NCBI GenBank assembly: GCA_047495785.1
Contig: JBLDXI010000017.1
Location: 992,001-1,056,000 of the forward strand
Source: Lepidodermella squamata
Lineage: Eukaryota > Animalia > Gastrotricha
Length of the DNA: 64,000 nucleotides
Direction: 5' to 3'
Shown here: positions 1 to 64,000 of the stretch, piece after piece
How the letters are laid out: the number at the start of each line of letters is the position of its first letter
Position numbering within the stretch: the stretch's first letter is position 1
Position numbers and translations under genes: made by a program
Notes under the pieces: generated by a model
The model's database searches: none
Seen by the model: only the letters and a program-made list of their open reading frames with translations
Told to the model about the DNA's origin: nothing

Positions 1-208
1 TTATAGGGAAGTGGCATCCTATATCCTATCACGCTGAGATACAAAATATTTACGCAAAGCAAAAACCAAAGTTGTATAAAATGATAATCCTAATTAGTGG
101 AAGGGATGTTTATGGTGAAGTTGATAAATTTGGGACATCAACTCGATTCAGTTCCTACTCTTCAAAATGTCCCTGAGAAGGCTTGTTTGTAAACATAATG
201 ACCGCAAG

Positions 209-829
209 TTAGTTTTCGATTTCCTTAGTGAATCTGGCTAGTATTTGAGCCACTCTTGCTGGCCGAAAATCTGGCGATGAGAGGAACCTTCGCTCTAGAA
301 TTTGCGCGGTTTCTTAAGAGAAAAAACAGAAGATTTATCAACCAGGTACTTGAATGTTGTATATACCTTCTTCCAGCTGTTTCACGAAAGCTTGCTTGCG
401 TAGATTTCGAGTCCAAATGTAGAAAGCAGCGCCTTTTTGAACCTGCCTGCATTGATCTTCGTCGAAATCTATCGGGCAAGCCGCAGATGCGAAAAGGTTC
501 GGCAGATCCATTTTTGCTACAATAGACTTGGCAATAACTTTTATCAGTTCACGAATCTCGGCCAGCATTTTTTGCCGGTTTGAGTTGTAAGACGAAAACA
601 CAGCAGGGCGGTTGACCGAGTTTCTGCCTGATGTTTGCGGCGGCAGTGTATGATCCTGTAACTCATCTTCGAGAGCGTCTGGGATTGCTTTCGAAATTGC
701 AGCGTCGATTTTCGTGCGGAATTGTTTCCCGAATGTCAGTCGTGCTTCAACCGAACTTTCAAGAGCCGGAAATTCGCTGCAGGTCACGCACGCAAATGTC
801 GTGACTATTGCTATGATTGCTGCGAACAT
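209..829 (-). CDS. Secreted protein of an unrecognised C-x8-C family, copy 1 (2 exons: 829-367, 312-209; ~188 aa)
   Basis: Hydrophobic signal peptide MFAAIIAIVTTFACVTC. Shared core IAKSIVAKMDLPNLFASAACPIDFDEDQCRQ..AAFYIWTRNLRKQAFVKQLEE. A 54-nt phase-1 GT-AG intron splices in frame to ETAQILERRF..stop. Confidence 0.8.
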
Positions 830-2237
830 TATGAGGGTCAATGTCCCTATTAATCCCTACGAAAAAAAGTTAAATATAAATAATAATAAACTAGACCCAA
901 TGCGGGTTGATAGGAAATGAGTGGGGCAGTAAATTACAATAAATAATTCAGCTATCATCATTCAGCCGGGAACTCTTGAGGTTATACCCAATTTCCGTCC
1001 CATGTAAGCGACGGGGAACCTAAAAGTCCTGGTGAATGTGTGCCATCTATTCTAAATGTTTTGTTTGCTAACCGCGATTCTTCATCAAGCATTGAAGCTT
1101 TCCACTTCATTTAACTCAGATAATTGGCACAATTTTGTTGCGGAAATCGAATTTTACTTGTTATTAATTTGGATAATTTAGGGTGTGCTGGGTTAGTCTT
1201 TGAAAGTTTCTAAATTATCTATAACACGAAAAGGGTAAATATTTTCTAAAAATTAGATATATCTTATCGTCAGAAATTGTGTTTTTTTCTCAGAAAGGCT
1301 ATTTTTGTCATCGAACAAATTTGTTCAGCGGAAATGCATTTTTTGTCATGTTTTCAGGAAAAAGGTAATCGAATAATCATGCAGCTTCCTCGCAAATTTG
1401 CCGCTAATTTTGATGTGGGCGGGTATAAGATTTACTGAGGACTGCAAGGAAGGTGCTATCTCCAGCTGTTCCTAAGATCTTATAAGACCTATCAACACCT
1501 TTCACGAGTCCATCGAAAAATTTCGCAAGATCACGGACTCAATTGACTTAATTCTTCCGATAAAATGTCCGAAACTAGTTGAGGGAGAAATTTTTCATAA
1601 ATTTCGTCCTTCACATTTTATGAGGCTATTGAGGTTGGCTGATCTTCCTGTTTCCCAAAGTTTCAATAACATCGAAAGCATCTCCCATTTTTAAGAAGGA
1701 TAAACACATGCATAGGCTTAAAACTTGGGAATTTTTTGATATAAGTATAGGAGAAAAGCTGGCCAATAGTCATAAAAAAATGGATACGCCATGTTTCCTC
1801 GGATTTCCTAATCTCGCAAATTTTGAACGATGGCGGGAGCTCTCAATAGCCGTAAAAAAACGCACAAAATTATTGCTAGTAAGAGACAATGTACCTATAT
1901 AAATCTCAAAAACCAACCTGAGCAACAACATTGTCCTTTCGTGGCAGGAAATAGCGTTTGAGGATATTGAATTTTTAGCCGCGACATACCGTTAAAGACG
2001 GTGCAAACTTGATTTTCGTTATCAAGATGTTTTTTACTGGTAAACTTAAACGTATCGCTAATATTCTCTTTATTAAATTTTAATTCGCATTATAGTCAGG
2101 AAAAAACAAAATCGCCCTGCGTTTTTTTTTCGATCATGAGACAAAAAAAAGATGTTGATGTGAATTTCATAAAATATGCATGGAAATATTGACATTATTT
2201 TACACGAATTGTACCGATTTTAGGACATCATCAACAT

Positions 2238-2906
2238 TCATTCAAGTTCTCTCCTGTCTGCCGATCTTTTGTCTAAATTGTCGGCTCGATCGCTGGTCGT
2301 CGAAGATGCATCTAGAAGTGTCGACGAGTCAAAATTCGGCAGATTTAGCGGCGATTTTTCCTCGCTTCCTGATGAATTAATTTGACGTAGTAAATGCTCA
2401 AGTCTTCGTGCAGTTTCTAAAAGAAAGAAAAATCAGAAAAAAATAGTTAAAAAATCAGAAAAATTACGGTCTTCGAGCTGTTTAATCAAAGCTCTTTGCC
2501 GAAGATCGCGAAGCCATACGTAGAACGCGCCTTTGCTTTTGTATTGATGGCACATGTCCGGCGTGAATACATCCGGGCAAATGTTGGAGTTGAACAGCTT
2601 TGTCAAATCCATTCGCGACACCATTTGCCGCGCAATCGCGTAGATAAGTTGGCGAATCTGCTGCGGCGAGTAAGCTGTCCCATTCGATTGGCTGTCTGGG
2701 TTCAGGCTATCCTCACCCTGTTTACCGAATTGGCCGATCATAGTGTGCGCGATTCGGGCTAAATTAGCGTCATCTTCGCCCAGCGAGCCGAAATTAGCAC
2801 CTGTTCGCATGAAGCCAGCCGGACGGGCATAGACAGCGGCTATTATTGCTAGGCTAATGTACGAAAACATTGCTATGGCCAAATTCGAACGCAGTAATGA
2901 GACCAT
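2238..2906 (-). CDS. Secreted protein of an unrecognised C-x8-C family, copy 2 (exons 2906-2468, 2416-2238; ~205 aa)
   Basis: Signal peptide ending AVYA-RP. Core IARQMVSRMDLTKLFNSNICPDVFTPDMCHQYKSKGAFYVWLRDLRQRALIKQLED. A 51-nt intron at the same position and phase as copy 1; exon 2 reads QTARRLEHLL...DKRSADRRELE. Confidence 0.82.
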
Positions 2907-3687
2907 TATTCCCAAAAAATTGTCCTATGAAATTGCGCGTAAAGAAATTTAAATTGAATCAAGCCAAGTATAGATGTGAGTAATTTTACTATAATGCAAG
3001 CCACCTACTCTTGTATCGCATATCTCTGGTTAGATATAATACGAGCGCCCACAAAACCGTTGAACCGTATTGATTTGCTGTAATTATTGTTTAATTTAGC
3101 GTATTTATTATAAAGAAATATTTTATTAGATCCTAATCCCTGGAGCATCCCACGCTATTCTTGAATCATTCTAATAATCTAACGAATTATGTGACTGTAT
3201 AAATCAGAGAAAAAATATTTTTCTATGAATAACTGATTTAATATATAATATGAATTTCGCCCTGTCCGGGATTCAGGAGATTCAAGGAAGGCCTTTTATT
3301 CAAAACACAACCCTCGCGATTTATCAAAATTAATTGCGATTTATTCCAAGAAATTTTACGAAATCCGGTTCTTCTTGGAGAACTGCAATTTTTCCGCAAA
3401 TCCCAGTTGGGAATTGCGCAGGCGCGTGATCTATCACTTGCGGGCTGTGGGGGCGACAAAAAACATAATTTAACAATATTGCGCTGAAATCCAGCTGCTG
3501 ACATCTTCAAAAAGTTCATCTCAGAATTAACCATAATTTTACCAAAAAAATAACCTCAATAGGGAATACATGCAACAAGCTGTTTTATATTCCATAGGAA
3601 ATAGAACAAAAAACAATTGAATTAAATCTGGAAAATCACAAATATTCATAAGAAAAATTAGAAAAAAAGAGCTTAACAGCCGATATT

Positions 3688-4169
3688 CTACTCAAGTTTA
3701 TTTGTGATAGATTCAATAGGAATATTATGAAGTGAGTCCAGCTTTTCCAGATTATTAAGATTCGTTACCAGAGCCTTTTCCAACTTTCGCGCAGTTTCTG
3801 ATCATTGAAAAAAAATTGAATAAAATTTTAAAAAATATCGTATTAATTACCCTGTTCAAGCTGTTTAACCAGAGCTCGTTGCCGAAGTTCGCGAACCCAG
3901 ACGTAGAAAGCGCCATTGCTGTCTTGTCGGCACATTTCAGGCGTGAAAACTTCGGGACAAGCGTTTGAATTGAACAGCTTTTGCAGGTCCATTTTCGCGA
4001 CCATTTGCTTCGCTAATCGATTGATGACGCCGCGAAAATTCCCGAGAATCGCGGCATTATTGGCATTGCTCGTTGGCGCAGCAGCTACTGCTGCTGGGTT
4101 ACCTTCGACTTGAAGGAATATGGATGCCAACATGCAACATAATGGTACCCATGAGTGACCGATTTTCAT
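3688..4169 (-). CDS. Secreted protein of an unrecognised C-x8-C family, copy 3 (exons 4169-3851, 3797-3688; ~142 aa)
   Basis: Signal peptide ending QVEG-NP. Core LAKQMVAKMDLQKLFNSNACPEVFTPEMCRQDSNGAFYVWVRELRQRALVKQLEQ. A 53-nt intron at the same site; exon 2 reads ETARKLEKAL..stop. Confidence 0.82.
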
Positions 4170-7100
4170 CTCTTTCGATTTCAATTAAATAACATGATGA
4201 CTATAAAAATTTCAATAAAGTCTGAGAGTTGAAATTTTTAATTATGATGAAAAAATAGCGAAAATATCTAGACTTTTGCGCATTGTTTACCGGAAGTAAA
4301 AAGGGAGTGCCTAGAGAAATCGGATGTTTTCTCACAGGTAAATAGCTGTAAGACAATGCGCGGTTGCAAAATATGTGTACACACTCGGGTAGAAAATCTG
4401 CCATTTATAGAAATAAGATGTATCCTGAAAGGGTGTCGAACTTATCGAGAGTTCACAAATTTGCATTTTCTATGAGCGTGGGCGCGCGCTATTGTCGTGA
4501 AATACGATATATATTTTCAAATAAAAAAAACCACTAAACAGGTGGTTATCTAGTCCTCTCATAAAAGTGCGGTCTATATTTAGCTCAAATCCAATTTACA
4601 ACATAAATTTCATTTTAGTCTATAGCGGTACGATTTTATTAACTTTTCGTACTTCTTTTACAGGCGTAAAAAATCTAGAAAATAGATAAGTGGCTACCCT
4701 GACGTCTGATTGTCAAAAAAATGAGAAATAAAATTGTAGCGATGTCCATAACGTCGCCAACGCTAATTTCCAGTTTAAAAATTGAAATTATTTATTAAAA
4801 ATATCTAACCTATATATTCACGAAGTATCGTTAGTCAAATATTGATAAGGTGCGAGCGAAAAAAATAAGGAAAAAAAATAGAAATAATCACTCATAATAG
4901 TGCAGACTACTTAGGTAAATTCTGTCTGGGTAAATTTCTGGAATTGTTTGCTCCTCGCAAGGTATTTTTGTTAAAATTGGAAAAAAAACAAAGGTGTGTG
5001 CTCTGCGAGCAATTTATTGGGAAGCTATTTGGCCGATAAAAGGCGTGGTTTTTTTGGTTGCCTGCGACACTTTCGCACTTTAGCGACCTCCTCTTCCTCC
5101 TCCTCGGTGCGCGCACAGGGTGATCTAATGGCCCCGGTACGAAAAATCGAGAAAACAGTTTCTATGTGTCGTAGGCGATAGCTCGCTTATATAAGTGTAG
5201 CGAGGTGGAATTTAATAAAAATCCATGGACTGTACGTTTTTTTCCGAGCCTTGAAATTGTCAAATGAACTTGGAAAAATTTGGAACTGTGATTCGATGCG
5301 GTATTTAAGCATTTATTGCCTCCCACACCTTCACGGCAACAAAATACTTGGAAATTTTATTTGGTCTCAAGTGGCCGAATTACAGGTTTGAGTGGACAAA
5401 TTCGACAGGTTTCACGGTTTTATCAATGGCGTGTGAAAAAAGACATGGAATCACGTGCTGCTATCGGAACGATCGGCAATCGGTAAGCATCGCACGGTCA
5501 TTCAATTCAGGCTAAATCGTATTATTATCACACGCAATTTGCAGATAAATTCCTTTGAGCTCCCCTCGATTTTACGGTTTCATCCGCTAAGGCGTCATTA
5601 TTACTCCCTATTTTTAGGTCATATATATATATATAGGCGAGTGTAGGCGGTTTAAATCCTCGTGATTTTTTATTGCTAAATATTTTCTGTCCCATTAAAC
5701 ACAATCAATTGACGGCAATTATCACCAGACATTCAACGGCTATTAAATTGAACCCGGTGTTTTTTATTGAACGCGCAAATTATCGATGAAAGGACACGTT
5801 AAACGTAAAGCATTAAAAATCATTGAAGCGAACAGCTCTAATGGACTTGGCTGGTAATTATGCCGAACGGGGTCTATTGAAAGGTAGATAGCTATTCGGC
5901 GATTGAATGGGCGTTAATTTCAAGTCATTAAAGCAACAAATCGTTTAATGCCTTTGATGTTAGCCGCCGGTTTTTCGGTCATCAATAGAAAATTAGCAAG
6001 GAGTGGGCGTATTCAAGCATGACAGCACCACGCAGCCAGGACCCTGTAAAAATTTTTATTGCTGGAATAAATTCAAAAAAATCGAAAAAAATAATTTTGA
6101 CATTTGCTGAAATGTCACTGCTGAAAAGTCGTACAACCTTTTTTGAAAATATTTAATTTTGAATAAATAGTAAATTAATCTTATTATAATTTCTTTATTT
6201 CGCTTGAATGGAAACTAATCGGATACTTCAGCCAGGTCACGACTTCTCTTCATTTCACTTAAATTTTATAAATTAAATGATGAAAAAAAATTAAGGAGTT
6301 TTTTTTATAATAATCTTAAACTGGCTGTTAACCATTATCACCGTGTGCATCATTTAATACGCCGCTGGTGGTGACATTTATTTATATTGTTATCACATTA
6401 TTATCAGGCTTAACTTGGCGCCAAATTCACCGTAAATTATTGCATAGATAAAGAAGCGCGCATATATGCGGCATGTTTTCTTTCAAGTCGCGCGCGCGCG
6501 CCACTTATAAATGAAATCAAATTTAGTAGACACAGTTTACAAAACACGCACGCTTATGATAATCGTCCATAATCTTTCAAATTTTTAATTCTCAGGTATC
6601 ATATCGTCATCATTAAAATAGACGCGCGCACGCGCTAAATAGCGTTAATGATGTCAAAACATGTACATTTTATTGCGCTCTTTTTTATTGCCCGCGGGCG
6701 CAAAGCTGATAAATAACAATATCATATACAGCCGTGCGCTCGAGTCAATGATAGAGATAATAAATTCGAAATAAACGACCGTCGAATGCAATAAAAGTGT
6801 AATAATTTTTAATGGCCATTTAGCTGCTGGTGGTGTTTAAATGACTACCAGTTTTATAAACACACACGTACACATTTTGGCGACTTGAAATGCGACAATT
6901 TGAAAACGTGTCTGCTGCGATCGTAAAAGTGTTTTTCATCATCATCACCATTATCTTTTTATTATTCGGTAAATTAACCGCGTCGTAAGAGCATGAAAAG
7001 AATTACAAAAATAAATTTAATGCGTGCCAGAAAAAATCGGTACAGTGAAGATCTGGAATAATAAGCCGGATAGATTTTATTCTCCGACGTGTCCGAATTT

Positions 7101-8747
7101 TCCTGGAATGTGTTTTGATTGGCTCATCATTTTCTGGTGGTTTTGTCTGCTCTGCATTTGTTTTTGCAATATTGGTGTACATTATCAAAGCTGTATATAT
7201 AAGATGTGATAACATGCACTTTTATGCATTTTTACGAGTTTATTATTTAGATACTCTTTTTGCTACCGAAGTAGATTATTTTTCGACTTTTAAATGGAAA
7301 ATATTATTTATATAATATGTCAATGATAATAGCGCGCGCGCCCATTATTTTTGCGCGCGCGTTCGAGCCAAGCGCGCACATTACAATAATTATTGCGCGA
7401 AAAGCGCGCTCGAGTGCCGTTAAAATATTAACCGATAATATATAAATATTCCTGGCATTTATATTGCCGATGATGATGATGGAGTTTACCTAAAGTGTAA
7501 TCGCGAATAAATATATCAATTTCATCGCTACATCGGTGCAAAGTTGGCGCGATACCTGGTATATTAAAGATGATGATAATAATATAATAATAATAAAAGG
7601 TACTAGGTATCGATTCTGTGTAATGAATGATAATGACGGGCGATGATCTATTTTCCATATTGCTTTCAATGATCGCCTTGCGCGCAGTTTATCAGCAAAT
7701 TGATCGGCGCTCGGCGAGTCGATCAAAATTCATCTTCGGTTTTTATAAACAGCTTTTTCCGTTGTATTGCACTTCGTGGCGCGCGCCTGTAATAGCAGCA
7801 CTTACGAAACACTTAATAAGTTCCGAAACAGGCGTGCGATAAAAATCGGCAGCACCGGAAAAATATTGTGTTACACGTAGGCCACATGCGCGAGCGCGAT
7901 TTTGTCGATGCCGTTATATATGCTACTGCGGTAATAATAATATTAGCGCTACTCTAATAGACATAAATCAATCTATATTAACCTATTAACGCGCATCATC
8001 ATCGTCGTCATTACACCCGTCACGCTAGAATAAGTAAATAATACAATATATCAATAATTATTCGACCCTCTATTTCAACCGCCGCTCGCGCCACCAAATG
8101 GCCACCGGTTTTTATTACCCGTCCAGTCCCGAACTCGCAAAAAAGCATTAAGGCGGCTACAACAAAAAACCGGATTAGCAGGCCAAGCTGGTGTAGGCGC
8201 CAAATTTATATTCAAGCAATGAGGCCGAGGATCATCATATCAGGAGAATTTTTATTATCAATTAATATTTTTTTCGGTATTCGACAAAAATCGTCTAAAC
8301 AATAATAATATCTGAATTATTAGCAGTTTTTCGTTTGCATACGTGAATAATAACTGCGGGAAAAAATGGACGGTAACAATAAAGACGTTTAAATATACAG
8401 GATTTTTTCGAGGAAAACAACCAATAATCGTGTCAGCAGTTTGTTATACATCGCTACAGCAGGCAAACAATTTTCAGCTAATTTCAAAAAAATTGAGAAA
8501 ATATTGTTAAAATGAGAGGGCTTCATCTCTATATCGTAATAATAAAAGTCGCACTATTTACAATCTGCTGAAGAGATAGTGACAAGAAAATTTGTTGCTG
8601 TTTTTTTTTTGTTTCAAGAATACGCAAGATCGAGAAATTTCGTTTTGAGAACAAGAAAGTTTACATCATCATCATGTGTATGGTACACGAAGGAGCTACC
8701 TTTAAGAATTTCGCGAGTGAGATTTATGTATTGAGGAGATAATTTTC

Positions 8748-10381
<1,634 letters not shown>

Positions 10382-10528
10382 TCTCGATTGAAAAAATCAC
10401 GATTTAAATCAAATATTATCTCTAAAAATTGTTGAGAAAAATTAATTATTGTATAGCGATGGGAATAGATATAATTATTCAGCCCAGGACGTGGCCAGGC
10501 GGAGTAATGATGATTATGATGATGATAC

Positions 10529-10602
10529 TTTTATAACGCATGTGCGCTCATCCGCGAAACGCCATTGGCTGGCGCAAATTGCGCAAGCTCGCACGCCATT
10601 GG
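10529..10602 (-). promoter_or_regulatory. Msx core promoter: TATA box plus two CCAAT boxes
   Basis: TATAAAA on the minus strand at 10529-10535. A 10-bp direct repeat ACGCCATTGG (CCAAT on minus) at 10559-10568 and 10593-10602, 150-220 bp upstream of the ATG. Confidence 0.6.
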
Positions 10603-13600
10603 TCGGCGTGCGAAATTGAATACTAGACCAGTACAAGAAAGATAAATATCTCCGACGTAAAAAAACGAGCACGGTAAGATATAGCGATTATCAAGTGGTT
10701 TTCAAGGGATAAATTAGGCTACAAATAATTTCAGGGAATTTTAAATGATACAGAAAAAGAAGGGCGTTAGTCACAGCTTTATTACCATTCAAAATGCTAA
10801 GCGGAGAAATCTTAGTAAAGATAGAGAAGGTAGCAGCAAGCAGCAAGCAAGTAATCGCGCATTCAAAATTGAGATGGGTCAAATTAACGTAAAAAAATCA
10901 GGTCACACTGGCGAGAGATAGAGCTGAAGGTCGGTCGTAAAGTAATAATTTAGGTCAAGCTATTGAAGTGGGTTAACTTACTAATAAATGCTAGCAATTA
11001 AATTTGGGTTAACAAGAAATCGAAATGAGATGACCCACTGCGTTTGACCGAGTGGGCTATCTGGGAACGATGGCTGTGTCCGGCCGACTACTAATCAGCG
11101 CCGCCTTAATTGCTACACCGCGTCGCGACGGGGCGCCAAGTTTTGGTCGTCTGCGCCGATCGGTTTCGCGGTTCAACGACCGTACTTAGTAATTATTTAC
11201 TCCCGAGCTCCGGATATCCTTGCTCTCAGTCAACAAGCTAATGGTGGTTTTCGGAGTAATTATAAAATCACCACAACGAGCCATCGCGTGTGCGACACAC
11301 TTGCCTATTTGCCGAAGCCCTCGATGACGCGCGCGGCAATGTCGTTATGCGGCGTAACAAAACACAGTATTTATCGTATAATAAGCGATGTCTTCAACTT
11401 GACTTATTGTTGCGGCGAAAGGGGCGCGGTCATCGCGCGAGCGGTATCATTCACGTTACTTTAAACAAAGCGGCAACGATGGATGGATGACTTATAGGTG
11501 GTATTATTAATTTCGGCATAATTTCTGCTCGATTGCCCGTCTAAAGAGGCGAAGAACATAAACGGGCGTAATAATAATCATCGCTTAAGAAAGGGCGCGC
11601 TGGACAAACGAGCAACAAGCGCGCGAAAAAGCATATCATCTTAATTTATACGACACCGCCAGCAAGGTGGGCATCTATTTATTAACAATTCAAGGATTTA
11701 TTTGTTCTAGTAATAACAGCAAAAATGTTAATGTTCAAAGGACTGCGCGCTATCATAATCGCTCATTTTGCCGCCGCTCGCTCACTTTCTGGCCCGCGGC
11801 AGGTTGTGCGGGCAATAAATGATGATGATACTATTATTACACCTATTTAATAATACAACAGCGCGGCCATCCGTTCAAGGTACCTGGCGGCTAACTGGTA
11901 AGAAAGAGCTAAATCCGCCTTAATTGCTGCATAATGATATCGCCATCGAGCTGCAAAATTGTAATAAATTTAATAGTTTGTATTTATTTCTCACAACGCT
12001 CGAGTTCAAGTCATTACTTGTACCTACTAACTACAGGTCAATCGAGTCGTCGAGCGTGACAAAGTCGCTGTGACACCAACGAGAAGAGCGAAACGCGAGC
12101 GATACCTACTTAACAATCATAATTACGCCTGTTGTTGCGAACATCATGTATTTTATTACCTTATTACTTATGCGAAAACACTCGCCGTTTATTAGCCTGA
12201 TGGTCTCATTTCTGCGATGCGATGCGCTTTTATCTCTATTAATAAGGACGAAGACGCTGTGAAAATGATACCTGAGCTGGTACTAAAAACTATTAATTAA
12301 GTATATGGAGCATATTTAGCAATTCGCTGTAACCGATGGATGTGTGCGTTAAAGCGCGCCAATCATGTTAATGAAGGCCGAAATAATAATCATAAAAACA
12401 AAACGTGTATGTAACTTGTTTTGCTAATAAACAAGACAACTTGACATACCATGGCAATAAAAGATAAAGATAGGCAGAATAAGCGATGAAAGGTCTAATA
12501 GATAAATGAGCCAAATTTATTAATTGATTGATTAAAAAGTCCTCCTTAATATTTTTTACCAAGCCTTGGCAAATTTCCACCAGAGAAAAAATTGTATCAA
12601 TGATCAGAATGGGAACACACTCGAACGTATGGCCAAAAATAGTACAGAATGAGGTTATATAAATGGGTCGAAAAGTCAAAAAATGACCGCCGCTAACAAA
12701 TTATATTGTTAAAAATAACAAAGACAGGCTCGTGGAATAAAAATTGGAAAATACATGATCATCCACCTCAAGTTTTTTAATTGTTTTGTAATTGCCTCAG
12801 ACGTCTAAAAAAAACGTGTGCGACGCCTGAATAGCCGAACGCGTGCTCTTTATTGATGCTAAGAACGAGGGTAAAAGGTAAATAGGAAATAATTTAGCCG
12901 ACAAAAGTAGTGCATGAATGATCAAAAGCGAGGTAATTACAGTCATACCGCGTCTAATAACGGGTTGATTCACGAAAACGCGGCTAGGCTGGGCCACACA
13001 AATTGCGTTTTAATAACAACTAAAACAAAGGCGGAATTGAAAATTTATTATTAGGCCGTAATAGTGGTAGTAGAGCTATTACAGGTAATTACCGCGACGT
13101 AAATACTAGGTAATAACGCGCCCTAATTTAAAAATCAAGAAACCGAAACAAATGAGTGGTGCCTAGTCAGTCGTCGAGTCGTTAGCAAATTAGCGAGTCA
13201 GGGAGTGGGTTAAACACATCCTGAGCCAAAGTATCAAATACCCGCTAAATGCGCGCTGATTGACCCAGCATAATTTTCGAACAGGCGCAAAATTTACGCG
13301 CAGCAGACAAGTAACAGAAGCCCCGCATGGGCGAAAATCAAGTCTGGCTATCGAGTCGCGATAGCCATCGAAGTGCCAGCCTGGAAACTAATTACAATTC
13401 GCAGCGGTGTAACACAGCGTACCGTTTATTAGGGGTGTAAAACTTGGCATTAATGAATGTGCTAATAAAACTAAAATTACGATAGGCATTTCCGACTACC
13501 CGATTACACAACCGTAATATTAAGCGGCATTATTTATTATACCTGGCACCCTACGATTATTACCGTTACGAATATAAAATCACCTAAATTAACGTAATTT

Positions 13601-14733
13601 ATAGCTATTAGCAAGGCTAGAAGGCGCGATAAACCAGCCGATAAATAAAATGGGAGAAATTCATCGAAAAGAGCCCGATTACAAAATCGGAGATATATAT
13701 AGCAGTTTGCGGCTGTCCTGTCCTTCGTCTTAAAAGTCCTATGATAACCAATGCGTTGTAACAATCGCCGGTCACCTGATCAATTAGATCGGGAAATAAA
13801 TTAAAATGATGCAACTCAAGGCCAAATGGCGTTCAAAAAGAGACAGCATTGTTTGTAACGCTAATCTTTCAGGACAATTAGCGATGAGTCTGCCCAACCC
13901 AAACCAACAAAGGCACACTCAAAACTTGAGACGTCTCCTTTGGAATTAATTTATTAATAGCTTTGTCTTTGGTGTCTTGAACAATCGAAGACCCTCTAGA
14001 TGATTCTTTTTGGGATAACCTGCGTTATAGGATTATGCCTGATTGTCAGCTATTCAGGTTAATTTTGTGTTACATTGTATTTTTGTTCGTCTTCCGAGGT
14101 TCTTTTTATTTTTTTTGACCTGGATCAAGACTGCATTCCTTATCATTTTTACATGATTTGTATTATCATGTTCAGCTCATCGATAAACGTGGAGTAAAGC
14201 ATATTTTTATCAGTGCTTCTGTTTCAAGGTTTCCACGTGCCGGGTCGAACCCCAAAAACCATAATTGTACCTATTCCGTATGTCCCCAAAGAAAGTAATG
14301 AAAGGTCGGAGATATATCAAATTTTTAGTGATTCGAATAGCGACTCGTAATTCAAGATTCCACCATCCGGGCCGGATCGGGTCATCACATTTGAAAGCGT
14401 GGACAACTCTGATTCAATCACCTGACAAATTTTCTCAATAATTTCTCAACACTGGTTTTTCATCGAGTTCGAAGTTCGAATTTAACTTGTTTAAGGATCC
14501 GCATGCGCTGATTCTTGGCCGTTTCTCAGAACGTAGGTATGGCCAAGGTCTCAGCTATAGCTCTCGATGGCGGCTCCCGATCAGTTGCTAGATCCTATAG
14601 TGAAGATCCTAGTGAAGTGGTAGCGTTGCTTATAATCAGGAATACTTGCAATCACTGATTTGTAATATCAATAGAGGAATCGATATCGGCTCTGCTGGCT
14701 ATAGTATAAGTCGTAAACTGATCGACTGATCGC

Positions 14734-15038
14734 CGGGGTGTGACTGTTTTTATCCGACAACCAAAAATGTGACTAAAATCATCCGACATAAAATTATCGA
14801 TTTTCTCGATTTTCCCGAGTTCGATTTTTTCCGTAGGGGCATGCCCCTTTTACGCACCCTATTTTGGCCCCTGATCCGGCAGAATTTTAGGCGATCCGAG
14901 TTGTCACTTTTTTACTGTAATTTTTTGAAAATATGAAAAAGCAAGTCGGCTGGTTTTAGTCACGTTTTTGGTTGTCGGATGAAAAAAGGAGAAAAAACGG
15001 AAAAAAGGCATTGGTCGGATGAAAAAAGGCTTTTCCCG
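14734..15038. mobile_element. MITE / non-autonomous DNA transposon, 305 bp
   Basis: Termini CGGG...CCCG flanked by the 5-bp direct repeat ATCGC. A 36-bp subterminal inverted repeat, ATCCGACAACCAAAAATGTGACTAAAATCATCCGAC (14752-14787), pairs with 14945-14980. Confidence 0.75.
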
Positions 15039-16493
15039 ATCGCTGACTGCTGACAGTTCAAAATAAGAGAAATAATGAAATAAATCGGCTAGGAATAAAA
15101 TCTTTAGTGAGGCGTGAAATTCGAAAACCCATTTTTTAGGGAAAATCTGGATCTAAATAATCTGGGAAAATGTCCTAAATTTAGCGCACCCAACTCACCC
15201 TTTCCTTTTCAGCTCATCGATATGAAGCAAATTAACGATACGAGTTTTTCGTTGATTTTTTTGGGCAGATTCTTCAGCACCAGCGTCTCATTGCTCATGA
15301 CACGAATCGCGAAGTGCTTTGCCGAAATTCTGAAATATCGATGTTCGAAATTTCACTTGATTCAGTCGCACTCTGAAGACCTCTGAAACACAGCTCAGAT
15401 TTCCGGATACGAATCCCCTTTATCTGCTCCCTTTGAATCAAAAGTCGCAGTTCTCAATTTCCACGTATTTTTATTGATTTTCTCTTGTTTTCTTTTTCCA
15501 TGATTGAAACCATATTTCGATATCGACAGACAAACCGAAACAAAGAGTTACAACTGCGCGATGAATGAATAAATTTGTCAGTTTTTGTCTCGTGAAAACT
15601 CAAGGTAGCTGAAGAGAGGAGTGAAAATTACGTCCTATATAAATGATAAAAAATATACCACTATCACATCTCTAATTTCTGTCATCAAAAACTGGGCACC
15701 TTATAACTGACTTCTATAACGATATTTCGCATATTTTGAATAGTTGAACGATCACATTTTTCGAAACTAACAGCACACAATTGAAATAATAAAATATTCG
15801 GGATTTTTTTTCGTTAAAATAAAGCTTTTACCGTTTATCAAGATAAATTACACAGTTGACAAGACGCGAGGAGGAAAATTACACTGAACAAACAATAAAC
15901 CGGCTGTAGAGGACAACAAACAAAGCCGAGAGAGTCAAGACTATTTTGATTCACCGAGCAGAAATAGAGTGAAAAGGCGAGTGAGAAACAACCAAAGCTA
16001 AAATTCAATAAATATTATTATACCGAATAACTATTTTATGCCTAATATATAAATAGATTCACACATTTTATTTAGAAAAAATGAAGAAACTACATCATGA
16101 CTTTTGTTTATGACACGAGTGATTAGAAGCGTGAGATGCATAAAAATCGTTCATTTTTTTCCTTCATTTCTTTTTCGATCAAATTTGAAGGCAAAATAAA
16201 TACCCTATTATAATATTCGATTTTTTGCGATTCCAGGATTTTTTTTTCAAGATGGATGAAAGCACAATTTCTCTCATATTATATTTCGTATAGTATTTAC
16301 CATTAAAAAATAAGGAGAAGAAACAAACGAACGAGTAAAAATTGGTAGTCTCAAAGTTGAGCGACTAAATCGTCACTGAATAAGATTTTTTCCAACATTA
16401 TCGATCGCTATAAATATATATTTTTTCAATAAAAACCCGATCAAGTAGGATTTTATGATAGTCTCAATAGATTTTCATCGATTTTTCTCAGTC

Positions 16494-19400
16494 TCAAGCG
16501 CTGTGGTCGTTGACGTAGGCGTGAAGACAGGGCAAAAGTTGGGCAATAACTCGATCAGCCCAAGTTTTACCCGTCGGGTACAGGCCCTCGGCGAACCCGA
16601 TGTGGCCGCCTCGAGCCGCTAGAATGACAGCAAGCGGCCCTGGGGTGAACGGTCCAGCTTCACTTTTCGCAGTGTTCGGCAATTTCGCGATTTCACCGAG
16701 CGGGATTGTTTCTTCTAGGGCGAAAACATCATCAGCGGCCTGAATTGAGACAACGGGAACGGGCAGAGCGCGGAAATGTCGGATCGGCGCGATGGCGTCG
16801 TAGTAATCGGCCGGCGTGGCGAAACCGAACATCGGGCAGATCAGCGACTGGTCAATATGGCGAACGCGATCGGCTTTGAACAGCGTCTCGAAGTCATACG
16901 TCGACGAGGCGTATTCGTCATTTTCGAAAACGTGGAAATGATGTCGGATTTTATTGACAATATTCATCGCCAGACTAAAAATTGAAAAAATTAGTAAAAT
17001 TTTAATTTCAATCTTTTAATTTTAATTTTAATTTTAATCTAATTCATCACCAGACTAAAACTTGGAAATTAGTTTCGAATTTTTATTCGAATTTTCGGCG
17101 AATTTTTTGGAAAAATGTGGAAATTCGGCTTACTGTCGATTGAAAGCCCATCGATTGACGGGTTTTTCGAGGCTTTGAGCCGATCGCTGGCAGTCCCACG
17201 GCATAGAAACGGTGATGCAGGCGCGAATGAGAGGCTTGTTAACGGGTTTGCAGCTGACGAGATAGTTGTACCAGATGATGCCGCCGAGGGAGATGCCACA
17301 ACCGTACAGAGGAGCACGCGGGTAGCTTTTCACGATTTCGTGCAGGCCCCATGTCAAATCATCGTAAGAAGCTGCCGAATAATAGCGAGGAGTCTAAAAT
17401 CATAAAAAAATATGTTTACAATTTTTTTCAAAAGTGAAAGGAAGAATTTTGAAAGATTTATTGAAAAATCCATCATAATTAAATATTTCCATCGAAAATT
17501 TTGATTTCAAATAATTTTATCAATTTTCCATTTTTTTAGTTCAGATTGATTTTCCTTACTTCAATCTGTCGATTCAAGTAAATTGGGCGGTACTTTCTAC
17601 AAGAACTATTTTCGGCAATTTTTCTAAAATTCAACGTTTCAGCAATTCGATTTCTATCGGCAAGGAAGAGGCAATATCGGCGCCGAGGCCGACTCGGATG
17701 TTGCTGAGTATGGCGTCGCTTCTCAAACTGGGCTCGGTGAAACTTCTCAGTTACTACATTTACTTCATTTACTGGCTTTTCTGAAGCCGGGAGCAGTGGC
17801 GGTGGCCGAGGTAGCAATTCAAAACCTGAGCGCGGTAGTGGCAATCAAGGTGGATCATCTTCACAAGACGGGCGTAGTAGCAGTATCAGTGCTGGCTTCC
17901 CTCAAGCCGGGAGCAGTGGCGGCCGTGGCGCAACTGTGGACGCGGTGATCACCCTGCGCTTGGAGTGATCGTTGGTTATACTTTACACGTCGATGCATAG
18001 GCGGCTTTCATTGCCGAAAAAAACGCCGCAATATCAAATAGCCAACAAAGTTTTCTTCTCGATTCTCAGGGCAACTTACCATCCAGTTTGCCGTCTTCAT
18101 TGGCCCCAGACAGCCAGGAAATTATAAGGCAGCAACAACGGCTTCGTTTCCCGGCTGTGGTAATGGCAGCCACTGGGCCTGGTAATACCATCTCAGAAGC
18201 GGCCTACAATAGTCAAAGACTTGGCGAACGTATTGAGGACGTCACCCATGATTGGCTGGAGCCCTATCGATTTGCGCAGGTCATGCTTGTCGAGGCGCGG
18301 CGTACGAGGTTCGCCCTGTCGCTTAAGAACCGGCGAATGTAAATTCGGTGGAGAGGCAAATTCAACATCTGAACACTCAGGTGAAGTCACTAAATGCACA
18401 AGTGGCAAGCCTCACGGCGATCTACCAAGAGACACATGAAATTACCCAAATATGCGAAACTCCCCGAAATTCGCCACTGTATCAAAAAATCAACGCGATT
18501 TATTCCTTAAAAGCAACTTGAATTGTTTGCTTTTTTCGCCCGAACTAAAACAAAATTCTCTTGCACACCGTGTAGGATATTCGAAACTCTAGTCCGCAAT
18601 AAAATCCTCGACCATCTACTTTAGCATAATATCATATCTGCTGAACAACATGGCTTAATGCTACTACAACACAGATGCTCGAATGTTTCTTCGACTGGCC
18701 CTTTGCCCTGGAAAATTCTGAATTTGACATGGTCTATATTGATTTCGCCAATGCATTTGAAACGGTAAGCTGATTTTGAAACTCGAATCTCTTGGTATAT
18801 CTGGAAATCTTCTTCTTTGGCTTCAATCCTAATTGAACGATTGCACTCGAAATTACTCAGTTAATACGAAATTCCCCAAAATTCGCCACCGTATTTGTAA
18901 AAAAAATTCAAATTGCTCAAGAGGCTAATTTTTAGTTAAATTCGATGAAGCTAATGTGTCGGACTGATATTATTCCGAGCTCGCGAGAGAACATTTACGA
19001 AAAACTCAAGAGCAACTGTCGAAACTGGCTACAATAAGTGTGACATTCATCCCCGAAAGTTAAAAAAGTCAAATGTTTTGAAGATTTCCAAGATTCCCAA
19101 GATTCCCGAAAGATTCCCAAGTCTCCCCCGTTACCCGTTAAGGGAGGCACGGTGGCTCAGTTGGGTCGTTGAGCAATTGAAGGGATTAGAGGTTCAAGTC
19201 CTAGTGACGGAACCAGGATCGAGTCCCGCAAGACTCGAAAACGTAATCAGTAAATATGGAACTCTGCATCCCGACGGTGGTGCCTACGCAAAGGGTCTGT
19301 TCGCCATTTTCTTCAGCCGAAAACAGCTGACAACACAAACAATTAGCGGACGAGAGCCCGGCAACGAGAAGGCGGGCAAACGAACCCGTTCAGAGTGGAA

Positions 19401-20354
19401 GCTGGACGAAAAGCTGAGCAAAACAATATTTGGTGAATATTTGGTAAAACAGAACCTAACTAGGGCCAATGTAGGCACAACATGGGCCCATTGAGGTAAG
19501 GCCTACCATAGGCCTACCAACTGACTTTTGACTGAGCCCCCTCGGCCCCGGTTTTACCAGTCCATCGCGTTACAAAATAGAAAGTTGGGAGGCTGGGAGT
19601 GTCAGCTAGACTGCACCAGTCGAATTCCGTCATACGGAAAAGTGAGTCTCATTAGTCCGCAAAGTTCGCTCTAAATTCGTTTTTCTCATTTTCTAGACTA
19701 GAAAAACAGTTTTTCAAAGCTAGCCCTCGTTACGGTACTCAATTTTCACGGATCTTGCATAGAGTTTTGAAGCAGTTAAAAGATAAATTAAAAAAGCTAT
19801 TAAATGGTTTTCTTTACCAATAAAGGCAAGTTTCCATTGCCGCGGTAGATAAGAACAGCGGCTCTAAAACCTTGCTGCGTGACTTCTTGGACTAGATGGC
19901 CAATGTAGGCTTCACTCGAATCACCAGTTAACCCAGGCAGAATGACTACAATAGGCGTTAGCGCTTTGCTCTCAGCGTCCTTCGACTCGAAATCAGTCGG
20001 ATTAAGCCAATCAAAGGCAATGAGGCCGCCATCAGGCAGCGGCACCAATTGCCGCTCGAAATTGACAACGGGTCGCGTTTGAATGTAGTGTCTTATCGCG
20101 GTTTGAAGGCGAGTTTCAAACGCCCAGAACGTTGGCCAGAATGTTTCATTCGTTATCGGGCAAGATTTGGCGATGTAGTCGCGAAATTTGTCACTTGAAC
20201 AGACAATCGACGGTTTCTATAAAATTCAAACAAATTAAACTAAAATTAATAAAAAAAATGAAAATTTCATTACCTTAGCTACCTTAACGAGGTAGTAAAT
20301 CAGGTAGAGAGTCACAACAATGAGGATGTCTTTGAAGTTGATGTCGATTTCCAT
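16494..20354 (-). CDS. Alpha/beta hydrolase, ABHD1/2/3 family, paralogue 1 (exons 20354-20274, 20216-19818, 17393-17134, 16974-16494)
   Basis: N-terminal TM segment; FWPTFW, LPDGGLIAFDW, ILPGLTG; nucleophile GISLG, acid QAADD, His RGGHIGF. Exons join in frame (1221 nt). Confidence 0.9.
18562..18850 (+). mobile_element. Degenerate CR1/L2-type LINE reverse transcriptase fragment in the ABHD intron
   Basis: Conceptual translation with stops and frameshifts: TPCRIFETLVRNKILDHLL*HNIISAEQHG / TTTQMLECFFDW..DMVYIDFANAFETVS / KLESLGISGNLLLWLQS, which are the conserved early RT motifs. Confidence 0.75.
19144..19230 (+). mobile_element. tRNA-derived SINE head or tRNA pseudogene
   Basis: Pol III A box TGGCTCAGTTGG (~19153) and B box GGTTCAAGTCC (19191-19201), plus a second B-box-like GGATCGAGTCCC. 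No proper cloverleaf. Confidence 0.55.
19230..19432 (+). pseudogene. BEN-domain-like coding fragment nested antisense in the ABHD intron
   Basis: GAYAKGLFAIFFSRKQLTTQTISG....KLDEKLSKTIF matches the recalled BEN pattern (A..L....Fs.eeL...t.sG...LD). It ends at a GT donor; neighbouring pieces contain stops. Confidence 0.45.
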
Positions 20355-20731
20355 CTCGCCGTATTAATATTCAAGTAACATGCGACTAGATGAAAAAAAT
20401 TAGAACATTTTTTTAAAAGCTATGGCTTTGTTCATTTCTCTCCTTCAATTTAATTTCCGATATAACCACGCGTACATTATCACGCAACCATGAGCATCGC
20501 CAGACACGAACATGGTACAAAAAAATAGTGTATATAAACATACGATGGATAGACAATAGGACTAAAAATAGTATAGGTAATTGCATGTCTTTCTCAAAAA
20601 AAATATAGCTTCCTTTCTCAAATACTTGGTTCATCTGCACAAAGATTTCATTATGAAATAATATTATGAAACTAGAGAATTCGAACATACTACAACACCG
20701 AGGTGAATGCATTTTTTAAAACAATTTTTAT

Positions 20732-20840
20732 AGCCGAGTTTACAGGTTAAAAAGCCTTGATACAACATCGAAAACAGCCATTTTTGTTTATTAGACAGCA
20801 GAAACTGAGCTCGATTCAGATTTATAATGTAAACTCGGCT
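20732..20840. mobile_element. Small MITE-like inverted-repeat element
   Basis: 13-bp perfect inverted repeat AGCCGAGTTTACA / TGTAAACTCGGCT. Confidence 0.45.
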
Positions 20841-20971
20841 TTTTTCGAAGTAAAGCAGGAAAAAAACGACCGGTTAGTTGCATGACGTGTTTTTATGATT
20901 GAAAGCGCGAATTTTTCAATCGCCAATATTTTTTTATGTTATGTTTTATCGATTATTTTTTTAACGATTTC

Positions 20972-22703
20972 CTACTCCTGCTCAAGCGTGTACAAGTGCA
21001 GAGCCGTGAGAAGTTGCCCCGTCATTTTGTCCGCCCAAGTTCTTCCGGTCGGATACAAGCCCTCGGCGAAGCCAATGTGCCCGCCACGAGCCGTTAGGAT
21101 AACAGCCAACGGGCCCTTTTCGCCACCTTCAGCCGGCAAGTTCGCAATCTCATCCAATGGAATGGTATTTTCCAGGGCGAAAAAGTCATCCGCGGCCTGG
21201 ATAGACACAACCGGGCATGGCATTGATCGAAAATGTTCGGTGGGCGATGTTTTCGTGTAGTAGTCGTGCTCGTCTTCATAGCCGAACATTGGCGCGACTA
21301 GGTGCCGATCGACCATGCGAATTCGGTCGGATTTCAGAACGGCATCAACGTTGATTTTCGACGAGAAACTTTCATCGCCCCGTAAATTATCGAAATGAGG
21401 ACCAAATCGGCGAATTATATTATCTTTCAGCCTGGAGAAAAAATATGATAAATTAATAAAAATGCCACCTTAATTCGTAAAATTAGGATTAGTTTAACTC
21501 ACGGTCGATTGAAGGCGATGAGGTTGATAGGCTGCTCCATTGTATCGCTGGACTTTTTAATGTCCCAAACCATGGAAATAGTGACACAGGCCCGCAACAT
21601 GCATTTCTCACGGGGTTGGCAGCTATCCAAATAATTGTAGAGAATAATAGCTCCGAGTGAAATGCCACAACCGTAAACGGGAGCGTGAGGGTACAGCAGT
21701 TTTAGCTCGTGAAGCGCCCAAGCAAGGTCGTCATACGACGAAGCACAATAAAATCGAGGAGTCTGGAAAAAAATTGAACAAAAAATCACATTTTAGAATC
21801 TTCAAGCGCCAAAATTCCAAATTTTGTTTAAAATTATTCAAAAGCAAAAACGGGAAAAATTAGAATGACCCGATTATTTGAATTAAAATCAGAAAAATTA
21901 TGAAAAGTCATTAGAAAGGAAATTACTATGAAATTTTCAAAGGAAATAAAAATTCGGACCAATAATTATCAAATCAGTTACCTTCGGGTTTTTTCGGGTA
22001 AAATTTGAATTTCTGCGGTATCGGGAACGATAAATAAAAAATTCGTGGGTTTAAATTAAAAAATTGTCTATCCTCAAAAAGTAGAAAACTCAATTACATG
22101 GTTGGGCAACTTATGGGTCAAGCTTGAAATAAAAATGACTGAATCACCCCTAAAAGTATTTACCAGCAGAGGTAGATTTCCATTGCCGCGGTAAATGAAA
22201 ACAGCAGCTCTAAAACCGTGTAGATTCGCTTCCTTTGCCAAATGGCCAATATAAGCATCGCCCGAGTTACCAGTCAGCCCGGGTAGGATGACCACAACCG
22301 GTGTTCTAGCCTTATCTTCATCACTTTTATGCTCATAGCCCTGCGGGTTAAGCCAATCAAACGCGACGAGACCGCCGTCCGGCAGCGGAACTAATTGACG
22401 ATGATAGCTGATGGTTAGATGGGATTGCAGGAAATGACGAATAGCAGTTTGAAGATGGGCCTCAATGCCCCATACTGTCGGCCAAAATCGCTCGTTAGCG
22501 GCCGGGCACGCCTTTGCCAAAAATTCTCGAAATTTAGGATTGGAACAAACAATACGAGGTCTCTGAAAATTAAATTAAAAAACCAATATTGTGGGCAAGT
22601 GAATTAATTCAGCTAAACATACCTTAACGACTTTCACGAAGTAATAGATCAAATAAAGAACACCGATGGCCACAGCATTATTGGCAAAATCGAGGTAACC
22701 CAT
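20972..22703 (-). CDS. Alpha/beta hydrolase, ABHD1/2/3 family, paralogue 2 (exons 22703-22623, 22562-22164, 21762-21503, 21431-20972)
   Basis: Same motifs as paralogue 1 (GISLG, QAADD, RGGHIGF). The first three exons have identical sizes (81/399/260 nt), indicating tandem duplication. Confidence 0.9.
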
Positions 22704-22786
22704 ATTTAATAAGAGGTGGAGGACCTAAGCGAAATGGATTAAACAATCAATATTTATCACCTTGTGTCCACCGCGGGTTAAAGAGA

Positions 22787-25700
22787 CTACTCTGTTTTAG
22801 CCAAGGCACAACGCAAACTTGAAAGAAATAGATGAAGCGAAGTCAAATTGTGAATCATCAACAAAATCTGGCCTAAAATCTCATCGACCGCTATCAAATG
22901 GGTAACATAGGCCCTGGTGAAAGGTTTCGAGCAGGCATAGCATGGGCAATGCGAGTCGACCGGTGTAAAATCAGCCATCAGGTGTGCTTTCTCGGCTTTG
23001 AAGTCGAAAATTGAGCATAATTTCGCTAGATCTTCAACCTTCGCCGCGGCGGCTTGTTTCGAGTCGAAAATCAGCGCTTTACCTTCCTCCGTCAGCTGAT
23101 ACGCGTAGGAAGTGTCGAAAATGTCTACGCCAAGGTGCAGGACGGCGTCGACAATTTGTTGCGGCTTGAAGCAGCCGGGCAAAAAGCGCGGCTTATCGAC
23201 TGTAAGTGGCGCAAGACTGGCTTCGAATAGCTGAGCAAACTCAGCTGACGCAAAATTGTAGCTGTCATCTAGCGACGAAGTGCCACCGTAATGTAGTGCA
23301 TCGATAACGTAACTTGAATAAATAAATAAAACGGAATATTATAGAGCTGAGTGAAGTATTTTCAGGCTTAGTCACACTATATAGGCACTCGAAGATCAAA
23401 CTCCACGCTGCTGTATTGCCGGTCAGAGTACAAAGTCCGACGGCACGCGCCAAAATCAAATTTAGCAATACATAACTACAGAAGACAAACTGCGCAAGTA
23501 CAATAAATAGTACGATTTTAGTATTACACAAGTCCAAAGGTCGATTTTTTTGCCCACTCGCACACATTTGTTATCGCTTAGCATTTTCTAGCCAACAAAT
23601 GGTGCGAAAAGGTTAGCAGCTACTACCGGCCGGTGGTTTTGTTCCATTGATGGATAGTTTTTCTCATTTTTTTTCACTTTACTCCCTAATCGCAACGTTT
23701 AAGACGAACGATCCCAGATAAAATTTGGTTTCATTCAAGTTTCAGGGCACAATACATTTTAGCTACATTTTTGCATGTATTTACAATTTTTTTTCCTATT
23801 AAAATTTGTATGTGAGTAGCGTTTGTATGTTGGTCTGTAGTGTATGTTTGGCACAATAGTAATTTTTCGAATAATTTCCTTAAATCATGATTAATCCGTT
23901 TCAGCTGAGAACTTGAACAAAAAAATCCCGCACAATTATATGCTAATTTATTCAGATTTTTTAAACCAATCACGATATTCTCAAATTTTCAATTTTAGCA
24001 AATTATTATTTAAAAAGGACGGTACTTTTGGCCGCAGCAAATTTACATTTATTCAATCATGGACGCCAGGTTACGTTTGATAAGAAGCTAATCACGACGC
24101 CAGTTGATAGCGGGGTTCGAGGGCTATCGATTGGCACTAATGTTGCCAAACGAACCCTTTTCAAGTTTCACCAATAGTGTGATTTGTGAGACAAAAGTAT
24201 GATGACTTCGGACTATCCATCATATCCCCAAATTAGTCAATCTTTTATTAATGAGTTAGGGCTTTTTCGACAGCCCTAATCCTCCTCTATCAGAATAAGT
24301 GAGAATCCCAAGATTTGGAGAAAAATTGGAGATGCTGGAAAGAAAATAAAGAAATTTGCTGCGGAAAAGAGTATGAATTTGCTGCGGGTTAAAGTATTTT
24401 TCTTTAAAAATTAAGGTGCAAACTTTCATACATATGTTTTTTCATTTAATTAGAGCTGGAAACGTAAAGAAAATGGCAGCGGACTTTGGGTTTAAAAAAA
24501 ACAGGGTCCTGAAAACGTAGCCAATTTTTTCCGCTTGAAAATAGTTATTGGTGAAGTGCAAGGGCCCTGAAATTTAAGTTTGGAAAACTTGAAAATCGAC
24601 CTAAACCTATCCTTAATCTTAACCCTGAACTCTAACCAAGCCCTAAAACTAACCCTAACCCTAACCCTAACCCTGACTCCTATTCGTCGTTATGATGAAA
24701 AACACAATATTATGAACAAAATATGTATGAAAGGTAAAAAATTCATACATAAATATGTATGAAAGAACACTTCGTAACAATTATTTAGTTCAGTCAAAAA
24801 TGTTGCTCATCGATTATTGATTATTCGGAAAAATGTAAGCAAAACTCTATTTAATTTTGGCCTACTCCCTTGAGGCAGTACCCTAATGAGAAGGGTTATG
24901 GATACAGCGGAAATTTGAATGCCCTCAACGTACAGTGTTACTGCTACGTACATTACTAGATTACATTCTAGATTACAATGTTACTAGCGAAAAATGATGT
25001 ATTTTTCGCAAGGGGATTCGATATAAATGGTACAAATAGTCATATTAAGACAGCGAAAAACCTTCAACTCAGGCCTGATACTGAGAAGTTAAAATGGATA
25101 TAGCGCCTAAATTTTCAATAGCGTAAATTTTCACAACGTTCACAGTTATTACTACTTCAGTAGAACGTCTTACAATGTTTACTAACAAACATGAAATCAG
25201 AGTAAATCCTTTAATGCAGACGCTTTCTATTTTTCAACTTTGATCCTCAGAGTATTATTCATTATACGCATCTGCGGATTAATAAAATAAATCCCTCTAC
25301 GGCAAAAATCGCAGATGAGATTACGCAGCTAGAAAAAAACGTACCCGGATACAAGATGATCCACCTGTTTGACATCGCTAGCAAATTTAGCGCGGATTTG
25401 ATCGTTAAAGCCACCCACTAAACTCGCGAATGCTCCAACGCCACTCAAGCCGTTAGTCTCGCCCTTCAGCTTCTTCACAGTTTCGTTAAGGTAGCTTACA
25501 GAGCGAGAATACGATTTTTCTAGCCGTTTTTTCGGGCACACTCGGTCGGTATCATTGTCGCATAGCACTTGAAACGCATCAGGTTTGACCCGGCGAAGTA
25601 ATTTAAGCTGGTCGTCGATATTTACCAGCATTTTCCCACCGACCAAAAACACACTAACACCCTCACCACGATTCAAACCGGGTAGAAAACCAGTTGCGGC

Positions 25701-26082
25701 TTGATCGCTGACCGTTGCGAGGAAAAAGTGCGGTTTCAAGTCTTTTCCGCCTATCATATCACGTACTCCGAGTTGAGGTGATAAAGCTGAACTTTCAAAT
25801 GTTTCAACCGATTGAAACAGGCCATTTAATGGGGCGCAGATGAAAGATAAAGCGTCGAACGGCAAGTTTTTAGCAAGATCTGGCGTTAAATATGGGACAA
25901 CACCGCATCTACGCAATAAAATGAATTTTCAAATTTTATCAAGGTGAATTTTCTTTAACAAACCTAGAATATGTTAACAGGCCAGGTGTTTCAAGCTTTT
26001 TAGAAATCCCATTACGAACACATTCAAAAGTACCAAGTCGAGCTTTTGATGAGGTGATGGCACGGCCCAGATTGAAGGACAT
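22787..26082 (-). CDS. QTRT2: Queuine tRNA-ribosyltransferase accessory subunit (exons 26082-25964, 25908-25345, 23312-22787; ~402 aa)
   Basis: ARLG..ETPGLLTYSRCGVVPYLTPD, KKRLEKS, GVDIFDTSY, and the Zn site CPCYAC..FTRAYVTHL..EILGQILLMIHN. Exons join in frame. Confidence 0.9.
24020..24397. mobile_element. MITE-like element in the QTRT2 intron
   Basis: CCGCAGCAAATT near 24031 has inverted copies AATTTGCTGCGG at ~24353 and ~24376. Ends are approximate. Confidence 0.45.
24417..24770. mobile_element. MITE-like element carrying internal telomeric-type repeats
   Basis: CTTTCATACATAT (24423-24435) has inverted copies ATATGTATGAAAG at 24721-24733 and 24753-24765, with a degenerate CCCTAA tract between them. 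Confidence 0.5.
24600..24675. repeat. Interstitial (CCCTAA)n/(TTAGGG)n telomere-like repeat
   Basis: About 4 perfect CTAACC units preceded by degenerate units. Confidence 0.85.
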
Positions 26083-26821
26083 TTTCGGACAGTCACTCAT
26101 TGTAATAATCACTATCGTTAATTTATTGAAATTGAAAATTGATTATTCTCCAGGGCGGGGGATACGCTTGTTTTCCCACTGATTGCCTGAGCTTTTCAAT
26201 TTCTAATAAATCGTGAGGAAAAATATTAGAGACGCTCTCTTTCGTAAAAAAAAGTCTCAAATTACATTATATTGCGAGTCGATAGATACTTCTTGTTTGG
26301 GCTTGACTTTGATACCCAACTGTTCTACTTCTTCGCGAGTGAGCTGAAGCCAAAAAAGTTAATAGAACGTAAAAAGATACTAACGACTCACATATTTATT
26401 TGAATTAAATTCGTAGCGGATCGATGTGAAATGCACGAGGAACGCGGAGCCGCCGATAACTAGCGTCTGCAAAACAAACAAATGTGTGTGTGTGTGCAAA
26501 ATAACTATTGCGTCAAAATAACAAACCAGAACCGGAAGTCCGAATTTTAAAAAATGGCTAGGGGCCATGAAAACATACTTAATGAATAAAACTCTAAAAT
26601 TTAAAGAAAACATTTGAAAATTCATCGATTTCATTAATTTTTAGTTTCAACCATGGCTGTGAATTCAATTTCCGTTAATTCAAACCATCGCTAAATAGGT
26701 GTGTATATCATAGCTAACAAGAGGTCGAGGCGATTGAATTAACAAACGGTAGTTGACGGAGCTGGATCTAAGTAACGACGGTAACACAAGTTATTATACC
26801 AGACTTAGTCGCCTTAATTGA

Positions 26822-27391
26822 TCAATGGTGGCCATGACCGTGGTGACCAGGAGGGTCGAAGGTGTAGTGGGTGACAGTGGTTCGGCGATCTTCGGAAATA
26901 GGAAGACCATCAGTCCAGAATGGATATTGTTTTGGTTTGTAGGGCTTTGGCACCCTGAGAGGATTGAAGTAAACGGCAGCTCCGACAAGGCCGATAGCAG
27001 TAGCCATGAAACTGATCATGTACCACCAAGGGAGTGGCGGTTTAAAAGTAGGATTCCACAGAAATTCGACCATGAAATCTTGCATCCAATGCATTGGTTC
27101 ACCGTAGTTACGCTTTCGCGCAGGCATGTCCCAACGGTCATAATAATCACGAACAGCCATTCCGACAGGTGGGAGGTCTGGGTAATCGCCAAGACCTAAG
27201 CCATCATCGGCGAACGGCTTGTAGTCAGCGGGTACAAGGCCGTATTTCTTTGCAGCGGCAGCGTGTTCTTCGTCAGATTTCGGATAAGGTCCAGGCTTCC
27301 AGTCACGGTGCCAAGCTGAAGCCTGGCGGGCGATGAGGATCCGTGGCACGGCCAAGGATTTACGCGAAATAGCTTGCAACGCCAAGCTCAT
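26822..27391 (-). CDS. NDUFB8: NADH dehydrogenase (ubiquinone) 1 beta subcomplex subunit 8, single coding exon
   Basis: Mitochondrial presequence, then WHRDWKPGPYPKSDEEHAAAAKKYGL..DYKPFADDGLGLGDYPDLP, WDMPARKRNYGEPMH, a single TM segment and PKQYP. Confidence 0.95.
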   Translation of the reverse strand: MSLALQAISRKSLAVPRILIARQASAWHRDWKPGPYPKSDEEHAAAAKKYGLVPADYKPFADDGLGLGDYPDLPPVGMAVRDYYDRWDMPARKRNYGEPMHWMQDFMVEFLWNPTFKPPLPWWYMISFMATAIGLVGAAVYFNPLRVPKPYKPKQYPFWTDGLPISEDRRTTVTHYTFDPPGHHGHGHH

Positions 27392-28303
27392 TTTAAAACC
27401 TATGAAACGAAAAGCAGATAGTCCTTTAACAATCGGCGACAGCTAAGAGTTCAGAATACTTCAAGAAGTCGCAATTCACGCAATTGAATAAGTGGCACAT
27501 GTTAATAGGAAATAACAAATAATCCAGCACGCTAAAGGAGCTTCGCTCTAAAATTGGTAAGTAACAAGTGAAATTATGATTTTCGTCTGCTCTTCAGCTG
27601 ATCTTGAAGCTTCAAGCAAAAACACTATGCATGCAGTGTGCCTAGTACTTAGGGAAGGAACAACATTTACTGCCTACTGCCTTCTTGCAAAACTTCGTTG
27701 TCACTTCCTCAGCTAGCTCAGACCCCAGGTAATCTACCGAATTACAAGGCTCGGTCAGCTTCGCAGTAGCTGCGATAAGGGGTTGCTTGAAGAGTGCACG
27801 CATTCTACAGCGTCTACCGAAAACGAGGGAACGATGGCGCCCGTCAACATTCTACATGATTTCACGCAATAACACCCTGGTACCTGGTGCTGGCACAACT
27901 GGAACGTGTATCAATCATCAAGTCGATGGTTTCTTTCAAAGGGGTGCCTGGAACCCCTGGATCTTTCCCATCGTCGCAACTGCAGCTTTGGCGAGCTTTG
28001 GCAACGAAGCAGGCGCGCCTGGGTGTTTAATCTGGAAATCTTTCCATAACAACGCCGCAGTACAAGTAGCATTCTAACATTACTCGTCAAGGCCAGCATC
28101 TCATATATATCAGGGCAACCTTTCCTCGGGCTCTCTTCTGCAAAACGTTACAGCTTCGCGAAACAGGTTCTTTCTTGGTTCTCCTTGAGCATCTTAATTA
28201 TTGATAGTTTTATAATGTTGAACTATAATATTTTTTAATGATATATATTCATAAAATTACAGTTTCAAGTTAGTTTTTAGTACATGCATTTCGTTAGTGA
28301 TAT

Positions 28304-28319
28304 TGTTTACGCTAGCAAC
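28304..28319. promoter_or_regulatory. Overlapping Forkhead (TGTTTAC) and RFX X-box-like (GTTGCTAGCGTAAAC on minus) motif upstream of the whirlin-like gene
   Basis: Sequence TGTTTACGCTAGCAAC, about 250 bp before the main whirlin exon. Confidence 0.4.
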
Positions 28320-28553
28320 GCTTCACCTGTATGGCTTTGTCGATTTCAAGTGGTTAGTCACTTCGGTTATCGTTGAGTAAGCTCGTGCCACAGAGCGATC
28401 AAAATTGCATGGAAGTTAATCCTCTTGTATTAACAGCAAATACTGGTACTGATGGAATTTAGACTTTTTCTGTACTTCTCCACCATGTCTCTCGACAACC
28501 TTCCTCATTTAACCCTAGAAATTTGTAATCAGTCATTTCCTTTCATCCATTAG

Positions 28554-30780
28554 AGCCAACAATTTTTTATTGCGGCATGTTATGGACGCGCAGCTTTTAG
28601 CCGAATTCAAGACTCTTGCAAAATCTCTGTTCGATTCAAATGAAAGGCAGTTCCTGCAGAAAACTATAACATCTTACAAAGATGATGAAGATTTTGAGCG
28701 GCTTCTTGAATCACTGAAGACGATAATTGTATCAGTTGATCAATGCCAAATTCTTCCATTCGTTAAACTATTCCTGCTACGAAAGCACCGCAATCTCGCC
28801 AAGCGATTATGCGAATCAGAATTTGTTACAGAAGATGAAAGGATTCATCAACGGGATGGCTCTAAAGTTATCGAACGAATGAACAGTGTACAACAGGAAT
28901 ATTCTCGCGCCTCATCGATCTCCAGTGGAAAGAAAAAGCATCTTCTTTCAGCCGTCATTGTTAGGAAAATGAATGAATCTCTGGGTATTGGCATTAGAGG
29001 CGGAATAGACTTTGGCTGTGGCATATTTGTAAGTGACGTTCAACCCGACTCTCCCGCCGCAAAAGCTGGCCTACAAGTCGGAGATCAAATTATTTTTGTC
29101 AACAACGTCAGTTTCGAATCAATCACAGCTAATGCAGCTGCTAGATTTCTGGCGTCTGCTTTCCCACCTCCTAATGCTAACAATGGTTCTCGGCTCAGAT
29201 TAGTATTCACCAGGACGGGAATGGTTCCCGCACATCGCACTAATCGTGAACGCATGGCTTGGAACGACGTCAGATCGGGAGCAACTGTTTTTGGTGTGTA
29301 TCAGTCTAATGACAACTCCCAGGCTCTTCATTTACCACCTCTGCCAGCTCATGTGGAAGCGACCGGTGGGCTGCAGGAATATGTTGTTAATTTTCACGTG
29401 ACGCTCAGCTTCGCAATAAGAGGCGGACGAGATTTCGGCCTGGGGATTTACATTTCAGCTGTCGGAAGCAAGGATTCTGACGCCGATCAATTGAGGCACG
29501 TTGAGCTCAAACCTGGCGATGAAATTGTTGCGGTAAATGGCAGGGAAATCCAGCCAATGCGCCACTCCCAAGCAGTTGATTTTTTGAGACAGCAGAAGCA
29601 TTTAGCACTGACTGTGAAGCATGTGGGAAAGTATCCGCTATTCAAAGAAATTTCTTCAGAGGTGACATGGATTGTCGCCAATCCAGATCCGAATAATCCG
29701 GCTCCCACTACAGCAACAAATAGCGTTAGGACGGAATTACCGTGGGAGACCGTGGTTACTGTCCGAAGGAATTTGCCCAACGCTAATGGCGACTATTCTA
29801 GTGCAAGAATGTTACCACAAAACAGTCAGCGCAGTCTATCGTTCAGCTTGGCAAAGAGCTCATCGGGAAGTTTGGTTATTGATGCAGCTAACACTCAACA
29901 CCACACCCGACAGCTGCAAAATACAGGCGGATCGCTGCGATCATCTTGGACAGCTTCGGCATCCGGAGGCTCTGGTAACGGCTCCGTTATTTCTCAACCG
30001 GCCAAAGATAGCTTTGTATTTCACTCAACTCGCCGCCGACCAGTTCAACCCGCCAGAACACCGATTTCGACTATTCATTTCGACGAGACGAACAACTCAT
30101 CGCCTTACTGTGACGCCTCTGATTTTCAGTTGCATTTGAAAGAAAGTGCGAGCAATTTGTCTGGTCTGCTGCAAAATCAATCGATGACCAGCTTTGACGC
30201 CGCAAACGCTCGCATTTCTAGACAATGCAGTAGTAATAATAACTACGATCACGTGATTTTCGGCGAAGATCAGCGCCAGCAAACTGGGCTTCCTCCACAT
30301 CCAAGACCGAGTGGTCAGCGTAGAAGTGGGAGCGAATATGAAATCAAGCCAAGTGCAGTTCGCTTTACAGAGGACTCACAAAACATCGAGGCTATAACTT
30401 CAAACGTGAGTTATATGAGAACTTGTCAAGAAATGGGTTTCAACCAGGAATCTGCGCTTCGTCCGCCTTCAGTCGCTGTAAAAGGAAAACATACAACTTT
30501 GATTAAACTACCGAAGCGACCTGATACGAGTTTGGGCCTTGGAGTTTCGGGCGGTGGAGATTCTCCCGATCAGTGCCTTAGAATTGATCACGCCTTACCT
30601 GATAGTATTGCTGGCGAAGCGGTGGCTAATGGTCTTCTCCAGCCTGGGTGCCTTTTATTGGCTGTAGATGGCCAGTCATTGGTCGGAGCTACTCACGAGG
30701 ATGCCGTTAGTTTGATACGGCGATGCTTCCGCGATGCCTCGAAACCGACTTTGAATTTGCTCATATCTACCAATGGCTGA
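28554..30780 (+). CDS. WHRN: Whirlin/PDZD7-like scaffold (harmonin-homology domain + PDZ1 + PDZ2 + C-terminal PDZ); 5' end uncertain
   Basis: HHD-like helix bundle LLAEFKTLAKSLF..QILPFVK; LGIGIRGGIDFGCGIFVS; FAIRGGRDFGLGIYIS; SLGLGVSGG..GATHEDAVSLIRRCF. Acceptor AG at 28552-28553. Confidence 0.8.
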
Positions 30781-31196
30781 CGAGCTCATCATTTTTTATA
30801 TGATTTTTATTGCCTATCGTGCCCAATTGTTTTCGTGCTAATTTATTGTTTATACCTCAATTTTATTGTGTTTATATCGATATTTATAATCATTTGCTCA
30901 TATTACGCGGAAGAAGAATCAAAAAGATGCCAAAGCCATACATGTTTTACCGTACCTATATTATATTAAATCGTGGTGCTTTGTGTCCAATTAAGAAGTC
31001 AGTTTTCTACTTTAGTTTTGAGATGTGATTCAGATATTATTTCAGCCCTCTTCCACCAATTTAATTTCAGCGTTTTACGAGTATTATTGTAAACGTTTCA
31101 CCGATTTATTCCTGATTTTTTTGAAAAATGTTAATAAAAATATTTGTAATAATTTTTTGTGATTTTATTTTTTAGGTTTTAAGTGAATTTTAATTA

Positions 31197-34100
31197 ATGC
31201 CAAGCGCAGGAGCCGTCGCGCCTCCTGTTATTAGGGTGAGTTTTCAAAATGTTTCAAGCATTCAATTTTTTATTTAAATTTTTTGTAGCCTCTTCGGCCG
31301 CCGATTCCTGGCCGTTCAGCAGTTCACATCGACTCGGCGACTTACTTGGAAATTTACACCGAAACACCCAACTGCAAAATCTACTTCACGACAGATGGAA
31401 CTAAGCCCGATGCGTTTCAAAGCCGATCGGGCAAAGAATCAACGCATCGATACCGCGCGCCCTTCTCGCTAAACCCAGGCCGGCGCCTCCTTAAAACAAT
31501 CGCAGTGTCACGTGACGGCCTGCGACAGAGCGATGTTGTCTCGCGATCATTCCTCGTCGACGACGCAAATGGCCCGAGCGTACCGCCACCATACGACGAA
31601 GAAATAACCGAACTTACAACAACCGGGCCGTCAGATATCGATGACGTAGTCGACTTCCGCGATCCGAATCACAACAAAGTGGTTCGGTATAAGAAAATCA
31701 ATAAGCCAGTCGCGCCGAGTCGTGAAATTGTTGAGGAGATCTATGAAGAGACAATCGCCTCAGATGACGATATGATGACCGATACTTCAAGGACGTTAGT
31801 TTCGGTCCGGCGAACCCCGGGTGGGTTACCTAGGTCTGCCTCAACGACTGAGGTGACGACGGTTTACAAACGACCCATGTCGGCCTCGAATTCAGTCTCG
31901 CATTTCGGACCTCCTCCTACTCCTTCGATTATCGTTGATGGCAATCGGGTTGGGGCAGTTATGCCCCCACCCCCGCCCCCTGTTGGCTACTACCAAACCC
32001 CACCCCCTCCACCGCCTTACCCGGTCATGGGTGCCGCTTTTGCCTGGGGCCCTCAGCCGCCTCAGCCGATCAATCGCCTCGGCTATATGACGGATAAAAT
32101 GATTCAGAGATTGGAGGAATCTCGCGATTTTACGGTGGCTGAAATGCGGCGAACTATTGAAGATTCTCGTCGGGCCGCGTCCCCGCCGCCCGGGCCCCAT
32201 TTTGCGATAATGCCACCGCCGCAAATGGAGCAGCAGCCCCAACCCCAGCCAGCCCAAGTGCCGAATTTCGTGAAGGAACCACCCCTTCACGCTGTCTCGC
32301 CTGGAAACGGGCTGTGGCGAGAACAGGTCGAGCATATCTACGCTCATTTGCTTCAGTACGCTAAGGACCACGTCGGGTTTCGAGTCGCTATTGCCGAGCC
32401 AAGGTTGGGCGACATTTCCGGGCTCGAATTTGAGGAAACTGAGGAAAGCTACGTCTTAAGATTGGAACTATCCCGTTTCGACCAGCCTGTTACTCCGGCT
32501 GTTCGGGAAAAGGCGATAAAGCCAACTCGGGTTACGAAACCTGGACCTAGACCAGCTACGACAGTTGCAGTTCATAAACCACCCCCGAGACGGGAGGAGC
32601 CGCCACCTGAACCACCCAAAGTCGCGAAAAGACCCTCAGTTCAAGAGGAAAAGCCTCTAATCCGAAAACCCCCAGCTGAAGAGAAGAAGGAGAAGGAAAA
32701 GGAGAAAATTGAGTCGTATCTAAAGACTGAAGAAGACCAAAATTGCGAGGGAACGATCAAGCCATTGCCGTTCCACAACCCGGAGAAAGACTGCGAAGTA
32801 TTGCGGAAGGCGATGAAAGGTCTCGGAACGGATGAGAAGGCGATAATTGAGATAATGGGTGCGCGTTCAGCGGCTCAGCGCGTTGAAATTGCGAACAAGT
32901 TCAAATTTATGTACGGCCGAGATTTGGTTTCGGATTTCGAGAGTGAGACGAGTGGTAACTTTCGGGATGCCCTTGTTGCGCTCTGCCTGTCGCCGGCTGA
33001 TTACGATGCGTCTCAAGTTCGGCGAGCGGTTAAAGGAGCTGGCACAGACGAGGATTGCCTCATTGAGATTATTTGTACCAGGACAAATGCGCAAATCGCT
33101 ATGCTGAAAGAAGCTTACAAGAAAGGTAAGTAAAGTCAATGTAGGTTTACATGCTGCTGATAATTTTTTAAATTTCACTTGAAAATAAAAAAAACCCACA
33201 AAAAATGCGCATAATTTTTAATAAGATAACCTTACGTGACCCAATTTTGCGACACATTTGGGAGAGTGGAAAAACTATTGAAATTTCGCGGCCATGAAAT
33301 AAATTAGTCATGGTACATACCTTAGACACGATCAAATTTCGCTTTATTTCGTTAGAAATTTCGTTATAAATTAATCCGAAATAATTAATTAAATTTAAGT
33401 TTTTTGACAATGAATATCATATTATCGGAGACACCATGCATGATATATGGAATAACCTTAAAATTCAAAAACTTGAACATTTCAAAAATTAAAATTGAAG
33501 TGTAATTGTTAATTGAGGGGGTCAATTTTTGGTGGAGTACCTAAGTTAACCATCTGCGAAATTTAATTGTGTCTAAGGTATGTACCATAATTAGTTGAGC
33601 CTTTTTCTTAGGGCGCTAAAGCGTAAGCTGCGCTCTTTAATTAATGAAAATAATTTCATCAACAATTTTCTTTTATTTTGTCTAGCTTTCAACCGGGACA
33701 TGGAGAAAGATGTGATCGATGATACATCGGGCGATTTCAAACGCCTCATGGTTTCGCTCATGCAGGGTAATCGCGACGAATCCAAGACTTACGACATGGC
33801 CATAGTGAAGGAGGACGCTAAGGTTCGTCAACATTTTCGCCACCTTAAAATTCAGCGTTTTCAATTTCAATTTTATTTCAGGCGTTATACGACGCTGGCG
33901 AGGGTAAGAAGTGGGGCACGGAAGAGTCTGTATTCAACAAGATCATCGGCTCACGCTCATATGCGCACTTGCGCGCTGTTTTCGATGCGTACAAGCAGTT
34001 CTCGAAAAAGGATATCGAGGACGCGCTAAAATCGGAAATGAGCGGCGATCTACTCCGCGGCCTGCTCACTGTTGTCCGCTGTATTCGCAACAAACACGCG

Positions 34101-36180
34101 TTTTTCGCCCTCGCCCTGTACAAATCAATGAAGGGCCTCGGCACCGACGACAAAGCCCTCGTCCGCATTTGCATCACCCGATGTGAAATCGATATGGTTC
34201 AAATTAAACAGGAATTCCAGCAGAAATACAACCAGTCACTTGTCGATTTCATTAAAGACGATACCAGTGGCGATTATAGAGATTTAATCTTGAAATTGGT
34301 CAATGGAAATGCCGATGCCTGCGCCGCGTCCCAAGCCGCTGGCCCTACAACAGTTCAACCGGGTGAAATTAAGGAGGAGGCTGTTAAAGAGAATACGGAA
34401 AGGCCAGCTGAGAAAATTGATTACTTCCAAACTGAACCCGAGCTAGACCAAACTCCGACGTTGAAGCCGTTCCCGAATTTCAACGCGAGTCAAGATTGCG
34501 AAGTCTTACGAAAGGCGATGAAGGGTCTAGGCACTGATGAGAAGGCAATAATTAATGTTATGGCCTTCAGGTCAATAACTCAGCGTCTTGAGATTGTGAA
34601 GCAGTTTAGAGTTATGTTTGGCAAAGATTTGGAGAAGGAGTTGATTTCGGAGACGAGTGGAAATTTCAAGGAATGTCTCGTGGCGCTGTGCAAGAGCCCG
34701 GAAGAATATGATTGCCTTGAACTGCGACGTGCTATGAAAGGTAAGAAATTTTTTGACTGCTTTGAAACATTTCGATTTCAGATAAATCAAATTCGATTTT
34801 ATTGCCATAATAAATTTAGGTTTAGATTTTTCCAAAATGAGAGTTTCACGGCGTCCTTAGATCTCCCTTTTCTTATTGTGATACCTAACCGATAGGTCTT
34901 ACTTTTGCGCGTATTTTGCGCTATCGGCGGTTAGTTTGTGAGTTATACTTCGGCCTGCAGAGCCGATATCGATTTCAAGTATCGATTTTACAAATCAGTG
35001 ATTTTTCCGATATTAGAAATATAGGAAGCTAATAAAATTTAAATATTTCTAATTAGGTGATGGTACCTTGTCGTTGAAAAAAATCCTAGGGTCATGGGGA
35101 CATAAGTATTGAGGGAAAACAAAGAAAATTTAGAAATTGCAAAGAATCTGAAAAATTCAGTTTTAGAATGCCCGTATTTAGTGTCGAAGCCTCAATTTTT
35201 CAAATAATATAGAAGAATTTTCCTATAAAATGCCAATTTCTCCGTTGAAATCGCGGATAATAGATGGGAAATCGAAATAATTCAGAAAAAAAATTGCAAA
35301 TTTGAAAATTTGCGGGTAAGTTATGGGACACTGTAGGAGGGCTCTAAAATCGTCGTTTCAGCTTAAAATGAGTTTTTCGAATTTCGCTTTTCCGAATTCA
35401 AAAAATTAGGGCAAGCAAATTTGTCTAAGGTATGCACGAGCTATCTTATTTTTGCTTCAATATTGTCGAATTTTGATTTATTAATTGTTTTTTTTTCCAA
35501 TATTTTCAGGTGCTGGAACTGACGAAGATGCGTTGATAGAAATAATTTGTACCCGTACGAACAAGCAGCTCGACGTGATAAAAGCCAAGTACAAGGAGAT
35601 GTTCAACGGCCGCGATCTCGAGAAAGACGTTGTCGACGATACGAGCGGCGATTTCAAACACGTCCTTGTGTCCCTGCTGCAGGCTGCCCGGCCTGAAACC
35701 CGAAAATACGACATGAACCAGGTGAAAGCCGACGCTCAGGCGCTGCTAGACGCCGGCGCCAAGTGGACAACGGAAAAGGCGAAATTTGTCGAAATTCTAT
35801 GCAGCCGGCCTTATTCGCATCTGCGAGCTGTTTTCGATGAATTCAGCAAACTATCGAAAACGCCCAACATGGAAGATTACCTCAAGAAGGAGATGAGTGG
35901 CGACATTTTGCGCAGTCTCCTCACCGTTGTTAGAGTCATTCGCAATAAGGCCGGCTTTTTCGCGTTAGCCCTGCAAAAGTCGATGAAGGGCCTAGGTACC
36001 GATGACAAAATGCTGACGCGTATTGTGATAAGCCGCTGTGAGATTGATATGGTTCAGATTAAGCAGGAATTCCAGAAGCAATTCAACGCAAGTTTAGCCG
36101 ACTGGATAAAGGACGATACAAGTGGCGACTATCGCCGCACTTTAATGGCCCTTATCGGCGAACCAATGCCTGCTAAATAA
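31197..36180 (+). CDS. DZANK1-type N-terminal domains fused to an eight-repeat (double-core) annexin (exons 31197-31235, 31289-33125, 33686-33822, 33882-34740, 35510-36180; ~1180 aa)
   Basis: N-terminus MPSAGAVAPPVIRPLRPPIPG..HIDSATYLEIYTETPNCKIYFTTDGTKP and VSPGNGLWREQVEHIYAHL..FRVAIAEPRLG (DZANK1-like). Eight annexin repeats follow (MKGLGTDE, VKGAGTDE, KWGTEE, MKGLGTDD, then a second set). Spliced length 3543 nt is in frame. Confidence 0.9.
33305..33592. mobile_element. MITE in annexin intron 2
   Basis: ~38-bp terminal inverted repeats with a perfect 20-bp core ATGGTACATACCTTAGACAC / GTGTCTAAGGTATGTACCAT. A related end (TTGTCTAAGGTATGCACGAGCT) lies at ~35421-35442. Confidence 0.75.
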
Positions 36181-36688
36181 GCAAATTCATTTGTCTGTGA
36201 TACCTTTTTCTTAGTTTTTGACAATTTTTCTGTTGTGGCGTGAGCTGAAAGCTGATTTCATCAATTATACATTGAATTTTTCACGAATTTTTCTAAATAG
36301 CACACTGAATTATTTGACGAATAATAATAACGAGACCTATGCAAAGGCAGTTACTGCCTGAAATTTTTAAAAGTCTCGACTCGTGGTTTTTTCTGTGATA
36401 TAATAAAATTAATATAATATAATTCCATTGTAAATAAAAGGCTGTAAATAGTGACAAAAATCGTCTTTTCTTTATTAATGCGTTCTCAATTTTTATCCAA
36501 GCGAAAAATTATATAATTTTTTATATCAACATTTGTTCTCCATTGTCAAGGTTCCATTGTCTTGTTTTGCCGCGCGTATAACAAAAATTAGGAAGATAAT
36601 GTCGATATTTTTTGCGATATTCTGTTTTAGTGCAAACACGATTTTTCAAAGGGTTCAGTAGCCGTACACAACAAAAAATTAGGCGACG

Positions 36689-39600
36689 CTATGAAAGGTG
36701 AAAAAATCTAGCTGCTAGAGAAGCTGTTACAACAACAAGTGGGTAGACGCGATTCGATACGGCTGCGTTCCTGTGAGACGTTAACCGACGCCATAAATCG
36801 GTTGATCTCTCGTAGAAATTGGTATCGATTGAGTCGATAGTGTCCAGGGAGGCGACGGATCCGGCTGAAAGGCGGTTATCATTGACAAAAGCCGGCTCTG
36901 TTACTGGCGGCCAGCTGCATGCATCTGGAAAAGATTTAAAAAGTTTGTAGAAAAATTCAATATTTTTTTTTAAATTTTAATGAATATTTTACCTTGAGGA
37001 TTGAAAGCAAAGCCGATGAATTCGTGGCGATCGTTTGATTTATTGCTGTTGAAACTGGCAGAATTCGGCGAACTGAAATTAACTTGACTACTCAACCAGC
37101 AGTTTGGATTCGGAATCAGCTTCGAAACAATCGAAGGTATCCCGTTATGTTGCAAAATCTACGAAAAAATAATTAGCAATTGCTAGAAAAAGCCGAAAAA
37201 AAACGTACAAAACAAGCGAGTGGTTCGCGTTTATCGCCCGTTGTAGGCACAACAGGGGCGAAAAGTAGGTTGTCGGTTACGTAATCTCGTCGCCATCGGT
37301 AGGCACACCGTTGCACGGCAAAAAATAGCGACAACTCAGGGTCACTTTCTGAGGAACACGTCGAGCCTTTCCTCGAGACTAAGTAGAAGAGCTCGTCATT
37401 TTTCCGAGTAATTTCTTCACGTTTTTTTGCCAGAGATTCGCATAGACGGACTAAGCATGGTCGACCTAGCACAGCCTCATAGTCGTTCGGCATTTTGATA
37501 GCTGATGTTTGAAGGTGGTGTGGGGCGATTTTGTGCCCGGATAAATACCCAGGCATGGCTATGGAAAGACATTCATGGGCGGATTGGCCCGAAAACACGC
37601 CGCTGTTGACCAATAGCACGCGGTGGTCTTCGTTATTGCCGGCGCAGACCGAACTCGGCGGACCGTGACCCGGTGACCCCAAAACCAGCTCAACCACGTG
37701 ACGATCTCGTTGGTAAAATTTAACGCACCGGTACGTTAATTTTGACTTGGTTTTTGGAGGTAGGGTAGTAACAGGCAAGGGCGGTTGCTGCCTTTGAGCT
37801 CGTTTCGCTGTTCCGGCTTCAAAGCCCAACCCTGTCGAATTTTTGTCGTTTCCTAAGAAATTCGAGCAGGTGAAGTCGTTCGGAACATTTCGCCGAATTT
37901 TCGCGGAATTATTGTGTTTCCCGTGAACGACTTGATAAACAGCCTGGTAAATCCGGCTCGTTGGGTCGCCGCCTATCTCAGGCTCAACGCAGCTAAGGTG
38001 GATTGAGGTTCGATGTCCCAAACCAGGGTGGTCATCGATGTGTAGCGTAAAACTAGACGAGCTTGTTGGGACAAGCTGGTAAGACGAAGCATCAGTCGAA
38101 AGCCAGTTTTTCGCCTGTAGAATGAAGCTAGGAAGATCACACTGTGAGTTGGAACCAGCCGGTACCAAGTTGGAACCCATGTATTCACGGTTATGTTTGG
38201 CGTTTTCTGGGCTTGTTAATCGAGAGGTTGAGGTAGAAGTTGGTATAGATGCGGTTGTAGTCTCGGCGACGAATTGAGTGAAGTGAAGCAGGTGGTATTT
38301 GGTGCCGGAATGAAGCCGACCGGTGTTTTGCTTCAAACTGACCCCATTTAGCTCAGAGCAATCGAAACCACTCGCAATCGCCATTGAAAATACCGAGCTG
38401 GAAAAGATAAGAAATATTCAAATCTTGCTAAAATTGTTCCAAAACAATGAAGACTTTTCATCCATTGAAAACAAAAAATTGAAATTAAAAATTTGACAAC
38501 TTTGAAAAATTCCTTTTGCGTCTAAATATTTGAGCCAAAAAATTCGAAAGTCCAGAACAGTATTCAAGGATCTTCAATTTCCGATTTTTATTTAATTTTC
38601 GCAATTTTTCGCAACAAATACCAAATGACCCTTGGCTACCTAGTATGTAAAAGCTCAATGTCTGGCTTCCTAGAATGGTGATATCGAAAAATCCCTGATT
38701 TTTAAATACCAAATAAAATAAGGGAAATCGATTTCAGTTCTGAAATTTTACCCGTAAACTACATTTTGTAAAATTTGAAAGTTTGAAATTTTTGAAAATT
38801 ATAGATCTGGAACCTTAAATTCTGAGTGCAACCCAATCTAAATTCCAATTTTTCAATCAATTTTAAATTCAATTTTACCTCATGTGGTGTTTTTTGGGCA
38901 TGTGATACGCCGCGCACCGAATTTGCGACGGTTGCGAGCTGAATTGAAGCCGAACAAAAGCGTAAACATGCTGATGTTCCGCAGCGATGATGCTAACAGT
39001 AGAATCAGCCTTCCAGCTCGCCAGGCATTCAAACGCAAAAGCGCCTCGAAATTTATCCGCCAAATCACAGGTAGATGCGCCGAGGGCTAAATTCACGCTT
39101 CGCTGGTCGACGCACGCCGTAGCACTCGAGGCGCAATTCGCGTATTCATACGCGACTAAATACTGGCCGAAATCGAACGGGCAAGGCGATTGGCGAACAT
39201 CGGATATTTTAAGCAGGGTCAACAGCGGCAAACTCGGGCTTAGCGCCGCGCAAACTCGATACAACGTATCAGCCCCGGCGTTATTCGGTGCGGCTAGGCA
39301 TTGCAAAGCCGTTGTCCGCATTTGAACGACAAATGGTGACGATTTCCGGTCGACGAAAAGGCACCGGTAACACCGTTCATGCTCGTTATTGTTATTAGAA
39401 TGCTCGATTAGGCTGAATTTCTGCGATGCGGCTGCGCATCGGCCAAACGGGCGGATGAAGCTGCCGCTGACGGATAGATTGAAATAGCCGCCGAATAGCT
39501 TCGAGCTGAAGCCGAGCCAAACAGCGTTGAGATTCGGTGGCAGCTGCGGTGTTGGCGTGACTTGAACAGGTGTTGTCTCGCTAGTAGCATCCTCCTCATC

Positions 39601-39801
39601 GAGCTCTTCATCCTCGTCGCCGCAAATCGGTATGAACGCATTACCAGCCTCGCTGAGGCGTTTTTGCCGAATTTTCACCAATTTGTTGTAAATCGCTGAT
39701 GAGCCATCGTTGCAAGAGGAGAGGGTGAGCACAACAGAGAGGAAAACGGCCACTATCAAAGCGGCCTTTGACAGACTCAACAAGTTTTCAAACGCTCCCA
39801 T
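36689..39801 (-). CDS. Secreted, probably GPI-anchored Cys-rich protein resembling the invertebrate DUF7042/7043/7044 family (exons 39801-38879, 38397-37209, 37158-36993, 36924-36689; ~837 aa)
   Basis: Signal peptide; CYRCL, SPCPF, FECLASW, IRCAAY and YRCVKFYQR..VVEL motifs; C-terminus RNAAVSNRVYPLVVVTASLAARFFHLS. Exons join in frame. Family assignment is from memory only. Confidence 0.65.
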
Positions 39802-42431
39802 TTTGACGAAAATCGCACGAATAAAAATGTCATGTTTAAACGTTGAATATAACAAAAAAATGTACCTAAAAAATAACAAAAAATATTATTTTTAGGAAGC
39901 CGGTCCCTTTTGCGAAAAAATTTGGGAAGAAAGTTTTATAGCAAAATTTTAAGAAATAAAATGTGAAACTTCGCTGGTTCAGATCTGAATAATGAGAAGC
40001 GAGACTTCTTGTGTTATTTTAGTTTTAATCTATCAACAAAGGAAACGATTAGCGTCTTTTGGCTCGCAAGTTAGTTGGCTTTGTTGTTTGTTTTAGAACA
40101 GGCGAACAGGGCACACCTTTTGGCCGAGACGCGCGTGTTAAGCCGGGTGTAATATAATAATCGTATAATAAATTAGTTTTTACCGCGTGAGCGCGCGCTC
40201 TAGGGCAATAAGCTACATTTCGCGCAAGCGCGCGCGCGCGTGAGGCGATGCGATTTTCAAATACAAGTATCGCGAGTACATCAACACGCTTGCTAGGCAG
40301 TAACAAGAACAACAACAAGGTAGCAACCTTATATTTACACAACACCATACCACGTTCTATATGCAGGGTGAATATAATAATAATAATAAAACAAAACAAA
40401 CGCTTGTGGGCAGGATATATCGTGATATCGTTTGTCGCACCCTGCAGCTTTTAACCTGGTGCTGTGTTGAATCGATAAAATTAATTTTGCCCGGTGTATA
40501 ATTTATTTAATAAATAAAATGCGACTCGCTTATCTAGATAATATAAGTCTGGCGCGCTATTATTTATAATTATCAGCCGGCTGATTAGCGTTTTTGGCTG
40601 AATGATGCTCGGCCGGTCATCAGCGAATGTAATGTATAACGGTTGACTCTTTAAATAAAAGTCGCGCGCCAGCCCGCCGAGGCGTACCAAAATGACAGTT
40701 TCTAAATACGCATCTTTTCACACGCGCGCACTCGACAGGGTTGGTATATTATCGCCTAATAATAGTAATATAATAATGTTCAGTGGCAGTAGCATAATAA
40801 ACTGGGTGTGGTTATTAGTGTTAGTAGTATTTTTGTTCTCTCCTCTACTACTTCGCCTCGCCCCTTGTCAACAAGAAGTAAGAACAGAACGAGGCGCGCG
40901 AAAAGATGCGACGGCATGGTAATAATGACAGTAATAATATAATATAGCCCGTATTGTACTACTACTACCCAGAGCTGTAAACAACAACAACAATAACAAC
41001 AGCGCGATGTCAGTCAGCACATCACATTTTACGTCGCCTTGTCAAGCCAGCTTAATAATATCGCCATTTTGCGAGGCGCGCGTTGATTATCTATATATAT
41101 ATATGTTAGATGTATTACTAATAATGTGACGGATGAATAAAAATGAGAAGCGCGTTGATGTCCCATCGTCTCCGCGCGGCATAATAATGAACGCTCACTC
41201 CCTGTCACTCGTGTCACTCACTCACTCACGGCGATTATTTTTCGCGAGCAACTTTTCAAAAATCTAATGAGCCCAGCCGGGTGAGAAAAGTCACATTATT
41301 AAAAACAATGGCCAAATTTTTTCAATAAAATAATATCAATCGCGCGTAAAAATAAAAATAATACATCCACGGGCGGTGATGTAGAACAACAATAGCCTAG
41401 GTTAATCTAGAAAAACTACCTTTTTCTAATGCATGTTGTTGAAGAAACAAACAAACAAAAATATATCTATATCCTTAGCTTATTTTTCTCATCGATGTCC
41501 GTTCGATATGCGTGGCTGGTTTGTTAAGGCGGCGCATTAGGCGATTGTGCTGAAATGTGCCTGCCAATTTGCCGTACGGAGTGCTGTAATAAAAATCACC
41601 ACACCGAGTGATGGACGCGTCGATGGATGTATATCGCCCGGGCCAGGTCGAATATATCTATACTTGTGGGTATATACGCGGCAATATATTTCGTATAAAT
41701 AATCAATTAGTTGTGGCTCGTGTTTTCCTGCCCGACTGCGTGTAAGAGAGGCTAGCAAGCGGGCAGTCTGTAAAACACTCTTCGGGTACAGCAGCTGTTC
41801 GAAAACGCGCACACTCGACCCAAAAACCCGTTTATCGTCGAAGGCAGATCTCATATTATATACAACGTTTTTAAATTACATGCATTTTACATTGTGTTTA
41901 TACGCTCGTTTGGGCTGGGGCTATATTATGAAATTATGGCAACTAATATAACAATTGCGCATAATTGCTGTAATAATAATATATTTTTATTACGCGCTTA
42001 GTGCGCGCGCGTGTTTAAAAGCGCGCATGCGGCTACTTAAGGGCGGCGGGGTGAGGCCATTCGTCCGAGCGCGCCTCATCACTACAATCAGCACGAACAC
42101 TTCAGTAGTCGGCGTCTTTGATATACACCGGATATCGGCGTGAGGAGGATATTTCCTTTCACCAGCTGAAAGCTGAAATCATAATTGCGATTTAACAAGG
42201 CGGCTGAATAAAATCGATCGAATTCACAGTGGCAGGCGTAACAACGGTTAACACGTCGTGCGTTAAGACTTGGCTTCATTTCACCTACGACAGACACGTG
42301 TCTTCGCGGCCAATTAGCGCCTAGGTGACCGCACTTTCAACTTCCGCCCTTGTCAATATTTTTGTGTTAAGGTGACATCACGCAAATCTAGGTAGATCTT
42401 GTGAATAATTAATTCATACAGCGTCTTTTAT

Positions 42432-44676
42432 TCACCATGTCGTGGATGCATTACTTCGAGACTGAGGTTTTACAGCGTTAGGCGAATCATGCGAGTGATC
42501 AAGATTATCGATAAGCTCTTCGTCACTTGGCACGCAGTGATTAGCGTACAGCGTCGCCAAAGTTGTAGCGACGCCTAACGCCACAAGAAAGATCCAAAAC
42601 AAAACTTGATCAGCAAATTCGGCTAATTCTTCCCACTCTATGAGATTATAAGTCTTGTCAATACGAGATTCGTAAGCTTCAGTGAGCCGTTCCATTGCCA
42701 TCCTCACTTCGTACATAGCTTTGAAAAGTTTGCGATCTTCCGCATCGGCAATACGAGCTTCTATCACTGCCCTAGGCTCTGAATAAGCGGACGATTTCCG
42801 CGTGAAAATAGGGCTGAATGCATTCCTATAAGAAAAAGGCATAAGCTAAATAAAGTTTTAAGCTGGATTATTTCACTTTGTGCAAAAAATTCGCAATTCC
42901 AGGTCAAGCCGGCGCCGATAGTACCGTAACTTGGCGGCTTTTGCCTTCAGTTTCTCATAATCTTCTTCAGCTTCTTTGACAGCTTGAGACACCCATTTTC
43001 CCCGTAAGCATCTGTACGCTCTAACGACAACCATCAACATCCGAGGGACGCGTTTGATAGTTGCGAATTCGTTTCCACATGATATTGTAGTTGGCTGGTA
43101 ATGTATTCCGAGGACTCCGATCGACAGCATCAAAGAGGTTGCACTCATAGCTTCAATTATGAAAAGGAAGACTTTGACCATTGGCATGTAACCAGAGTGT
43201 TCGGGAAGTTTCTTCCCGGAACTGAATAGGAAAACGGTCACTGAGAACAAAACAGCCGTTCCAAGGGAGAATTTTTCACTAGCCGCGGTAGGAAGCTTGA
43301 AAACTAAGCATCAAAGCTGTACAAATTTCGTACAATCAGAGCTACAACAACTAACCAGTCAATGCCATGACTCCGAGGACAAAAATGAAGTAGTGAATGT
43401 TCAACAAGTAATGCAGTGGCTTCCCTAAAAAGGAAACGAAAATATAGGATGATTCAAACTTAATGAATTGGCTTTGAACTTTGAAAGATAATGAAGAAGA
43501 AGATGTCTGTGTATGGCTCCGGGCAGCAGGCGTATTTGATGCTATTTCGACCAAGGTAGACATTTACCAAGTTCCATTTGCCATGAGAAATGAGCCGGCT
43601 AATATCGACGCCTGAGAAAAAGGAAAATCCAAAGACACCAAGACATATTGAGCAACCATGTACCGTCTGAACTATGGTGAAGGTCCATTTCCAATCCGCT
43701 ATGGGTCCAACTGCCAAATTTGAGGTGGCATACCTTAACAACTCACGAGGAGGGAAAATGCGTAAAATTCGTGGAAATGCTTACTTGCTTATCGAAAGGA
43801 AACCAAGTTGGATTAACATGGCAAGTGCTGATTACCTTCCTTGGACTTGCATAGAACACAGTTCCGTCAAAGAAGACCAAAGCCCGAAAAATCGCTTTTC
43901 TCTTCGAATAGTCGGACGCTGTGTTGTAGAGCTCAATGTCGGGAAGAAAAATGTAAGACTGAAAGAATTGAGACATTGATTTCTTGAGGTAATGGGGCTA
44001 TATTTAAATCACCGCTGGAACGTTTAGCATCGTGATCCCGTTGAAGTCCTTTGGATCCCATTTCAGAGCCGCGTCGATCCAACTCTGCGATGAACATTTT
44101 AAGGAAGCATGAGGATCCAGTCGTCGATCAACTCACCTCTTCATACCATACATTCATGCTAAGCTGCTGCAATTTATCATCCTAGCGTGCAACCTATACT
44201 TTCCAGGATGAAATTCGAAAAAATGAAAGACAAACCAGGTCGAAGATATGGTTGATGGATATTGAGAAGTTGACATTCAAAGCCTCGGAGGCTTTCGCAA
44301 CCGGCCGGACCTCGGGTTCGTAATCAATAAACAATGTGCACACCAGCCGCTGCTCATCTGTGACGTTGTTCAGCGGCGGATATCTATGCTCGGCTTTATG
44401 AGTATTGTTAAGAGCAAGGCTGCAGTCTTGCATAAAGCCTTCCCTGAACATATCTGTTGTTGTCTTATCGAGCACATTTGTGAGGGATTTGATTGCTGCG
44501 ATGTGCTGGAAGTATTCGTACTCCAGCTGGCTCAATGCCTCAGTATCGACGTGATCAACAGGCATCGGCCGATGCTTGACGATTCGGTTTCGCGCTCGGG
44601 AATCGAAACCGTGGTCAAAGGAGGCTACTCCCAAGACTTTAGTCATAATAACTAAGCAAAGGGCCAGTACAAACAT
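42432..44676 (-). CDS. Nicotinic-type Cys-loop ligand-gated ion channel alpha subunit, copy A (multi-exon)
   Basis: Signal peptide, VRPV, PDIELYNTA, Cys-loop CHVNPTWFPFDKQVC, FGSWTHSG, YACCPEPY, M1-M3, MA helix and M4 (EWEELAEFADQVLFW). Confidence 0.92.
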
Positions 44677-44800
44677 TGCTTTATTACAAATCGTTTTTTA
44701 AACACTGATTATTGCAAAAAGAGCGCACTAAGTCTATCGATCACGCGCAATTAACGAACAATTAATCCTTGAGGGATTAGAAAACGTAATTAGCACTGAA

Positions 44801-47133
44801 TCAGGGTGCAACTAGAGGTTGTAGTTGTTCGATCGAGTCGTGTCCATGGTCATCACTGTTAAGCACGGCGCTGTCTTCCGGCGTTGCTGTGTTTGATAGA
44901 ACGAAGGCCGTAATTGTTGCGGTAGCGATAGCGCACAGGAAAATCCAAAACAGAATTTTGTCCATGAATTCGGCTAGTTCGTGCCACTCAATGATATTCC
45001 GCGTCCTAACCAAGCCATTCTCGTAAGAATCAGCCAGACGTTCGATGGCTTCGTTAATTTCACCGAATCTACGAAGGAGTCGGAACTGCTGGATGTCAAC
45101 AGGTACCCATCGATTGGCAGATTGCCGAGATTTTATACCTCTGAGATTAGACGGCTTAATGTTAGTGACTATTTTCACCTCAGAAGTGGTCCGTCTGATG
45201 AAGGGAGGGCTGTCTACAGGTCTAAATTTCGGCGGAATTAGCCATGTATTTCAGAAAATATTTTTTACCTTGAAAATGACAATTGCCTCATTTCGAAGTC
45301 GATTTCTCTTTGATAACCGCGAAGTTTTCTGGCGAACTCAGCTTTTCGATCAAACTCTGCTAGCTTTTGCTTGACCAACTCACTAACCCAGTTGCCTTGA
45401 TACCGGCGATAGAATTGAACCAACGGCATCAGGTAGCTAGGTACTCGTTTCAAAGTGACAACACTTTTGTAAATTTTGGCGTTTTGAAAATGAATAGCAT
45501 GCACCCATGTTGTTATCATAAGGGAGATCGAGCTCATTGCCATTATCATAAATAAGTAGGCTTTGATGATAGGAATGTAGTCCGAATTTTCCGGAAGTTT
45601 CTCTCCCGATGATAGCATGAAAACCTAAACATTTCAGGTGAAATCAGGCATGACAGTGTCTGTTGATATTCTTACCGAAACTGAGAACAAAACCGCGGAT
45701 CCAAGACCACATTTTTCGCCGGCATCAATCGGCAGCTGATAAACTGAAAATAGTTTCAGGTTTCAAGTGTTTGGCATGAAGCGGCATTTCGTTCTCAAAC
45801 CTGATACAACCATCAGTCCGAGAGTGAAAGTGAAGAAATATACGTTGAGAATGTAATAGAGCGGCTTACCTGATTAAACGAGAACTCAAAAATTGAAGTA
45901 AATATAATCAAAACTTACGTCTCATCACGATGTAGTAGGTAATATCAATGTAAGGCTCATCGCAACACGAATAGGTCCGCGAATTTCTCCTTTGCAACAC
46001 TTTCAATAGATTCCATTTACCGTGAGGAATCAGCCTGCTCAAGTCAACACCTGAAACAGGATCCGTAGTAGTATTAAGGGAAAAGGATGAGTGGCACCTA
46101 CCGTCTCTGCCGTGTTGCATGTCTATTTGAAATCCGCTGTAAGACCAGCTGCCGAATTTCAGTCGACAAACCTATTGATCAATTTTGTTATCGCAATATC
46201 GCAATTCATGGAAACTACTTGAGTGTCGAAAGGAAACCAAGTCGGCACCACGTGACAAGTGCTGACGGTTTTCGTCGGATTGCCGAAGAACACCGAGCCG
46301 TCGTGGGATATCATCGCTCGAAATATAGCTTTTCTCCTTGAGTATTCAGCTGCGGTATTGTATAACTCAATATCCGGCACGAATATGTAGGACTGTAAAA
46401 TCAAAAATCAAACTAAATTCAGAATTCAGAGATAAGGTGGTAAGTTTACCGAGGGGAGATTGATGGATTTAATTCCGGAATAGTTGGCTGGGTCCCATTG
46501 CAGGAACTCGTCTTTCCAAGACTAGTTGGTTAGAATTGAGGCAATTAAACATACAATCACAATTTCTCTTACCGCTTCGTACCAAACATTCAGTGTCAAC
46601 TGTTGGAGGCGATCATCCTAATACATGTTACTAATTATTACAACAAAAAATACACATAACTTTTGGCTTACGAGATCGAAAATTTGATTGATTGATATAG
46701 TGAAATTCACCACCAACGGTTTTGTAACATCTCGAACAGGACGCACTAGAGCGGAGTAGTTGTGCATAAGAGCGCAGGTGAGACGCTGCTCATCGGGGAT
46801 GTCATTAATCGGAGGCACTCGACCGTAACCAGTGAAGTTATCAGCGAAAATCGGCGCGCAATCGACGATGAAGCCCTCTCGGTACAAATCGTTGGCGGTC
46901 AAGCATTGGATATTCGACAGCTGCGCCATAGCCGTTTGATGATCAACGTGAAATATGCTCATCCCGTCAGGGCCCATTTCATCAGTTTCATTTCCGCCGA
47001 CTTGATGGACGTGGACGGTCGATACCTTGCGATGAAACGCGCGGTGTGCCCCACGACCGGCAGGCGCTCTATAACCTGAAGATTTTCCAAAAGCTACCAA
47101 AATCACCACGAGAAATCGTAATAAGCGTCGCAT
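44801..47133 (-). CDS. Nicotinic-type Cys-loop channel alpha subunit, copy B
   Basis: PDIELYNTA, CHVVPTWFPFDTQVC, FGSWSYSG, YSCCDEPY, GEKCGLGSAVLFS, EWHELAEFMDKILFW. Confidence 0.92.
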
Positions 47134-47637
47134 TTTACATTTTACAAAAATGTCATTTATTCGTCACAAGAGTTAGCAACTTTGCTTTCGGTAATATGAC
47201 ACCACGCGTAATAATTGCAAATGTTCACTGATTATTGCGCGTTTATGGCGTCCGTACCATCGATGATCGTTTCATCACTCATTTTAATCAAATTATTAAT
47301 AGCATCGTAATTTATATCAAATCGATACTTTTGTGGTCGGGCCATGTGCCTAATATGAAGTTCTTTCCGCCGCTAGAGGAGGTGCGTTCTTAATTTTAAT
47401 TTTCGTTTTAGTGATGAAAATTCGTCGGTTCACTGCACCGGGAGATAAAGCACTAACATCGTCCATACAGCTGACGCCTCGGATACTGGTCTGGGTTAAA
47501 ATTTTATTTATCTCGACACCGGATGTTTGGGTTGTTATCAATTTTTGACCTATATCTCTTATCAAACCAAGGCCTTTTGATATAGGCGCTTTTCTCAGTT
47601 CACAACATTGATAGACTTGTAAGTTGCTGACCCTGGG

Positions 47638-49215
47638 ATGAAGACCTTTATTCAGTTGACTCTTAGTATTTTGTGTGCGATCGGGCTTCTTGTTTCGCCA
47701 CTGGAAGCTAGGCCGTCACGCAAAATTTATGCTGCCGAACCGCAAACTGACGACACCCGCTCTAGCCGGAAGACCGTGTCAGACCCGGGGCAGCCTTTGT
47801 TTTTAACACCTTACATCCAAGCGGGTCAGATTCAACAGGCCCAGCAGCTGGCGATGGTCCCTACACTTCTTGCGGGAGTTACGTCATACTCTGGCTACAT
47901 AACTGTCGACAACACTACAGGGGCTAACATGTTCTTCTGGGCTGTAAACGCTGACCAGGATCCCGAACATTCCCCGGTGGTGGTCTGGTTGCAGGGTGGC
48001 CCAGGAGCGTCGTCGATGTACGGCCTGTTTGTCGAGAACGGTCCATTTAAGTTGGACGCCAATTACAACATGTCACGCCGAACTACTTCTTGGACCAGTC
48101 TAGTCAACATGATCTACATTGACAACCCGGTTGGAACCGGATACTCGTTCGTCAACCAGGACAGCGGTTATTGCACGAACGAAGAACAAGTCGCTGACCA
48201 TTTGTATAAATTCATCGTTCAGTACTTTCAGCTGTTCCCCAAGCTCGCTCAAAATCCATTTTTCGTATCCGGGGAATCATACGGTGGCAAGTATGTACCT
48301 GCCTTTGGCGCGAAATTGGCTCAAATGGAGGAGTATTACAAGATGAGTGGCAAAGCTAACCCAGTTGCTAACCTGAGAGGCATTCTAGTTGGTAATGGCT
48401 TCACCGATCCTGAAACTGTAAGCTGAAAACTTACAAATAGGAGTAAACTTATTTTGTTCTTACAGATGCTGCCAATGGGAGGTGACCATCTTTACGCCCT
48501 TGGGTTGTTAACCGAGTCTCAACGCGAATACTACAACAGCCAGTACGATCTGGCGGTTACCTACATTAAGGATGGGCTCTTCAAACTCGCCTTCGATATC
48601 GATGATTACATGATCAATGCCGACTTTTACCCGTATCCCAGCTACTTCTTGAACGTCAGTGGCTGCTCGGATTATTTCAACTTCATGCTTTGCTTGGTAG
48701 GTTAATCGATGCGATTGAGAAGTTGATGAGCTAAAAATGCATTTTCACAGCAAGCGCCGCCTGAATTCAACTACTACGTCAACTACATTCAGCAAGACAA
48801 CATTCGCCGCGCGATTCACGTCGGAAACCGCCCATACGGTGCCACTGATTCAAAGGTTGAAATGATGCTGATAAACGATGTAATGGATACGAGCAAATAC
48901 CAAGTTGAGTACCTACTAACCCAAACTAAAGTTCCCGTCCTTTATTACAGCGGCAATCTCGATTTGATCGTCCCTACTGTAGCAACAGACAATTTTCTGC
49001 GATCATTGGACTGGCCTTATCGTAAAGATTGGCTGCATACCAAGCGGACAATCTGGACGGATGACAACGGTGAAGCAGTAGCATACTCGATTACAGTTGA
49101 TAAGTTGACCTACGTCGTGATTCGTAACGCTGGTCACATGGTTCCTTATGATCAACCTGAGATCGCTCTAGGCATGGTCAAGACCTTCCTTAATGAAGCT
49201 CTTCTGAAGAAGTAA
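47638..49215 (+). CDS. CPVL: Serine carboxypeptidase S10, CPVL-like (exons 47638-48417, 48466-48696, 48751-49215; ~491 aa)
   Basis: Signal peptide, GQPLFLTPYI, WLQGGPGASS, IDNPVGTGYS; catalytic GESYGG, GNLD and NAGHMVPYDQP. Confidence 0.93.
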
Positions 49216-49305
49216 GCTCCAGAAACAATTAATTTAAGACTAATTCCTCTGAAAGAAATTTGATTCCATTGAATGTGAATAAACGTTTGCTTTTACTTCA
49301 GAAAT

Positions 49306-51501
49306 TCATGAATGCTCGTAGCCAAGACTGTCTTCTATAGCGTGAATCATTTCGTCACCGTTAGGATTGTGTCGACTTGCATATCCGAACACAAAAGCAA
49401 TGGCGAAGATGAAAAGGGCAAGAAATAGCCAAAACAAAACAGCATCGACAAATTCTGCTAGTTCGTGCCATTCTAATAGCCTTAGTTCACGGGCCAATTT
49501 GATTTCATACGAATCGGCCAAGCTTTCGATAGCAACGTTAATTTCGTTCAGCCGATTTATCATAGTGAAGTCGTGGTAGTCTATTCGCTCGGCATCAGCT
49601 TCTGTATCACAAGTGTCGAGGTCAGATTTCATTGTCGGGAACGTAGCTGATAACTTGAGCTCAGAAAGGATAAATTTTGGTGGCTTTGACCTATTAAAAA
49701 TTGAAATAATGACAAGGATTAGGTGTCAATTTTGAAACTAGCCTTTTGAACGATGGGTGTCGCATTTCGAAATCAATGCATCTTTGATAGGCCCTCAATT
49801 GTTTAATAAGCTTCTTCCTTGCCTCATATTTTATCCGTCTCTTTTTCATACTATCAGCAACCCACTTCCCACGCCATTTGCGATAGAGCTTGAGAACTCC
49901 CATTAGAACTTCTGGAACTTTGCGGATAGTAGGGGTCTCATTTTGCTTTGCTGGGGCGCAGTGTTGGAAATGTATAGCGTGAATTCCAATCGTAAGCATT
50001 AGAGACATCGCAGTCATTCCCATGATAATGAAAAGGTAAACGTTGATGATCGGAATGTAATCGGAAGACTCGGGCATTTTCTCGGTTATGGACAGCATGA
50101 ACACCTTGGGTACAGACAGGTCATTAAATGAGCTGAATTTCTTAGTAATTTTAATATCAACTCACCGAGACTGAGAACAAAACAGCAGTACCTAAAGCGC
50201 ACTTCTCCCCTGAATCAATAGGAAGCTGGTAAACTGAAAGTGTCATAATGGACAACATAACAGTGAAGAAATAAACGTTCAGCAAGTAATACAGCGGTTT
50301 TCCTAAAAATTAAGCTCGTTCGCATGAAGTCTGAGCACTGATAACGTTTAACTCACTTTTTAGAACGAAATAGTAAGAAATGTCAATGTAAGGCTCTGGG
50401 CAACAAGTATAAATAACTGAATGCCGCTTTTGAACCACATCTAAAACATCCCACTTCCCGTTGACGATCAGCTGGCTCAAATCAACACCTTGATTCGAAA
50501 ATATATCGAGTTATAAAAAGAGCTCAACTTGAATTTCAGATATACTACCTCCTCTACTTGGTCGAAGGTCGATTTCCAAACCACTGTGGGTCCAGCTTCC
50601 GAATTTGAGATGGCAGACCTGGGTGTCGAATGGGAACCAAGTGGGGTTGATATGGCACGTGCTGATTAATTTAGCCGGATTCCCGTAGAAGACCACGCCC
50701 TCATAAGAAATCATTGCTCTGAATTGCGTCCTCCGTTTCGAGTAGTCAGCGGCCGTGTTGTAGAGCTCAATGTCAGGCGTGAAAATGTAGTACTGAAGCA
50801 GCACCCATTATGCAATTTACATGATTGAGCTACGAAGTAAATATACCGAGGGTAAATTGATTGATTTGAGGCCGCCAAATTTCGGAGGATCCCATTGCAA
50901 ACCAGGATCAAACCATGTCTGTGGGTTAACAATGTTGTCATCATGGCAAGATTGTCAAAATGAGCACTAACTTGTTCGTACCAAACGTTCATCATTAGCT
51001 GCTGATTTCGGTCATCCTAAAAAATCAAATTATTCCTTGTCGTTTAGTCGGTGTGTTGACTGTTACCAAATCAAAAAGCTGCGTCACAGTAAGGCTGAAA
51101 TTTACTATTAAGGTGTCGTCCCTATGAATAACCGGTCTGGCAGACGCACTGTAATTGTGAAGTAAGAAGCAGGTCAGCCTTTGTTCGTCGGTCGGTGGGA
51201 AATCATTGTAATTCTGGCGTTGAAATAACTTGGTGCAGTTTTGCCGAAATCCTTCACGGTACAAATCTGACGTAGTAGACGCAAGGACTTTCGGAGGAAG
51301 CTTGACATAGCTGGAATAGTAATCCACGTAATAGTGCTCGAGGCCAGTAGTCTGCTCACTCTCGGCGTGCTCCAGAACTTTAGCGCGAAATATCTCATCC
51401 TGAGTTAAGGGTATACCTTCATCGAGTATACCAAATCCAAAAATTGAATGAACCAATAGTGACCCAAAATATGCTGCTTGAACTAAATGTGAGGTCTTCA
51501 T
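49306..51501 (-). CDS. Nicotinic-type Cys-loop channel alpha subunit, copy C (alternative upstream ATG at 51558)
   Basis: PDIELYNTA, CHINPTWFPFDTQVCHLKFGSWTHSG, YTCCPEPY, SGEKCALGTAVLFS, EWHELAEFVDAVLFW. Confidence 0.92.
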
Positions 51502-51668
51502 AGCCAAAAATGCTGTGGTCCGTGGTAGCACGCCATAGGGACTACGCGCACCTGTCATAACCTGTCATGACATTTCGGATGTGGTTTATTAATGTGAGAA
51601 ATATTCATTACTTTCGCACTAATAAACAAAACATCGATTCGTGGCAGCCTATGCTAATCTACGCTCAA

Positions 51669-53798
51669 TTAATGCTTATGCTCAAAGTCCTCAATTATTT
51701 CCTGTCCGCTGGGTGTTGTAAGACCGGCCACGCCAAATGCGAGCGTAAACGAGCCCACGGTAAGATTGACGAAAAACCAAAATAGGATCGAATCAAGGTA
51801 GTGAGCCATCTCCTGCCAATCAAGCAGCAGAAATGCGCGGTCTATCTGCCTCTCATAACGCTCGGTTAGCCGCTCTATCGTGTAGTAAATCTCTTGCGTA
51901 GCCTTGATGATGTCCGCTTGAAATTTGTCCAATATTGGGATTCTCCTTTTGTGGCGCAGTCTCTCCAGCGTTCCTAACTCGTTCATTTCAGCTACGATCG
52001 ACGTATGGCGGCCTCTCAATCTCCTTCGCATCGATTCAGTATACCTGAAAGCAAAGGTTTAAGTGATTCACCAGGAAATTCTGTTACTAGTACCTGACGT
52101 TGATGAATTTGTTGAAGTCCCACGTAAAGCATTTTTGGTATTGTCGTAGTGCAGCCACAAACTGTCGTTTTTCGTTGTATTTTGCAACGATTTCCTCCGC
52201 GTAGTACCTTTGAGACTTCTTCAGACTCGCCCGGCGTTTCTGAACAAAGCGCCTAACCCATGGAGGAGCTGGTTTGACTTGTGGATAATCTTTGCCCCCA
52301 GGCAGATAAACCAGACTTCGGTGGTAGATGCTGCTGATAACCACGCTGACCATTAGAGAGAAAGCGCTCATCGTCGTGACTATGAAGAGATAGATGTTTA
52401 TAATTGGAACGTAGTCCGATGAGTGGGGCAGTTTTTCAGCTATCGAAAGCATGAAGACTGATGATGAAAAAAGAGTGGCAGTTCCCATGTTGAATCTCTC
52501 TCCAGCACTGTGAGGAAGCTTGTAGCTAGCTACTGTCATCAAAGCTAACATGACTGTAAAGAAGAAAATGCTGTAAAAGTAGTATTTCGCTTTCCCTAAG
52601 GAAAAATACTGTCACAAAGCAAGTAAACGAGTGAAAATCAACTCACGTTTCAAAACGAGGTAGTAAGAGATGTCGACGTAGCTGAAAAATGAATGCTGAA
52701 TTTATTCCTCGCCTTAATACTTACTGCAACTCACGGATCAGGGCAACATGTGTAAATTATGGAGTGACGTTTGCACGCCACGTCGATCAAGTCCCATTTC
52801 CCATTGGATTCCAGCCGGCTGAGATCGACTCCTAAATCACAGTTTCTGAAATGCAATTGCTGAGATCTTTCATAGTTAATCACCTCCACGATCCGGCTGA
52901 AGATCTATTTCATGCCCGCTGTAAGTCCAGCTACCAAACTTCAGGTGACATACCTTCGTCGAAAATTCTATGCTGGTCTTCTTTTTCTTGCAAGGAACAA
53001 CCTACCTGCACATCGAATGGGAACCAAGTCGGATTCAAATGGCAGGTGCTCAGGGTTTTAACAGGAATTCCGTAGAAAACCCGGCCGTTGTTGAATACCA
53101 TTGCTCGGAAGCGAACTTTCTTCTTGGAGTACTCCGCGGCAGTGTTGTAGAGCTCGATGTCGGGTATGAATATGTAGGCCTGTTGTCAGAAATTAACTTA
53201 TAGGAAACATTATTCAAACAAGCTACCGCTGGCATATTGATGCTGGTTAGGTTTCCAAAATCTTCGGGATCCCAAATTAGCGATATGTCCATCCAGGTTT
53301 GTACGAGCCATATATTCAGTTTTAAAGACTGGTGTTGGTCACTCTGCACGTGTAACATATACTTAATTTAGATAAAAACTTAGATATTAGAGCATGACTT
53401 ACCAAATCGAATATTTTATTAATCGCGACGGTGAAATTTACTGTAAGCAGATCCTCCTTATTTTTCACCGGTCTTACTGCGGGGTCATAGTTTTCCAGCA
53501 AATGACAGGTAAGCTTTTGCTCATCCGTTAGGCTACCCGTGAAATTCTCGGCTTTGAGCGCCTCGCAATCTTGTTGGAAACCTTTTCGTTGCACATCCGC
53601 TGTGTAATAGCCCAGAATTGGGGACAATATATGGTCAGCTACGTAGTGGTTAACCCCTTCCTTCCGACTAGAGCTAATTACATCTTGTCGTTCCAACAGT
53701 GATTCTTCATTGAGCGTTTCTACTTCAGCGGCCAGAATACGGTAAAATGTAAGCAGTATTAAAAAAGTAAGTTGTTTCAGAAGCGCGTTTGGTACCAT
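51669..53798 (-). CDS. Nicotinic-type Cys-loop channel alpha subunit, copy D
   Basis: PDIELYNTA, CHLNPTWFPFDVQVC, FGSWTYSG, YTCCPDPY (split by an intron), AGERFNMGTATLFS, DWQEMAHYLDSILFW. Confidence 0.92.
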
Positions 53799-53965
53799 TC
53801 GATATAAAGAATGGCAAAATCATCTCGAATTACTGGACATCATAAAAAAGAATTAGGACTTTTGGTACAAACTCTTGCAAAAAAACCGCTACATGATTTT
53901 ATTTCTTAATAATGCAAATGAGGTTATAGCAACAAAAAAGGAAGTGTCAGATCACAAATTTGGCT

Positions 53966-56209
53966 CTATCCATTATGACGGCGCTTTTCATCATACTGGG
54001 ACAGGAGCTCGGCCGCAGAAGGTGCACTGATGCTGGCTATACCAAAAACGAAAGTGAACGCAATGATGGTTATAATCAGATAGCACCAAAATAGTAGTAC
54101 ATCTATGAGCTCGGCTACTTCATGCCATTCTATAAGATGCAAATCTCGATCGACTTGCAGCTCGTAACGGTCAGCGAGTCGTGAAATCGCGCTGTGAATC
54201 TCAATAATTGCGTCCAGTTTGAAAGTTACAGGATCAGCTGCTGGCTCCTTCGGGTTGCTCACTAGGCTCAATAAAGACTTCTTTCTATCAGCATAATTTG
54301 AAAGTCTCCTGAGCCTTGACACTGCTGTAGAATAAGCGAAATCGTTGTCCAACTGTCTCTTCAGCTTCTCCTTGTTGCTGTTGGGAAAAGAACATTCATC
54401 AGAGTCCCAAAATGCTGAAAATGTTAATCCTTACCATTTCTTTAAAGCACTTATCTCGTCCACAACACTATTTTGGTATTCACGTAATACTACGATATGG
54501 CGTTTCTTTCTATGATACCGGTCGATCATATTCTGGACCGATGAGGTGACGAATTTGCCTTGCAAGCGCCGGCGAAGATCGATCAGGAACCGGAGGGATT
54601 TTGGTACCGCCTTTACCTGCGGGTATTTTTTGCCCGGCACACTGTGCAGATTTTGGTAGTGAACGGCGTTGATGCCTATGGTCAGCATCAGACTGGAGGA
54701 AGTCATTCCCATCACCAGAAACAAATAGAGGTTGATCACTGGTACGTAATCTGACGATTCGGGCAACTTTTCCGAAACAGATAGCATGAAAACAGTAATT
54801 GAGAACAAAATCGCCGCACCGAGGGCGCATTTCTCCTTAGAGTAGATTGGTAGCTGGAAGACTGCGATAGTCACGGTTACTAGCAACCCAGTGAAGAAAT
54901 ATAGACCCAGTACGTAATACATCGCTCGCCCTTCCAAAATTATCATAAATAAGCACTTTATGAAACAATCCAACTAACTTCTTAGGACGAGGTAGTAAGA
55001 AATATCGATATAAGGCTCCACGCAGCATGTGTATATCACCGAGTGTCTTCTCTGAATAACGTCAACTAAATCCCATTTCCCGTTTGACACAAGACGGCTC
55101 AAATCCACGTCTAAAGATGCCAGAGAATATTACTAGTAAATCTTGTCTGAACTATTACCTCGTGTGGGATGCAGGTCAATCTCCAGTCCGCTGTGGGTCC
55201 AGCTACCAAATTTCAGATGGCACACCTATCATCGAGTTCAAACCATTTGGAAAGTGCAATCAGGTGTTCATACCTGGGTATCGAAAGGAAACCTGAAATA
55301 TATTCATGATGAATTTTTAACATAATTTTCAATAAGGTCTAATTACCAAGTAGGATCGATCGCGCAGGTGCTCACTATTTTTGCTGGATTGCCGTAAAAG
55401 ACCCTGCCGTCGCTAGAAACCATTGCCCTAAACTGGGTTTTCTTCTTAGTATAATCAGCAGCCGTGTTGTACAGCTCGACGTCGGGTATGAATATATATG
55501 CCTGAATAAAATGATTATTTCAACTTTTAGTAAATATAAGAGAGACCAACGCACAGCAGGCAAATTTAGCATTTTTATATTTCCATACTTCTTCGGCTCC
55601 CATTTCAAATTCTCGTCGATCCAGCTCTGAGAAAGATAAGGAGCTATAATGTAGCCAGCAGAATGCTTCCGCGACATACTTGTTCAAACCAAACCTGTTA
55701 CGAGAATATTTGCATCATTATACAAATTTAAAAGTCAAAATTATCTCTTACATTCATTATCAGCACTTGATTATGGTCATCCTATAGGGAAAACATAACA
55801 AATAAACTTAAACTTGAAAATTTAATAAAAATCAAACCAGATCGAACAGTTGATTTATGGCGAAGCTGAAGTTGACGACCATAAGATCGCGCCTAAGCTT
55901 TACTGGGCGAGCATTTGTGCTGTAGTTGTGCAGCAAAATGCAAGTCAACATTTGCTCATCAGTGATAACACGAACAGAAACGTTCCGAGAATCGTGAAAC
56001 ATGTAACTTCCTGACAGTATGTCCGTGCAATTCTGCTTGAAACCCTCGCGGTAAAGATCGGTTGTCGTGAATGCGTGGACCCGCTGCATGGTCTGAACAT
56101 CGATATCAGTTTTAAAATAATGGTTGATCTCTTCATCTCGCCCCGTTGAAGTTACGGAAAGTAAAAAAGTTGCAAAAAGTACGAATGCCGAACCGATTTC
56201 TCGTTTCAT
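53966..56209 (-). CDS. Nicotinic-type Cys-loop channel alpha subunit, copy E (contains micro-exons)
   Basis: PDVELYNTA, CAIDPTW/FPFDTQ/VC, FGSWTHSG, YTCCVEPY, SKEKCALGAAILFS, EWHEVAELIDVLLFW. Confidence 0.92.
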
Positions 56210-57532
56210 TCCGCGCACTTGGTGCCTTGTGGAACTGAAGAATGTCTGTTACATATATTCACAAAGCTCAATCGGCGTTAGCGTCTGCATAAATTACGCG
56301 CAAGATTTAAGATGAGGGCGAATTTACTTTCTAGGAAGCGTGTGGCACGGGAATTAGGCAAATGTTTGGTTGCCGCTCTTTGTTGCGGCCAGTAATGTGA
56401 GAAATCATAAAATAGGATTCACGGATTACAGCAGTATCTATGTTCAATAATAGATAATGCAAATCGCATTATCCATAATGATCGGCGAATGTGTTTTACT
56501 TCACGCCGGGCTATTCTCTAATAAGCCATAAATAATGAGACGTCTTTTTGCCCTAATGATCTCGCTTGAGTGGCCTCAAGTTGTCAGATTTTTCTGAAGT
56601 AATGGATATTTTCAATTTTTAGGTTAATTTTACGGACTACAGGTTATTCTCTGCTTGTTACCCCTGATCATCCGCCGAAAACAATGAAAAGTGTCACATC
56701 TCGTCAATCTTCAAATGTAGAGGAAAGTTGTTAGCAAATACAAGCATAAAATCGAAAAAATATGCTGAATAAAATGTTACTCTGACGACCTGCGTAATAT
56801 TCGGTACGGTAGCCTCTTTTTCCTTTTGTTGTTGAATAGGGCAAGATTCTGATATCGTGAAATCCGAAATTAAACGTGATGAATTTGTTTCTAGCATCGA
56901 ATTAATTCCTGAAATGTCGGATATTAGTAGCGAAGTGACCGAGTTTCGAAAGTCCGTGTAAGTCGTCGCAGTGTTAAGTTTTGAGAGTCGGTAGCGCAAA
57001 ATCTATTGGAAAATTAGGAAAACAAGCATTGCGTTTCGGTGAACACATTGATCAGCTGAAAATTGTGAAACCATTTAAGATTTAACAGTTGCAACGATGT
57101 ACAATTTTCGACATTTTTCATCATAAAGCGATCGTCCATTGTCTTCAATCATCATTGGTCCATTATTTGCAGTAATACTGCAATAATGTTTTATTTCTTG
57201 CAATTTGTCTCGCCAAAGTCGGAAATTCATAGCATCAAGCTCGCCAGCAATATAATATCCCAGCACTGCTACTTTATTGTTTTAAAATTTTCGAAAGATG
57301 CGATGCATTTATTTACCGTAGTTACCGAAATATAAGCCCCCCCTCGTTTAGAATCCTGTCTCGTTTAGAAGCCTAGGTAAATTGAAATTCGTCGATGCAT
57401 AGTCCTATCTCAAATAGTAGCCTAGGCTAATACGGCACGTGCTCAACTTGTGCTCTGCTGCGCCAAGAAGCACGCGCTTAACGGTATTAAAAACGAAATA
57501 ATGTAAAGCTATTTAATAATCTGCGAATTAAA

Positions 57533-59305
57533 ATGATTTTTATGGTAGCATTCCTTGTCATTCTTAATTGTCAGCTATTAGAGGACCTAGCTAATAGCTT
57601 TGCAAATTTATTTAATGATGATGGTGGCGATGATGCGCCTCGGCAGTCGCAAAAAGTGTTGCGACGCGCGTGGACCATGGAACAGCGGCAGCGCATACTG
57701 AAGCGAGTGGCGGAAACCGGAAACATAAGCGCGACAGCTCGTGAGTTCGGTTGTGACCCAAAACAAATACGCAACTGGAGAGCCACTGGAGGCGAAGACC
57801 GCACGCTAAGTCCAGACCGTAAGAGGCGGAAGGGTGCTGGACGTAAGCCGATTAGCAGTGACGCAGAGCACGCCGTTCACGACTGGATTACGAACATGAG
57901 ACACGGTAAACGGCGTGTTACGCGCGCGATGGTGATGGCCAAATTCAAAGAAGTGTGTAGCGAGCTGAAAGTGGTATGCCGAGCGTCTCCTGGCTGGCTC
58001 TGGCGGTTTGTTAAACGCTTTAACTACTCGCTCCGCCGCCGCACAACCGTTTGCCAAAAACTGCCTTCATCTTTTAAATATTTGATTGCCGATTTTATTC
58101 TGTACGTTCGCCTGATGTGGCAATTACGAAAGTATGAAGCGAGTAATGTTTACGCCTGCGATGAAACCTGCATTTGGTTAGACGCGGTCGGTAATACCAC
58201 TTTGGAAACAAAAGGCGTTAAAGAAGTCGCTATTCTGTCTACTGGGCATGATAAACAGCGAATTACCGTCATGCTGACCGCCTCGGCAAACGGCAAGAAG
58301 CTACGGCCCTGTGTCCTCATCCCGCGAAACAAACCCATTCCTGAGCTCGATCGCCGATTCGGCTCCAAACTCATCATTTTATATGAAGGTATAATTTAAA
58401 ATTTAAAATTAAAATTGAAATTTAAAATTAAAATTTAAAATTTAAAATTAAAATTGAAATTTAAAATTAAAATTGAAATTTAAAATAAATTGAAATTTAA
58501 TTAAATTTAAATAGGATCAGTTTGGTTCGATGACGCTGTTACTGCGAAATACATCAATCGTACGTTCGGCACGGTTTTCGGTGCTAATATCAGCAAACCA
58601 CGCTTACTCGTTTGGGATTCGTTTCGTTGCCATGTTAGTGAGGCGACAACTACTCTTCTACGATCGCTTAAGTTCGACACAGCCATTATTCCTGGGGGCA
58701 CGACTAAGTACATCCAGGTCCCTGATGTTTGCTGGAACAAGCCGTTTAAACAGAAAATTTGCGAACTCTATGACCTATGGATGTTGGCGCCCGAGCGGGA
58801 AACTGAACTTACCCGAGGTGGAAACCCGAAGCCGCCTTCGTACGAAACTGTGTGTAGCTGGATCGTGCAGGCTTGGGAATCGATTGACACCAGCCTCATC
58901 GAGGCTTCCTTCAAAATCTGTGGATTGGGAAATGCTGCCGATGGGTCCCAAGACCATGTCATTTCTTGCCTGAAGCCAGGAAAGCCGTGCGAGGAAGCTA
59001 TGGCGATTTTGAAGGAGGAAAATCGGAAACCGGTAGTGCCCAAATACAGCGTTGGCTGGGAAACTGTTGCTGAGCACGTCATTCCGCCTTCTATTCCCAG
59101 AGTTCGCCGCGAAGCGAAAAAGCCCGAAATGAAGAGAGCCGCCTCAGCACCGAACTCCTCATCAATTTTGAAATTTTTCGGCCCGAAAACGACTTCTAGT
59201 CAACCTCAACAGCAACCTGAACCCGAGGAAGTGCCTGAAATCGAAGACGAGGAGAGCGTTTACGACGAAGACGACGCGGAACTTATTTACAATGATGACA
59301 TCTGA
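57533..59305 (+). CDS. Pogo-family transposase, HTH + CENP-B HTH + DDE_1 (exons 57533-58388, 58515-59305)
   Basis: NISATAREFG..QIRNWR, GAGRKP, ASPGWLWRF, NVYACDET, LLVWDSFRCH, IPGGTTKYIQVPDV with 35 residues between D2 and D3. Open frame after splicing. Confidence 0.9.
58389..58514 (+). repeat. AT-rich minisatellite forming the transposase intron
   Basis: GT...AG, 126 nt, built of (AAATTTAAAATTAAAATTG)-like units. Confidence 0.85.
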
Positions 59306-60918
59306 ATTTTATTCAATTATAATACAAAATATTGACGAGTTAGATGTGGAACGACGGTAAATAAATTCAGGTCATCGTTGCATAAGCCTATCTCAAATAG
59401 AAGCCTAGTCTTGAATAGAAGCCTACTTTTCCCTATTTTTCGAGGTATCATTTTTGTATAAGCCTGGGTTAGTATTTCGGTAACTACGGTATTTTGTTTT
59501 TTAGAAGCTCTTACGCCCAAGAGAGGGCAGTTTGGAAATATTTTGCTCTTGGAACTGACTGTTCCGTATATTCAGTATATTCAGTTGGTTACAAAAAGAC
59601 AATTAAAATAGGTGCTGAGGGCAGAAGCTGATTGATATCAAAAACCGATAGCGATTCCTTTTGGACCCAGATCGAGCTTATCTTGTGATGCGATTTCATT
59701 TAAAATGAAGTTCTCCAGTTTCCAGTGAACTATCGCATTGTAGTGGCGTCGCGACTAACAAAAAGAACTGCCTCCTCAGTACTCCTCAATTTAGAAATGG
59801 CCAGGTATCGGGTATCCGCATTCGACAGATAAATATTTTACATGCGTGTGATTTAAAATGGGAGTGCTGAATGATGGTGCTTGTTGACCAATCTCTCTCC
59901 GGTGTTGCTTATAAGAATTATGTAACGCAGACCACCAATAAATCGGTATCTCTCTCTCTGACCTGTCAATTGTACTCCCTCCAGCTGGGATTTATGATGC
60001 TCTAAGAAGCTGACAATAGCCTGCAGCGATTTCCGTAGAAATTCAGAAAATTGTGCTCAACAGAAACCTCAAACCCGCCGGTCATCCCAAATCCCAAGCC
60101 GAAGTTTCGCGCAACCTCCTCAGCTGCTACAATTATTCGCTAAGATAAATATTAAAGTAATGCGCAAATGTTTAAATTATTGTATTAGCAGTAAATTAAA
60201 TATTAGTTTTTTATTTACGTTTGATCTTGACCTGGCCCGCCGCGCGATATTTTTTCAAAAATGTTTCCCTCCTATATTGCTTTACGCCGTACTGTATTAG
60301 CCGAGTATACGGTTTATCTGGCTAAATTGCTATCTACTTACTCATATCGTTTTGCTCAATTCCTGCTGTATTATCTGCTGTTGCTCAATGATCCCGGTCT
60401 TCTTTTTTCTTCATCGATCTGATCGAACATTTTTATGCTGCTTCTCTTTTTTGGATTATACGGATATAGATCGGGGTTGCAATCTATGTGAATTCGTAAA
60501 CTGGGAGCATGACCATAGTTGCTGAAATGCTTCTACCAACCCCGATCTGCCACATGTAGTGAGTAATCCACATATTGATAGGTTTAGGGAGGTAGCCTGC
60601 TGACCATGAATTTTCGTAAATAGCGGTGTCATTCGCGGCCTCCAACGGCATGCAACCAAATCACCTAATGTGCCGTTAAAGTGAATAGTTTAAATTCAGC
60701 TGCTGCGTATAGGATTCTTTGATACAATTGCTTTGGCCGATAAAGATTTGATAGTTCTGTGGTGGTATTCATTTTAATCCCTCACCCTAATGCTTACGAT
60801 CTCCGTAGATTCAGTGCTACATGCTGGCGTTTACGTTTTTCTCTAAAGCTCTTGATAATAGTCTTCATTTCAACCAGGTCAAAGATGGCGATGTTATCCA
60901 ACTGTAATTGACATGTGT

Positions 60919-61045
60919 TCAGCAGCCGTGTTGTACAGCTCGACGTCGGGTATGAATATATATGCCTGAATAAAATGATTATTTCAACTTTTAGTAAATA
61001 TAAGAGAGACCAACGCACAGCAGGCAAATTTAGCATTTTTATATT
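60919..61045. repeat. Perfect 127-bp duplicate of 55455-55581 (internal fragment of receptor copy E)
   Basis: Identical by eye from TCAGCAGCCGTG to TTTTTATATT, including the intron. Confidence 0.9.
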
Positions 61046-61103
61046 GCGATTGCGTTCGTATGAATTTAACGTTTTTGTTGTTTGTATTCTCTAGATTTTT
61101 TTA

Positions 61104-62161
61104 ATGGAAGTTGCTGCTAGGCCAAATCACAATTTTGCTGTTCCATCTCCCAACACTCTTCAGTTTTCTTCGCAAACTTACAAAAAACGAACACATGGTG
61201 ACCATCATGTAGATGATGGCAATGAAATCAATGGATCATGGACCCTACGGGTTGAAATAGTGCTGGAAGCCGATTGCTATGGCAACGGCATGTATATTAA
61301 TGGGTCCGCTGCTGCTGAGTTCGGCGAAGATGTGATCGTGAAAAACATGCGGGTTTTGGGCGATATGCATATCGGCCGCGTTCAAGCTGATCTCATAAAA
61401 AGTCTAAGCGCTGGTGAGTTACGTGTTTCTGTGTGCTTTTTTGGAAATATTTCAATTTTCAAGTCGTCGTTTTTCGGATCTACTGTTCTCTTCGTAAATT
61501 ATTGCGATTTACTCTTATTCTCTAGCACCGGTTATTGTCACTTGAGGAAACTTCCTGAAGTTTTAGGAGCTTTGAATAATTTAGTGACATCCTTTCCTAG
61601 ACTTATGTCTCACACTGTGGCGCGGGCGCATTACAATTTAAAGCGATAAATACTTCCCATCTTTACTGGTGCGGCATTAGCTCGCAGCTCTTCGTTCTAT
61701 TGTTTGCGATTTGTAGCAAGTGCGAGGAGTAAAGCATCACTGCCGCCTCAGGCTACGTTTCATGGTAGTTAATAACAAGTTTGCTTGGCCGCGCAGGGAA
61801 TCAATGAAGCCCTTGTTGGTTTGCGGATGGGTTTAATTAGCTTCTTCGAGTTGTTTTGTTTATTTCAATTTTCTCATATATTCACATTCTTTGTTTGCAT
61901 TATTTTGTGTTTAATATTTTATAGAACTGCCGCAGATAGACTTGTCCGATCATAAATTCTGGTGGCCGGCTAACAAGCAGTGGCTGACGAAAGCGCGATA
62001 CACGCTCGATCAGTACGGCCTGAATGCTGAGTGTTCGATCGAATTTAAGACGGCTCGGCGGCCGCTCGTCGTACAGCTGCCGGATTTACAACTGCGAACG
62101 ATGCTTGTTGATTTTTCGGCCACCGTCTTCCGTGTCGTAATCCAAATCTGTAAAGAGCTAA
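61104..62161 (+). CDS. FERMT: Kindlin/fermitin, 5' part (exons 61104-61413, 61925-62161; gene continues beyond the window)
   Basis: NGSWTLRV..RVLGDMHIG, LSDHKFWW..WLTKARYTLDQYGL, VQLPDLQ..VDFSATVFRVVIQICKEL, which correspond to the kindlin F0/F1 subdomains. Confidence 0.9.
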
Positions 62162-64000
62162 GTGAGTAGTAGTTGCTTTCATTAATTAATTCATTTGTGT
62201 TTATTGGTAATTAAATATATCGGGTTCTCGAAAATTAATGTGCGCCATTGCAGCGTCATTTTCTCGCGTTTTGGTAATAATATAACAATAATGCGATGAG
62301 ATAAAATTGTCCATTTTGTGCCCGGCGCTTATAATAGCTTTTAATTTTCGCGAAATATTCTGCACGCGTTCTAGATGTCACGCAGGTCTCATTTCAACGC
62401 ATCTGTTTAATGTTTGCTGAAAATGAGGTGACAAAATGTCCTTTTGTGATCTCGTCTCACAGGTGCTTAATACGCGTCTTGTGGCTGCGGTTTCTGAACC
62501 GTAGCAAATTCGCTGGTCAAACCTCAAGCCACATATGGCCTGCGTAAATACCTGCGTTGGTACACAGCGTAAAGTAACGTCTTGAGGGTCAACGCGCACT
62601 AAATATGCGCTCTTGACACTGCGCCGCCGCCGCGCCAAACTTTGCTCTCATTAAGGAGGAGTGTTTGAGTACGTGACTGGTTCGGCAATTCAGTTCCGGC
62701 GGCTGACAATACCTGAACTTGGCATTCATCCGCGACGTGCGAAATGCAACAAGGGAAACGGAAAAAAACCGCAGTCCGATAATTCAATCTTCTTCTTAGT
62801 CTTCGTTATATATGCGATGAGTGCAAGTCTTTTTGGCGCCGTTTTTATGCTCCCAGCTTGGATTTGTTTTTGTCGCTGAGCAAATATGAGCGGCCTATGT
62901 AAGAAGAAAATTAGTAGGCGGATGTAATGCATAGAATAAAAAATCGTGTGACAGCGTTGTTATACGGCGCCGATTTGGGGCCCTTGTATACTCCGAACTC
63001 AGCATAATATAATATCGCTGTCAGCGCGCCTTGTATTCTAGTAGTTGTTATCGCTGCTTGCGTTTATTTTTCCTCCAACGATGATGTCATGATTACTATT
63101 TTTATTAGTTGCGCGATGGTCTGATGTAATATACCTAATACAAAAAAGAGCAGCGATGTTGTTTTGTTTAGGCCGTGTTTACCGCCCCGGCCGGAATTTT
63201 TCCCATCGTATCGCGGGTTTAGTTAAACATCTGGGCATCGATTTTTTTTGTGTTCGATTTTTCGCGTCCGTCTCAAGTGTGAACCATAAACACAGCGAAA
63301 TATCGGGCGGAAACAACTGCTCATTTTTGTTTACCCGCTGTCAAACGACTAGTATGGTGCCTATTGTTATTGATATAAACTGGCCAGTTGTAGTGCCAAC
63401 AGACGCTGGGCACTCGAGAGTGGCACTGAGTGTTGTGTGTATGGGTCAAAAAGCCTGTGCTGGTTATTTGTTTTGTATATTGCCGAGTGGCCTGCGAGGT
63501 CAGCGAGACGCCTGTTCTGCGCTCTGCTTTTCGCCCAGATTACAACGTTGCGCAATTTTCGGGTGGCGAAAACAAACCCTTACCGAAGCACGTTTTCGTG
63601 GGAAGCCGAGACCGAGCCATTATTTACAAGCAAAGAATACAGGGACAATGAATAAACGCGCATTATAATGTGATTAACAATGATAATGATGATAACAAGA
63701 AAATATATTAGGCCATGTGCGCCCTGTTTCGCCCGGTTGGATACAACAAGAAGCGGCCGAAGTGAGTGCGCATCGACTTGAAAACGCAAACTGTTTACGT
63801 TTACGATGCACCGAACTATAACCGAGAGAGAGCTTTCAATTTTGTTTATATCGCACGGATAGAATGTATACACTATATCAAGGTAATCGGTTAGTTATTA
63901 CCTGGAACGGAACCCGTCTGCGTTCTGCTGCTCATCGCCGCCCGACGCCCTAATTAGTTTGTTGGAGCTTCACGCACAATCAATACAAAATGCGAAATAT

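Follow-up and report, generated by a model that had tools for sequence, protein, structure and literature searches.

A tandem array of small secreted two-cysteine proteins in the gastrotrich Lepidodermella squamata forms one clade of a large lineage-restricted superfamily

Gastrotrichs are a barely studied phylum, and poorly sampled animals commonly have orphan secreted families. The left end of the window analysed here, a stretch of 64,000 nucleotides of Lepidodermella squamata (contig JBLDXI010000017.1, hereafter C17, positions 992,001 to 1,056,000), raises the question of what its three neighbouring genes encode and to which family their products belong. An earlier note on this DNA had described them as a triplet of secreted proteins with an unrecognised helical domain. 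Our analysis confirmed three intact two-exon genes on the minus strand, F, G and H (Table 1), held in minus-strand open reading frames at 338-841, 2433-2915 and 3843-4184 of the window. The edges of the feature are exact, position 209 being the final base of the stop codon of gene F and position 4169 the A of the ATG of gene H. In each gene exon 1 stops one base past the motif KQLE[E/D/Q], at a GT donor; splicing to an AG acceptor that lies 51-54 nt further downstream brings the reading back into frame and yields (E/Q)-T-A-[R/Q]-x-L-E. The position and phase of the intron are therefore identical in all three genes, as had been claimed, even though the intron sequences themselves differ. Exon 2 lengthens the final helix by approximately 10 residues, after which the variable tail follows.

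Table 1. Positions of the exons, introns and conserved domains of genes F, G and H in the window.
Feature	Position	Strand	Description
Gene F exon 1	367..829	-	ATG 827-829; signal-peptide-like start; acidic unalignable linker
Gene F conserved domain	368-580	-	Last 71 codons of exon 1; first base of split codon = 367
Gene F intron	313..366	-	54 nt, phase 1, GT..AG
Gene F exon 2	209..312	-	Completes split codon (E), then TAQILERR..., 33 codons; stop 209-211
Gene G exon 1	2468..2906	-	ATG 2904-2906; signal-peptide-like start; linker; conserved domain 2469-2681
Gene G intron	2417..2467	-	51 nt, phase 1, GT..AG
Gene G exon 2	2238..2416	-	Split codon (Q), TARRLEHL..., 58-codon acidic Ser/Thr-rich tail; stop 2238-2240
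Gene H exon 1	3851..4169	-	ATG 4167-4169; signal-peptide-like start; short Ala/Asn linker; conserved domain 3852-4061
Gene H intron	3798..3850	-	53 nt, phase 1, GT..AG
Gene H exon 2	3688..3797	-	Split codon (E), TARKLEKAL..., 35 codons, leucines at heptad-like spacing; stop 3688-3690

The three proteins share a conserved block of about 71 residues, of which 30 columns do not vary, among these C-P-x7-C (a C-x8-C spacing), AFY.W and KQLE. The array to which F, G and H belong comprises eight genes in tandem on the same strand (C17:984.7-996.1 kb), with these three at its right end, and the further copies that the earlier note had guessed to lie left of the window amount to five (C17:984.7-990.8 kb). 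All eight array genes begin with a signal-peptide-like sequence, judged solely by hydrophobicity and the -3/-1 rule. The first 30 residues contain a hydrophobic core (mean Kyte-Doolittle value of 2.2-3.1 over 10 residues), and plausible -3/-1 cleavage sites are present in 8/8 genes. The mature exon 1 of each gene encodes exactly two cysteines. No alignment was possible for the N-terminal linkers of the paralogs, for which the structure model gave pLDDT values below 50. The conserved block, the signal-peptide-like starts and the variable regions behind them, which had been reported from the sequence, were all seen in F, G and H. In all eight copies the frame is open, the splice sites are canonical and lie at one conserved position, and exon 2 is in frame; the phase and position of the intron are the same in 12 paralogs and one environmental homologue. 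No promoter motif was common to the regions upstream of the eight ATGs.

An iterated profile search of the genome widened the superfamily from 21 to 28 and finally to 134 loci (E<=0.01), arranged in many tandem clusters. Hence, the three genes of the 'triplet' are real and too few, belonging to an eight-gene array within a superfamily whose loci number at least about 130. A widening profile may in principle drift; the far matches share both invariant C residues and the invariant F and W, and distant members checked by eye display the same architecture. Alignment of the array (A3) with the distant group (A8) by hhalign gave a probability of 95.6% (E 1.3e-8) over 30 columns, and residues C35, C44, F53 and W56 were invariant in 26/26 sequences. 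The core of the superfamily consists of a helix, the C-x8-C loop and a second helix starting with F-[YF]-x-W. Distant members share with the array the signal peptide, both of these helices with the loop between them, the two-exon gene and the tandem clustering. Unlike the distant group, the array carries a proline after the first cysteine, an M-D-L motif in helix 1 and, in exon 2, the sequence (E/Q)-T-A-R-x-L-E that extends the helix; in place of the W-A-x-x-L-A-R of the distant group its helix reads W-L-R-E-L-R...K-Q-L-E. Within a large lineage-restricted superfamily of small secreted proteins, the array thus forms one clade with good support (96/91), which also contains environmental proteins.

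Outside the genome, 1.84 billion proteins were searched with a profile, and only 18 small metagenome proteins, from related animals, were retrieved. Gene H has a clear counterpart, P0001, from an environmental relative, with which it shares 81% identity across the domain. P0001 was the sole match when gene G or the eight-gene alignment served as the query of a word search, and a scan of JGI metagenomes returned no relatives. Two long bacterial proteins among the profile matches (P0011 and P0020, Saprospiraceae) match by way of many short repeated stretches and were treated as spurious. As far as these sequence comparisons reach, the superfamily is seen only in L. squamata and its environmental relatives. 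It is undescribed in the literature searched, and a published gastrotrich genome paper does not mention secreted gene families. More than a hundred secreted mini-proteins with an unmatched fold probably make up a major part of this animal's dealings with its surroundings, be it surface, glue, egg, defence or signalling, and the superfamily supplies candidate genes for localisation and knock-down. No new mechanism is revealed by these data, the value of which is descriptive.

Searches for a known family or fold were negative; all searches, as well as both structure models, used exon 1 or exon 2 separately. The exon-1 proteins of F, G and H and 26 family members had only sub-threshold matches in Pfam (best 12-13 bits against cut-offs of 28-34), and no Pfam family, the saposin-like, insect CSP/OBP and secretoglobin families included, was matched by more than 1/26 members. 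The best sequence-profile match in the PDB, SNF5 (E 0.006), was judged to be due to chance, and nothing there was significant. The AF2 model of the exon-1 domain, of moderate confidence (pLDDT 79, pTM 0.58), places helices at residues 6-22, 26-30, 41-48 and 52-70. Structure prediction and Foldseek had been suggested as a check on the conserved block; comparison of this model with the PDB brought up generic helical hairpins only and no recognisable fold (best E 3.5), and the wide VIA-align search gave matches of the same generic kind (best Z 4.0). The ESM Atlas returned no match (top score 0.80, recognition low). The proteins therefore stand as the unrecognised family that they had been taken for, given the outcome in Pfam, PDB sequences, Foldseek, VIA-align and the ESM Atlas alike. 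Of the proposal of a lineage-specific secreted effector family, the restriction to one lineage, the small size, the secretion and the lack of a known family or fold hold, and pheromone, toxin and gland-protein roles are candidates. The prohormone reading offered with it is not supported, there being neither a conserved dibasic site nor an amidation signal.

Conservation extends over both long helices but over no processing site, and the hydrophobic residues of the last helix are spread over all its faces; together these features argue for intact extracellular units. The reading we favour, with moderate confidence, is that the products of F, G and H are folded, possibly oligomeric extracellular helical-hairpin proteins that are not cut into peptides. 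The signal peptide would send each protein into the secretory pathway, and the variable linker behind it would be disordered. The domain of approximately 82 residues that spans the phase-1 intron is predicted to fold as a helical hairpin, with the connecting loop pinned by one putative disulfide, as suggested by the invariance of the two loop cysteines. The last helix may be buried between helix 1 and a partner, which, judged from the distribution of residues alone, could be a second copy (forming a four-helix bundle), a receptor or a matrix component. Variable linkers and tails might give each paralog its own specificity, and the candidate roles include those of a ligand, a matrix, cuticle or egg component, or defence. 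Secretoglobins and androgen-binding proteins, small secreted helical dimers found in large tandem arrays in mammals, resemble the array proteins in their helical, secreted, disulfide-stabilised domain of about 70-80 residues and tandem arrangement, and the array proteins are possibly dimeric too. The two nevertheless have no sequence or structural match and differ in helix count, cysteine placement and phylum.

A role in host defence, in which cationic helical domains would be released to combat bacteria or fungi and would have diversified by tandem duplication, appears unlikely. The domain is indeed basic in seven of the eight array paralogs (pI 8.7-9.8), the proteins are small, secreted and presumably disulfide-bonded, the family occupies many tandem clusters, and L. 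squamata feeds among bacteria. However, paralog D is acidic (pI 5.4), and the hydrophobic moment of helix 3 (0.04-0.15) is lower than that of most shuffles, so that an amphipathic, membrane-active helix was rejected for helix 3; helix 1 is only moderately amphipathic (0.19-0.39). The lack of amphipathicity in the last helix argues against a membrane-active peptide. Nor is there rapid turnover: pN values of 0.17-0.47 stand against pS values of 0.47-0.87 (0.17 and 0.83 for gene H and P0001), and retention of the domain while silent sites are mostly saturated points to purifying selection on the array genes. Similarity to a defence fold was also lacking. Saposin-like proteins such as the nematode caenopores are likewise small, secreted, helical and disulfide-bonded and form multigene families in small bacterivorous animals, but the saposin fold needs six cysteines in three disulfides, whereas the array proteins have two cysteines, no Pfam match, and a best saposin-like Foldseek row of E 8.5 and TM 0.24.

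Structural secretions, i.e., components of the cuticle or scales, the egg shell or the adhesive glands that assemble via their helices, are an unlikely explanation too. A large secreted family in clusters would suit such a role, hydrophobic residues on several faces of helix 3 fit self-assembly, and the linkers and tails are of low complexity. Against this stands the domain itself, which shows neither repeats nor compositional bias; typical matrix proteins do not resemble so small, compact and well-conserved a fold with a single putative disulfide. Rather doubtful is a further proposal, in which the superfamily would comprise phylum-specific secreted ligands whose hairpins come together as four-helix bundles in the manner of small cytokines or hormones, each with its own receptor, the tightly conserved H type serving as a core signal and the eight-gene array as a set of diversified related signals.

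That the genes encode prohormones or neuropeptide precursors, losing the signal peptide and a pro-region and releasing a disulfide-ring-plus-helix or tail peptides by dibasic cuts, we consider improbable. The small secreted precursor, the variable 'pro' region, the two-cysteine ring with its helix and the tight conservation of gene H relative to its environmental counterpart would all agree with it. The dibasic sites RR, RK and KR noticed earlier likewise occur in the tails of the three proteins, but none is conserved across the eight paralogs: no alignment column is dibasic in most of them, whether ahead of the domain or within exon 2, and the residues after T-A in exon 2 are RR, RK, RN, RA, QI or IK, depending on the paralog. 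Neither edge of the ring-helix unit is thus marked by a conserved cut site, and the tails of F, G and H, ending in ...IEN, ...RELE and ...NKLE, contain no Gly-Lys/Arg amidation motifs and no internal peptide repeats. The helix before the ring is conserved as much as the helix after it, indicating that the whole unit of about 82 residues is selected and not an excised peptide, and more than 100 paralogs would be unusual for a hormone family. Calcitonin/CGRP precursors are also secreted and have a short two-cysteine ring directly followed by a helix. Their ring has 4-5 intervening residues, in contrast to 8 in the array proteins, where it does not lie at a processed N-terminus, a conserved helix precedes it, and conserved dibasic flanks, an amidation signal and a Pfam match are absent.

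Exact look-ups of the read-through open reading frames of G and H yielded no record, and neither did that of NDUFB8 of the same species; as a positive control, a word search with NDUFB8 gave a best match of only 66%, which indicates that the collection does not expose the species' own proteins, so that the blank for transcripts is uninformative and was dropped as evidence. A reading of the genes as chance open reading frames, pseudogenes or an assembly artefact, which could appeal to this blank alone, is hardly credible and already contradicted by selection and conservation, i.e., by the intact frames and splice sites of 8/8 copies, by pN far below pS and by two independent metagenome assemblies in which a counterpart shares this intron.

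An ORF search of the window revealed one reading frame for each of the three genes F, G and H, and the earlier description of the triplet, with its signal-like starts, shared block and common intron, proved accurate down to the limits of 209-4169, where 209 is the end of the stop codon of F and 4169 the A of the ATG of H. In each gene the ATG is followed by a hydrophobic core and plausible -3/-1 signal-peptidase sites, and the mature proteins have exactly two cysteines, both in the conserved block, the remaining cysteines lying in the leader. The last ~71 codons of the three ORFs are alignable, with 30 invariant columns and the invariant motifs C-P-x7-C, A-F-Y-x-W and K-Q-L-E. Exon 1 ends one base past K-Q-L-E-[E/D/Q], at GT, and the frame is restored by an AG 54 (F), 51 (G) or 53 nt (H) further on, leading into (E/Q)-T-A-[R/Q]-x-L-E. 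The stretch from leader to domain is unalignable (pLDDT <50 in the structure model), and beyond their first ~10 residues the exon 2 tails, of 33 (F), 58 (G) and 35 (H) codons, are unrelated sequences.

Our six-frame search of the animal's own assembly (121.2 Mb, 151 contigs) revealed eight tandem copies, A to H, all on the minus strand of contig C17 at 984.7-996.1 kb; the window spans 992001-1056000 of this contig, and five copies sit to its left, where further ones had been suspected. All eight genes share the identical phase-1 intron with less closely related paralogs of contigs C12 and C19. As the profile was widened twice, using individually inspected members, the number of loci at E<=0.01 rose from 21 to 28 and then to at least 134 (from 150 scored among 217 candidates), distributed in many tandem clusters over at least 20 contigs. 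Seven of the eight far matches examined share one plan, a helix, C-x8-C and then F-Y-x-W-A-x-x-L-A-R, and profile-profile comparison aligned the array with far members at 95.6% probability (E 1.3e-8), which together place the triplet at the end of one clade within a very large family. The array is a distinct clade, marked by Pro after the first Cys, M-D-L and a K-Q-L-E/E-T-A helix. In some family members the phase-1 intron position is read straight through, the helix continuing in frame; the intron has thus been lost or gained within the family. In one C19 paralog the domain seems to be interrupted by a further intron of ~860 nt, placed after the C-x8-C loop and ahead of the F-Y-x-W helix.

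The domain profile, searched with HMMER against 1.84 billion representative proteins, gave 20 matches at E<=0.001, of which 18 are small proteins from ENA metagenome assemblies and two are giant bacterial repeat proteins, regarded as spurious; no relatives of the family were found in JGI metagenomes. The counterpart of gene H, P0001, shares 81% identity over the domain, and on its contig the phase-1 intron of the array genes recurs, here 133 nt long, with E-T-A-R-K-L after it. A 49 kb contig carries P0007 and P0003 one after the other, next to genes for TEAD and formin; the homologues of these two neighbours in the animal's own assembly (89% and 71% identity) are also on C17, 290-370 kb from the array. 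The C12 paralogs have homologues on a second metagenome contig: P0004 groups with paralog I of the animal itself, and the C12 copy at 527 kb groups with P0034 and P0019. These homologous genes and shared neighbours indicate that the relatives belong to other animals of the same lineage. Furthermore, A-H form one clade with P0001, P0002, P0003 and P0007 in the maximum-likelihood tree (support 96/91), so the subfamily is older than the split of these animals.

Over the domain, Nei-Gojobori counts for sequence pairs gave pN of 0.17-0.47 versus pS of 0.47-0.87, the latter mostly saturated (H versus P0001: 0.17 and 0.83), and dN/dS of 0.41 in the youngest pair, G and H. Low pN relative to pS, along with intact frames, splice sites and stop codons in all eight genes, provides strong evidence at the level of sequence that the array genes are functional coding genes. 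Word searches matched no transcript-derived protein for them in a collection that misses the species' own proteins, and exact look-ups found no entry. The same collection has no near-identical entry for the window's own housekeeping gene NDUFB8, used as a control, whose best public relative (66% identity) comes from an ENA metagenome contig; the collection thus fails to show proteins of this species itself, and the blank for the array proteins is meaningless.

AlphaFold2 modelling from a 13-sequence domain alignment (pLDDT 79, pTM 0.58) gave helices at residues 6-22, 26-30, 41-48 and 52-70, with Cys35 in a loop and Cys44 in a short helix. Both models and all searches treated exon 1 or exon 2 separately, and the exon 1 model stops short of the final ~10 residues in the domain helix. 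The claim that the block belongs to no recognised family was upheld: Foldseek against PDB returned nothing better than E 3.5, VIA-align against 48,161 chains gave only generic hairpins (top Z 4.0), and the PDB sequence profile search, Pfam on 26 family members and ESM Atlas were negative. The words 'secreted' and 'gene families' are absent from the published genome paper (PMC11660948). The family matches nothing among the searchable family and structure libraries and papers.

The dibasic pairs noted in the tails are real. The suggested prohormone role is not supported, because the first pair falls within a helix, where different paralogs have RR, RK, RN, RA, QI or IK at that position, no dibasic site separates linker and domain in F, G or H, and no amidation signal is present. 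Seven of the eight array domains are basic (pI 8.7-9.8). However, the last helix has hydrophobic residues facing several sides, and its hydrophobic moment, only 0.04-0.15, is lower than in most shuffled versions of the helix, which argues against a membrane-active helix lying on the surface. We count as established the predicted export signal, the two invariant cysteines in C-x8-C spacing, a pair of long helices that are both conserved, conservation that continues past the intron in exon 2, and the lack of a conserved processing site. The last-helix pattern fits burial on more than one face, possibly against helix 1 and a partner, e.g., a second copy forming a four-helix bundle. We therefore propose that the proteins are intact helical hairpins, presumably pinned by a disulfide, which would act extracellularly via protein-protein contacts, with paralog specificity supplied by the variable linkers and tails. 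Candidate roles are signalling, matrix, egg or cuticle, and defence.

Lineage-restricted, tandemly expanded small secreted disulfide-stabilised proteins are a familiar kind, here in a poorly sampled phylum. New are the eight-gene extent of the array, its standing as a distinct clade, the conserved counterpart of gene H and the negative tests on prohormone processing and amphipathicity.

Coordinates of genes and features (plain positions, window numbering; G000, the animal's own assembly; L-numbers, DNA stretches with their own coordinates)
Feature	Position	Strand	Basis or remark
Gene F ORF	338-841	-	ORF search of window
Gene G ORF	2433-2915	-	ORF search of window
Gene H ORF	3843-4184	-	ORF search of window
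Acceptor-like sites	830-870 (F), 2907-2935 (G)		also genes D, E (L003/L004)
Homeodomain protein ORF	9238-10023	-	Pfam
NDUFB8	26822-27391	-	Pfam E 5e-32; apparently single-exon
Multi-PDZ protein ORF	28570-30780	+	Pfam
DUF7042/7043/7044 protein ORF	37173-39879	-	Pfam
Tc5/pogo-type transposase DNA-binding region ORF	57533-58399	+	Pfam
202-bp element	L008:1092-1293 = G000:C17:984327-984528		outside window, ~120 nt downstream of gene A stop
Intron read-through member P0007	L036:2155-2649
Intron read-through member	L029:1186-1716 = G000:C12:~527.5-528.0 kb
Intron read-through members P0034, P0019	L037
Seemingly split paralog, domain parts	G000:C19:2688306-2688440 and 2689301-2689360		L033, L035

No promoter motif common to the sequences upstream of the array ATGs was seen. 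Pyrimidine-rich acceptor-like sites (...TAG/...CAG) occur 15-40 nt upstream of several array start codons and would fit spliced-leader trans-splicing. The 202-bp element has perfect 37-nt terminal inverted repeats and at least 15 full-length copies, spread over many contigs at 91-100% identity and including two at 100%, and looks like a recently active MITE.

What the first reader, a model, noticed from the sequence alone, without database searches (positions are those of the whole stretch)
31197..36180. DZANK1-annexin chimera: ciliary DZANK1 modules fused to a double (8-repeat) annexin core
Seen: two separate blocks closely resemble DZANK1 as recalled, namely the N-terminal Fn3-associated domain (PLRPPIPG..HID..IYFTTDGTKP) and the SPGxGxW..QxxHIxAHL..FR..IAEPRxG block. 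The zinc-ribbon CxxC region is replaced by a Pro-rich linker, and the ankyrin repeats are replaced by eight annexin repeats. The second DZANK1 block and the first annexin repeats lie in one continuous exon, so the fusion is not a gene-merging artefact. Established: DZANK1 is a ciliary, dynein-linked transport protein; annexins bind membranes in a Ca2+-dependent way; octads are rare (e.g. ANXA6). Inference: a Ca2+-regulated membrane adaptor for cilia.
Basis: partly seen in the sequence, partly recalled or inferred. Interest (0 to 1): 0.8.

Follow-up and report, generated by a model that had tools for sequence, protein, structure and literature searches.

The report
DZANK1-headed double annexin gene
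This invertebrate gene really does join the front modules of the dynein-linked transport protein DZANK1 to eight calcium- and membrane-binding annexin repeats; the same unstudied join sits in predicted proteins of molluscs, rotifers, a ribbon worm and a priapulid, and its function is untested.

Summary
Window 31197-36180 (+) is one five-exon gene of about 1,180 codons. It encodes a DZANK1-type N-terminal Ig-like domain (Pfam Fn3_assoc), a Cys-free Pro-rich linker, a second DZANK1-type block (SPGNGLW...FRVAIAEPRLG), and eight annexin repeats in two four-repeat cores. BLASTP against a canonical DZANK1 (Mya arenaria) gives E 1e-23 for the first block and 7e-13 for the second. The second block and annexin repeat 1 lie in one open exon, and one cDNA contig spans that junction. 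Two introns are spliced in cDNA as predicted, and a relative's almost intron-less copy confirms the other three exon joins. Thirty of 32 listed coding variants are synonymous.

The genome also keeps a canonical DZANK1 with zinc ribbons and ankyrin repeats, so this gene is a paralogue, not a replacement.

The architecture is not lineage-specific. Collinear proteins exist as predictions, often labelled "annexin A6-like", in molluscs, bdelloid and seisonid rotifers, Lineus and Priapulus. I found no paper describing them.

At least six of eight Ca2+ loops are canonical, so Ca2+-dependent membrane binding is likely. A ciliary or dynein role is only inferred. The NINL-binding zinc ribbons are absent, and an LC8-like GTQ[IV]N motif conserved in other phyla is degenerate here.

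The parts
31197..31235 (+). Exon 1: ATG plus 13 codons (MPSAGAVAPPVIR), the DZANK1-type extreme N-terminus
   Evidence: Sequence. The relative encodes MPSAGAVAPPVIRPLRQPIPG without an intron. The donor is GTGAGT at 31236.
31289..31564 (+). DZANK1 block 1: Ig-like beta-sandwich (Fn3_assoc / CHB_HEX_C_1), E2 residues 1-92
   Evidence: Pfam E 2.8e-9 and 1.4e-8. 44% identity to Mya DZANK1 (E 1e-23). AlphaFold pLDDT about 95 over residues 1-100. Only weak Ig/Fn3-like Foldseek hits.
31565..32287 (+). Linker 1: Cys-free, Pro-rich and predicted disordered, lying where DZANK1 has its double zinc ribbons
   Evidence: 0 Cys, 18% Pro and no CxxC. pLDDT below 50 over most of it.
31976..32011 (+). PPVGYYQTPPPP: degenerate remnant at the position of the NP.NY[SA]GTQ[IV]N.WG motif that is conserved in orthologues of other phyla
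   Evidence: Motif scan and alignment.
32069..32173 (+). Conserved helical motif (INRLGYMTDKMIQRLEE...), shared with the fusion proteins of other phyla
   Evidence: Alignment consensus GY[LM]TE.MI. Predicted helices at 269-277 and 283-297, pLDDT 62-74.
32288..32479 (+). DZANK1 block 2 (VSPGNGLWREQVEHIYAHLLQYAKDHVGFRVAIAEPRLG...): two helices plus a beta-hairpin
   Evidence: 40% identity to Mya DZANK1 471-535 (E 7e-13). Also matches the genome's own DZANK1. pLDDT 84-87.
32480..32770 (+). Linker 2 (P/K/E-rich), ending in the junction motif YLKTEED..EGTIKP that precedes annexin core 1
   Evidence: A like motif (YFQTEPE..TPTLKP) precedes core 2.
32771..34310 (+). Annexin core 1 (repeats 1-4), across exons 2-4. 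Introns lie at 33126-33685 and 33823-33881.
   Evidence: Pfam Annexin. Ca2+ loops. cDNA joints 33123>33684 and 33820>33880 with GT..AG, seen in X1 only.
34311..34475 (+). Linker between the two annexin cores
34476..36180 (+). Annexin core 2 (repeats 5-8) with the stop codon at 36178-36180. An intron lies at 34741-35509.
   Evidence: Pfam Annexin. The relative's intron-less ORF L009:9912-11561 confirms the E4|E5 join. No cDNA depth at 35262-35455.

Best explanation
SHOWN. This is a real, transcribed, single-copy gene under purifying selection, encoding a protein of about 1,180 aa. Its head is built from two modules that otherwise occur together only in DZANK1. These are the N-terminal Ig-like Fn3_assoc domain, including DZANK1's very N-terminus, and the 'SPGxGxW...FR..I.EP.xG' module of two helices plus a beta-hairpin. 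Disordered Pro-rich linkers join the modules. The tail is two annexin four-repeat cores. The gene is a paralogue of the canonical DZANK1 that the same genome keeps. It belongs to an old, unstudied family with the same collinear architecture in molluscs, rotifers, a nemertean and a priapulid.

INFERRED, tail. The annexin octad binds acidic phospholipid membranes when Ca2+ rises, because six repeats keep the canonical GxGT-38/39-D/E site. Like other two-core annexins, it could hold one or two membranes.

INFERRED, head. The DZANK1 head docks the protein to whatever these two modules bind in DZANK1, which is still unknown. DZANK1 itself works with cytoplasmic dynein-1, DYNLL1/2 (LC8) and NINL in vesicle transport to the cilium base. 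The protein would therefore be a Ca2+-switched link between a membrane and the DZANK1-associated transport or centrosomal machinery, bypassing NINL.

For this particular species, direct LC8 binding through the family's GTQ[IV]N motif is probably lost.
For: - Architecture: Pfam, BLASTP against DZANK1, and an own-genome search that finds only this gene and the canonical DZANK1.
- Transcription and splicing: cDNA run X1 carries SMART-oligo ends. It skips introns 2 and 3 at the predicted GT..AG sites and has no depth in introns 2 and 4. One contig spans block 2 to annexin repeat 1.
- Gene model: the relative's nearly intron-less copy sits beside the same PDZ gene.
- Constraint: 30 of 32 listed coding variants are synonymous.
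- Family: collinear proteins carry Fn3_assoc plus 8 annexin repeats in Adineta, Rotaria, Didymodactylos, Seison, Mytilus, Magallana, Tegillarca, Patella, Littorina and others. Priapulus has 11 repeats and a Lineus isoform has 4. E2 aligns end to end with the mollusc proteins.
- Ca2+ sites: exact 38-residue spacing in R1, R2, R4, R5 and R8, 39 in R6, and KWGT in R3.
- DZANK1 biology: PMC4617706.
Against: - No experiment or localisation exists for any member of the family.
- The only mapped DZANK1 interaction surface, the zinc ribbons that bind NINL, is absent.
- What the retained modules bind is unknown, and block 2 has no structural match.
- The LC8-like motif is degenerate in this species. 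The LC8 complex prediction for the mussel motif gave no verdict.
- No RFX X-box above background lies upstream.
- R7 has KWTT instead of KWGT.
- The exon 1-2 and exon 4-5 joins are supported by the relative, not by an RNA joint.
Confidence: 0.6

Rival explanations
1. It is a general-purpose annexin for membrane repair, trafficking or cortex organisation. The DZANK1-derived head is an inherited partner-binding N-terminus with no specific link to cilia or dynein.
For: - Annexin N-termini generally set partner specificity (established knowledge).
- The NINL-binding zinc ribbons are missing.
- The LC8-like motif is degenerate here.
- No X-box lies upstream.
- The oyster orthologue cluster has 119 members, many of them Logan contigs of transcript length (3.5-4.5 kb), which hints at broad expression.
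Against: - Both DZANK1 modules are kept at 40-45% identity across phyla, together with a strictly conserved GTQ[IV]N motif in most lineages. This argues that a DZANK1-like interaction is maintained.
- This genome carries other cilia- or microtubule-type heads fused to annexins, according to the scan's unchecked notes.
Confidence: 0.3
2. It is an artefact: two neighbouring genes, a DZANK1 fragment and an annexin, read as one, or an assembly chimera.
For: None beyond the general risk with unannotated eukaryotic DNA. A prokaryote-style gene caller did split the relative's copy into two ORFs at an intron.
Against: - One open 612-codon exon carries both kinds of module.
- A cDNA contig bridges the two.
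- DNA run X2 covers the whole locus.
- The same join occurs in at least four phyla.
Confidence: 0.02
3. The likeness to DZANK1 is only the generic Fn3_assoc/CHB_HEX_C fold, which is common in bacterial glycosidases, and not descent from DZANK1.
For: The Pfam families that hit are generic, and the Foldseek hits are bacterial Ig-like modules.
Against: - Block 2 matches DZANK1 specifically (E 7e-13).
- The extreme N-terminus (M.sAGa..P.I.PLR) is shared with DZANK1.
- In the whole genome, the head matches only the canonical DZANK1 locus.
Confidence: 0.03

Closest known systems
[quoted passage not shown]
   Same: It shares the N-terminal Fn3_assoc Ig-like domain, including the first residues, and the SPGxGxW...FR..I.EP.xG block, in the same order.
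   Different: It has no double zinc ribbon (PF12773) and no ankyrin repeats. Pro-rich linkers and eight annexin repeats stand in their place. A canonical DZANK1 exists separately in the same genome (G000 C7).
Vertebrate annexin A6 (the classical eight-repeat annexin)
   Same: Both have two four-repeat annexin cores joined by a linker, with canonical type II Ca2+ loops. Automatic annotation calls the mollusc orthologues 'annexin A6-like'.
   Different: ANXA6 has a short N-terminal tail, whereas this protein has a head of about 490 aa with folded modules. In both trees the two ANXA6 halves form their own clade (99/96 and 99/95), apart from the cores of this family, so the octads are not shown to be orthologous.
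Predicted, unstudied 'annexin A6-like' / 'Annexin' / 'uncharacterized' proteins. Examples: Mytilus trossulus (P0017), Magallana (XP_052694826.1, A0A8W8NM74), Tegillarca, Patella, Littorina, Adineta vaga I4U23_028696, Rotaria, Seison nebaliae SNEBB_008824, Priapulus LOC106807208 and Lineus LOC135498269.
   Same: They are collinear: N-domain, GY[LM]TE.MI helix, SPG block, junction motif and annexin octad. E2 aligns end to end at 32-35% identity and E4 at 51-57% to the mollusc proteins.
   Different: The window protein and its near relative lack the otherwise conserved NP.NY[SA]GTQ[IV]N.WG motif and have longer Pro-rich linkers. Priapulus has 11 repeats and the Lineus isoform has 4.
Other heads fused to annexin cores: NME8-like-annexin and DCX-PLAT-trefoil-annexin genes in this same genome (scan notes s1-407574 and s1-373939), and the Acropora Hmw/CFAP97-annexin protein (P0033)
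   Same: A cilia- or microtubule-associated N-terminal module is joined to one or more annexin cores.
   Different: The heads are unrelated. I did not test those genes here, except for Pfam on P0033.

Membership tests
Annexin superfamily | At least four ~70-aa annexin repeats (PF00191) | tested here: met
   Pfam E 1e-38 to 4e-68 per exon. There are eight repeats.
Annexin superfamily | Type II Ca2+ site: GxGT, then 38 residues, then D/E | tested here: met
   Canonical in R1, R2, R4, R5 and R8. R6 has 39-residue spacing. R3 has KWGT, as in annexin repeat 3. R7 has KWTT and is doubtful.
DZANK1 | N-terminal Fn3_assoc domain with the DZANK1-type N-terminus | tested here: met
DZANK1 | Conserved SPGxGxW...FR..I.EP.xG block | tested here: met
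   E 7e-13 against Mya DZANK1. It also matches the genome's own DZANK1.
DZANK1 | Double zinc ribbon (PF12773; the NINL-binding ZNF_RBZ region) | tested here: not met
   No Pfam hit. There are 0 Cys between the two blocks. The genome's own canonical DZANK1 has it.
DZANK1 | C-terminal ankyrin repeats | tested here: not met
   No Ank hit. Annexin repeats stand there instead.
DZANK1 | Association with DYNLL1/2 and NINL | not testable with these tools
   The complex prediction with LC8 gave no verdict. Biochemistry is needed.
Annexin A6 (vertebrate orthogroup) | Orthology of the two cores to the ANXA6 N- and C-halves | tested here: not met
   The ANXA6 halves are sister to each other (99/96* and 99/95*) and separate from this family's cores. 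Caveat: no ANXA5 or ANXA10 sequences were in the trees.
DZANK1-head/annexin family of protostomes (unnamed) | Collinear head (N-domain, GY[LM]TE.MI helix, SPG block, junction motif) followed by annexin cores | tested here: met
DZANK1-head/annexin family of protostomes (unnamed) | Conserved NP.NY[SA]GTQ[IV]N.WG motif between the N-domain and the helix | tested here: not met
   It is present in 18 of the 19 named and unnamed orthologues scanned (not in the unnamed P0027). It is replaced by PPVGYYQTPPPP here and by PYHQPPPP in the relative.

The most novel reading that the evidence does not exclude
The family is a Ca2+-switched cargo adaptor. The DZANK1 head, with the GTQ[IV]N motif as an LC8 site in most phyla, plugs into the dynein/centrosomal transport system, and the annexin octad grabs vesicle or periciliary membrane directly. 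Read as a 'Rosetta stone' fusion, it would predict that vertebrate DZANK1's two unexplained modules form an autonomous unit that works together with a membrane-binding, annexin-like partner in transport to the cilium base.
Probability: 0.15. Interest if true: 0.75.

Novelty: new variant of a known kind. Interest (0 to 1): 0.5.

Why it matters
DZANK1 is a poorly understood ciliopathy-pathway protein. Only its zinc ribbons have a mapped partner, NINL. This family shows that the N-terminal Ig-like domain and the SPG block have been kept together, without zinc ribbons or ankyrin repeats, for as long as spiralians and priapulids have been separate. They are always joined to a Ca2+- and membrane-binding tail. 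That marks the two modules as an autonomous functional unit. It also gives a concrete, testable guess at their context, namely membranes and Ca2+.

For annexin biology, it is a conserved case of a large folded head on a two-core annexin, hidden in databases under the misleading label 'annexin A6-like'.

Within this genome, it joins several other cilia- or microtubule-type heads fused to annexins, which suggests a wider design principle.

Tried and rejected
1. LC8 binding. A complex prediction of the genome's own LC8 (two copies) with the mussel GTQIN peptide (P0017 192-232) scored 0.08 and gave no verdict. This is no evidence either way.
2. RFX X-box upstream of the ATG, here and in the relative. 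The best match was 9 of 14, the same as random 416-nt windows. This gives no support for ciliary regulation.
3. Foldseek of the head model against the PDB. Only weak Ig/Fn3-like hits for the N-domain (best E 5e-3) and nothing for block 2.
4. Trees of half-cores (140 columns) and of whole cores (303 columns), to ask whether the octad arose once. Core 1 and core 2 split before the mollusc radiation, before the bdelloid radiation, and before the window organism and its relative diverged. Deep nodes are unresolved, and cores tend to group by lineage (bdelloids 93/85). A single origin and repeated duplication or homogenisation both remain open.
5. The acoel 12-repeat annexin (Symsagittifera, P0150). 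It has no DZANK1 head by Pfam or hhalign, so it is not a member.
6. Literature. Searches on DZANK1 + annexin, annexin + Fn3_assoc, annexin gene family / eight annexin / invertebrate, and 'annexin A6-like' + cilia found nothing on this architecture.
7. Naming the organism. Run names are coded and no tool gave a taxon. By best hits the protein is nearest to lophotrochozoan sequences.
8. Not done. I also left out the large exhaustive protein search.
Full report
**Observation and gene model**

On the + strand an ATG at 31197 opens a 13-codon exon (MPSAGAVAPPVIR) with a GTGAGT donor. After a 53-nt intron, exon 2 (31289-33125) runs for 612 codons without a stop. Exons 3 (33686-33822), 4 (33882-34740) and 5 (35510-36180) follow, all with GT..AG introns and matching phases.

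Pfam scans were run exon by exon. They give Fn3_assoc (E 2.8e-9) and CHB_HEX_C_1 at E2 residues 15-88. Annexin hits fall in all four large exons and add up to eight repeats, with repeats 2 and 6 split by introns.

**Likeness to DZANK1**

A word-index protein search with the non-annexin part of exon 2 returned a canonical DZANK1 of the clam Mya arenaria (P0003: Fn3_assoc + double zinc ribbon + ankyrin). BLASTP of exon 2 against it gives two separate, collinear hits:
- Residues 1-104 match DZANK1 13-116 at 44% identity (E 1e-23).
- Residues 329-395 match DZANK1 471-535 at 40% identity (E 7e-13).

Between the two blocks, the window protein has 228 residues with no cysteine and 18% proline, where DZANK1 has its zinc ribbons. 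After block 2, it has annexin repeats where DZANK1 has ankyrin repeats.

A six-frame search of the window's own genome with the clam DZANK1 finds a canonical DZANK1 as one intron-less ORF on another contig (G000 C7:3893033-3895663). Pfam shows Fn3_assoc, DZR and Ank in it. Searching the genome with the window's head finds only the window gene and that locus. So the gene is a single-copy paralogue of DZANK1, not its replacement.

**Is it one gene?**

Block 2 and annexin repeat 1 lie in one open exon. Two public runs hold the locus:
- X2 covers it evenly and looks like DNA.
- X1 carries SMART cDNA-oligo ends. It has no depth in introns 2 and 4. It has contigs that skip 33126-33685 and 33823-33881 at the predicted GT..AG sites. 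One 765-nt contig (32081-32845) runs from before block 2 into annexin repeat 1.

A relative's copy lies on a metagenome scaffold (L009, 61% identical) next to the same PDZ gene. It has only one intron. Its two ORFs read straight through my E1|E2, E3|E4 and E4|E5 joins.

Of the 32 listed allele or strain differences in the coding exons, 30 are synonymous, and the other two are L>F and V>I. The gene is real, expressed and constrained.

**Distribution**

A profile search built from the first hits returned proteins with Fn3_assoc plus eight annexin repeats from these taxa:
- Bdelloid rotifers: Adineta, Rotaria, Didymodactylos.
- A seisonid rotifer: Seison.
- Many molluscs: Mytilus, Magallana, Saccostrea, Pinctada, Tegillarca, Potamilus, Patella, Littorina, Babylonia.
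- Priapulus, with 11 repeats.

A Lineus isoform has the same head with four repeats. The sources call these proteins 'annexin A6-like', 'Annexin' or 'uncharacterized'.

Exon 2 aligns end to end with the mollusc proteins at 32-35% identity, and exon 4 at 51-57%. The alignment shows a shared order: N-domain, a GY[LM]TE.MI helix, the SPG block, a junction motif (..TE....EGT..P), then the annexin cores. One ancient fusion is the simplest reading.

I did not look exhaustively outside these groups. An acoel 12-repeat annexin lacks the head. Four literature searches found no description of this architecture.

**The annexin tail**

The GxGT-38-D/E type II Ca2+ site is intact with exact spacing in repeats 1, 2, 4, 5 and 8. 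Repeat 6 has 39-residue spacing. Repeat 3 has the usual KWGT form. Repeat 7 has KWTT. Ca2+-dependent binding to acidic membranes is therefore the expected activity. This is an inference from established annexin biochemistry.

In trees of half-cores and of whole cores, the two halves of vertebrate ANXA6 form their own clade (99/96 and 99/95). So the label 'A6-like' reflects architecture, not shown orthology. Whether the octad of this family arose once is unresolved.

**The head**

AlphaFold, run with a 26-row alignment, gives the following:
- A confident beta-sandwich for residues 1-100 (pLDDT about 95).
- Two helices plus a beta-hairpin for block 2 (pLDDT 84-87).
- Moderate-confidence helices at 269-297.
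- Disorder elsewhere.

Foldseek finds only weak Ig/Fn3-like matches and nothing for block 2.

In zebrafish and human cells, DZANK1 binds NINL through its zinc-finger region (residues 244-317). It co-purifies only with the dynein light chains DYNLL1/2, and it is needed for vesicle transport to photoreceptor outer segments (PMC4617706). The fusion lacks the NINL-binding region.

All but one of the orthologues scanned from other phyla carry a near-invariant NP.NY[SA]GTQ[IV]N.WG motif. It resembles the LC8 anchor, in which Q at position 0 is the most conserved residue and the phage-display optimum is VSRGTQTE (PMC6607443). Canonical DZANK1s have ATQTVG or VQTVQT shortly before the SPG block. This is a lead only: a complex prediction gave no verdict. 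In the window protein and its relative, the motif is replaced by PPVGYYQTPPPP and PYHQPPPP. If the motif is an LC8 site, this lineage has probably lost it.

**Mechanism**

Shown: the architecture, its transcription, the selective constraint, its conservation across phyla, and the intact Ca2+ loops.

Inferred: the tail binds membranes on a Ca2+ rise. The head docks to the still-unknown partner of DZANK1's two retained modules. Together they would make a Ca2+-switched membrane link to the DZANK1/dynein transport context without NINL.

I put about 0.95 on the architecture and family assignment. I put about 0.35 on the dynein or cilium-base link and about 0.3 on a general, non-ciliary annexin role. 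No X-box supports ciliary regulation.

**Context**

Unchecked notes of this scan report other cilia- or microtubule-type heads fused to annexins in this genome: an NME8-like head and DCX-PLAT-trefoil heads. A coral protein joins an Hmw/CFAP97 domain to annexin cores. I did not test those notes.

**Limits**

- Everything was done exon by exon, by reference.
- The exhaustive protein search was left out as costly and not decisive.

Noticed in passing
window 33516-33709 and 34874-35067: High-copy repeats lie inside introns 2 and 4 of the gene. Summed word depth is about 1,950 in both runs for the first, and about 62,000 in the DNA run for the second, with many divergent flanks.
   Followed up: no
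window 28570-30780 (+); L009 5859-7727: A multi-PDZ protein gene lies directly upstream of the fusion gene, both here and in the relative's scaffold. This is conserved synteny.
   Followed up: partly
G000 C7:3893033-3895663 (L001:415-3105:-): The canonical DZANK1 of this genome is a single intron-less ORF of about 900 codons (Fn3_assoc + DZR + Ank). It has two overlapping LC8-like anchors (VQTVQT) before its SPGRGYW block.
   Followed up: partly
P0033 (Acropora muricata, 1615 aa): An Hmw/CFAP97 domain (PF13879, E 2e-13) is followed by about ten annexin repeats. This is another cilia-type head on annexin cores, in a cnidarian.
   Followed up: partly
P0009 (Priapulus caudatus, 1288 aa): The same DZANK1 head is followed by 11 annexin repeats, that is, a third and partial core.
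   Followed up: no
window 31288-31406 (run X1): A cDNA contig begins at the exon-2 acceptor with an inverted-duplicate artefact and SMART-oligo ends. So it does not show whether exon 1 or a spliced leader precedes exon 2 in RNA.
   Followed up: no
window 42432-56209: According to the scan's notes, a tandem array of nicotinic-receptor-type subunits lies downstream. I did not examine it.
   Followed up: no
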